Source: Tricharina praecox
Lineage: Eukaryota
Direction: 5' to 3'
Assembly: GCF_024521635.1 (NCBI RefSeq)
Contig: NW_026250415.1
Span: 124,001-188,000, forward strand
Length of the DNA: 64,000 nucleotides
Shown: one piece after another, positions 1 through 64,000 of the stretch
How positions within the stretch are numbered: position 1 is the first letter of the stretch
Layout: each line of letters begins with the position of its first letter
Notes under the pieces: model-generated
What the model saw: only the letters and a program-made list of their open reading frames with translations
Databases searched by the model: none
Told to the model about the DNA's origin: nothing
Translations under genes and position numbers: made by a program

Positions 1-1172
1 AGCTGCAGCAGCCATCATCCACCGGACGCAGCAAGACAGGCGAAGAGAAGACGCGGAGTCTCGGAAAACCATCAGCATCACCATCAGCATCGGCATCCCA
101 TCCATTCGAAGGAAGGAAGATCAAGAAGAAGACGAAGCAGAAGAAGAAGAAGAAAAGAAAAGAAGAAAGGACACCCCACTCCCCCTTACCCCATCCAATC
201 AATAGCAACTGCAAATAGCCCCCCTCATCCCCCCGGGGGCCTGCTAGCCGCCATCAAAATTCACACCCCCCCCCCCCCCCCCCCATTTCCACCCCCATTT
301 CCACCCAGCTCGATTATCCCAATACGCTTTCTCCCTCTCCCTTTCCACATTTCCTGGAATTGCCCCCGGCTACGGCTTCTGAGCCCTGCCCGCCCGCCTG
401 TCTGCCTGCCTGCTTGCCTGCCTGCCTCGTCACCCACCGCCATTCGTCCATCAGTCGTACCAAACCATCCTTCCATCCATCCATCCTCCATCCGAGAGAG
501 AGAAGAAATATCGGCACCGTTTCAATCCGCCCGCGCCTGATTTCTCCTGCGGCGCATTGCTGCTGCACCTGCCATTTCCTGATCTGCCTGCCACCTGTAC
601 AAACCTACCTACTCTACTCACTCACTCATTTACTCACTTCCCTATTCGACTGTCGGCCTCCCCCGTCAGAGTCAGCAATTCCTCCAGCAAACAAAAAAGT
701 GCCTCCCCCCCTCGATTAAGTTTCTGCCCTTCCGAAAATACTCCCAAAAGTGACCGCCAAATCGACATCGTTTCTCGTGTCTTTTACCCCTATCCGATTC
801 CGTGTATTACCCCCCGCCGACTCCCACCGCCCACCATCGCTACTAATCGGGCTCGGCATCCGCACTACTGCCATTTCAGACGACATCCGGTAAGGGTAGA
901 CGCTGCTCTACTCGGGCGTGTCCATCCTACTAACGCGCCGCCCTCCCTCCTCTTCATCGGTCGCCCTCCCTTCCAACTCCCTCTAACTACCTACACTATC
1001 TACCCCCGATTACTACCACTACCATCAACACAACCACATCTCCTCCTCCACCACCTCCTCCTCCCCCGCCTCCCCCTCCCTCCTCCCCCACCCTTCCTCC
1101 CTTCCCACCCTCCCCTCCCCCTCCCCCTCCCCCCCAACATCCCCTCTAGCCAACACACCGGACAAGAGGGAG

Positions 1173-4100
1173 ATGTCGACCTCAGCGGTATCCCAAGCGG
1201 CTGCGCCCGCACCAGCTTCGCCGAGTGGCCCCCCTCGAGGTGCCCGCCCCCCGCATCCACGACCGACTACCTACAGCGGACCGTCGCCGAGCGCCCCGCA
1301 CTCGTCCGGTTCGACATCGGCTGGTACACCTAACGGACCCCCGATCCCACCACCGCCGCGCACGAGTAGCAAGACACAGACTCCGACCGCAGCTACGCCC
1401 CCAGAGTCCCGCGCAGGTAATTCTACACGCGGAGGAGGAGACGGTGCAAATGATCGAGATCGGGATAGGGATCGCCGGAGAACGGAAGACGGTCGTACGC
1501 GTCAGGATCAGCCCCCCGTTGGTCGTTCGAATTCGACGCGTGGCACCTCCTCCTCGTCGCGAGGCAATAGCAATAGCGCGCCGCAACAGGGAGACCCATC
1601 ACGCTCCAACACGAGACGCAGACAGGATTCTGAGTCGAGTGGTAACAAGCGAGGCAATGGCGGCGGCAGCAGTAACCCCGTTAGCAGTAATGGTGACGAG
1701 CAGTCGCAACAAACTTCCTCGAATAGGCGCGCTCACACGAGAAAGGAGACTCGCTTCGGTGAGTATATCCTCGGACAAACTTTGGGCGAGGGAGAGTTTG
1801 GCAAGGTCAAGCTCGGATGGAGGCGAGACGGTGGTGTACAGGTAAAGTTCATTCCTTTTTGTTTCTCTTTCTCTTTATGTTTCCATCGCGTTTCGACTTC
1901 GGAAATGTTTCCGAATTAGCGATTTTTTTTTGTCGATGCAGCTTACTGAGTCGTCTCCCCCTTTCCCGTTGTTTTAGGTAGCGATTAAGCTCATACGACG
2001 AGACTCGATCTCACCGCACCCAAATCGCATATCTAAGATATATCGCGAGATTGCGATCCTCCGCACGTTGTCGCACCCCAATATTGTCAGCCTCCGGGAA
2101 ATGGTCGAAACAGAACGCCACATCGGAATCATTCTCGAATATGCGTCCGGTGGAGAATTATTTGATTATATTCTCACCCACCGATATCTCAAAGATCCAC
2201 CGGCCTGTCGTCTGTTCGCGCAGCTGGTGTCAGGCGTTGGATACTTGCATAAAAAGGGAATCGTGCATCGAGACCTGAAACTTGAAAACCTCCTGTTGGA
2301 CCGTAATAGGAACATCATCATTACGGATTTTGGTTTTGCTAATGTGTTCGATCCCAAAGACGAGCTCGGGGACTTGGAAGACCGTCTCGACGATCCGGTA
2401 ATCATCAAGGAACTCGAGAAAGGTGTTCCCCACACCGACCGTACGCCGGATGGGAGCAGTCTGTTGAGCATAGTCGGACCCGGCCAGATACGGAGACGGG
2501 GCGACCTGATGGCTACCAGTTGTGGCAGCCCTTGCTACGCGGCACCAGAACTGGTTGTTAGTGACGGACTATACACGGGCCGCAAGGTGGACGTCTGGTC
2601 GTGTGGTGTTATCCTGGTATGGGCTTCCTTGCGAGTTTCGTTTCGTTTCGTTTCCGTGTTCTTGGTGCTAATCTCTGTTCTGCTCGATTCGATTAGTACG
2701 CGATGCTGGCAGGATACCTACCTTTCGATGACGATCCCGCGAATCCCGAAGGCGACAATATAAATTTGCTGTACAAGTACATAGTATCTACTTCGCTCAC
2801 ATTCCCTGAATACGTCACGCCTCATGCGCGTGATCTTCTGCGAAGGATCCTAGTGCCGGATCCACGTAGGAGAGCGGATCTCTTCGAGGTTGCGCGACAC
2901 AGTTGGTTGAGTCCGTTCGCCGACATCGTCAATAAGGTTACCAGCGCGACTACCGGAATCAAGGATGTTGAAACAATCACTGTCCGAGGTTTGCCGCATC
3001 TCTTTTTTTGTTCCTCGACCTCGTGGATGCGCGATTACTGACATCCGGAATTCCGTATAGAACCCAAGCCTGAGCCCCCCGTGCTTACCAGGTCAGCGTC
3101 TGTACGAGAACCATCATCCACAAGTCACCCGCATGCTCCCGGCGCGCTCGGCACGAGACACCACCCCCATGAGCAGATCGTTCCGGCGACGCAACCCAAG
3201 CCCTCCGGTGACAATAAGCGTCGCACCGTACAAGTCGAATACGTTGAGCCTCAGCAGCAGACGCAGAGGGGATCAGCTGTCGATCCGGATGTCGCATCCA
3301 AGAGGACCGAGGAAGCCAATGACGCTGCGCCTCCGCCAGTGGTCGCCACCCACAAGGAGCACAAGGATGGAAGCATCTCTCGCGCTGCCACCACGGCTGG
3401 AACCACCCGTGAACGCACGTATCGCGACGCCCGGGAATCTCGTGGTGCGCCCAAAGAGGGACCGAGAGCACCGATGCCAGATGCGAAGGGAAGGCGCCCG
3501 GTCTCGTACCAACAGTCGACCAGCGCGTCCCGAGCTTCTGCTGCTGCTGCTGCTGCGGCGGCGGCGGCCACTGCTTCTGACGGACCTTCATCTAACCCTC
3601 CAACAAGACGGCCGAGCAAGGACAGGACTGGACCTCCGGTGGCTGGCAAGCCCGTGACGGCCCCGAACAGTTCCGGAAAGGACAATTCTTCAGGTACGAA
3701 CACCACTGCCAATCCCCCGCGGTCGGATTTTTTGCCCTCGCGAGGGGGTAGTTACTCTTTACCGGCGGCACCGAGCGTGGCTGCTAACAATGTCCAAGGG
3801 AGGATTGCGATGCCATCTAGCGGAAACCCTTACATCAGTGCCCCGATCCTGCAGGGTGACAGCCTTAACCCGGATCTCGCCGCAAACCGTCCCGCCACCC
3901 AGCCGGAACAACAGCTACCGAAGGGCCACAAGCGCGCGAACACGGTCGGTGGAGCCGCTGGCGATTCGAACCGGTTCCTTGGCAAGATTATTGGAAATTC
4001 CGAGAGGCCTACGGAACCTGCTGCTAGACCTGCGGTCGTTGGCGGTACCCCTACTACCGACCCTAGGCAATCGATCGACCAGGGAGCGCGTATGAAGATG

Positions 4101-4577
4101 GAGAAGTCAGCATCTGCGCCCAAGAGCCGCCGCTTCAGCCTCCTGCCCACCTCGTTCTCACTGAGGAGCATGACCGGAGAGGGAAAGCACGAGCGCAAGC
4201 TCTCGAGGACCAACTCCAGGCAGTACAACTCTGCTGCACAGAACCAACAGCAGTCACCTCAAGTGCAGAGCCAGCCTCAGCTTGGTGCCTCTCATCACCA
4301 CAGTAACGATACCGAGAGCGCCATGACGGGATCCGACACCTCTCTGGCTGCTGGATCCGCGCCTGCTTCCGCGTTCGGTCGTGCTAGTGCTGATGTCGAC
4401 TCGCCTAATGCCCCGGCCCCCAACAAGAAGACCATGCTCTCCAAGCATAAGAGACTAGGAGACGCCTTCGAGGGTGAATCCAGCAGTGGAGGACACGGCA
4501 GCAGTGGACCCGCGCGTCGCGTGATGGACTTCTTTAGGAGACGAGGCACTGCGCGCAGCAAGGGAGAGAAGGCTTAG
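1173..4577 (+). CDS. kin4: Kin4/KfsA-like Ser/Thr protein kinase; exons 1173-1841, 1978-2616, 2697-2988, 3061-4577
   Basis: Motifs [41 protein letters not shown] and [35 protein letters not shown] and [11 protein letters not shown] are typical of Kin4-family tails. Three GT-AG introns join the frames. Confidence 0.9.
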
Positions 4578-5523
4578 ATGCCGGCTTATCTTTTCCACTT
4601 GACATTTTCGACTGTAGAGCGCTCGGTCATGAGTTTCGGCGAGAACACGACTATTGGGGAGGAGCAAACTCACTACTCATACTCATAGTCTTTTTTTTTT
4701 GTCTTTTCTACTGTAGAACCAACGGGGGACTAGTTCTGTTACATGGGGCGTGGGGGATCATGGGCATAGCTACTACAAACGATGGTTTCCACTGTTGACT
4801 TGCTTCTTTTTTTTACTTCTGCTCTTTTCTCTTTTCTCTTTTCATTCACAACTTCATACTTGCGTGGCATGGTTTGAGGAGTTTGATTCTTTTTTTCTTT
4901 CTTCTTCTTCACTTTCTTTTCTCTGTTAAATCTTGCCGATCCTCCTATTACTGTAACAGGCCTTTTTCTTTTTCCGTTCATCCCTTTTTTTTCTTCTTTT
5001 TTTGTTGCTCTTCGTTCGTTTTCTCTGATTCCCCTTTGTTGTGTGTGCACTGTAGTGTGTGTAGTGTCTGTCTGTCTGTGGAGTGTGTGGCTGTGTGTGT
5101 GTTGTGTGCTGTGTGCTGTGCGTGTCTGTGTGCGCTTATCAATGCTCGATTCCCCCATGTGCGTGTGTGTTTTTATGTTGTTTTTTCTTTTTTCTTCTCT
5201 TTTTATTCAAAGAAGCGGGTGGGGACTGGCGGGGGTAGTAACTATGGTTCTGGAGGGACGGAGGAGGAGGAGGGTGAAGAGCGGTGATAAAGTGTAGTAC
5301 GGTACCCACATACCTACATACGTATGGGTGCTGGTAGTGCAACTCTGTGCAACTCTCTGAGTCTCGGTGCAGCTCTCTGTCAGTGCAGCTCTCTGTCTGT
5401 GCACGATGATATTGAACGGGGCATTTTTTTTCTTCTCTTCTCTTCTCTTCTTAATCTGCTTCTTACTTGCTTGCTTGCTTGGCTACATACATACTTCCTA
5501 CTTGTGGTGTGCGTTTATCGACG

Positions 5524-5605
5524 GGGATGGCAGCGGGATGGGAGCGGGATGGGCAGCGGGATGGGCAGCGGGATGGGCAGCGGGATGGGCAGCGGGATGG
5601 GAGCG
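5524..5605. repeat. 12-bp minisatellite (GGGATGGGCAGC)n, ~6-7 copies
   Basis: Directly visible tandem array. Confidence 0.9.
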
Positions 5606-5865
5606 GGCGGGGAGCGGTGCAGGAGCAATTGTTGGATTGGATACGGATACCCACTCGGTTGTTGGTTTTTTGTGATTACTTGCTGTTGCTTGTAGCTTCT
5701 TGCTTGCTTGCCTGGTTGTGACGCGTTCGGAGGCCTTGGGCGGTGTTTAATGGCGATTGGGGCGGGGGGTATGGGTGATAGATGAGTGGCGGACACGGAG
5801 GAGGGGATACACGGCGGACACGGAGGAGGAGGGGCATGGCGAGGCGCGGTAGAGAGAACGAGGGG

Positions 5866-5868
<3 letters not shown>

Positions 5869-5903
<35 letters not shown>
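5869..5903. repeat. poly-G homopolymer (~35 nt)
   Basis: Directly visible. Confidence 0.95.
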
Positions 5904-5904
<1 letters not shown>

Positions 5905-6101
5905 GTCTGTACATGAAATGTAATATTAATTGGAGTGCTGGCCCACTGCTGGGCCGGGGGGGATCAATCTGGATTCTAAAGTTCTAAAGTTTGGAAGTTG
6001 TGAAGTTTTGAAGATGCGGACGAGAGCTGGACAGTGGAGAGCTGGACAATGGACAGTCGAGACCGTGGTCTGTGGGAATGAAGTGCCTACCGGTATGTAC
6101 A

Positions 6102-6160
6102 GGCAGCGTGAAGGCAGCGTGAAGGCAGCGTGAAGGCAGCGTGAAGGCAGCGTGAAGGCA
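6102..6160. repeat. 11-bp tandem repeat (GGCAGCGTGAA)n, ~5 copies
   Basis: Directly visible. Confidence 0.9.
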
Positions 6161-6439
6161 GAAGCATGGGCATTACTCGCTTGGCGGGGTGCTCCGCGAT
6201 GTCAGCGGACTGGCAATGGCAATAGGCAATGGGTGTGCTGCGTGCGTGAAAAGGTAAAACGGCCATCCTGCGTAACTGAAATTACGAAACGCAGTTACGC
6301 AGGGGCAGAGGTACACTATACACGCTGGTGCATGTCGGTGCATGGTTTCGGGCACTGTTGCTATTCGATTAGGTACTTTGAGGGTAGTCCGGCGAGCACA
6401 GCAACGATTACTCTATCCCGTTCTCGGGATATATGTAGT

Positions 6440-7915
6440 CTGACGACCAATCTGTCCGATTAGGCGTGAGTGAGCACAGGTCCGTATTATAGTAGGTAGT
6501 TACATGCGGACACGCGAGCACAGGAGATCGCTCGGCTGTGGCTGTTAATCGCGCGGAATTGGGCTTCGGTCGCAGTTGGAGTATTACGGGGAGGAAAGGC
6601 AGGCCGAAAGGAGCAGGAGGAGAAGCTGCGGTCACCCCCCACACCCTTCTTTATGGTATCTCCTGATGAAGAGGCAGCGGGCAGGATGGAGTAAACGGAA
6701 TTTGGCTTTTCCTGGTGTTATTTGGTGTGCTCTATAGTGCTGGTATTGTTGGGAGGTCCGGATTGCACGCGGGCAGGCGGGCACGAGAGATCACTCATAT
6801 GTGGCTGTTATTCGAGCAGAACAGAAAGTGGGTTTTGTCGTGGTCAGATTGAAGTATTGTGCCTATTATTGAATTAATCGGCTGGTATCTGGGCGGAAGT
6901 CGTTTTGGTCGTGGTTGAACTTTCGGTGAAAAGGGTGGGATGCTTGAAACGGAGTATTGTAGATTTTCCAGCGGAAGATATATCCGCGCCAAGCGGTTTA
7001 CACACGCAGCGTTGGAGGATAGGATTTGCCGTGATGTGGTGATGGGGGTGGGTGGTATTCGGTGAGGTTAAATATGGTATAACGACCAACCTTGCTACTA
7101 GAAATGGGCGAATACAGGTGCGGATTGCACCCGGCACACGAGATCACTCGTTCAATAGTCGAGCGGAAAATATTTTGGTGGTGGTTGAACTTACGGTGTG
7201 AGGGGTATGTAGGATGCTTGAAACGGAATTTTGAAAGCAGGCCATGTCATAGTGCCGAACGTGTGGGAGGGGGAAGGGGGAGCAGCTTCACCGTGGCTAG
7301 ACAACACAAGCCGTTCCTCGCCGCCGCCGCTCAGCGTCCGTGGAGGTGTGTTGCGCTGAATCTTTCCCCTGTCGATTCCTGCTCGTAGGCGTGAAGGTGA
7401 GGGACGGGGGGAGGGAGCCCGCTTAGGAGGCTCAGAGGGGAGGCTCTGCGTGACGGCCCACGCACCGATACGTGGGGCGCGTTTCAGGCGGTTACTAACA
7501 TTTGATGGCGTGGTGTAGCGAGAACACTTTTGCTGGCAACAGCAGAAGAAGAGAGTTCGAATCTCTTTGCTATCTTCATTTCTGCAGTCAAAATACCTTC
7601 AGGGGGCATTATGACTGCAGATATGTTTTGATTTTTTGCCATCCGAGTCGACGGAAGCTCTGGATCCAACCAACAGCACAGCGATGTCATCGCCGATCGA
7701 ATCGCTACAACCGTGTTACTCTTGCTCTTGCACTGCCGACGACAGCCATGTAGACATCGCCAGAATTCTGGCATGTCCCCCCCCCCCTCCGATCCAATCA
7801 TAGAATAGCATTCGGTGGTGCAGCAACTTGGCTAATCCGGCTAGAAGTTTGTGCCGTGGTCCGGAAGTAGGGATGCGATACCGAACCGCTATGGCTTAAG
7901 CAGGGAGTAGCAGCG
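6440..7915. repeat. Degenerate direct-repeat block A (paralogous to 11090-12875)
   Basis: 7385-7915 aligns by eye with 12125-12875, e.g. the shared ggctctgcgtgacggcccacgcac and gaagtttgtgccgtg. Variants of the core GCAC(A/G)GGAGATCACTCGGCTGTTA occur at ~6517, ~6780 and ~7133. Confidence 0.75.
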
Positions 7916-9952
7916 ACGGCCCCTATTTGGTACACCGTACACGCCGGTGCATGGTTTCGGTCACTGTTGCTATACTCTACCGTAAAGCCCCGGAAGAACG
8001 GCAAGTTAGCAACGAATATCCCGTCCTCTTAGGGCTCTCAAAGTTCCACTTTGGCGTCCGCAGCAGTGGTCCGGTGGCGATCAGGCTCCCCGGGTGGTGT
8101 TGCCTCTTGAGAAACCTCCGTACCGTGAGGAGAGGTGTTGGTCGTAGTTTCCGGCGGTGGTGAGTTGGTGGTGGCGGCCGGCTCTACGCCTTACACACGA
8201 AGTTTCAATGCGTCGGGAAAGACTGGGCTGGACTGTACTATCTAGAACACTGGATGGCTACGAGCCTACTATAAACATTGGGTCATAACGAGCTCGAAAA
8301 GTTACAAAATCATTGAGGATGCAGTTATCTGTGATACAATTGAAAGAGAGAAAAACACAGATCCGACCGTAACCTGGTCACCCTCCTCCCCTTCCTCCCC
8401 TTCCTCGGCCTCCTCATCGACATCGTTTCCGCTGTCTCCGTACGAGACGTCTTCGTCATCGTCATCTTCGTCTTCGTCCTCTTCGTCCTTCTCCTCCATC
8501 TCTTCCGCGCCACCTAAGTGGCTCGTTTGTCCCCCCATCTCTGCAATGCGAAAGACAAAAACATCCCAACACCCCTCCCTACACCCCACTAGCATTCCAA
8601 CGGAGACAATCCCCAGAGGAATTACTCCAATGGAGACAGTCCCAGAGCCTGGTTAAGCAGCTCCTCCTCCTCCCCGATATGCGCGGACTTGATGCCGGTG
8701 GCTTTTTTATCCCCCCAGCTCCTGGGGGGTAGCAGCTGGGCTACTGCCGGTTGATGTTCCGTTCGGATTGATCGTTGGGATATCGGATTGCGATGTACTG
8801 TGATACGGATTTCGGCGATCGAGCGGAAGAGTCTTCTTCCGCATCTTTCGAGGAGGCTTCCTCCTCTCATCATCTTCATTCTCCCTATCCTCCCTTTCTT
8901 CTTCGCCACCATTGTGGCTCCCCCCCTCTCCCCTGGCTTGGGCTGGGGCAGATGTAGGCTCGCGGCCGCGCCTTCCAGCCCACCCCTCATCTCATCCGTC
9001 GGGGCGAGCGTAGTGGGAGCGGGTGAAAACAGAAATTCGATCGAGCGAAGCTTCGAGCCCCGGATAATGGTAGCGATGGCGTCTAGGAAGGATAGGCGCT
9101 ATTCTCGCATTCGGAGGTGCTTGTGGGGGTGTCCGAGCCTCGCCAGAACTGCTATCATAGGTGGGCTCGGCCAGGGCAAGAAGCGCGAATGCTCCCGCCG
9201 TATCCGATTGAGATCGCGAAGAAGAACCCCCACGATAATGTAAGCGTTTCATGTGTAGGACAGCTAAGCACGGGGATGGATTAGGGGACGGTAGGAAGGG
9301 ATGTCTCCGGCAGAGAATGCTTTCATTCACAGTGAAAGAAGGACGGAACATCGCGGAAGAGAGGAGGAGTAAGTATTACGTACCATACGCCACGCCACAC
9401 TGCCAAGAGGGAGAGCGGAAGTTGATCGTTGAGGAGGTGGAAGGGGGAGGGAGAGAGAAGAGATTGAGTGGAGTAGAACTGTGTCGAGAAGGGGAAGGTA
9501 GAACGAGGGCGATGATGTTAGAGTAGTGATAAGGTTGAAGCTCGAGAGAAAGGAAGTTGATTGTGAAGTAGAACTGTAGTAAGAAGGGAGAGTAGAAAGA
9601 AAACTGGTGGTGAAGTAGGAAGAAGGGGGAGAAAGAGAGAGGACGAAGGAAAAGCGAGACCATACGGGTTAAGCCCCATGCGGTGCTTTCAATTGAATCG
9701 CCGTAGCGTCGTCATTGCAGGTTGTCACTTTTTTTTTGTTTAATCATTGATTGCATGCGACCTATTTAGATCATGGCAATATCACCCCGTCCACCCCCCT
9801 GTTTCCACGCCACTGTCTAACCCGGCTTGCACCGAGCGGCCCGGTGTGGCTTTCCCTGCCCCGCCCCGGGCTGTCCCAGAAAAGTAGATACACGGTAAAG
9901 ACTGAAATGGGCCTGCATACCCGCCCGCCCCTTCCCACATCTCCTCTCTCCC

Positions 9953-10812
9953 CTACGGGCTGACTCGCCCGCTCTTCCCACCTGCCCTCTGTCCCTTCGT
10001 TTGAGGGTTTTCCAAATCCTTCTTATGGGGTTTGGGTGCCTTTTTCGGCCTGGCGTTCTTGCTCCCGCCGATGAAGACGGTCACATGTACGCCGCCCCTG
10101 CCGCGAGCAATATCAGCCCACGACGGGACGCTTCCCTCTCTTCCAAATCTCGTCCCTCTCTTCTCCGCTTTCCCTTTCCGCTTCCTCTCAACCTTCTTCC
10201 ATCCCTCATCCGTCTCAGTGTCACAAGGAGGAGGCGCTGCGGACACGGCAGATGCTGGTGGTTCAGGTTGTATGGAGTCGGACTCCAATTCCCTATGCTC
10301 AGATTGCTCAGGCGTCGGGGTGGGTGGGTTGGCTCTTGCCAGCTTCTCCGGTTGGTGCGGGGTGGGCGGCCCCGTCCGTTTCCGTTTCGGCCGCGGAGGT
10401 GGTGTCGATGATGGGGGTGGCAGTGGCTGTGTAGCTTGCACTGGCGTTTGCTCCCGGAGTGCTCGGTCCTCCTCTGTGAGCTTGTCGATCTTCTCACTCA
10501 TCGTCTCCATAAGGGCTTTGAGGTCCCTTATATCCTGTCGCGTCTCTCGTACCGCTGATACGAGTACTTTGACGCATCCTACTGACTCTTCGGCAACAGT
10601 CCTAACGGGCCGAAGCTCGTGGAGAAAATCTCCTGAAGGTCTTGGTACAGGTGGTGGATTTCGTCAATGATCGGCGAAGCGACAGATTCGTCGAGACCAA
10701 GGACAGAACGATCCTCTTCCTCCATTGGCTCTGAGGGCGGTGGAGGGGAGGCGGTGCACTGGCGAGCCAGGTGCCCGAGACGACCGCAGTTGTAGCAATT
10801 GCGATACGACAT
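9953..10812 (-). mobile_element. Retroelement gag/ORF1-like relic (CCHC zinc knuckle, coiled coil, Pro-rich linker, SWADIA motif), interrupted
   Basis: CYNCGRLGHLARQC fits CX2CX4HX4C. The downstream ORF has GWKKVERK and PSWADIAR motifs reminiscent of fungal non-LTR ORF1. An A9 tract follows on the minus strand at 9729-9737. No RT seen. Confidence 0.65.
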
Positions 10813-11089
10813 TCCAAGAGGGGTAGGAATGAAGCCGGAGAATTTTTCGCGATGATGGAATCAGCGAATAGGAACATGGCACGCGCTTAGCGTCTTGGTG
10901 AACCTAGGATGCGAGTGTGTTGTAGCGGGGATCGTTGATTGCGGGTTGTCACTGCCGGCGAGGCATGAGTTGTCACCCGCACTGCGAGTGAGGACCCATG
11001 AAGAGCTGTGGGAGAACCAGGGTTTTACACAGTCCAGGCAGGCTGTACGAGATCGCTCCGATTCCAGTAACATCTGTTGCAGTGGTGCT

Positions 11090-12875
11090 CAGGAAGACCA
11101 GGCGGCTGTCGACCCGTCGACCTGCCTGTCGGAGGACGGATGCTGTACTTACTACCTACCACCTAGGTAGTATACCCGATCGATCATTCCGCGGCGTTGG
11201 GGGGTAGGGATTTCCTGTTATGTGAGAATGGAGATAGGCAGTGAGCGGTGGAGTTACGAGTGGTATGTCGACCAACCTTGCAAGTTGCCACCACCACCAC
11301 TGGACATGAGCGAGCTCGGACAGGTCCGGATTACAGGTGAGCACAGGAGATCACTCGGCTGTTAATCGCGCACAGCCAAAAAGTTGTAGTCGCGGTCAGA
11401 TTGAAGTATTATCGCCATTGTTAGATCAGTCAGCTGGTATTCGGGTAGAAAGTGGTTTCGGTCACGGTTAAAGAAAGTATTGTCCCATTCAACCTGCGGT
11501 GTGAGAGGTACATACTAGGAAGCTTGAAACAAAATGTCAGAGACAGCCTACGGGCCGTGTTATATATAGATGTTCCAGCGGAAGAGATGATCGCGCTAAA
11601 TAGTCTACACGCGCGCTGAAGCTGATGATGGGACAGATTTAGTGCTTCACCGTGGATATCTACTATAGAGGGCCCAAGCCGTTTCTCATCGCTGCGAGAC
11701 GGCTGTCGACTTGTGGGAGGACAGGCACTGTATACTCGGTCGATAATTTCGCAGCATTGGAGGATAGGCATTCTTTGCGACGTGGGGATGGGGGTGCGGG
11801 TTAGAGGTGGGGTTATAAGTGGTAAAACGACCAACCTTGCCACTAGGAATGAGTGATTACAGGTCTAGATTGCAGGCGGGCACGGGAGATCACTCGGCTG
11901 TTATTCGCGCGGAAATGGTTTTGGTTGCGGTTATAGGATTACGGGAGGGAAGGTAAGCAGGGAGGAGTCCGTGTAGAGGAGGAGAAAGAGCAGGAGGAAG
12001 AGATACTGAGGCTCCCGACCTTCACCTCCGTTGAGGAAGCTTTATCGGCACCTTTGCGACGAACATTGCATCGTAGCAGTGTTACCGCTCGCGGGTAATC
12101 TTTTGTTTTCTTTTCATTGCTGCCCGTAGGCGTGAAGATAGGGTGTGTGGGGGAGATTGGAGGAGAGAGCCCACTTAGGAGGCTCTGAGGGGGGCTCTGC
12201 GTGACGGCCCACGCACTGGTACGTGGGGCGCGTTTCGGAGTAGTTATTAACATGAGGTGGCGTGGTGTAGTGGCAACACGTTTGCTGGCAACAGCGGAAG
12301 ACGAGGGTTCAAATCCCTTTGCTATCTCTACGCCTTGGGGATTTTGAGATTCTGTTATTTCAAGACTCCCAAGGCCGACTCTTTTTTGCCATCTGAGCCG
12401 CCGGATTCTCTGGATACAACTATCAGCACAGCGATGTCCTTGCTGATGCATTTGATCCGAACCAAACCGCTGCAACCGGTGTTGCTCTCGCTCTTCCTCT
12501 TGCACTTCAGACAACGACGACCGTGTGGACGCCTCCCAAATTCTGGCATGCCCCCCAACCCCCCCAAGAAAACACTGGCGAATGTGTATGTAAATCAGCC
12601 AGGAGAAATGGAATGGGATTGATTTAATATGTACTGACGTACCCAATCCACCCTATGAATAGATAATAGTTCCAAATCCACCGGACCGATCGACAGCAGT
12701 GAACCGTGCCCTGAAGACCTCCCCTCCCCGATCAAGTCATAGAATATCATTCGGTGGGCATCAACTTTGCTGATCCAGCTGGAAGTTTGTGCCGTGCCGT
12801 GCTCCGGAAGTCCAAGCAGGCATGCGGTACCGAACCGCTAATAGCTATGGTGGTAAGCATGGAGTAAACAGTAAT
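11090..12875. repeat. Degenerate direct-repeat block B (paralogous to 6440-7915)
   Basis: Same core motif at ~11340 and ~11879; long similarity to block A. Confidence 0.75.
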
Positions 12876-13320
12876 GAATTATAGAACGGCCCTGCCGTAT
12901 GCCAAAGCTGATCGGTACTGCCAACTGAACTGGTTGGAAACTTCGGGTAAGCTGACCAGCAGCGAAGATTTGAAGAGAACCTTTGGGTGACCATGCACGT
13001 CCTGCCGCCGGAAGTGCAAGTCTCTGGACGAGGGAGTGATCGGATGGGGAGCTTCACATTGCACGCCTCATTGGATAGTGGACACTCGGGGCTGGGCCCC
13101 CAGCCGTTCGTGGCTTGTCATCAATCAGAGAAAGCGGTTGCCCGGTAGAATCGGAGTCTGGACTCTGGAGAGAGGGATTTATTTCCAAAAAATGAGGAAC
13201 GGATGGGGAAAAAACGGGAATTTTATGTCATTGCTATTGGCCACAGCGATCAAGATTCAAGGCGTTGATTCCGTGAAATACATTGTCATTGCCCAGTATG
13301 TTTCCTCCCCGCATTGAATC

Positions 13321-14728
13321 TTAAACAGCCAACCCCTTTATCTTTCCCTCCAGGCTCCTCCACTCACCGGTCTTGACCATATCCACCAGCCCCGCCATAA
13401 TCTCTGCGCCTTTCACGAAATCCTCTTCGTCCAGATACACCTGCCCCGAGACGCGCGTCCAGAACACGCCCTTGTACAGATAAACCGCCACATAGGTCCC
13501 ATGGGCATCCAAACTATCCGTCAAGAAGGTGACCACCTCACCTCTCAAGCTCTCCTCGACCTCATGGAGTTCCAACGGCAAGCGGATGTTAAACATCGCC
13601 ACCTCCCCCGCCCCATAGCTAGGCATGATGTCGGTTCCCAGCCGCTGACGGAAGATCTCCGCGCCCTTTCTCGCAATGTCCCAGGTGTACTGCATGATCT
13701 TCTGCTCACCACCCAGTCTCTCGCGCACAGCGATAGCCGCCGGAACGGACAGATAGCCACTGGAGTCAACCGTTCCCACAAACGTAAACATCTTCGCCCA
13801 ACCCACGTCGCCCTCGATCTGCGGGAGCGGCGAGATCACTGCTCCCCCGGTCTTCGGCACAAATCCCCAACTAGTCGGCAGCGTGCTGCGGATCAAGCTC
13901 TGGTTCCGCTCGGGCACGTACAGGAACGCGCAGCCGCGCGGCGCATACAGCCACTTGTGGCAGTTGCTGGTGAAGAAGTCTGCGTCGAGCGCCTGCATGT
14001 CGAGCGGCATCTGGCCGACGCTGTGGGCGGCATCGACGAGCGACAGGATGTGGTGCTTCTTACAGGCGGCGACGAGGCGCTCGAAGGGGAGGCGCACGCC
14101 GGGGAGGGAGACGATGGCGTCGAAGACGGCGAGCTTCACGGTGCCGGCGGCGGCGGTGATCGTCGCCTCGAACACGGAAAGGAGCGCGTCGTCCGTGATC
14201 GGGAGTTGCACTTCGACGCGGAGGGCTGAGGCGGCGGTCGACTCCGCGACGTACAGGACTGTGTTGCCGCATGCGCCGTAGATGAAGTCGAAGTAGAGGA
14301 TCTTGTCGCCGGGGGCCCACTCGAGGCCGCGGAGGACAATGTTGACGGCGGTGGTGGCATTGGGGACGAAGACGACGGTTGCGGGCGGTGCGTTGACGAG
14401 CTTGGCGAGGGCGCTGCGGGATTCGGCGAGGAGACGCGGGAGGTTTGTGCGGATGAAGGTGTCTGGGCGACGCTCGGAGAGGTGCTGGAAGTGCTGGTAG
14501 ACGCGGGTCACCGGTTCGGGACAGCTGCCGAAGGAGCCTGCGTATGTGTCACTTGGAGCGGAACTTGAATGGGGTGGAGAGCTGGTTACCATTGTTGAGG
14601 TTGATCCAGTCATCGTCGAACTGAAAGTACTTGCGCATCTCGCGGCCGAAGTTGGGAACGCCTTCCGCGGTGATGTCGGCGACAGCGAGCGAGACCGCAG
14701 TCTCCATTTCGACACCTTTCATAGCCAT
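13321..14728 (-). CDS. egt2: PLP-dependent class V aminotransferase-fold C-S lyase, hercynylcysteine sulfoxide lyase (Egt2)-like; exons 14728-14590, 14537-13321
   Basis: Spliced N-terminus FGREMRKYFQFDDDWINLNNGSFG. Motifs NATTAVN, VDAAHSVG, SNCHKW (PLP lysine), FVGTVD and RVSGQVYL. Confidence 0.85.
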
Positions 14729-17700
14729 TGTGTGTGTCGTTACTGGAGATCAACAACAATGGCGATGTCAATTCGACGACTCTTTAAGCTGGAAGGATCT
14801 GAGTCATCGGCGGGATATGTTCACTTCAATGGGAAGGAGAACGGAGAGCTTTCTAAGCCCCCGCTACGTGACGGACCCTACCCCCACCGCCAATCCCGAT
14901 ATGCGTCATTCCTGGCCCTGAGACCCTGAGCTTGTTCCGTAGAGCTTCTAGTGCCCATCCGACTTCGGATCCATGCATACCTACATAGAGCTCGGGAGTC
15001 GGGAGGTGCTATAATTGGACCAGGGCTGATTCTCGGGTGCGGACCGAATACGGGGACGGCCGAAGAGGTAGGTAATTGGAGCTCTCGATAGCGGTTTCTC
15101 TCGCTGGAACGCTGAGCTCTCCTGTATTGAGGTCCTACGGCGCATTGCTTAGCTGCAGCTATCGGTCCCACAGGCCGGGAGTTTAGGGTTCACAACTCCA
15201 CGTTCGTATTGATCTCGCATGTGCAGATTGTGGGGTGAACACTGAACAGTGGTTCGGCCGATGGCGGGGGTGGCTGGTTGTTAGTTAACCAAGTACTACA
15301 TAGTACCTAGGATGCACTCCTCCCCACATACGTCCACCCGCAATTCCTGGCAGCAACAGTAGATATTCTGTTCTGTGGCGCTCCAAACTTTGTGTTGTGA
15401 ACCATGCCAGTAGGCAATCTGTGCTCTCAATCGCTCCGTACCCACTTCGCTCCCCCACCCCCCTCGCCTGGGCGCGACTACTGGTAGCTCTCCATTTTGC
15501 TTCCATGCCGTACAACCACTTCTTTCGGTAGTCGCGACATGCAGTATCCACACCCACCCCGTTTCTTCTCTTGTAAGTGAGACCAACTCAACTTCCGGCC
15601 CAGAACATCAACGAGTAGTCTTCCCGCTCGCCGAGCCCACGCCGAGCCCACGCCGAGGAGCGACCGCGCGCACTATCTACAGTGACGACACGAGCACTCG
15701 GAAACACTCCGACACTCGGTGCGATGGCACGTAACCATCGCCACCGGCCCACAGCTACATACACCTCAGGAAACGCCTCTCCGTCAAAAATAAAACGTAA
15801 TCGATCGACGTTCACTGTCCACTGTCCACTGTCCACTGTCCACCGATCTCGATTCTCCGGTCGGATGGGGTGGCGGCGCGCAGAAGGGCGAGAAAGCCGT
15901 GAAACTATCTCGATTGTATGTAGGCTTTGATCGTGCAGATTTCATCGTCCTTGACTCCTTGAGAGGGCGGAGTGGTTGTGTGGGACGCGGGATGACTGGT
16001 ACTACATAGAGTAGAGTAGGTACTTGGTCGAGGCCATTGGGTACCAACTCTTGTATGTAGGACAAAGGTCTTGCCAAGTGAACCAGAGTTGGTTTGTAAC
16101 ACACGCACAGCACCTGCTAACAGACCACGGAGCTCGATAGCTGGGTGATCGCCGTTCCCGAGACCTGGGAAATGGGGGAGCGGCAGAACATGGTGGGGAA
16201 GAGGAGGAGGAAGAGGAGGAGGAAAAGGCAATAACGGTCAGGACGGCAGCCGGAAAGGCCATTGAGGCCAACATCAGCTCAAGGGGCAGAAACAAGCCCG
16301 GGAAGAAGGCTCGTGAACTCAAGTTTGAGCTTGCGCTTGCGCTTGAGCTTGGAGTCAGGACTCAGAACGAGTGTCAAGCGGAGCAAGGAGCAAACTCCGG
16401 GCACAGATCTGTGAACTCGAATCCCTGGATATGGCGGGGGAATACCGCAGAATTTTGCACTGTTCCTATGTTGAATAGTGAGTACTGTATAATCAGGGGG
16501 GCTGAGAGGGGCCTGGAGGTTTGGTGGGATTTTATGCCATCGATACGGTACTGAGAACGGTCGCGTAGGTACTTAGAAAAAACGTACTGCAGAATGCTTC
16601 GGTGACACCCGTTTTTCCACCTCCCAAACCCGGCAACCCGGCCAAAAAGCATATTCGCCATGCAGCACCAATCGATCGATCGTGAATACCATATCGATAG
16701 CATAAGTTCTAGGTACCCCGCTTTGACTGTATGTACAATACAGCGGTAACTGCCTGACCCGTGGATGAACACGATAGATTAACTGCTAACTACCTAACCA
16801 ACAGCGTGTGATCACAGTGCCCACCTGGATCGCCCAAAGGAGAGCTGGAAACTAGAGCAAAGATCACGGCACGTTGGCGCCCCGCGCTCCAAAGCAGCCG
16901 AAATTATCTTGATTCTTACCAGGGGTTTCTCGGGGGGGCGACGATGTCCCCGTTTGTCGGGTGCCGTGAAAGCACGGGTGATTGGCAGTGACGCGTCGTC
17001 GCCTAACTGCGAAATCAATAAGTACGAGACCTTGCAGTGTCAGCCAGTTTCCATCCAATCGACTCAAGAAAGGGCCATCGGTATTGATCCTCAAGCATTG
17101 GACATCCGACGCGACGACCATACGTGCCGATCCTGTGAACTGCGGCCTGGAAACAGAAACTATCGAGAGGAAAAGAAAATCCCCACATTGCCAAAATTAC
17201 TGATTCCAACGCCGTGGTGTTGCTATAGGTACTAGGTAGTACCCCGCATGTTCAGGTACGTGGCGCCCTCCATGAGCAATCGGTCACAGTGGCAATGGCT
17301 TCTGTACGAATCAGACCATCGCTTTTGGCCCCCGTATGTAGCTCTGAGTCGACTCTTCGCAGGCATACTCTTCTCTAGTTAGTACTTGTGTAGAGTGCCT
17401 GTGTACTACGGTGGTATAGGTACTATATCTGGCTCTGTGGTTAGAAACTTGGGAAGTTGGGATGGCTTTACTGCGCACGTCTTGTCCGCCTGCGGTTGGT
17501 GTTCAGGGGCGTGCTTCGCTGCGCAATGGTCCAGCCTATCAGCAGCCAGCTGGAGTTACACCAAAGCCCGGCTCCCTCGCCAAACTGGCCAACCGAAAGG
17601 CTTGATTTTTGTGGAAATCCACAGAAAGTCCTGTCTCGGCCGCATGTTGCCGGTGTATGTACGCATGCAGAAGCTGTGCCTAATCGTCACAAATAGTTAC

Positions 17701-17850
17701 CTTGCCTGAGTGTTTTCGTAACTACTCTTTGTACATATAAGGGCCCGTCCGGCCCGTCCGGTGCGTCCGTTCTCGCCGTCGCTCCACCACCACCACCATC
17801 AACAGCTCGTCCGTCAAAGCCATTCTCGACATCTCGAAAATTTCCTCACA

Positions 17851-18573
17851 ATGACTCGCACCATCCCGCTCCTAATCTCCTTCGCCGCACTGGCGGCGTG
17901 CCAGTGAGTCCACAAGTGCCCCCACCCCCCAATCCGTTCCACGAGTGTTGACACGGCCAGAAACAACGCCGTCATCACGTCACTCGTCTCGAAAATCTCA
18001 ACGGCATACACCAACGACCCGGGCTGGAGCTCGTTCTCGTCGGCCCGAACCTCATTCCGCGCCGAGTACTACAGCACACAGACATACTACGAGGACGGGC
18101 CGGAGTTCGCCCCGTCGGTCCTCTCCGTCATCAGCACCGCCACCAATTCGGCCGAGGTATACTCCAGCATCAAGTCCGCGTCGTCCGCGGCGGTCGACGA
18201 GTACCTCTCCATCTACGTCGACTTCGTGTCCACGCAGTCGTACCTGCAGGGGAGTGCCCGCACTGGCCTCCACAGCGATCTGGTCGTGCTCACTGAAATA
18301 TTCGCCGCCGCTACCAACACCGGCGGCGGCAGCGGTGAGGGCGAGGCGAGCCAGACGGCCACCGCCTCGGGCTCGGGCTCGGCAAACACAACGCCCACCC
18401 CTCGCGTCATAGTATCGGTCTCGACCGCAATCGTCACGTCGACTCGAGCCTCGCCGACGCCAGCCGCCACATCGACGCCAACACCAACGGGTGCTGCTGC
18501 GGCGGCGGTTGGTGGTTCTGGGGTGCTTGTGGGGGCTGTGGCTGGTCTGGTCGCTCTGGTTGGACTGCTGTAA
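17851..18573 (+). CDS. Secreted, probably GPI-anchored Ser/Thr-rich cell-surface protein; exons 17851-17903, 17961-18573
   Basis: Signal peptide MTRTIPLLISFAALAAC, GTGAGT..CAG intron, S/T-rich stalk and hydrophobic C-terminus VLVGAVAGLVALVGLL. TATAA at ~17736. Confidence 0.8.
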
Positions 18574-19808
18574 AGAGTGTGCACATTTTCAAAACACTTA
18601 ATCGTTAATGTCTGGATGATATCGTATGTAAGCCTTTTTATATGTATATATATATGTGCTCAATCAAGTCGTACCTACTACCGAAGAGGCACGCGCTGTG
18701 GTTTCGCGCAAAGAATTGATGTGTTCCGTCGTTGTAGCGTTGCTCCATATCGCGAACTATCAGTCTATCACCCTGTGCCATTATTATTAATCCTGCAGGC
18801 GGGAGGCGCTCGCTTCTGTGCTTGCAGCCCACCAATCAAACCTGAGCATGGCCCCTGATCGCTCCTTCTCATCCTATGTATTGTACACGGGGGATCATTC
18901 GTTGCCACTTGCCTGTGGTTAGATAGTATACCGATTCAATGCTACTCCAGATTCGAGAAAACACTTCACATATAGGTAGTACCTACCTAGGTAGGTGCAG
19001 CCCAGCCGCGGGCATTCGTTAGGCCTGGCGAACCACACGGATGATGGACGACCCACCATTTGCGACTCCGAGCTCGTGCTGCTCGGTCCTGTTGTGTACT
19101 CTACATCAAGCACAGGTAGCAACCATGGTTATCGAAAGGTCGATCTACGTACCACCATAGCCCGTGATCATGCGAAAGCAAATGCTCGAGCTCTGTGACA
19201 GTGATTGTGAGCCCGAGCTGGCTCCAGTGCTCCACCCTATTTTCGGGCTGGTGTCATGAAGTAGGTACATGCGATGTCACTCGACGAATCCAAATTTCGG
19301 TCTGAAGAGTCCGAGAAAAGCCGAAGGTCATCAGTAGTACTACCGCACAAATTTGTAACCAGCAGTCTCAGGAGAATACAGATTTAACTTAGTATATGTT
19401 TTTTCCTATAGTCTCAATTCTACAGTATCGAAAAATTATACGCAGTGTTGTAAAGATCTATTCCTATAAAGGGCAGTGGTGTGGCATTTTGCGGTGGCTG
19501 GTGTGGGGTTTTACGGTAGCCGGTGTAGCGTTTCATGGTGGCGATTTCCGTGGCTCAACCCTATGTTTCCGACCGTCGGATTTTGGAGCGAAGCGACTGC
19601 CCAGCCCTAATATTTTGGAGCGGAGCCGTGGAGGAGCTTTAGCGACGATACTGCGGAGCGACTGCGCTGCCGTTACACTTCTAGATTTGTAGATCTCCGT
19701 GAACTCTAATAGAATGGAATTTATCAGGATAGTAGTGCTAAGCGATGAAGTGCTTCACGACCTCAACCCGCTACCTTCTCTCTTGGCTACTTCAGAACAC
19801 TACAAGGC

Positions 19809-20270
19809 GTGGAAGCAGATACTCAGCCTCTGTTTCAAGATCGCATTTCGAATGATGCCGCAGAAGTTATGATGCCACTAGATCTACAGATTGAACCGAC
19901 TGTACCTGCTCCAGCTCACTCTGGCGATGATACCGCGTATTGCAGAACCTGCCGTCAATCACTTTCCGTCATTGCGTTTGCTTTCTGGAAACCTGGAGTA
20001 CGATACAAAGAGTGTAATGGTTGTGGAGCGCGCGACGCCCAACGCACGGCAAATACTACCAGCCGGCCTGGTCCAAGCAGGCTTCTCGATCCGATTCAGG
20101 CACTACCAACAGCACGGCAGTGGCTGCTAGGAGCAAATCTACCTTTACGCCATACGCTCTCCGGTCTCACTTATGGGTGCTCAGGGTGCAAAGCACTTCA
20201 CTTCTTGGAAGAAAAGCTCGCTGCTTCTTCTATGAGGCGCCCAAAATTCAGCAAGTATTGCAACGTACAT
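19809..20270 (+). mobile_element. Helitron Rep/helicase N-terminal relic
   Basis: RHTLSGLTYGCSGCKALHFLEEKLAASSMRRPKFSKYC matches the RHxLGxMxxxCxxCxALHxxxE...KFxxCC zinc-binding motif at the start of fungal Helitron RepHel proteins. Rep and helicase cores are absent. Confidence 0.65.
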
Positions 20271-20997
20271 ACTTATGACTTTACATTAAGTGGCGCTGGC
20301 TTAATGACCACACACCGTGTGGTCGCCACACGGATGTTTACTAGTACGCTTACTAAAAAGCCGGAAGCTCTTCTGCAGTTTCTCCGAATGCAAAATACTA
20401 CGCATTGTCCAGAATAGCAGAGAACTACCAGAGAACTGCCCTATTCGCACAACAACGTGGTGCAGAGAAAACGCTGTCATGCTAACCAAGTAGTTGCTAG
20501 ACTGTAGTAAAATTACGACGACAAAAGTCCGACGGAAGAAATGCGGTACTGAGCAGAATATTCCCGTCACTAAATTCGGTATACATATGGTAGACACCCT
20601 CTAGTTTCAACAATACGTACTGTGAGTAAGACGTGGTGTACGCAAACAAACATTAACTGCATTATTTATCATGACGTATCACTCGCTTCACGCATTCTTG
20701 TCTATTCGGAATTCGGTCTAGACTATGTCCAAAAAAAGAGACACAATTACAGAGCGCCACACTCTACGCTCAGCCGCAGGACATCACAGACATGCTACGG
20801 ATATGTATTGTACTGCGTGGCTTTGGAAGGGATCTTCAATGGTTGGTTACACCGTTGCACTGTGTTACGATTTATCTGTCCTGTGATTCGTTACTCTGTC
20901 TACACACCGGCGGCACGGCAGCAGTGGGGTAACGGGCTCGCCAGTCGTACGTGCGCAATAGGCACCATGCACCATCGTCTTCCTGCTATTCCCCTCA

Positions 20998-23244
20998 ATG
21001 TCGAGCCCCGTCACACATTATCGTCCCAAGTCCATCATCGCACCCGCTTCCACCAAGACCACAGAACTTCAAGTTGGTACCAGTATGATGGATATGTTGG
21101 CTCCTTACATGCCTTCCATGCAGCCCGGTAAGATCTTCCGTCGATGTCTCAGCTGCGCGGTATCCTAACGGTTGCATCTACATACGGCACAGGCATGGGG
21201 TACGTTTCAACTCCCGGCACAGCGAGTTTCCGCTGCTGACGCAACACCCGCCATCGGTACTGTAGATACAACTCGTTTCTTCAGGAGACGTGTATGGCCG
21301 ATGCCGTCACGGTCGGGGAGGCGTCGCGGGGTCCACAGTCCACCAACTACAGCTGCAAGCTCGTGGAGAACTACAGGTGCGGACCTCAATGCTACATACA
21401 GGCTACAGCCAATGTCGATTCCTCAGCTAATGAGCCTCGACTCAGAGATATTTTCTCGTCGCAACATATCAGCCCCGGCGCGGTCATCAAACACGGACTC
21501 GCTAGTGTGTCCTCGAGGTTTTCGTTTTTCAGCCAGAAAAAGGCACGCAGGCTGGCGGAAAGTGCTCTGATATCTGATCGCTTGGGGCTGACGCTTAAGG
21601 CCGGTATGCGCAGTTTGGAGAAGGCACCCTCAACTATGTCATCACCTCGTCCATCCGGCAACGGCACGTCTGGGACCACGTGGAGTTTCAGTATCTGAAG
21701 GCTGAGAATAGGAGCGATAGAATGCTCTACGGTGACTGCTTCATCAGAGGAAAGCGATTTGTGATCGTGGGGCGGTACACTACTAGTAGTTCCTGACACC
21801 CTGCGTAGGGTTTATCGAGGGAACCGAACTTATGGTGGTCGTGTCGTTGACCGCTAAGAAGGGGATCAATGTATCTGAGCTGCAAAGATTGTACGTTTCT
21901 CCTAGCTTCTGGATATGCAAATACCTGTCCCTTCAACCACTGATCAGATGGAACAGTGCAGGCCCAGCACTTGGTGTTCGAAACTTTGGTATCAGGGGAG
22001 TAGCAGCAGCGGATGTCGAGTTCAGCGAAGCAGTGGCGAAACTGAAGCAAATGACATCCTCCAGCGAGGTTTCCGTTGTCGCACAAGCAGGAGGTGTGCA
22101 ATGCGGTGAACTGGACTTGGAGGGTCTGCCACAATATCTGGCTCGCTTCGATGAGAGCTCGAAACTGAAGCTGGTTCCAACTAGACTTTTGTGAGAAGAC
22201 TCGATCCAATACCCTGCATTTGCTGCCGCTTGCTGATCGTAATGTGCTGATGCCGAGTAGTGCAGTCCTCACTCGGTATCGCGAGTTGAGAAGCTTCAAC
22301 GAAGCTTCAATCGGTTTCAAACCGCTCGACTATCAGATCCTCGCGATGCGGTCGACGGTGAGTATGATTCCATCCGGTAGAGAGTGTGACTGAGTAGAGT
22401 ATGTACAACAGACATATCGTATGTTGGATGCCTACCTCGAGTATCAGTTACTGTATTCTCTACTCAAGACATGTATTGAAACCTAAAAAATACCTTTTTC
22501 GTCGCTAACTACCTACATAAAGACCGCCAAACACCGGATATCTTAGTCGGCGGTTCGGTAGCCTTGAGCAACGGCATAGCTGCCTGCGAAAATGAACTGG
22601 AGGTTCTTCAAACAAACGTACGAAATTCTTCCCCTATCACTATCAGTACCTACTTAGATGAGCAAAGTTGCTTTATCGTACGATACTAATGACGCATAAC
22701 GTGGTTAGGTTAATCAAGCAGCGCTCCTACCGGAAAGCGATGTGGTCTCGCCATACATGAAGCCCTCTGAATTCAATTCCAAATTTCCTATGGTAGCTAC
22801 TACATCTAACACCCAATCCTAAGCTTTACGCTCGGATATGCCCTGACATACTAGGAGGAGCTGCACACCGTCACCGTGTATGCAGGCGAAGCGTTCCAAC
22901 CGCACCGCTGCCTGTTCTCACGACAGCCCGTAGATCACAGCGGCTGGACGGCGCGGACAAGCTTCAAAGCGTACCTATATCCCAACATCTGTGGCGCGAC
23001 CGTCCGAGTATCGGTGGCTCATGCCCAGACGCCCCACCGAACGATGGTCCAATTTGGCGAGCCACTGAATCACTCCGGGTGGAAGGAGATCCTATCGTTC
23101 TACGTGTTTGAGCGCGAACAAGAGGATTCCGAGCTGGTTTCGATTGGCGAGGCTCCGTCGCCTCATCGTTGCATGGTGTCTAAGGACACGCATCTAAACT
23201 TTCTTGGGTGGACGGAGAAGTTGCACTTCTGGGTTCCTAAATGA
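20998..23244 (+). CDS. Putative MACPF/CDC-like pore-forming protein with C-terminal 3x ~45-aa repeat (~510 aa); exons 20998-21127, 21193-21199, 21266-21376, 21446-21542, 21614-21749, 21809-21890, 21948-22190, 22261-22357, 22412-22472, 22523-22617, 22709-22792, 22855-23244
   Basis: Hand-spliced exons total 1533 nt in one open frame: LAPYMPSMQPGMGYNSFLQETCMADAV...TLNYVI...YGDCFIRGFIEG...AVLTRYRELRSF...FKPLDY. The model needs one GC donor (21543) and one GA donor (21750). The 21948 acceptor could instead be 21957. Confidence 0.65.
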
Positions 23245-23924
23245 TATCGAAGACGGATTTCTCCGTAGTGCCATCCACCACTCGACCGTTAAGGGGATGT
23301 GTCACAGTATAGGACTGGTCGTGTCGTACCTATCTCACTCACTATGGTTCGATGCGATAATGGGGACAATGCGTGTGAAATAGCTAGAACATGGCAAGTG
23401 CGTTATCCTGGTCCTGTTCAAAATCCCGTGTACCTCGTAGATATGCGACATGTAGGTACCGTATCGTGTGTTCGATCTCGAAGAATGTGTTGCAATATAT
23501 TAGTCACGGGTATTTACCCTATCGTCTATACTTTCGGAGGCTCTCGGCTTCTCTCCTCAATCATATTCCTCATCATTCACAACGGAGTTGCGGTGGGCGA
23601 GTATGAGTGACCGCTAGTGCAACGGAAGGAGCCGATAATGTTCCGGTCGAGTGCATGTAGGTGACTCGGCATGCGGCTCTTTTTTTTCTTGGATGTTGTC
23701 CTTGTGTCATCTCCTTTCTTTCGTCAACGTGTTCCTCTTTGCCGACAGAGAGGACCTGCGGCCTACAAATCCCTTCCCTTATCCCATTTGTCTTCCGTTC
23801 CTCATTACTTTCGGTCTCTGTCACCGAACCCTCTTCTTCCACGGGCTGTACCTTTCGAGCTTGTCACGGTCAAGGAGCTTGAGCTCAGAGACTGGTGAAA
23901 GCCTTTTTCCACATTACCGCCACC

Positions 23925-26900
23925 ATGTCAGTCTGCCCGCCGCACACTCCCTCCTCCGGACCTTGGAGAGATCACATATTGACACAGTCCTCTTCCAGGC
24001 CGGCGCTCGTAGATTCCCCACAGATCGCTTCAGCGTCGCTTCTAAATCCATTACCGCCGTTATTACGATTGTACAACTGGCCGTTCCTCGCCGCATACCC
24101 TGCGTTCTTCAGCTTCTATCTCCGCCAGGAGACCTACGATAAACATATACAGAGCCAGGAATGGACGGTCCTCTACTTCGGCACCATATTGACGGTCCAA
24201 GCGCTCATATGGCTGGGATGTCACTGGAGTATAGGCTGGAGAGCTATGGCGACGGGCAGCAAGGTATGGAACGCACGGCGTCTCCTGCGGCGCGAGACCG
24301 GAAGAACAAAATTCGCTGCGAGTCGATGGTGTGCTGATACGGGTTGTAGGCTACACGAGTGGAGGACGCGAAACAGATCAAGGTCATCCCGGTGGCGAAC
24401 TCCGGTGCTGCCGACATTTGCAATCTGATTCACGATAAGGTTCGTTGTCCCCTCGCATCGCGTCTCTCATTTTGGTGCTGATGTGCTGCGTGGGGGGTCT
24501 GTAGTCTGGGGGTAAGGATGAGATTTCTTTTCTTTTCCAGAAGCGTCGCTACATCTACAACCCCGAAACTGGTTCCTTTGCGCCTCTCGTCTACCCGATC
24601 GATGCTGCTCCTACGCTCTCCCAGTTCCAGCTATCCAAGGGTCTTCAGAGCGACAAGGTGATCAATCACCTGCTTCACCACTATGGCGACAATACGTTCG
24701 ATATCCCGGTTCCCACGTTCTCGGAGCTCTTCCAGGAGCACGCGGTCGCACCTTTCTTCGTCTTCCAGATCTTCTGTGTCGGTCTTTGGTGCTTGGATGA
24801 ATTCTGGTACTATTCGCTCTTCACGCTGTTCATGCTGGTCGCCTTCGAATCTACGGTTGTCTGGCAGCGTCAGAGGACACTCACCGAGTTCCGTGGAATG
24901 AGCATTAAGCCGTACGATCTCTGGGTGTTCCGCTGCGGAAAATGGACCGAGATCCAGAGCGACAAGCTTCTTCCGGGCGATTTGGTCTCTGTCGGTCGCA
25001 CGAAGGAGGACTCCGGTATTGCCTGTGATATGGTCCTGCTCTCCGGAACGGTGATCGTCAACGAGGCTATGCTTTCTGGAGAGTCCACGCCGCTTCTGAA
25101 GGATTCCATCGCGCTCCGCGCTGGCGATGCTACCCTTGAGCCCGAAGGAATGGACAAGAACTCGCTGCTCTACGGCGGTACCAAGGTCCTGCAGATCACC
25201 CACAACACGGCAAACGAGGAGGAGTCAATTTCGGCAAGTAGAAACGGTGTTCCCACTCCTCCCGATAATGGCGGTTTGGCTGTCGTTACGCGTACTGGAT
25301 TCGAGACCTCGCAAGGTTCCCTCGTCCGCACCATGATCTATTCGACGGAGCGTGTCTCGGCCAACAACGCCGAGGCGCTGCTGTTCATCCTGTTCCTTCT
25401 CATGTTCGCCATCGCCGCGAGTTGGTACGTCTGGACCGAAGGTGTCATCAAGGACCGCAAGAGGAGCAAGCTGTTGCTCGATTGTGTTCTCATCATCACG
25501 TCTGTTGTTCCCCCGGAGCTGCCTATGGAGCTGTCTCTGGCGGTCAACACGTCTCTCGCGGCACTTGGAAAGTACGCGATTTACTGCACCGAGCCGTTCC
25601 GCATTCCGTTCGCCGGACGCGTCGACATTTGCTGCTTCGATAAGACTGGCACCTTGACCGGTGAAGATCTCGTCGTTGAGGGTATTGCCGGCATTGGCCC
25701 GAAGGGTGACCACAAGCAGTTGAAGAAGGTCGAGACCGCTGGACTAGAGACCACCTTTGTCCTTGCCACCGCCCACGCCCTTGTCAAGCTCGACGAGGGC
25801 GAGATCGTCGGAGATCCCATGGAGAAGGCCACCCTTCAAGCTCTCGGATGGACTCTCGGTGCCCGCGATACTCTCACATCCAAGGCAACCACGCAGATTC
25901 CCGGCAAGGGTTTTGCCGTCGCCTCTGGTGTTGTTCAGATCAAGCGTCGTTTCCAGTTCTCTTCCGCGCTTAAGCGCCAGTCCTCCGTCGCCACAATCAT
26001 GGTCGCCGGCGGTAAGAAAGCCACTTTCGTCGGAGTCAAGGGTGCCCCCGAGACGATCCGCAAAATGCTCACGCATGTGCCGGACGACTACGAGGACACC
26101 TTCAAGTACTTCACTCGCATGGGATCCCGTGTCCTCGCGCTGGGCTACAAGCAGGTGACTACCGACGGCGAGATGAGCATCCAGAGGGTCAATAGCCTTA
26201 GCCGCGAGGAGGTCGAGTGCGATCTTACTTTTGCTGGTTTCTTGGTCCTCAGCTGCCCGCTCAAGGATGATGCGAAGAAGTCCGTCCGCATGTTGAATGA
26301 GAGCTCGCACAGGGTTGTCATGATCACTGGTGATAACCCACTTACTGCCGTCCACGTTGCCAGGGAAGTCGAGATCGTTGATCGCGATGTTTTGATCTTG
26401 GACGCGCCTGAGGATGAGAACTCGCCACACGAGTTGGTGTGGAGGAGTGTCGATGAGACCATCATCATTCCCGTCAAGGCATTAGACCCCCTGGACCCGA
26501 AGATTCTGAGGGATAATGATATCTGCATCACTGGATACGCGTTGAGCAAGGTCCAGGATCAGCCTTATCTTGTCCAGCTCTTGAAGCACACGTGGGTTTA
26601 CGCTCGTGTCTCGCCCGTTCAGAAGGTATGTTCCACTCGCGTGGAAAATTACGAGATGATGATGCTGATGCTAATCTTCTTTACAGGAATTCATTCTCAC
26701 CGTCCTCAAAGATGCCGGATACACCACGCTCATGTGCGGAGACGGAACCAACGACGTCGGTGCCCTCAAGCAAGCGCACGTCGGAGTCGCCCTCCTCAAC
26801 GGATCCGAAGAAGACCTCCAGAAGATCGCCGAGCACTACCGCGTGACCAAGTTCAAGGAGATGTACGAGAAGCAGGTTTCGATCACCAAGCGTTTCAACC

Positions 26901-28078
26901 AGCCCTGTCCCCCTCCCCCCGCCCATATCGCCCACTTGTACCCTCCCGGAGCCGGAAACCCCCACTACCAAGTCGCCATCGAGCGCGAAGCTACCAAGAA
27001 GGGTGTTCCCGTCGAGCAGTTCGCTGCTCGTCTCGGCCACACGGCGATCGAGACGGTTGTCACCCCCGGTGCCCGTGCTCTCCAGAAGACGAACAACCCC
27101 GGCCGCAACACCCCGCAGCAGCAGGCGGTCGCCAACCAGGGCGCCGCGCTGGCCGACCGGATGATGGGCTCGATGATGGAAATGGAGGAAGACTCCGAGC
27201 CGCCGTCGATCAAGCTCGGCGACGCCTCTGTTGCCGCACCGTTCACCAGCAAGCTCGCCAACGTCATCGCGATCCCGAACATCATCCGCCAAGGCCGTTG
27301 CACGCTCGTCGCCACCATCCAGATGTACAAGATCCTGGCGCTGAACTGCCTGATCTCGGCGTACTCCCTCTCGGTGCTGTACCTCGACGGCATCAAGTTC
27401 GGCGACGGCCAGGTCACCATCTCGGGCATGCTCATGAGCGTGTGCTTCCTGTCCCTCTCGCGCGCTAAGTCCGTCGAGAAGCTCAGCAAGGAGCGTCCGC
27501 AGCCCAACATCTTCAACCCGTACATCATCGGCAGCGTGCTCGGGCAGTTCGCCGTGCACATCATCTCGCTGATCTACATCTCGCGCTACGTGGCGGTGCT
27601 CGAGCCCAAGGACCCCAACGTCGACCTCGAGGGCGAGTTCTCGCCCTCGCTGCTCAACTCCGCTATCTACCTCCTGCAGCTGATCCAGCAGATCTCGACC
27701 TTCGCTATCAACTACCAGGGCCGTCCGTTCCGCGAGAGCATCAAGGAGAACCGCGGCATGTACTGGGGCCTTGTTGGCGTCGCCGCAGTCGCCTTCTCGT
27801 GCTCGACAGAACTCATCCCCGAGATCAACGAGAAGCTGAAGCTCGTGCCGTTCACGGACGAGTTCAAGATCACCATGACGGTTACTATGGCGCTCGACTA
27901 CGCCGCCTGCTGGGTCATCGAGAAGGTCCTCAAGGCGGCATTTAGTGACTACCGCCCTAAGGACATCGCCGTTAGACGCCCGGATCAGGACGAGAAGGAG
28001 CGTAAGAGGAATGAGGAGGAGAAACAGGAGAAGATGAGGGTCGAGATGGAGAAGGCTGGGCTACAGCAGGCGCAGTAG
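23925..28078 (+). CDS. spf1: P5A-type ATPase Spf1/ATP13A1; exons 23925-23926, 23999-24263, 24350-24439, 24505-26625, 26687-28078
   Basis: Motifs LSGES, PPELP, DKTGTLT (phospho-Asp), KGAPE, MITGD, MCGDGTNDVGALK and KLGDASVAAPFTS. Confidence 0.97.
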
Positions 28079-29355
28079 ATTTTTATGTACTTAGTGGGTG
28101 TGTTACGTGGATAAATGGATGGGTTTTTCTTCTTTTTTTTTACGGTTTGAAATGGGGAGGGGGGCAGGGCGGGAAGATAGAATACATGGTATGTGTTGAT
28201 GAGATTTGTACGAAAGTTTGCTTGCTTTCGATGGGGTGATAGGTGAGTGTGCGGGTGAGGGTGAGGGTGAGGATGGGGATGGGGATGTTCCCGTGCTGCT
28301 GCTGCTGCTGCTGCGATTGTCTTTGAAATGGAGATGGAGTGTATGATACTCTTGCAAGTACTACATAGAACAGCCTCCGCTGAAGTACTCTGCTTAAGTA
28401 CTGTCTGCACCTTTGATCCTCGAGCTCCGTGCTTGTATATATTCTACATATCGCCCCACCTATCTGCAGATGCGAATAACTTTGCGTGACCTCAGTCCTT
28501 CTTACATAGCGAGGTGCGCGGAGGGCAGAGGCGGCATATCTAGTGTCATCGTGAGCTTCGAAGAGAGGAGACCTTACAGAGACCTGATGGGACCTGATCT
28601 TCAGATCACCACCTTGTATCATCCCCTTTTATCATGTATCATCATCATCGCCCTTAACTACCTAAACTTTTCCCGTTGAACTGATCACGTTTTTGATTGA
28701 AGCTTCACCCGTTTTTGGCCTCTCACTAGTTAGCCTTTCGCCTGACGTTTTTGACTTGGCCTGACAAACTCAGGGGTTCGCTCGCTTTGAGGCTCTGCGA
28801 CATCCTGGGAAAGTCGACTGTCGGAAAGTGGCTCTGTGCAGTCTGGCGGCTTGGCGGCGTTTCGCGTGCGAGCTGTGAGTCCCTGAAGTTACAGAGAACG
28901 GGCGGAGGTCGGGCGAAACTCAATTGGAGCTGGCTGGCTGGGAGGACGATGTGTGAAAGCGAGCGAGAGAGAGATGTAGAAAGAGAGAGTAAAGGACTGG
29001 AAGTGGGGGATTCCAATTGGAGGCGGGCGATAGATACCAGTAAGTGACGGACTCATTGATTGGCATTGGCACTGGCAGCACGCATCTCCCCAGGAGCGCG
29101 CGGGAGATTTGCTCGCTCGCTCGCTCGCTGGCGATGTTTCGGTCAGGGCGTCCCAGGGAGGGAGGGAGGGCTCAGGGAGGAAGGGAGGGAGCGATGCTGC
29201 AGGCAGCGTTAAAGTGCTGATTTAAGCTTGGCGTCAGTGCGAGTGTCCGTCCCCCCTTTTTTTCCGTCTCTATGAAGGAGAGGGACTGGACACACTACTT
29301 CCATCGGCAAAGCAGTAAGCACGCAGCTATCTATCATATCAATCATATCACCACG

Positions 29356-29377
29356 CAGCAGCAGCAGCAACAGCATA

Positions 29378-29415
<38 letters not shown>

Positions 29416-29417
29416 CA
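29356..29417. repeat. (CAG)n microsatellite
   Basis: Directly visible, interrupted. Confidence 0.9.
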
Positions 29418-29751
29418 ATAAGCGGGAAGTAATTGTTTGTGCGAGCGAGACGAGATTCGAGGTACGTTTTGAGTGTGTGTGTCTGTTTTCTTGTGTGTGA
29501 AGGTTGCGATGAGAAGATGGATGGAGATAGATGATGCAGACGAGAGATGAAGCTGTTGGAGCTTCGAATTCGGGGGAGGGGGACACGGCTTGACAGGAAT
29601 GAGTTGTTTCCCAATCCAGTGCAGTTGACTCTCGTCCATCTCTGAGTCCATCTCCTTCTTCTTCTCTGTCTTGCTTGCAATTGCTGCTGCCCCTTCCCAT
29701 TTGCCCTACCTACTCCTTCCTCCCTCCACCTCCGCCACACTTCGTTCCTCG

Positions 29752-29797
29752 TTCCTTCCTTCCTTCCTTCCTTCCTTCCTTCCTTCCTGCCTTCCTT
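29752..29797. repeat. (TTCC)n microsatellite
   Basis: Directly visible. Confidence 0.9.
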
Positions 29798-30299
29798 CTC
29801 TCATTCTTCCCCATCTCCCGAATAAAAGTGCCAGTTCCTTCCCACCCGCTTTTTTCTTGCGGCTTAGCTTCTGTCTGCTCTCTGTACGTTCCTTGTCCAT
29901 TTGCTCTGCTCTTCGATTGAAAGCCCCTTACACTCCACTCCACACTCCACACATCTACAAACAAACTCGTCACTCCTTTTCTGTTTTTCGCTTTGCTTTG
30001 CTCTGCTTCACTTCACTTCTCGCACGCACCATTGGCTTTTGAGGGTACGCAACCTGAAGGATTGTCGAGGGGCTGCTTAGCCCCTGAGTCGAGGTCGATG
30101 TTGGCTGGCTGGCTGGCTTCAATTGATTCGGAGGAACTGGATTGGCTTGCTAACATGGTTGCTGCGCTGCATAGTAGAAGAATCACTGAAGAACGCGACC
30201 CCTACTCCTCCATCCTCCCACCATACACACCACCGCCGCCGACTCCTCGTCCACGTTCACCACTTCCGTCGTCGATAAACCACCACCACAACCACCACT

Positions 30300-32520
30300 A
30301 TGGGTACGTTGCTTCGTTTCTCGTTATGTCGTACAACCGCTGCTGTTGGCCGTTGAGACGCGTGATGCGTGCGCTCAACGGTCGTCTTCGCCGCCGCCGT
30401 GCGTGCTTTGGACGTGTCGTGTGTAGCGAGCTCACGCCCTCTTCCCTTCCCCTTTCTTCTTCTCTGCCCGATGTACTGCACTCGTTCTATTTCTAGGGCG
30501 GGTGTGAGTATGGGGGGTGGTGATGCGGTTTCAAGCGCAAGCACCCGAGCGAGAGATAGAGAGAGAAGAGTTGGTTGGGGGTCGGTTCTTTATGGGGAAT
30601 TGGGCTGTCGTTGTTGGGTGCTGGGCATCGGCTGCGGTTTCGGCAAACTGGGGATCATCCAGTGGTGTCTGTCACAAATTCAAAGTCCCTGGATCTCTGC
30701 TGCACCACGTCACCCTGGCCAATCCAATCCTCCTTCGCTCCTACGCTGCTATAACGCAGCAGCTGCTGCCCCCTCATCTCAGCAGCACTATCCCCCCTTC
30801 ATCTACCTTCCCCCAACTAACCCCCCCTACCCCCTTGTCTCCTCCGCCCATCCTCGCCATCTACATCTCTCATCACGTTCTGCTCATACGCCGTTCTCCT
30901 TCCCATCGATACTGTCTGTTTGCTTTCTCGACGCTCTCATGCTTGCCGCTCTCAAATCTACGTTGACTGACATTCTCCCGGCTGCTGCGACAATAGAGAA
31001 CGGAAACCCAGAAATGAGTGTTGTCGAGTCCCCCTCGTCTCCTCCCCCTCCGGTGCCGCTCGTCGCGTCAACGAACCCCAAGGCCGCCGCCCAGGCTGCC
31101 GCCGCCGCTGCCGCAGATGCGAAGAACATCGTTAGGCGAAAGCTCACTGGCTACGTCGGTTTCGCCAACCTGCCGAACCAGTGGCACCGGAAGTCTGTAC
31201 GAAAAGGGTTCAACTTCAACGTGATGGTTGTCGGTATGTCTTGCCCTGAAACGGAGATTTCCGCCGCGCGCATTCCTCACTCGCCTGTTTTCGCGCGGCA
31301 CACGTGCCCTGCATGATTTGTGATGGATGGCTGATGTTTTGGGCGTCACGACTTGCAGGTGAATCTGGTCTTGGAAAGTCGACCCTAGTCAACACTCTGT
31401 TCAACACTTCCCTATACCCCCCGAAGGAGCAGAAGGGCCCGTCCGCCGACATCATCCCCAAGACTGTGGCCATCCAGTCGATCTCTACCGAGCTCGAGGA
31501 GAACGGTGTCCGTCTGCGTCTCACCGTGGTCGACACCCCTGGATTCGGAGACTTCGTGAACAACGACGAGTCGTGGCGTCCGATCGTCGACAACATCGAG
31601 CAGCGCTTTGACGCCTACCTCGAGGCCGAGAACAAGGTCAATCGTATGAACATCATCGACAACCGCATCCATGCGTGCGTCTACTTCATCCAGCCTACTG
31701 GTCACTCGCTCAAGCCCCTGGACATCGAGGTGATGAGGAGGCTTCATACCAAGGTCAACTTGATCCCCGTCATCGCCAAGGCGGATACTTTGACCGACGA
31801 GGAGATTTCTGCGTTCAAGCTCAGGGTATGTTTACGTGCACGTGTGAGATGGGTGAGCGATCTGGAGCTAATTGAATTCGACAGATTCTCGCCGACATTA
31901 ATCACCACAAGATCCACATCTTCGAGGGACCCAGCTACGATCTTGACGACGACGAGACCATCGCCGAGAACAACGAGATCATGTCGAAGGTTCCCTTCGC
32001 CGTTGTCGGAGCCAACAACGAGGTCCAGTCCGCCGACGGACGCAAGATCCGCGGTCGTCGCTACCCCTGGGGTGTGATTGAGGTCGACAACGAGGAGCAC
32101 TGTGACTTCGTCAAGCTGCGCCAGATGCTGATCCGCACCCACATGGAGGAGCTCAAGGAGCATACTAGTAACATGCTGTACGAGAACTACCGCTCCGAGA
32201 AGCTTGCCGCCATGGGTGTGGAGCAGGACCCGTCGGTGTTCAAGGAGGTCAACCCCGCCGTCAAGCAGGAGGAGGAGCGCACGCTGCACGAGCAGAAGCT
32301 CGCCAAGATGGAGGCCGAGATGAAGATGGTTTTCCAGCAGAAGGTGGCCGAGAAGGAGAGCAAGCTCAAGATGAGCGAGCAGGAGCTATACGATCGTCAT
32401 CGCGAGATGAAGGAGCAGCTCGAGAGGCAGAGACTCGAGCTCGAGGAGAAGAAGCAGCGGATCGAGAGCGGCCGACCCCTGGAAGAGAAGAAGGGCCGGA
32501 AGGGGTTCTCGTTGCGTTAA
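30300..32520 (+). CDS. cdc3: Septin Cdc3/AspB; exons 30300-30303 (inferred), 30997-31233, 31359-31825, 31885-32520
   Basis: [24 protein letters not shown]-loop [25 protein letters not shown]-terminal coiled coil and KGRKGFSLR end. The first 4-nt coding exon ATGG|gtacgt is less certain. Confidence 0.93.
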
Positions 32521-34258
32521 GCCTTCAACATGTAGTCGCCTCGTCGTCGCTAGAGAGTAATGGCATGGGATGGAGGGGGATATTGGGGCTGCGGAATGTC
32601 GGGTATACCACGGAAGAAGTTACTGATTTTGCGTCTTTTTTCTCTTTCCATTGCCGTCAATTTTTTGCACGCAAGAAAAGGGGGGTCTCGAATCGATGTG
32701 CGGGATACGATGGATGGTTGTTTGATAACTTTTCCCTTTTCATTTCTTTTTGCTTTGCTTGCTTCCGTGCGCCTGGTGGGTTCGTCAACCGTTCATTGTC
32801 TTCCTTTTGTGTGTTCTCTACACCACCTACTTTACTCGACCTCTAACTATCTCCTTCACCCTTCACCCTTCGATCCTCCAGCCTTGCAAGCGAGCACCCT
32901 GGTTGTTCTCTTGTTTATTACCCTTTTTTTTTATTCCCTCTGTACTTTGCTTTTTACCTTTTTGTTTGCTTTGCTTCGTCCTCCCTAACTCACCCGATAC
33001 CTATGCCATGTTTCTTGGTTTACAACGTTTAGTATAACGCAGTTATTCTTTTTTTTCCTTTCTCTTTTCTTTTTTTTTTCTTTCGGGTCTTTTTTTTGTG
33101 CTGTAAGTGTGAAACTCTGTGTGTGCTGTGTGTGTGTGTGCGTGTGAGAAACGTTTTATCCAAAAATTTCTGCGTACTGTGCCCAATGTGCAATGTGGGG
33201 GTGATGAGGGATCGTGAATCGTGATATGATACCCTATGCATATGAAGAAAAAAGAGTAGACGGATGCGTAGGATCGTGATCGCAGGTATGTAGGTGCTAT
33301 AGTGCTATGCAGAGTAGGTATGGATGCATGTAGGAGGAGATGTTATGTGGGAGGTGATGTGTTGGCACGGACCACTGGACCGTAACTATTGCATGTGAAG
33401 GATGTGGGCACTGGACAATATGTATTATGTGTCGACTATCGAGTGATGCTATTTGTAGACACTCTCCCTCTGCCTCTCGTGACATAGTTGCAGCCTTGCA
33501 GCCTTGAACCGTTGCAGCCTCGCACCGTTGCAGGCGAGCGTGGATTGGCAGGCGAGCGAGTTGATAGACGAGCTCGGTGCGAGAATGGGAACAGGCGACG
33601 CAGTTTGACAGTTTAGCAGTGATGGCTCGTGTGCGATGCATGGCTAGGCGGAGACGAGAGGAAAACGTCACTGTGGCTTCATCTGGAGCGAGAGTGTGGC
33701 GCTCCTTGGCATGGCTGGCGTGGGCACGGTTCGGATGCGGATGGGAAGAAAAAAAAAGCACACGAGCGAGAGAGAAAAAATGGATCGGGATGGGGATGCT
33801 GGAAACAAAAAACGGAGAAGAGAAAAGAAAAGAGAGAAAAGAAGAGAAGAGAAGAGGAAAGGTGGCATGAGTGAGTGATGTCTGCTTGGTTCCTGGATGG
33901 ATGATTGGTGTGCTGCTCATTGGCCTCGCAGGATGGGTTGGGAGTTGGGTGGGTGCAACTGCGTGAGAGTGGGTCGCAGTGGGTGACGTTAGTCCTCCGT
34001 AGTTAGGTCGAAGGTCGGTCGGTGGACAAGCCACCACTTGCATGCTTTCCGGTTCCTTCGCTAGCCCCCCCTCTCCCGTCATCATCCCCTTCCTTCCTTC
34101 CTTCCTCTACTCCTCTTCTTCTTCTTCTTCTTCTTCTACTTCCTTCCTCCTTCTCCCATCAACAGCTGCGACAAACTTTTATCCCCACACACACACACAC
34201 ACACCCAATCCACAACCCAATAACAACACATACACAAAAGCCAGCCAGAGCGGAAGAG

Positions 34259-35207
34259 ATGTCGACTCCCGCCGCCGCAGCTCCCCCTGCCGCTCAGCCG
34301 CTGACCGTGAGGCTCACCAACCTTGCGCAGACGCTGCAATTTGCGTGGTTTGTCGGGTAAGTTCTCTCCCATCCTGCTCAACCAGAAGTATCATCCTGAT
34401 CTGATTCGTTTAAAGACACTTGACGCTCCTCACTACTACCCTCCTCTACACTTTCTCGATCGCAAAGTTTTCGTGGAACACCACCGGCGCGAGCATCTGC
34501 TACCGTCTGGCGTTCCTCAGTGCCGCCGCTACCTATGGCATCGTCGTCTACAAGGCCTATCGTGCTAGGTTCAGGAGCGGAAACATGCCCACCGGACAGC
34601 AAGGGGCTATCAAGATCTTGGGCGATGAGAATGTGCAATACCTTCGTAGGTCTCAGCAGAGGATCGGTGGGGAAAGGATAGTGTCTAATGATTTATAGTG
34701 ATGGCCTTCACCTGGCTCTACTGCAAGCCCGTGTTCCCCGCGCTCCTGCCCTTCGCCGTGTACAGCACCTTCCACTTCCTGACGTACCTTCGCACGAATC
34801 TGATCCCGACGATCACGCCTACCGCACCGGGGGCGCCGCAGCCCGCCATCGCCGAGACGATCGCGCGCTTCGTTAAGAAGAACTACGACGCCAGTATGCA
34901 CCTAGTCGCAAACCTGGAGCTGTTCCTGTGGGCGCGCGTGTTCCTGTACTGCCTCGTCTTCCAGAACTCGTGGACCCTGCTCGTCGTCTACACCGTCTTC
35001 CTCCGCGCAAGGTACGCCCAGAGCGTCTTTGTCAGGGACGCCATGAAGGGCCTCGAGCTCAGGGGCGATGCCCTCGTTACTGACTCGAAGGTCCCGGAGG
35101 GCGCGAAGAGCGCGTGGACTGTCGCCAAGTCGCTTGTCAAGAGGTTCGGTGAGGTCAGCGATGTTGGAAAGATGCTCGGTGGCGGGCAGACTGTCAAGAA
35201 GGAGTAA
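34259..35207 (+). CDS. pom33: Pom33/TMEM33 (Tts1) ER and nuclear-pore membrane protein; exons 34259-34356, 34416-34645, 34699-35207
   Basis: LAQTLQFAWFVGH, AAATYGIVVYK, DENVQYL, LLPFAVYSTFH and FLRARY are Pom33-family motifs. Confidence 0.9.
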
Positions 35208-37593
35208 GGAGTAGGCGTGCGAGCTTGCTGAAACACTTGAGAAGTAGCTTTGTATTTCTTTACTTCGGTGTGGGGCGGGAAAAGAGGTTGGTGACTGCGT
35301 GCGTCATGGCGTGTTGGCGAGACGGCGAGAGGAGAGATGGCGGAATTGTGAATTGAAGTGGTGACTCTGATAGTTGTGTTGAACTGAACTGATTGGCCGT
35401 TACGAATAAATGACGATTGTTGCGTTGTGCTTATCGTCCTTTGTGGGAAGGATTTGTGGGAAAGAGGTGAAGCGAGAGGTGAAGCGAAATGATGATGATA
35501 AGCCCGTGATACAGTGGCGGATGAAGTGGCGGGATGAGGCGGGATGATGTGGCGGGATTGTGTAACCCGAAACACATCTGATGCAGATCTTCAGGGAAGT
35601 GGGAATATCCCGGTATAAATGTAGAGGAGATGTCACTACCGCCGATTAGGGCAGAGCAGAGCAGCGAGACAAGTCCATCGAGCAAGCAAGCTGGCAAGTT
35701 GACCACCCCGGAGTTGGCAGGAGAGATGTAAAGATGATACGTCATCGCCAGACTTACTAACTTCCCAAGCCGGGGGATGAGGGAGGCGGGGGGGTTGAGG
35801 GAGGCGGGAGGAAACATTGACGTTCCTCGCTGCGGGCTGGGAGACTTGTAATTGCCGCGGCTGGGAATCTGGCGGAGTAGAAGGTTGACGGAGTGGCATC
35901 TCAGGAAATGTGAGGCTGGACGAGATGGGTATATATATAGGCTCATCGGGCGAGGTTGAGGCATGACGAGATGCGCAGGCTGCTCATCGGGTGAAGTTGA
36001 GGCACGAGGAACGGGCAGACATATTAGGTATGCTATGTAGGTACCTGGTGGGTGTGTATGGTTACGTCACCTCGTGGCTTGTGGCTGGTGGCTCGTAGCC
36101 GGAGGGTGGCCGGTGGGTGGCGAGCTAACCTCGTGTCGTGCCTGGCGTATGTGGCTGGATGTGGAGTTCATTGGCTGGTTTTCTGTGCCCCGCGGTGGGG
36201 TAAGGAGGTGCTGGCACTGGGCAGCGAGCGATCCGCAGGCTGCATAGTACTCAGTACATACGAGAAGATAATAAACGCGAGTGCTGGGATGTGAGGATGT
36301 GACGGCGCTGTGAGTGATCAGTTGTGATTGGTTGTTATGGGGAATCAAGGTCGCAACGAGCAAGCATACAGGCTTGTTATTGTGGGCTGGGCTGTGTGGT
36401 GGAGACTGGGTAGTGGAGACGATGTGTGCTCGGTTGACGAGAATCGGATGGAGTTCTTAGGTTGGTCGTTGATGTAGTTTGGTTGGGCATCTGGGATGTG
36501 GGGTGTGGGGGAATAAAAAGGCGAGGGTTATGGCCGGTGGTCTATGCAGTGGATTTCAAGAGCTAGGTGGTTAATCCGGAAAGTCAACAAGAAGATGAGG
36601 CTTATCGTTTACGAAGAAAACTGAGTGCAAATTACAATACGGAAGTACAGTACAATGCAGGAAGGAAGAAGAAGGAGGAAGGAAGAAGAAGGAGGAAGGA
36701 AGAAGAAGGAAAGCATCCGCCTCAACCGCTTGTATATACGTGTTTGGTGGACGAGGCCGTGTGCAGTAAGTTGTAACAGAGGCTGAGATATCCCACGGCT
36801 ACCGAACTGTGGGCCTCTGACTGCTTAAGTAGTAACAATTTCCGCGAGCATGGTAGACTGGTAGTGGGTGCATTTGTTTGATGTACAGGTAGTGATTGGG
36901 AGCGTTGTGCTGCTATAATTCATTCTGCCTTACGTTGGACGCTGCTACACACTCACATACTGGGATCCCCCACTGCAACCGGTTGTGACCTGGAGGCTGG
37001 ACGGACTACCTACTTCCAAGTTCCACCCCTAGGTATACTGTAATCAGACAGCGCACGAGCAGATCCTACATAATGGATTATGGGTGTAGGTTAGTAGGTA
37101 CTTCATGTGTCGAGACCGAACTGCTGGTAATCACAATAGGTAACGAGTTGAGTGCTCGGAGGAGAGGAGAGCATTGATGGAAGATATTTGTAGTAGGAAA
37201 AAAAAAGAAGTACCTAGGCAACCTGCAAGTTGACGGAATTATATACGAAATCACGAATCAACACCGCCCGTCGCCGGCGTTGACAGTTCACAATGAGAGC
37301 CAGCCTCGAGGTCCAAATCGGTATCCATATCATTCCTACATGGTATTCGCCTTTCTGCGTAGGTATGTGGAATTGCTTCTACATTCTTATTTGTATTGCT
37401 TAACTAGGTATGCATCTGTGGTTCATGTAGTCTTCTTCGTTTTCCTCGGGTATCGCTCGTACGGAAGAGCTGCTATATGAAATGGATACCTAGTCTATAG
37501 AGGTCTAGTCATGGGTGTTCACTGTGCAGGAGGGCTACCGGGAAAACCCCCTATCGCTTGTGACAGATTTCGCTGGGCTGGGATGGAAAGTAA

Positions 37594-38232
37594 AGTACCA
37601 GGTCAAAAGTTTTTGTACACCTCCCCAAAAGCGTCACCACACCACAGACATATCTCTATAACACAACAACCGCACTTAAGAGAGTACTAATAATTTGCAT
37701 ATATCATGTATATATACTAATAAAGCTTCAATGAGATTTCCAGCTCGCCAGGCGGATTATTTTATGCGAAGTAGAGTGGCTTGGCGGATTTCCCTTTCAC
37801 CGAGACAGGCCATTTCCCGCCATAGATACAGCAACCATAAGGTAGTATAAAAATATGTGGACCATTAGAAGGTCTTCTAAATCAGGTAGAGAACCTCGAT
37901 GGAAATCGGCACATAATTTTAACTGGTGGTGGTTGAGTAATGCCGTATGGGAGAGAAGTTGGTGTTGAAACTGGTTGTCACGCAATAATTTTGTATGGGG
38001 GCCCCATACAAAATCTGAAATCACTCTCCAACCCGTGCACAACACCGTACCATGCTCCACCAACCCGAAGCAAAAGTCGTCAGACTTTTTATGTGTGATG
38101 CATCTTGCGATTCTAAAGCTTCTATGAAAGACTCGATTTTTTTCCGCCACGTGAAGGGTGGGTTTTGGTTACTTGAAAATGAGCATTTTTGGTGTAAAAC
38201 GGCCATCGTACGAAAACTTTTGACCTAGTACT
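37594..38232. mobile_element. Non-autonomous TIR element (~640 bp), Kolobok-like
   Basis: 25-bp TIRs at 37594-37618 and 38208-38232 with 2 mismatches; AG...CT termini; flanked by GTAA (left) and TTAA (right); AT-rich interior. Confidence 0.7.
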
Positions 38233-41021
38233 TTAAGTCAATTTTTTGAAACTGATTGTGAATGTACCGTTTACCCTCTCTGAACACTCGATCAATCGCT
38301 CTGACCAGAGTCCAGACATGCGAAAATATGCTGTGGAATCTTGAACAGCGAGTAATGCATATGTAAGATATGATGCGAGACCTGAGAGGTGAGGAACAGA
38401 GGAGGATAAATTGGGAAGTCGGGAACGGAGGACTAGAAGCGGCGACATGTACATGAACACTTGAGCACCCATCTTGGGGCTTCGTGGGGTATTGGCCCGC
38501 CTCTGGTCAAGCCCGAAACTTGCCGTTCTTTATGATTTGAGACCTGTCAATTCCGTCTTGTCTCGGGCATTCCAAATGACGAACTGGACGCCCTATGTTC
38601 ATATCCCTAGGGCTGCCACGCTTATGATGAGTTGCTAACACTAACCCGAGAACCAATATCAAGTCACGTAACTAGTGGTGGACGGTGGAACAACTGGTCA
38701 AAATCCTTGCAGTCCCGTCCAACCGCCAAGTTAAACTTCCGTAGGACGGTCTTCATGTGAATTCCGACCGGTTCGCGAAGCAGAGGGGTGCAGAGCAGAA
38801 GGATCTCTTCATGGATCTCATCCTTGTCGGGGATTCCAACTCCAGAAGTTTCCCGAGAAAATGAATTCCTTGGTCTTCGACTGTTTCACTTGGTCCCTTA
38901 ATTTTCATCTGAGCTGGTCGCAGAGGCCGCGGTCATGCATGCGCGCATGGCGATTGTACTCTAGACAGGCCCGTGGCGAGCTATGTACATCTGGTGATGA
39001 TTCGGGCCGTTGGCGTCAAGGTTTGCGGTACGATACCGTTCGCTAGCTCCTGAGATTGTTACTTCTATACTTGTAGGTGTCGCACAGAGGTTTCCCCTGG
39101 ATGACTTCAAAACTGTTCGGATCCAAGGTTACAATATGGTAAAGATTGGAAACAATCTGCCGCCGAGAGCTGAAATGCGGGGGTGTTGTTCCGTGAGGTC
39201 TTGTGGGAGGATGGCTGTTGAGGACGTTGGTGGGATGGACTCCGACGAAGGCCACCGTAGGAGCGACCTGCGTGGTTGGTGCACACATTCCGCCGACTAG
39301 AATACTGCAACAAAGCATGGCGACAACTTGCGCAAACTAGGCGACACAGCGGAGGCAACCATTCTACCGCCTTCAAATAGCTCCGAAGCGCTCACGAACT
39401 CCTACGACCATCCGTAATACCCGAGTGTTGTCCCTTCGGTGCCCGGCAATGAGAACAAACACCTCCGAGCTGCGTGCTATGGCTGCTAATCGAAAGCGAG
39501 GTCTCCGAAGAACTGGGCGTGGGAATCATCAGATTTGCGCAGATGGCTAGAGGTTTCATAGCGGACCCCAACACAGGTGTCGTGGCTGTCAATACTGCTG
39601 TCTTGATCGCCGTCAGAATGCATCCCAGAGGCGTTTGCTGATCGGATGGCGGATCGGATGGCTGAAAGAACGGTAGGATGCTTGCTCTGGACACAGATAT
39701 TCGAGAATTAACTCTCAGCGGTTTGATGGAGATGTCGATACGTGGATACTTCCCCAACGGCGGTCGGTGGCGACGAGGAGCCACAAGCAGCCGCAGATAT
39801 ATTTGATGAGGTTTTGGTGGGCCGAGTGGCGTTCCTGGGTTCCGGAAGATCAGCAAGTGCACCGCGCGTTAGCGTCTCGCCAGCGTCCTTCGCGAGGTGA
39901 CGACTCACAGACCAAGACCACGCGAACGGTACCGTATCGGTTCTGGCGAGTGGCCGGGTTCGATGTTGCATTGGAGGGGGAATATTTGTGGCCTTTTGCG
40001 ATTCAGACGACGTATGACATTGAGGATAAAGAGCATTATCATGCAAAGAAGGGACTGTCTTGTCTGGGTTCTGCCCGAGCGGAACAATGTTATTCCGCAT
40101 CCTTCGTGAGGCAGGAAATACCCTATAAAAAGTATCTAGTTAACATTGGCAGATGCTGTTGGTTCCGATACTTACCCTCTCAGCCAATCCGCAAGGCGTA
40201 AGAAGTATCGGTGCACTATCAAGGATTTCTTACGAGAACTTACATATTCCGGACCATTGGGCCCGACAGAGCCATGCCGTCGACTGCACATCCATTATCC
40301 AGTACCGCCCGCCTACTGCTGCAAGCCCCCTGGTATGCCCCCCACCCGCCGCCCGCGCTTCTCGGTTCTGAAAGTTCTCCATCGACCTGGGATGGAGCTT
40401 CGAGCGTGCGTTCCATCTGGCAAAATTCATTGTTGCTCGCTCAAGCACGTGCCACAGCACTTTCTGCCTCGTCATCCAGGGGCAGTAGTTGCACTACCAA
40501 CAGTAGCCATCGGATCGGCTGTTCGTTGACTGCTGGTTCCCTGGTGGGCGTATGCCTGGCCTCGGTCGGTGGAAGCGTGGCGCTGTCCGTTTTTCGGTCT
40601 TTAGGGCCCGGCCTGCCCTTTCTTCGGAGGATCCTATCAGAGCGTGAGTAATCACAGAACGAGAAATCGGGAAGGATGGTTTCTCGCCAACCGACTTGGG
40701 CACCGGCATAGGACAGCACCGTTCTGCATGCCTATCTTCAGCTCCGCCTATGACCTGCGTGCTTACTATTGTGAACCACCAGTTTGGGCCTGTGCAGGTA
40801 TTTCAGTGAGACGTGTCGCATGCAAGCTGCTGAGGGGGCCAAAGCTAAGATTAAAAAAAACATCCCAAAAAGCAAAAAAATAAATAAAGAGAGACAACAG
40901 CTGCTTCACTTTGCAGCTAGAGGCACATTGGTAGTTTTGCGGCTCCATCATGGACCTCAGATATGTAGTCTGCCAGCCCGTGTGCTCTCTGTAACCCGCA
41001 GTACAGCTTTCAAATCCGACG

Positions 41022-44000
41022 ATGGCACCGATGATGATCACCTTTCTTCTCTTGCTTGTGATTCCCTCGGGATCGGTCGTGGCGGCGGCGGACGACGGCG
41101 ATGACATGTCGAATAACCTGTTCTCTGATTTGGCGCCGTATGTAACTCCACGGGAGGCCGAGACCCCGCGTTCTGTCTTTGTACTGAGGTTCGGCCATGA
41201 TAACTAGGCTACTGACGCTCTTCGGCGAGCAGTTTGCAAAGCAATACTTGAGCCAGTCGAGTATGTTGACACTCCACCTATCGTTCGGTTTATCCTCGGG
41301 CGTGTAGTGATCCGATAGACTGACCAGCCAACGCCGGAAAGTGAATTGGCTTGACAATGTCATATTCGCGATGGCACCCTTAGGAATCATTACGGCTATC
41401 GTTGGCGCAATCCGGGTCGGCGGCCCCTCGTGGTTGAAAGCACTGATCGGAAGGGCTCGCGAGAACCGCGCAACCGTCGAGGTGGAATTGATGTCCTCAA
41501 CCTCACACGAGGTGTGCGAGCTCTGGAACGGGCAAGGCATTATCAGGACGATGGGAAGACCGGAGATTAAGCAGATAATATATCTCAAATCCGCGGACGG
41601 CACCGACACGGGGGAGACATTCGGGCTACATACTGTGGAGAGTGCGATGCAAGCCGGTCATCTCGAAGCCAGAGGTATGCGTTCCAGAACATCTGATGGC
41701 TTTTGCCGCCAGTGCCCAGTGACTTCCGCAATTCGCTGACAAGTGTTCCCAGAGGATGGTATCTTGGCCACACCCAGCATGCTTCCAGTGAAACGAAATT
41801 CTCCAACCGAGGACTTGGAGCAGAACAGTCCAGCACCGGATCTCAACAACGTACGACTGGCTTCCAATATAGGAGGCCCCCAGGCAGCCCCAAGCATTTC
41901 GCTGAACCTCCACGGCGGCAATAAGGTCAGCGAACTGTATGCTGCGGCGATTTGCGGTCTAGTTCTCCAAGTCGGCGTGCTATTCTATTGTGGAGCTCTA
42001 GTCTACCTTCCGGCCCTTCTCGAGAAACTACCAAAGGACGGCGTTGGATCATGGCCATTTCCGGTTCTGGCCACCGGGACCATCGCTCTCTTTATCGGCA
42101 TGTTCCTCTGCTCGGGCATTGTGGAGAAAAGCACCAAGGAGACGGCATTCATGCTAAAGCACCATGATGATACTCCGGTAAAGCAACCCAGGGATTCTCT
42201 GCCTACTGCAGCTGCCCAGACCGGAGGACGGGATGATGATGATGCTTCGATAGATCAACCCGGGGATTCTCTGCCTACTGCAGCTGCCCAGACCGGAGGA
42301 CAGGATGATAATGATGCTTCGGTAGATCAACCCGGGGATTCTCAGCCTGCTGCACCCGTCCAGACCGGAGAACTAGATAATGATGATGCTTCGGTAAATC
42401 AAGCCGGGCATTCTCTGCCTGCTGCACCCGCCCAGACTCAGACCGGAAACCAAGAACTGAAAACTCCGGCGAAGGCTCCAGCGAAGCAGCCCGAAACCGT
42501 CCGCATACTATGGTTGCAGACATCGCACATAGTCAGTGACCAGACGTTTGACTCATTCGTCATTTTCGGGAAGCACGAGTCTGACCGCATTCTAACGTCC
42601 CGAAGGGACAATGACCTCGATCGTACGAAAATCTCCCGCAAGACCTCAAATGACTCGGACCCGAATATACCTAGTAGCCCCCCGAAGGGGTTATGGGACT
42701 GGGTTAGACGCAAAGCACAGTGGATCGCCTCTTTCGAAAATGTGACCGTCTTTGGAACATCTTTTGGACTGGCCGGTTTTGTTCTTCAGTTTCAGGGTCT
42801 CCGCGGTATGAACTGGTCGGCTTCGATCGCTCAGCTTATAGCCGTTTCTCTCATGACGGTCTGGCGTGCGTGGCTCCGTCGGTATCTCACCGAGACTCCG
42901 ATCCCCAGGCAGGTTCCTGCCCAGCATGAAATGGATTGGCTAGCATTGTGGATGGCAAAGAAACTTGGAGACGACGAAAGTGGAGGCATCCATTGGCCGG
43001 CGGACGACGAAGTACTTGGATGAGAAGCCGAGGAACTGAAGGAGCGTCTGCAGCGAGACTTCGTCCAAGAGCAACGCGAATTGCAATCGGTTCATTCTGG
43101 AGGTGAACCGGGTGGACCTAGTTTGCCAGCCCATGCTGAGACTGACTTTACCCCCCCGCCGGCGGAGCGATTGATTTGGAAGATTCCCACAGATGCCCGA
43201 AATTTAGCGTACTGCGGGGAATACAGCGTGCGCGACACAAATCGATCCTTCATGGAGATGGATCCACCAACCGAGTACACAGACGCACAACGCGCCATGA
43301 AAGTACGGCAGAGATTGGGGCAGCTCACAAGATGGCCGGGACAAGCAATAGAACCTTCGGTTGCTGTCGCGAGAGCTATCGGCGTGACCTTAGATACGCT
43401 ATTCCCACACGATCACATCGGTGCCGATACGAATGTTAAAAACGTGGCCGAGAAGTTCTCATGGTTTCTGAAAGTTCAACTTCACGATAAAAAAGCCGAA
43501 AAATTTGAAAGGATCGAGTTTCATGCTTACAAAAGCCCCGGGGGAAGGTGGAAAGCTGATGGTGCGGAGATAGAGGCAGCGGTGTCTCTGTGGCTTTTTC
43601 ATATCCACGAGATGCGCGCTATCTCGCTTCAGGAGATGGTTTCTAAGGGAGAGGCAGCGAAAGGGTCTGGGACAGAGAATGATTGGCTTGAGAAAGACGT
43701 GGAGTTGAGCCAGAAAATTGTTCGGCTGCTAGGTCCAGGTGATACCAGTCTGCGGAGAGACATTGGCTGGTGGATCGGCAATGATGTCGGACTTGCTCTC
43801 CACTTAGGCGGGCTTCCCCGCGATGAAATCGTCGGCACCAAAGATACCCCAAAAGGATTTCCTGGATTCTCGGGACCGATCGGGTTTCTTGGATTGGAAT
43901 CTGAAGAGCAATCTATAAACATAGGTAAGTTTAGCAACGTCCGGAGTCATCTGATCATGGGACTGACAATACTCGTTTAGATCCGGGGCAATCCGTTCTC

Positions 44001-47000
44001 ACCGTTAACTCAGATGGATTGCTTGAGACTTTACTGGCGCAGCACATCTTCTCGGCTTTCATGTGGTCGATTGCGAAGGACGAGCGAATCAACTTTAAGG
44101 ACGACACTTCTGTTGTGTCCTTCAGCGAATACAGGATGGAAGACCCTGACACACTACTATCGTTGAGGCTCGAAAACAAAATACTTGCGGGGATGGCCAA
44201 AAACATACAAGCAACGGGGTTGTGCAGTTTGCAGGAAGCATACCTGTCCATCGTTCCGCCACTGAGTTACGCCAAAAGGCTACCAATCCGGTCTATGGTC
44301 GACTTTGTGAGGCAACAGATGAAGGGCCCAGAGTTGCTGGGGCTTTGGGAAAATGTGGTGCCGGTGTACTTACGACTTTATCAAGAATGCAAGACTTTTG
44401 GTGAAGGGCATCCGGTTTCCTTGCAGGCGACTGCTATCTTGATAGATGTGTTCCTGTCTGTCGCCGACCACTTGAGCCTACGCCGATCCCAACAAACACT
44501 GGACGGCATCGAAAATTTACAGGAGCTACAACATGCGATGTGGAAGGAGTTGAACCCCAACCAAGAGCCCGCGGTTCATCCGCCTCTATCCGGTTATCGA
44601 GTCATTCATCGCTTCGCATTTTTATACAAGGTCCAGCAACGACTGGATGTAGGGGCATGGCAGAGTTTGGGACTGCACTCTGCCTCAGTGAGTAGCCAAG
44701 CGTGGTTAGATGAGCAGGCACGACGTCGGCAGCAACAGCGAGGCGATCAAAGGTCTCGTGGATCCCCCGAAGGCGTATACGAGTTGTTCGAACCCTCACC
44801 TTTTTTTGCAAAGATTATTGAGATTCATTGGCATGAACTACGTGTCTCTACAATCACAGCCGACGCGACAAATGTGAATGCAACCGATATCCTGGGATGG
44901 TCCCCGATTCACTATGCCGCAATGCTGCGAGATACGATGACTATACAGAAATTATTGCAGCTTGGTGCAGATCCGAACTCCGTCGACGTGTCTGGAAGGA
45001 CGCCTTTATATTATGCTGTCGCAAATTGGAATCGTGAGGAACACGAGGTAGAAGAAGACGAGGATGATGGAGAGGATATATGGGCCCTTATAAGAGCTGG
45101 GGCAGATCTGGAGATTTGTGGGAGGGATGGAAGGGGATCCCTTCATTGCGCAGTCATGAATGGGAATGCCGTGGCGACGAACCTACTCCTTCAGGCTGGT
45201 GCGAACATCGAAGTGGCAGACAATTTTCGACAGAAGCCAATACACTGGGCCGCGTACAGCGGAGATGGGGATGTGATTGATATTCTGTTAAGGAAGGGTG
45301 TCTATGTTGGAGCTCGGGACGGATACGGACGAACTGCCTTACACCTAGCCGCAGTGACCGGACAGGCCGATGTGGTAACGCAGCTATTAGAGTTGGAAGA
45401 TGTCGAAAATGACCCGAGAGACCGAGCCGGAAGAACTCCATTGCACTTAGCGGTACTATCCGGAGACTTTCCGACCGTCAAAGCTTTACTTAGTGCCGAT
45501 GTTGATAAGGAAGCGAAAGACCGAGACAAGAACAATCCCCTGCACTTTGCAAGTGCATGCGGACACAAATCCATCGTCAGAATTCTCCTGAAACGTGGTA
45601 GCTTAATCGAAGCCCAAAACCGCGAAGGATCAACGGCATTGCACATGGCGGTTCGGAATGGCCAGCTTGATACCGTGAGGTTTCTCCTCACCCGTCATGC
45701 CGAGATTGAACTCAAAGATGAGGTTGGATATACTGTACTTCAACACGCAGCCTCTACGGGAAACGTCGCTATGGTTCAGTTGCTCCTGAAAATGCGTGCC
45801 AAAGTCAATACCTCGGGAAAAATTAGAACACAGGGAGGGGCGAGGCTCACCGGCAACACCAAATTCAACTTCTGCTGTACACCCCTCACGGCAGCGGCTG
45901 CAGGAGGTCATGGCAAGATAGTCCGGTTACTCTTGGAAGCTGAGGCCGAAGTCAATGCCCCAGGCGACATCGCAATCTCGGGCAGAATCAGGGTCGCCGG
46001 CAATGCCAGGGTTAGCGTCTACACTGGAGCACTCTCGGCAGCCGTTGGGGGCGGATATACGGAGATTGTCCAGATGCTTTTGGATGCTGGAGCAAAAGCC
46101 ACCGGAAACCCCGCAGATCGCATCGAAATCAATCGCGGGATCACCGCCATCGGCGCAGCCGAAATTAACGTCGATTATACTACACTCGATATTCACGGCA
46201 GTGTGGAAATTGGCGGCAATGCCGTTCTCAACGCCTACCATGGAGCACTTTCTGCTGCAGTTGGAGGCGGTCATAGCGAAATCGTCCAGTTACTCTTGAA
46301 TAATGGAGCCGAAGCCAATGGTTATCCCCCGGGCGGCATAGAAATCCATGGCACGATCAGTGGCTCCGGAAATGCAATACTCAACATTGACTATGCGAGT
46401 GTGCAAATTCATGGATCCTTTGTAGTCGACAACAACTTCACGATTAACACCTACCGTGGAGTACTCTCGGTAGCGGCTGCAAGAGGCCTTAGTGATATTA
46501 TCCAGTTACTCTTGGATGCCGGAGCTGAAGTCGATGGCCATCCTCCGGGCAGCATAGAAACCCATGGCGCGTTCGTTGGCTCCGGCAATGCAACATTCAA
46601 CCTCGACTGTGCTAGTATCTCGAGGAGTGGAGCGAGTACGGTCAATGAAAACGCTACGTGCAACACCTACCGTGGAGCATGCGCGATAGCGGCCGCACGA
46701 GGTCATGATGATATAGTCCAGTCGTTCATAAAGGCCAGAGCCGCACGCAAGTCCATAGCCACCGCCCCCATAAGCTCCATCGCAGGCGCAACCCAAGCAG
46801 CCATAACCAACGGTCCCGACGAAATAACTCAGCCGTTACATGCCAACGAGATGGACGAGGGCCAGGAAGAAGACGACAACGTAGGACCTAGTGGGGGGAC
46901 TGGAGATGAGGTGGATGGCACGGAGGAGGAGGGGGGGGGGAAGGGGAATGAAGGGGAGGGGGAGGAGGCGGAGGGGGTGGTGGTGGCCAAGGAGGGAGAG

Positions 47001-47030
47001 AGAGCTGAGAGAGATGCAGCGGCGACGTAG
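41022..47030 (+). CDS. Large (~1900 aa) membrane-anchored ankyrin-repeat protein; exons 41022-41137, 41208-41260, 41342-41674, 41753-43924, 43981-47030; internal TGA at 43021-43023
   Basis: Signal-like N-terminus and the fungal motif NNLFSDLAPLLTLFGE...FAMAPLGIITAIVGAIRVGG...ELMSSTS..VCELWNG. Several hydrophobic segments and many ankyrin repeats (GRTPLHLA type). Spliced length 5724 nt is in frame. Confidence 0.85.
42165..42450 (+). repeat. 72-bp (24-aa) coding tandem repeat, ~4 copies, inside the ankyrin gene
   Basis: QPxDSLPTAAAQTGG(R/Q)DDxDASxD-type units start at 42184, 42256, 42328 and 42400. Confidence 0.9.
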
Positions 47031-47216
47031 CTGTGCAAAGCAGCGCAAGAGGTGGGGATGTGGCGAGGGAGATCTATGTTCGAATGTGGAGGAGGAGGCA
47101 TGAAGGCAAAGGCAATGATTCAGTTAAGACGATTTAGCGTATTCTAAAATCTGACACTGATGAGTGAGCTTCGCGGGAGAGTTCGAGTATTCTACAATAA
47201 CACTGGTAACTACCTA

Positions 47217-48749
47217 CCCTTGTAAAAAAAAGGGGGGGGTATTTTTAACGGTGGAGCGACTGTTGTGCCATTATTTTGTTTTCAAACCCGTAGGAAAAGT
47301 AAATACCACATCGTGATAGTTGAGAATCTCACACATGTCCACTTATTGACCCATAGAAGCAATTCAAAACATTGTACAGTCCGTGTTGGATACAGAGACG
47401 TGTCGCTAGTTTATAACGAAGGGAGGGGATATACAGTTCACAGGCTTTTCCCGTGAAAATTGGGAGCCGTAGTACAAGTGATCCTGCTTATAGACAAGGA
47501 ACTGGCCAGAAATTCCCTCTGTAGTTAAAACAAAGCGTTTAAGTGTATTAAAACGTTGCAGCAGCGTTTTCTTGGCATTTTCTTGGCATTTTCGAACTGT
47601 TGAAACTATATCAGAGATGAAACTGGGCTCGAGTTTTCTCGCTTATGCAGCATTTTTCACATTGGTCTTGAAGCACTAAGCACATGGATTTCTATTCTAC
47701 TAGTACTACATACGAGGCCAGCGGCCAGTATCCACGGCGGCCAGTATCCAGTATCCAGTATCCAGTATCCAGTGTCCAGTATCCAGTATCAAACTATACA
47801 CGGCGGCCAGTATCTGCAGCGGCTAGACAAGTATTACTGCAAGGTGAGCTACCTATAAGAAACATGAGCTATTAGCGAGAGAAGCTATCGGGGAAAGGAG
47901 GAGCTGCGGTGAGAGTAGAGTTGCGGCGGGAGGGGGAATAGCATTTGTGGCGGGAGGGGGAGTTGTGGCGGGGGAGGAGAGCTATGAGACTGAGGTGCTA
48001 TCAGCGGCAGTAGTAGTTGCGGCGGGCGGGGGAATAGCAGTGGCGGAGGGGGAGGAGTTGCGGCGGGGGAGGAGGTGCTGGGGGAGGAGCTGCGGTGGGG
48101 GAGGAGTTGCGGCGGGGGAGAAGGTGCGGCAGGAGAGGAGTTGCGGTGGAGGAGTGCTTCAACATTCACTATCCCTATCTAGGCGGGCCAAACGTTTCGA
48201 CTCTTTCACTACTATTATTGCGGCCGATTGCAGCTACCGCAGTTCCTACATCACCCCTTGACTCAGTCATTCCTGTTCGATGACTAGAGTCATTTTTCAT
48301 CCCCACTCCCACCAAACTCCCATTACTCCCTCCCGTGGCAGCTCACCCATCGCTCCCCCACACCGGAAAACAGTAGAAAAATGCCAAGAAAACGTTTAAA
48401 TTGTCGAAACGTGACGACAACGGTAGAAAAATACCAAAAAAACGCTCAAGTGAGCACCAACCATATATCTCGTACTTGTGTTTTTATATTTCCACCAATT
48501 CCTGTTTATTTAGGCGTTAGATCAACGTATTACAAGCTCACATATTGTCTAGCTTTATGCCGAGTTTACAATTTAAAATGGGTGTACTGTCTATCATCAT
48601 TTTAATTCCGCATCGGTTTTACGTTGCTCATATTATTCTAGATGCAATAGTTGCGCAATACCGCGGGGCCGCTTGTGAAATCTAATGATCGCGCAACCAT
48701 TTCCCCACCCACTGCTCACGTTTAAACCCCCCCCTTTTTTTTACAAGGG
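47217..48749. mobile_element. Non-autonomous DNA transposon (1533 bp) with TIRs CCCTTGTAAAAAAAAGGGGGGGG
   Basis: Left TIR from 47217, reverse complement ending at 48749. Flanked by TA on both sides (extendable to TACCTA). No transposase ORF. Confidence 0.85.
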
Positions 48750-49236
48750 TACCTATACGACTTGAGATCGAAAAGGTGCCTTCGGAGGCGCCCTGATCAC
48801 TTAAGTTATTATTGAGTACAAAATGCCTACTGTATCTACACCCGAGTGAGTGTAGAGTGGGTTAAGGAGAATATACGGAAATGATAAAGTTAATGAAATC
48901 TACCCGCCCGTCGTCCTCCTTGTTTACCACTCCCTCCGCCTCCTCCGTTGCTTCCTTCTCTACCTGAGCCAAGAATGCGGCAGATTGTTTGTTGGTAATC
49001 TGCCACTTCTAGAACCACGATATTGTCTTTGGAAACTCCTTAGCCGATATGCGGTGTCCGAGCGGTGCACAAGTATTCTGCTCTGATTATTGGTGGACCC
49101 TAACCCTGACTGTGGGTGAGATTTGATACAGCTGCGCATTTCAGTAATGTTTTTGAAGCCAGTTGACACGCTCCAACGTGCGCGCTCTATGAACATCATG
49201 GAAGATACAAGTTAAGTGCTCCATCTACTTTTTCTA

Positions 49237-49310
49237 CTGTATAGTGAATGGGGGGGGGGGGGGTAAAAAAAGCATATCCTTCACCCCCCCCCCCCCCATT
49301 CACTATACAG
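49237..49310. mobile_element. 74-bp mini-MITE / solo TIR hairpin with TA flanks
   Basis: CTGTATAGTGAAT(G)14T ... A(C)14ATTCACTATACAG form a perfect ~28-bp inverted repeat with an 18-nt spacer; TA on both sides. Confidence 0.8.
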
Positions 49311-49432
49311 TAGGTAAAGTACGGTAAACTCGAGAAACCAAAACGCAAATTCAACTCCACCACCGCCCCCTATCACCGTAGCTGCCCGCCACCCCACTCC
49401 TCCCACCGTGCCCAACCGCGCGATCGACACCC

Positions 49433-49936
49433 TTAATGATGGACGCTCCGCTTGTGCTTATCCCACGTGCTCTTCCTCGCAAAGGACTTGTAGCAGTGGG
49501 GAAAGGTGCACGCGAAGCGCACCCACGGCACGTGCACGTCCATGTGCTCGACGAGATGACTGCGTTTCGAGCAGAGGCGTTTGCAGTTCGCCGTAGAAGA
49601 CGTCCACTGGCAGGCGAGGGTGTTGGTTTTGCTGACGCTCTTCGTGGGGTCGGTCGGCGGGATGCGCCTCGCGTGGCTGTTCTTTGCGTGCAGGTTAAGC
49701 TCGGCGATCGTCGGGAACTGCTGGTCGCAGTTGTTCCAGCCGCACGAGAGAACGGGTTGCACAGTGCTGGTGCTGGTAAAATTTGGAAGTCCGTGGAAGA
49801 AACGCGGCGGCGGCGGTGAAGGCGGCGGCGGAGGCGGAGGGGGTCTTTGGTCCTGGTGGGGATTTGGGAGGAAAAGACCCACGCCGGCAGGATGGGGGGG
49901 TACCCCGTAGGGCGTGCAAAAGATATCAGGGTCCAT
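49433..49936 (-). CDS. Small three-C2H2 zinc-finger protein resembling the PacC/Rim101 DNA-binding domain only (167 aa)
   Basis: CGWNNC...HAKNSH; TNTLACQW...KRSHLVEHMDVHVP; CTFPHCYKSF...HKRSVH. Compare PacC TNNLNLTCQW...KRDHITSHIRVHVP. Confidence 0.75.
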   Translation of the reverse strand: MDPDIFCTPYGVPPHPAGVGLFLPNPHQDQRPPPPPPPPSPPPPRFFHGLPNFTSTSTVQPVLSCGWNNCDQQFPTIAELNLHAKNSHARRIPPTDPTKSVSKTNTLACQWTSSTANCKRLCSKRSHLVEHMDVHVPWVRFACTFPHCYKSFARKSTWDKHKRSVHH

Positions 49937-52298
49937 GGCTGTCAGTTGAAACTCGAGGGAATGGTTTCCTTAAGAAGTGAAAGAAGAAGCTAATTATCAT
50001 GGTCCATGGCTGTCGGTCAAAACTTGAGCGGATGGTTTCTTTACGAAGTAAAAGAAGAAGCTACATGAATTATCCCTGGTAAAGTTTTCCCAACGTTTCA
50101 ACGTCTCGTAGAATTCACGGTGCGCAATCAGGGCTTTACCAGTTTGTTGAGAGGGATGAACCTATTGGAAAGATTTTCGCGTGATGCTTTGGGGACCGTG
50201 AGAGTACCAAGTTAGTATACTCCGATTCAACTGGTTCGTCAGTGACATACCTATACAACGGCGTGGGACCCGCAACCGGTGCACCGCTTCAATCGCATCA
50301 TCAAATATCATTGTACCATATCTATGGCGGTTATGTATTAAAGTCGAGGCACGTGAGCCGGCAGATATCGGTGGGATCCTTTAGCGGGTGAATTAGGTTA
50401 GCCTTTTCCCCATGCAAATGTATATACCCCACAGGCAACCTAAAGGATATGAGCTGCTGCAAGAATGTGAGGAAACTATCTTCAATCATTCTATTTCCTT
50501 CTGATCCGCGAAGCTCGTCTGATACCAAGCTCTTTCACCTCGTTCGATATGTTGGTGTAGGATATGTGGGAGAGGAGCGTACCCCAACAGTTTGTGGGGC
50601 CTTTCGACCAGAAATCCCGAAAGAGGTGGCGTCATCCGACTGCATAAGGTCACGCCAGAGTGATATTTCACGACGACGGTCCGTATTTCAGCAGTTTAAC
50701 TTGTCATCCGGACACGTGGGTGAGGTGTGTGCGGGGGAAGACTTACCATTAAAAGCGTATATATGAGCCATCACTGTGAAGTGCTAGCGCATTTAAGGAG
50801 TATAAAGCTTAACTCTATCTCCACCTCTGTTTCCCAATAAAACCCCTGAAAACCCTATGCTTCGGTGGTGTATTTTTCAGCCGATTGCTTATGAAGCTCA
50901 GCATTATATTATAATAGTGATTGTGTGTCCGAAATATCCTCTGCATTTCCTCTCCTGCGTCGTCTTCCTTATACACTAATGCTACATCTCCGCCGTTTGT
51001 AGACCGCCGGCATCGCCGAAATGCGGAAACACAGGTTCGAGGTGCACCATCTTTAACCTTCGCGGCACATACCTACCTATCCGGTACTTCCGCCAGTCAT
51101 CTAAAGAACTGTCCGGCGAACGAAAATCAAGGCCGCCCCACGGGGCCCCGCAGACTATTCCATTAGAGCAATCCTCGGAAGTTTCTTTCTACCGAGGCCA
51201 CGCACACCACTGGCTGGAGCTGCCTACCCGACCGCATGGGCACCCGGGCTTCCGGGCAATGGAGATTGTTTCGGTACATCCGCCAATCCGACCGATGAGA
51301 TATTCGCACGTCTCGTCACTCGAGGGCCGAGCTGCACGTCCGTTTCGCGGTCTGGTGGCAGGCAGCGAGACCTGAACCATTACAGCACCAGGCCCACCAC
51401 CACGGTGTCGGTCTACCAAGGCGCAGTACAGATCAACGGTTCGTCGGTCGGGATCTATCCCGACCAGTCTAGTGCATACCTAAAAGTGGTCTGGCTTGGT
51501 CTATGTAGAGTAGAACACTGCCTCCCATACGCACATGCCACCGGCGCAAGATCAAGCTCAAGCTCAAGCTTAAGCACCACCACCACAGCTACCGCGGGCG
51601 AAGCTGGCATGAACTGCCGCCTCGGCCCTCAATTGCCGTAGCCACTGTACCGACTAGATCGCCACTTGCCGTGGTCGCCGGCACGCAGGACTTTCCGGTT
51701 CGACTGCGATCCATCTACCACTGATAGTCTGATGCCGTTCCCCTCCCCTCCCCTCCTAGCGAAGCCCTCAAGTTCCCCCCGTTGACTGCGCACACCTCCG
51801 GGCGAGAAAAACGTTTAACATTCTGCCTCCATCAGCAGCTTCAGGCCCCCAGTTGATACAAGCCAGAACAATTCGCTGGATGCAAGTGCACCCTGATACA
51901 TGGAAGGGCTTGGCGGCTAGTCTACCGGCACTCGTTTCAGTTCGCATTGCATCGCTTGGGTAGTTTCCGCGAAAGACATGCTTACTTCTTATCTGATAGA
52001 ATGATAGTCATGGAATGTGGAGGAAGCCACTCAATCAAGATTCACAGCTCTGGTGCGCACACTCGACTATACCTGTACTCCCATCGGCGCCAGCGGAATC
52101 GTCCATTCTAAATTCTAACTTCTAAATCGCAGCCAGCAGCCGGCCTCACCTTGCAGATTGCAACATTCGCCGAGTGCAAAGCCTTCTGCCACCGAGTGAT
52201 ATCGCATGAATCATGCACGAGTCCACATATCTCCATACATTTCCACCTTCTCATAACATTAGGCTGGATAATCTACAGTGAAAAGCCGCACATCTACA

Positions 52299-52379
52299 GA
52301 TTCAGTAGTGTAGGGGTATCATGGGCGCTTGCCATCAAGCATTCTGCGCCCGACCCGGGTTCAAATCCCGGCTGAATCA
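52299..52379 (+). tRNA. tRNA with GCC anticodon (nominally Gly), ~10-nt intron at 52335-52344
   Basis: Acceptor GATTCAG/CTGAATC plus A73; D arm GTG..CAT; anticodon stem GGCGC/GCGCC; T arm CCGGG-TTCAAAT-CCCGG; T-rich terminator follows. Confidence 0.9.

Positions 52380-64000: not shown

Follow-up and report, generated by a model that had tools for sequence, protein, structure and literature searches.

Canonical ankyrin (ANK) repeats (PF00023, PF12796) are units of about 33 residues, recognizable by their sequence signature, in which a helix pair stacks on that of its neighbours and a short hairpin, or finger loop, leads from one repeat to the next. In solved ANK structures the repeat length ranges from 24 to 48 aa, and insertions cluster at the hairpins, where contacts are enriched as well (PMC4687027). 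Fungal NLRs, which have a NACHT or NB-ARC domain, carry ANK, WD or TPR repeats, and those of their ANK repeats that show high internal conservation are described as having their variable sites on the binding face, hairpin loop included (PMC4986451).

Beta-solenoids are built on a different plan. In the right-handed beta-helices (autotransporter passengers, two-partner-secretion domains, tapirins, fungal and bacterial adhesins) the rungs follow one another directly in the chain, at a spacing of about 4.8 A, against about 10 A between ANK repeats. The DUF3494 ice-binding proteins also have a three-sided beta-helix, with a single long helix alongside it. The HET-s/HRAM amyloid motif, in turn, is a unit of about 21 residues whose short strands and Gly/Asn arcs form one rung of a three-sided solenoid, with two rungs per molecule and stacking between molecules; the HET-s beta-solenoid is left-handed. 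In Ascomycota, partner genes with a matching motif are usually neighbours. In the 21-aa HRAM signature, position 19 is Gly and positions 5, 8, 10, 16 and 18 are hydrophobic (PMC4518210), and the known amyloid motifs are described at effector C-termini and NLR N-termini, where they are unfolded until triggered (PMC4518210, PMC9815663).

The locus described here, in Tricharina praecox, lies in a stretch of 64 kb that was analysed as a whole (the window), and all its features are on the + strand. An open reading frame at 44019-47030 encodes about 14 ANK repeats, of which about nine (44880..45812, delimited from the translation and the Pfam ANK families) are ordinary, the second of them with an acidic insert between its helices (45030-45077). 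The last five, repeats 10 to 14 (45813..46751), carry extra units in the finger loop and are followed by an acidic, Gly-rich C-terminal tail (46755..47027, read from the translation) that includes a GGAGGG-type DNA repeat at 46922-46974; acidic C-terminal tails are also found in the homologues P0003, P0155 and P0269. The helix pair, its stacking and the sequence signature are those of canonical ANK proteins, the whole ORF scoring 222.7 bits with Ank (cut-off 21.1; E 2e-68) and 230.5 bits with Ank_2 (cut-off 27.3; E 2e-69), and the insert-bearing region alone 59.7 bits with Ank. Unlike canonical repeats, the last five are 49-51 aa long where they hold one unit and 72 aa where they hold two, and their finger loop appears, from the models described below, to be replaced by one or two three-stranded rungs.

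The extra units are a real feature of the protein, beyond chance. Within 45813-46670 they number eight and are distributed as 1, 1, 2, 2 and 2 per ANK repeat, in the order given by the initial annotation, which had quoted 17 letters of each; all eight strings are present in the frame-1 translation, and structurally each unit spans 19-21 aa. Every insert follows helix 2 of an ANK repeat and precedes helix 1 of the repeat after it, as judged from the Pfam ANK matches and from the helix and strand map of the models. A strict regular expression of the consensus matches 5/8 units; in 120 other ANK proteins it has no match. When the six-frame translation of the window was compared with a unit profile from the Pyronema group, built without any sequence of the window, this ORF was the only match below E 0.01 (E 6.2e-10); among 258 ANK proteins used as controls the same profile gave E 0.008 at best, and the next (0.01) was P0155, a true relative. 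The three 216-nt super-repeats, each made of an ANK repeat and a pair of units, align without gaps with 96/216 columns invariant. At the protein level these repeats share only 12-24 of 44 insert residues, and the copies are too diverged for Tandem Repeats Finder, which reported no tandem repeat at the DNA level in this region.

The surrounding gene is more complex than this single frame. Two sequencing runs, X1 and X2, whose type was guessed, were used only for what their contigs bridge. In both, the contigs span all eight units with no joint anywhere in 44019-47030, and they skip four GT..AG introns elsewhere in the same gene, so that spliced forms are present in these runs; the inserts are therefore not introns. 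At 46988-47400 both runs are without cover. With the introns removed, one frame runs through 599 codons, a stop at 43021-43023 and a further 1316 codons. The upstream part (ORF A, 41022..43020), which ancestrally belonged to one gene with the rest, is defined by contig joints, the spliced frame and an alignment with the homologue P0004, and its introns (41138-41207, 41261-41341 and 41675-41752) by joints in the X1 and X2 contigs. The downstream part (ORF B, 43024..47030), open over 1316 codons, has its first ATG at 43252, an intron at 43925-43980 and its stop at 47028-47030, and comprises a middle region, the ANK repeats and the acidic tail. P0004 contains both halves in one protein, ORF A aligning with its residues 226-427 (E 2e-10) and the N-terminal part of ORF B with residues 427-635 (E 2e-05), so that what is a single chain there is split here by the in-frame TGA; for an intron that would remove this TGA the X1 and X2 contigs have no joint, and the sole 5' site candidate, found by eye, is poor. 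The TGA raises the question whether this genome has an intact copy of the gene. It also leaves the initial annotation's membrane-anchored receptor uncertain: four hydrophobic 19-mer segments are indeed present in the spliced frame of ORF A, but the stop separates them from the ANK-bearing ORF.

A gene in decay, reduced in this genome to a functionless remnant whose inserts are tolerated expansions of loop sequence, would account for the TGA that divides the P0004-like protein and agrees with the public protein sets, in which most members of the family are represented by fragments alone (419 aa in the present case). Such a remnant is nonetheless most improbable, since ORF B is open along its whole length, the region is covered by contigs from runs with spliced forms of the gene, and the layout and the core pattern have been maintained in at least six diverged lineages.

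The 1-1-2-2-2 layout is shared by a small family of fungal genes, 7 protein clusters among 5.8 billion proteins, two Pyronema species included, and in profile searches of this collection the motif was found only within ANK repeats. P0003, P0155 and P0269, from Pyronema omphalodes, keep the layout, which settles in the affirmative whether homologues retain the inserts. A word-based homologue search with the insert region gave 293 matches, mostly ordinary ANK proteins, among which P0003 and P0007 carry inserts; the long stretches reported by HMMER for P0243, P0192, P0251 and P0165 are ordinary ANK repeats aligned across the inserts, and these proteins were discarded as insert carriers. The ESM Atlas returned ANK clusters only, all below 0.85. 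Across the family, core positions are conserved and hydrophobic and surface positions variable: in 16 unit pairs from 6 proteins the alternating columns are 80-100% hydrophobic and the charges fall in the columns between, and in the eight units of the window protein the presumed core positions hold, read by eye, one charged residue altogether. In P0125 (Pyronema domesticum), 71-aa super-repeats are identical at 59-60 of 71 positions (83-85%), and the variable columns number 12/42 in the inserts against 3/29 in the ANK part, a statistically weak difference (Fisher p 0.08, three repeats); in both units the variation is located on arc 1, along the middle strand and where arc 2 begins. In this respect P0125 resembles the fungal NLR repeats as described in PMC4986451, with near-identical super-repeats and differences clustered in what replaces the binding loop, whereas the repeats of the window protein are diverged and none of the 7 family clusters has a NACHT or NB-ARC domain.

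The fold of the composite domain was predicted with AlphaFold2 (AF2) from an alignment of 5 sequences, once on 408 aa (model 1) and once on a 190-aa piece from which most ANK helices had been removed (model 2). Model 1 has a mean pLDDT of 89.2 and a pTM of 0.88, with the five models ranging from 86.9 to 89.2, and model 2, with the same strand pattern, a pLDDT of 88.9 and a pTM of 0.82. In both, all eight units are drawn as three strands of 4+3+5 residues, and the structure prediction asked for in the initial annotation thus returns the inserts as putative three-stranded rungs at high confidence. Unit 1 (45819..45875; KIRT / ARL / KFNFC) has its predicted strands in model 1 at E97-100, E104-106 and E111-115, and unit 2 (45966..46022; DIAI / IRV / RVSVY) at E146-149, E153-155 and E160-164. 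For the pairs, model 1 places the strands at E197-215 and E218-236 in units 3A and 3B (46119-46175 and 46182-46238) and at E269-287 and E291-308 in units 4A and 4B (46335-46391 and 46401-46454), with model 2 alike, and at E341-359 and E362-380 in units 5A and 5B (46551-46607 and 46614-46670), a pair drawn slightly differently in model 2, which is without the last ANK helices. In model 1 the ANK stack is canonical in all eight of its repeats, superposing on 6mol_A over 254 residues within the range 1..403 (Z 25.1, rmsd 2.4 A).

When model 2 was compared with 48,161 chains, the 50 best matches were all beta-solenoids and none was an ANK protein, at Z 7.7-11.2, and VIA Z scores of 8-11 are only slightly over the tool's stated background of 7-8. 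Among these 50, 30 have an rmsd of 2.3-5.1 A, and the other 20 are hexapeptide-repeat proteins at 11.5-12.4 A. Examples are 4om9_A (Z 11.2, 139 residues, 3.2 A), 4wa0_A (Z 10.5, 125 residues, 2.5 A), 7o9p_A (Z 9.6, 139 residues, 2.9 A) and 3syj_A (Z 8.5, 120 residues, 2.3 A). The best structural matches are right-handed beta-helices, to which the window protein has no sequence relation (identity 10-16%) and from which it differs in that an ANK helix pair follows every rung or every second rung. A DUF3494 ice-binding protein is matched as well (7bwx_A: Z 8.3, 122 residues aligned, rmsd 3.0 A), again without sequence relation and with one helix where the window protein has a repeat stack. Foldseek found no match to the 190-aa model at E<=0.001, Pfam has no beta-helix sequence family matching the inserts at E<=10, and the composite domain has no match among solved or viral predicted structures. 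A STAS domain, the lone match of the unit-pair profile in the PDB (E 0.065), was set aside as chance. Since rungs and a canonical ANK stack are both predicted and the composite is unmatched in the structures covered, the "new hybrid alpha/beta repeat fold" of the initial annotation is a fair description of the model, and its intramolecular beta-solenoid running beside the ANK stack is borne out, as a prediction, by the AF2 rungs and the solenoid matches.

The most likely explanation, and one that we hold to be reasonably probable, is that the inserts are integral to the structure of a folded, composite domain of repeats, an eight-rung beta-helix beside the ANK stack that serves as a binding surface. 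One or two rungs, each of 19-21 residues and with the order strand, arc, strand, arc, strand, would take the place of the finger loop in repeats 10 to 14, and the eight rungs would lie in register and form one three-sided parallel beta-helix alongside a normal stack of ANK helices. Two residues would connect the last strand of each insert to ANK helix 1, and a Pro/Gly-rich linker of 9-11 residues would return the chain from helix 2 to the following rung. With two rungs to each ANK repeat the distances would agree (about 10 A for the ANK repeat, twice about 4.8 A for the rungs); units 1 and 2, with one rung per repeat, are off this spacing. From the structural matches and the strand patterns we infer that the rungs stack, that they would do so with a right hand and that they contact the ANK helices. 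The variable surface, the outward face round the middle strand, would most likely bind a ligand, protein or glycan, and this larger, flat and rigid surface would take over the role of the ordinary ANK finger loops, in keeping with the hairpin-loop variation and contacts described for other ANK proteins (PMC4986451, PMC4687027).

Whether a continuous beta-helix exists at all depends on how far the prediction can be trusted, as AF2 is reported to predict unrealistic beta-solenoids with high confidence when a sequence is repetitive, a bias that may matter only with near-perfect repeats (PMC11795689). If the solenoid were an artefact of this kind, the inserts, real and conserved, would make up something else, for instance a loose sheet, or long finger loops that are flexible or resemble hairpins, and would form a binding surface all the same. 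The shallow alignment, the 190-aa model left without a significant Foldseek match and the single-unit repeats, which probably fit solenoid spacing poorly, are all consistent with this alternative, as is the subfamily of P0007, whose arcs are without Gly. Gly and Asn, where they do occupy the arcs, are also good residues for hairpin turns. Set against it, the units have three strands, not two, in 8/8 cases and in both models; pLDDT differs by no more than 2.3 points among the five models of either job; the repeats depart widely from perfect copies; and all of the 50 best structural matches are solenoids. A strict alternation of hydrophobic and polar residues is moreover kept in six proteins, the pattern that a single buried face would produce. 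We consider an artefact unlikely, though well worth keeping in mind.

The initial annotation had gone further and read the units as HET-s-like amyloid signalling motifs, presented by the ANK repeats so as to template the conversion of a partner, or of additional copies of the same protein, into an amyloid fold. The length of the unit (19-21 aa) is close to that of the 21-aa HET-s motif, the predicted triangular solenoid with its short strands and Gly/Asn arcs is of the same general kind, the ends of the predicted helix are possibly uncapped, and unit 1 has a few letters in common with the HET-s string quoted there. This last likeness ('IRT..AR..GN') is confined to unit 1, where the homologues do not keep it. 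Neither HET-s_218-289 nor any other Pfam family matched the five insert pieces at E<=10, apart from weak ANK matches on one piece that overlaps ANK helices, and unit 1 gave 0 matches at E<=10 in a phmmer search of 177,635 PDB sequences, the sensitivity of both searches being lowered by the HMMER filters and the short insert queries. Motif scoring was equally negative: none of 49 sequence windows with Gly at position 19 satisfies the HRAM signature, and the five that reach 4/5 hydrophobic positions lie mostly over ANK helices. Other ANK proteins, taken over 328,140 residues, have a background of 0.65 full 5/5 matches per 1000 aa.

The context also differs from that of amyloid signalling. Unlike the terminal motifs of HET-s/HRAM systems, the units lie inside ANK repeats 10-14 and are predicted to be folded in cis, with eight rungs within one chain; outside ANK repeats the motif was met nowhere in the profile searches, and within the window it occupies a single site, the profile finding no partner or second copy in the six frames of the 64 kb. 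No NACHT or NB-ARC match to Pfam was obtained for ORF A, ORF B, the exon 41311-41736 or the 7 family clusters, and neither the gene nor these clusters have a HeLo or HELL domain, ANK families being the sole Pfam matches of the ANK-bearing ORF and of all 7 clusters; in the window, the 119 ORFs covered, out of 121 of at least 130 aa, were free of HeLo, HELL, NACHT, NB-ARC and gasdermin domains, so that the search for an effector proposed in the initial annotation comes out empty at this range. The low-rmsd structural matches are right-handed, so that the predicted hand is the opposite of that of HET-s. An amyloid-templating function is on these grounds very unlikely, and on present evidence no new amyloid-signalling route is opened. 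Just as improbable is its mechanistic form, in which the open end of the pre-formed eight-rung solenoid acts as a nucleus that extends in trans, by more copies or by conversion of a partner motif; if true, it would amount to an amyloid-like device for templating or polymerisation, scaffolded by ANK repeats, in a family at least ancestrally linked to a membrane domain.

Returning to the composite binding domain, its architecture may be of wider interest. If the model is right, one 72-residue super-repeat gives an ANK helix pair to the alpha-solenoid and two rungs to the beta-solenoid, so that two solenoids would be interleaved in a single chain in a 1:2 ratio; full-text literature searches for a precedent of interleaved ANK and beta-solenoid architecture found none. 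The composite domain would also be a natural test case for the contested beta-solenoid predictions of AlphaFold2, because its repeats are not perfect copies and are attached to a scaffold that is well understood. The arrangement would, if true, be a new way of enlarging and stiffening the ANK binding face, relevant both to the evolution of repeat proteins and to designed binders.

The window is fungal DNA carrying spliced genes, and the repeats under study lie in an ORF of 1003 codons (44019-47030, plus strand), which forms the final exon of a large gene. Its only Pfam families are ankyrin ones (Ank, 2.2e-68; Ank_2, 2.3e-69), and about 14 ankyrin (ANK) repeats were counted by eye. The last five (45813-46751, plus strand) carry inserted sequence after helix 2 of one repeat and before helix 1 of the next, built of 19-21-residue units, one in two of the repeats and two in the other three, so that the insert-bearing repeats are 49-51 or 72 residues long; all eight unit sequences quoted in the initial annotation are present in the translation. 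At the DNA level the three super-repeats of 72 residues can be aligned gap-free, 96 of the 216 columns being invariant, and they are too diverged to be detected by Tandem Repeats Finder. An insertion of another kind, 16 residues long and acidic (NREEHEVEEDEDDGED, 45030-45077), separates the two helices of ANK repeat 2 of ORF B (43024-47030), and the ORF ends with an acidic, Gly-rich tail (46755-47027) that includes a GGAGGG-type DNA repeat (46922-46974); acidic tails are also found at the ends of the homologues P0003, P0155 and P0269.

That the inserts are introns is ruled out by the contigs of two sequencing runs (the kind of run being a guess only), which cover all eight units and are free of joints throughout the final exon. 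The same runs' contigs skip four GT..AG introns elsewhere in the gene (41138-41207, 41261-41341, about 41675-41752 and about 43925-43980, all on the plus strand), and therefore, as far as contigs can show, the inserts are part of the processed message. A strict consensus pattern matched five of the eight units and was absent from the 120 other ANK proteins searched. When a profile built solely from Pyronema-group units was run against the six-frame translation of the window, its sole match below E 0.01 was this ORF (E 6.2e-10); among 258 control ANK proteins the best E was 0.008, and the next-best control, P0155 (E 0.01), is a genuine relative.

Of the 10,960 matches at E<=0.001 from a full HMMER scan covering 1.84 billion representatives, only three stand out, namely P0124 (the window's own product), P0125 (244.7 bits) and P0126 (179.8 bits), while ordinary ANK proteins, which have no inserts, reach at most 167.5 bits. 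Two unit-pair profile searches of 5.8 billion proteins singled out 5 of 4,524 and 7 of 8,000 scored candidates; they depend on shared 5-residue words and may therefore miss more distant members. The proteins recovered are that of the window, P0125 and P0266 from Pyronema domesticum, the P0126 cluster (JGI), P0003 and P0007 (Logan) and P0155 (JGI/ENA), to which a cluster look-up added P0269 from Pyronema omphalodes. ANK domains are the only Pfam domains in all seven family clusters. P0003, P0155 and P0269 keep the inserts in the 1-1-2-2-2 order, and P0007 is a variant with arcs devoid of glycine. In 16 unit pairs drawn from six proteins, alternating columns are hydrophobic in 80-100% of cases, with charges in the columns between them. 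The public gene models for this family are fragmentary: P0125 carries a 'partial' label, P0266, on the same 1,295,287-bp contig, starts inside a unit, and P0269 has one truncated ANK helix pair (..SISYRPLLLDNEVN..), as if from a mis-called exon. Repeat number seems to vary within the family, since at least four unit pairs occur in P. domesticum versus three in other members.

The initial annotation had also proposed that the inserts form an intramolecular beta-solenoid running beside the ANK stack, and this is supported at the level of prediction. From a shallow alignment (five sequences), AF2 folded a 408-residue stretch, comprising three plain repeats and five inserted ones, with a mean pLDDT of 89.2 and a pTM of 0.88 (86.9-89.2 over five models), each unit being modelled as three strands of 4, 3 and 5 residues joined by arcs of 3 and 4. 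The whole model finds only ANK proteins as structural matches, and its eight helix pairs fit the regular stack of 6mol_A (Z 25.1, 254 residues, rmsd 2.4 A). Because coordinates could not be viewed, a shorter piece of 190 residues, in which six units are retained but only two helix pairs, was folded as well (pLDDT 88.9, pTM 0.82); its best 50 of 48,161 chains are all beta-solenoids, with no ANK protein among them, at Z scores of 8-11 that are only modestly above the tool's stated background. Thirty of these 50 align at rmsd 2.3-5.1 A and comprise autotransporter passengers, tapirin, two-partner-secretion domains, yeast adhesins and ice-binding proteins, solenoids that are right-handed; the other 20 are hexapeptide-repeat proteins, which are left-handed, at rmsd only 11.5-12.4 A. 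Since the close matches are right-handed and the left-handed ones distant, the rungs are predicted to stack as a parallel, three-sided helix that is probably right-handed. Foldseek returned nothing for this piece at E<=0.001 in the PDB or the viral predicted set, the composite of ANK repeats and rungs had no match in the PDB or viral predicted structure libraries, and a full-text literature search gave no precedent for such an architecture, making it a candidate composite fold without earlier description.

Rungs are spaced at 4.8 A and ANK repeats at roughly 10 A; the interval between units 1 and 2, with one rung per repeat, misfits a simple geometry of two rungs per ANK repeat. AF2 is described as giving confident, unrealistic beta-solenoids for repeats, a bias that, as the same paper suggests, may matter only for near-perfect repeats (PMC11795689). 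The inserts share 12-24 of 44 residues, and the presumed core of the units has almost no charge. That the units are instead HET-s-like amyloid motifs, as first annotated, appears very improbable. The likeness of unit 1 to the HET-s string quoted in the initial annotation is absent from the other seven units and from the homologues' own unit 1; at E<=10 the inserts match no Pfam family and unit 1 matches no PDB chain, and the signature described for HET-s-related motifs (a 21-residue unit, with Gly at 19 and hydrophobics at 5, 8, 10, 16 and 18; PMC4518210, PMC9815663) was found in 0 of 49 windows. In the same accounts such motifs are C-terminal in HeLo-type effectors and N-terminal in NLRs and stay unfolded until converted, whereas the units here are internal. 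No NACHT, NB-ARC, HeLo or HELL domain was detected in the gene, its family or 119 of the 121 long ORFs of the window, nor does the window contain a second motif copy.

The neighbouring ORFs are ordinary genes, with no cell-death or NLR gene nearby: a protein kinase (1978-2760), a P5A-type ATPase (23883-27465), a septin (31250-32517), TMEM33/Pom33 (34692-35204) and a Glyco_hydro_cc protein (62806-63720), and on the minus strand a class-V aminotransferase (13324-14718), a C2H2 zinc finger (49436-49969), a ferric reductase (54078-56115) and a HAD hydrolase (61620-62474).

With the observed introns removed, the frame of the gene reads 599 codons, a TGA (43021-43023) and then 1316 codons. The former part has its first ATG at 41022 and four hydrophobic segments, the latter its first ATG at 43252 and no hydrophobic segment, and both are collinear with P0004, one continuous protein of 1738 residues whose ANK repeats are of the ordinary kind. 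The contigs of the two runs start at 43018 and 43027, and in neither run does a joint remove the TGA, which could be a nonsense allele or reflect an unseen intron, a second transcript start or readthrough. Membrane anchoring, as originally annotated, thus holds for the ancestral gene and is unproven in this genome, because the TGA separates the ORF with the hydrophobic segments (ORF A, 41022-43020) from the ANK ORF. After these segments, ORF A encodes about three tandem copies of an acidic, Pro-rich unit of about 24 residues (..DASIDQPGDSLPTAAAQTGG.., 42181-42435), a region with a weak, sub-threshold Curlin_rpt match (E 0.0093; 16.3 bits against a cut-off of 20.7). The exon at 41311-41672 encodes a conserved N-terminal module (..APLGIITA..LKALIGRA..ELMSSTS..CELWNG..), common to P0004 and without a Pfam family, which looks like a fungal membrane-associated domain, not yet described, preceding ANK arrays.

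In P0125, the P. domesticum protein, the 71-residue super-repeats are identical at 59-60 of 71 positions, and variable columns number 12 of 42 in the inserts versus 3 of 29 in the ANK portion (Fisher p 0.08); in both units these columns lie within the stretch that runs from arc 1 through the middle strand into the start of arc 2. In fungal NLRs, ANK repeats with high internal conservation are described as carrying variable and selected sites on their binding face, of which the hairpin loop is part (PMC4986451), and in solved ANK proteins insertions are reported to concentrate at the hairpins, where contacts are enriched (PMC4687027). We consider it rather probable that the inserted repeats form a folded composite domain, in which the middle-strand face of the rungs would provide an enlarged, rigid and variable recognition surface. 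The family is small and fungal, and this ANK variant is confined to it.
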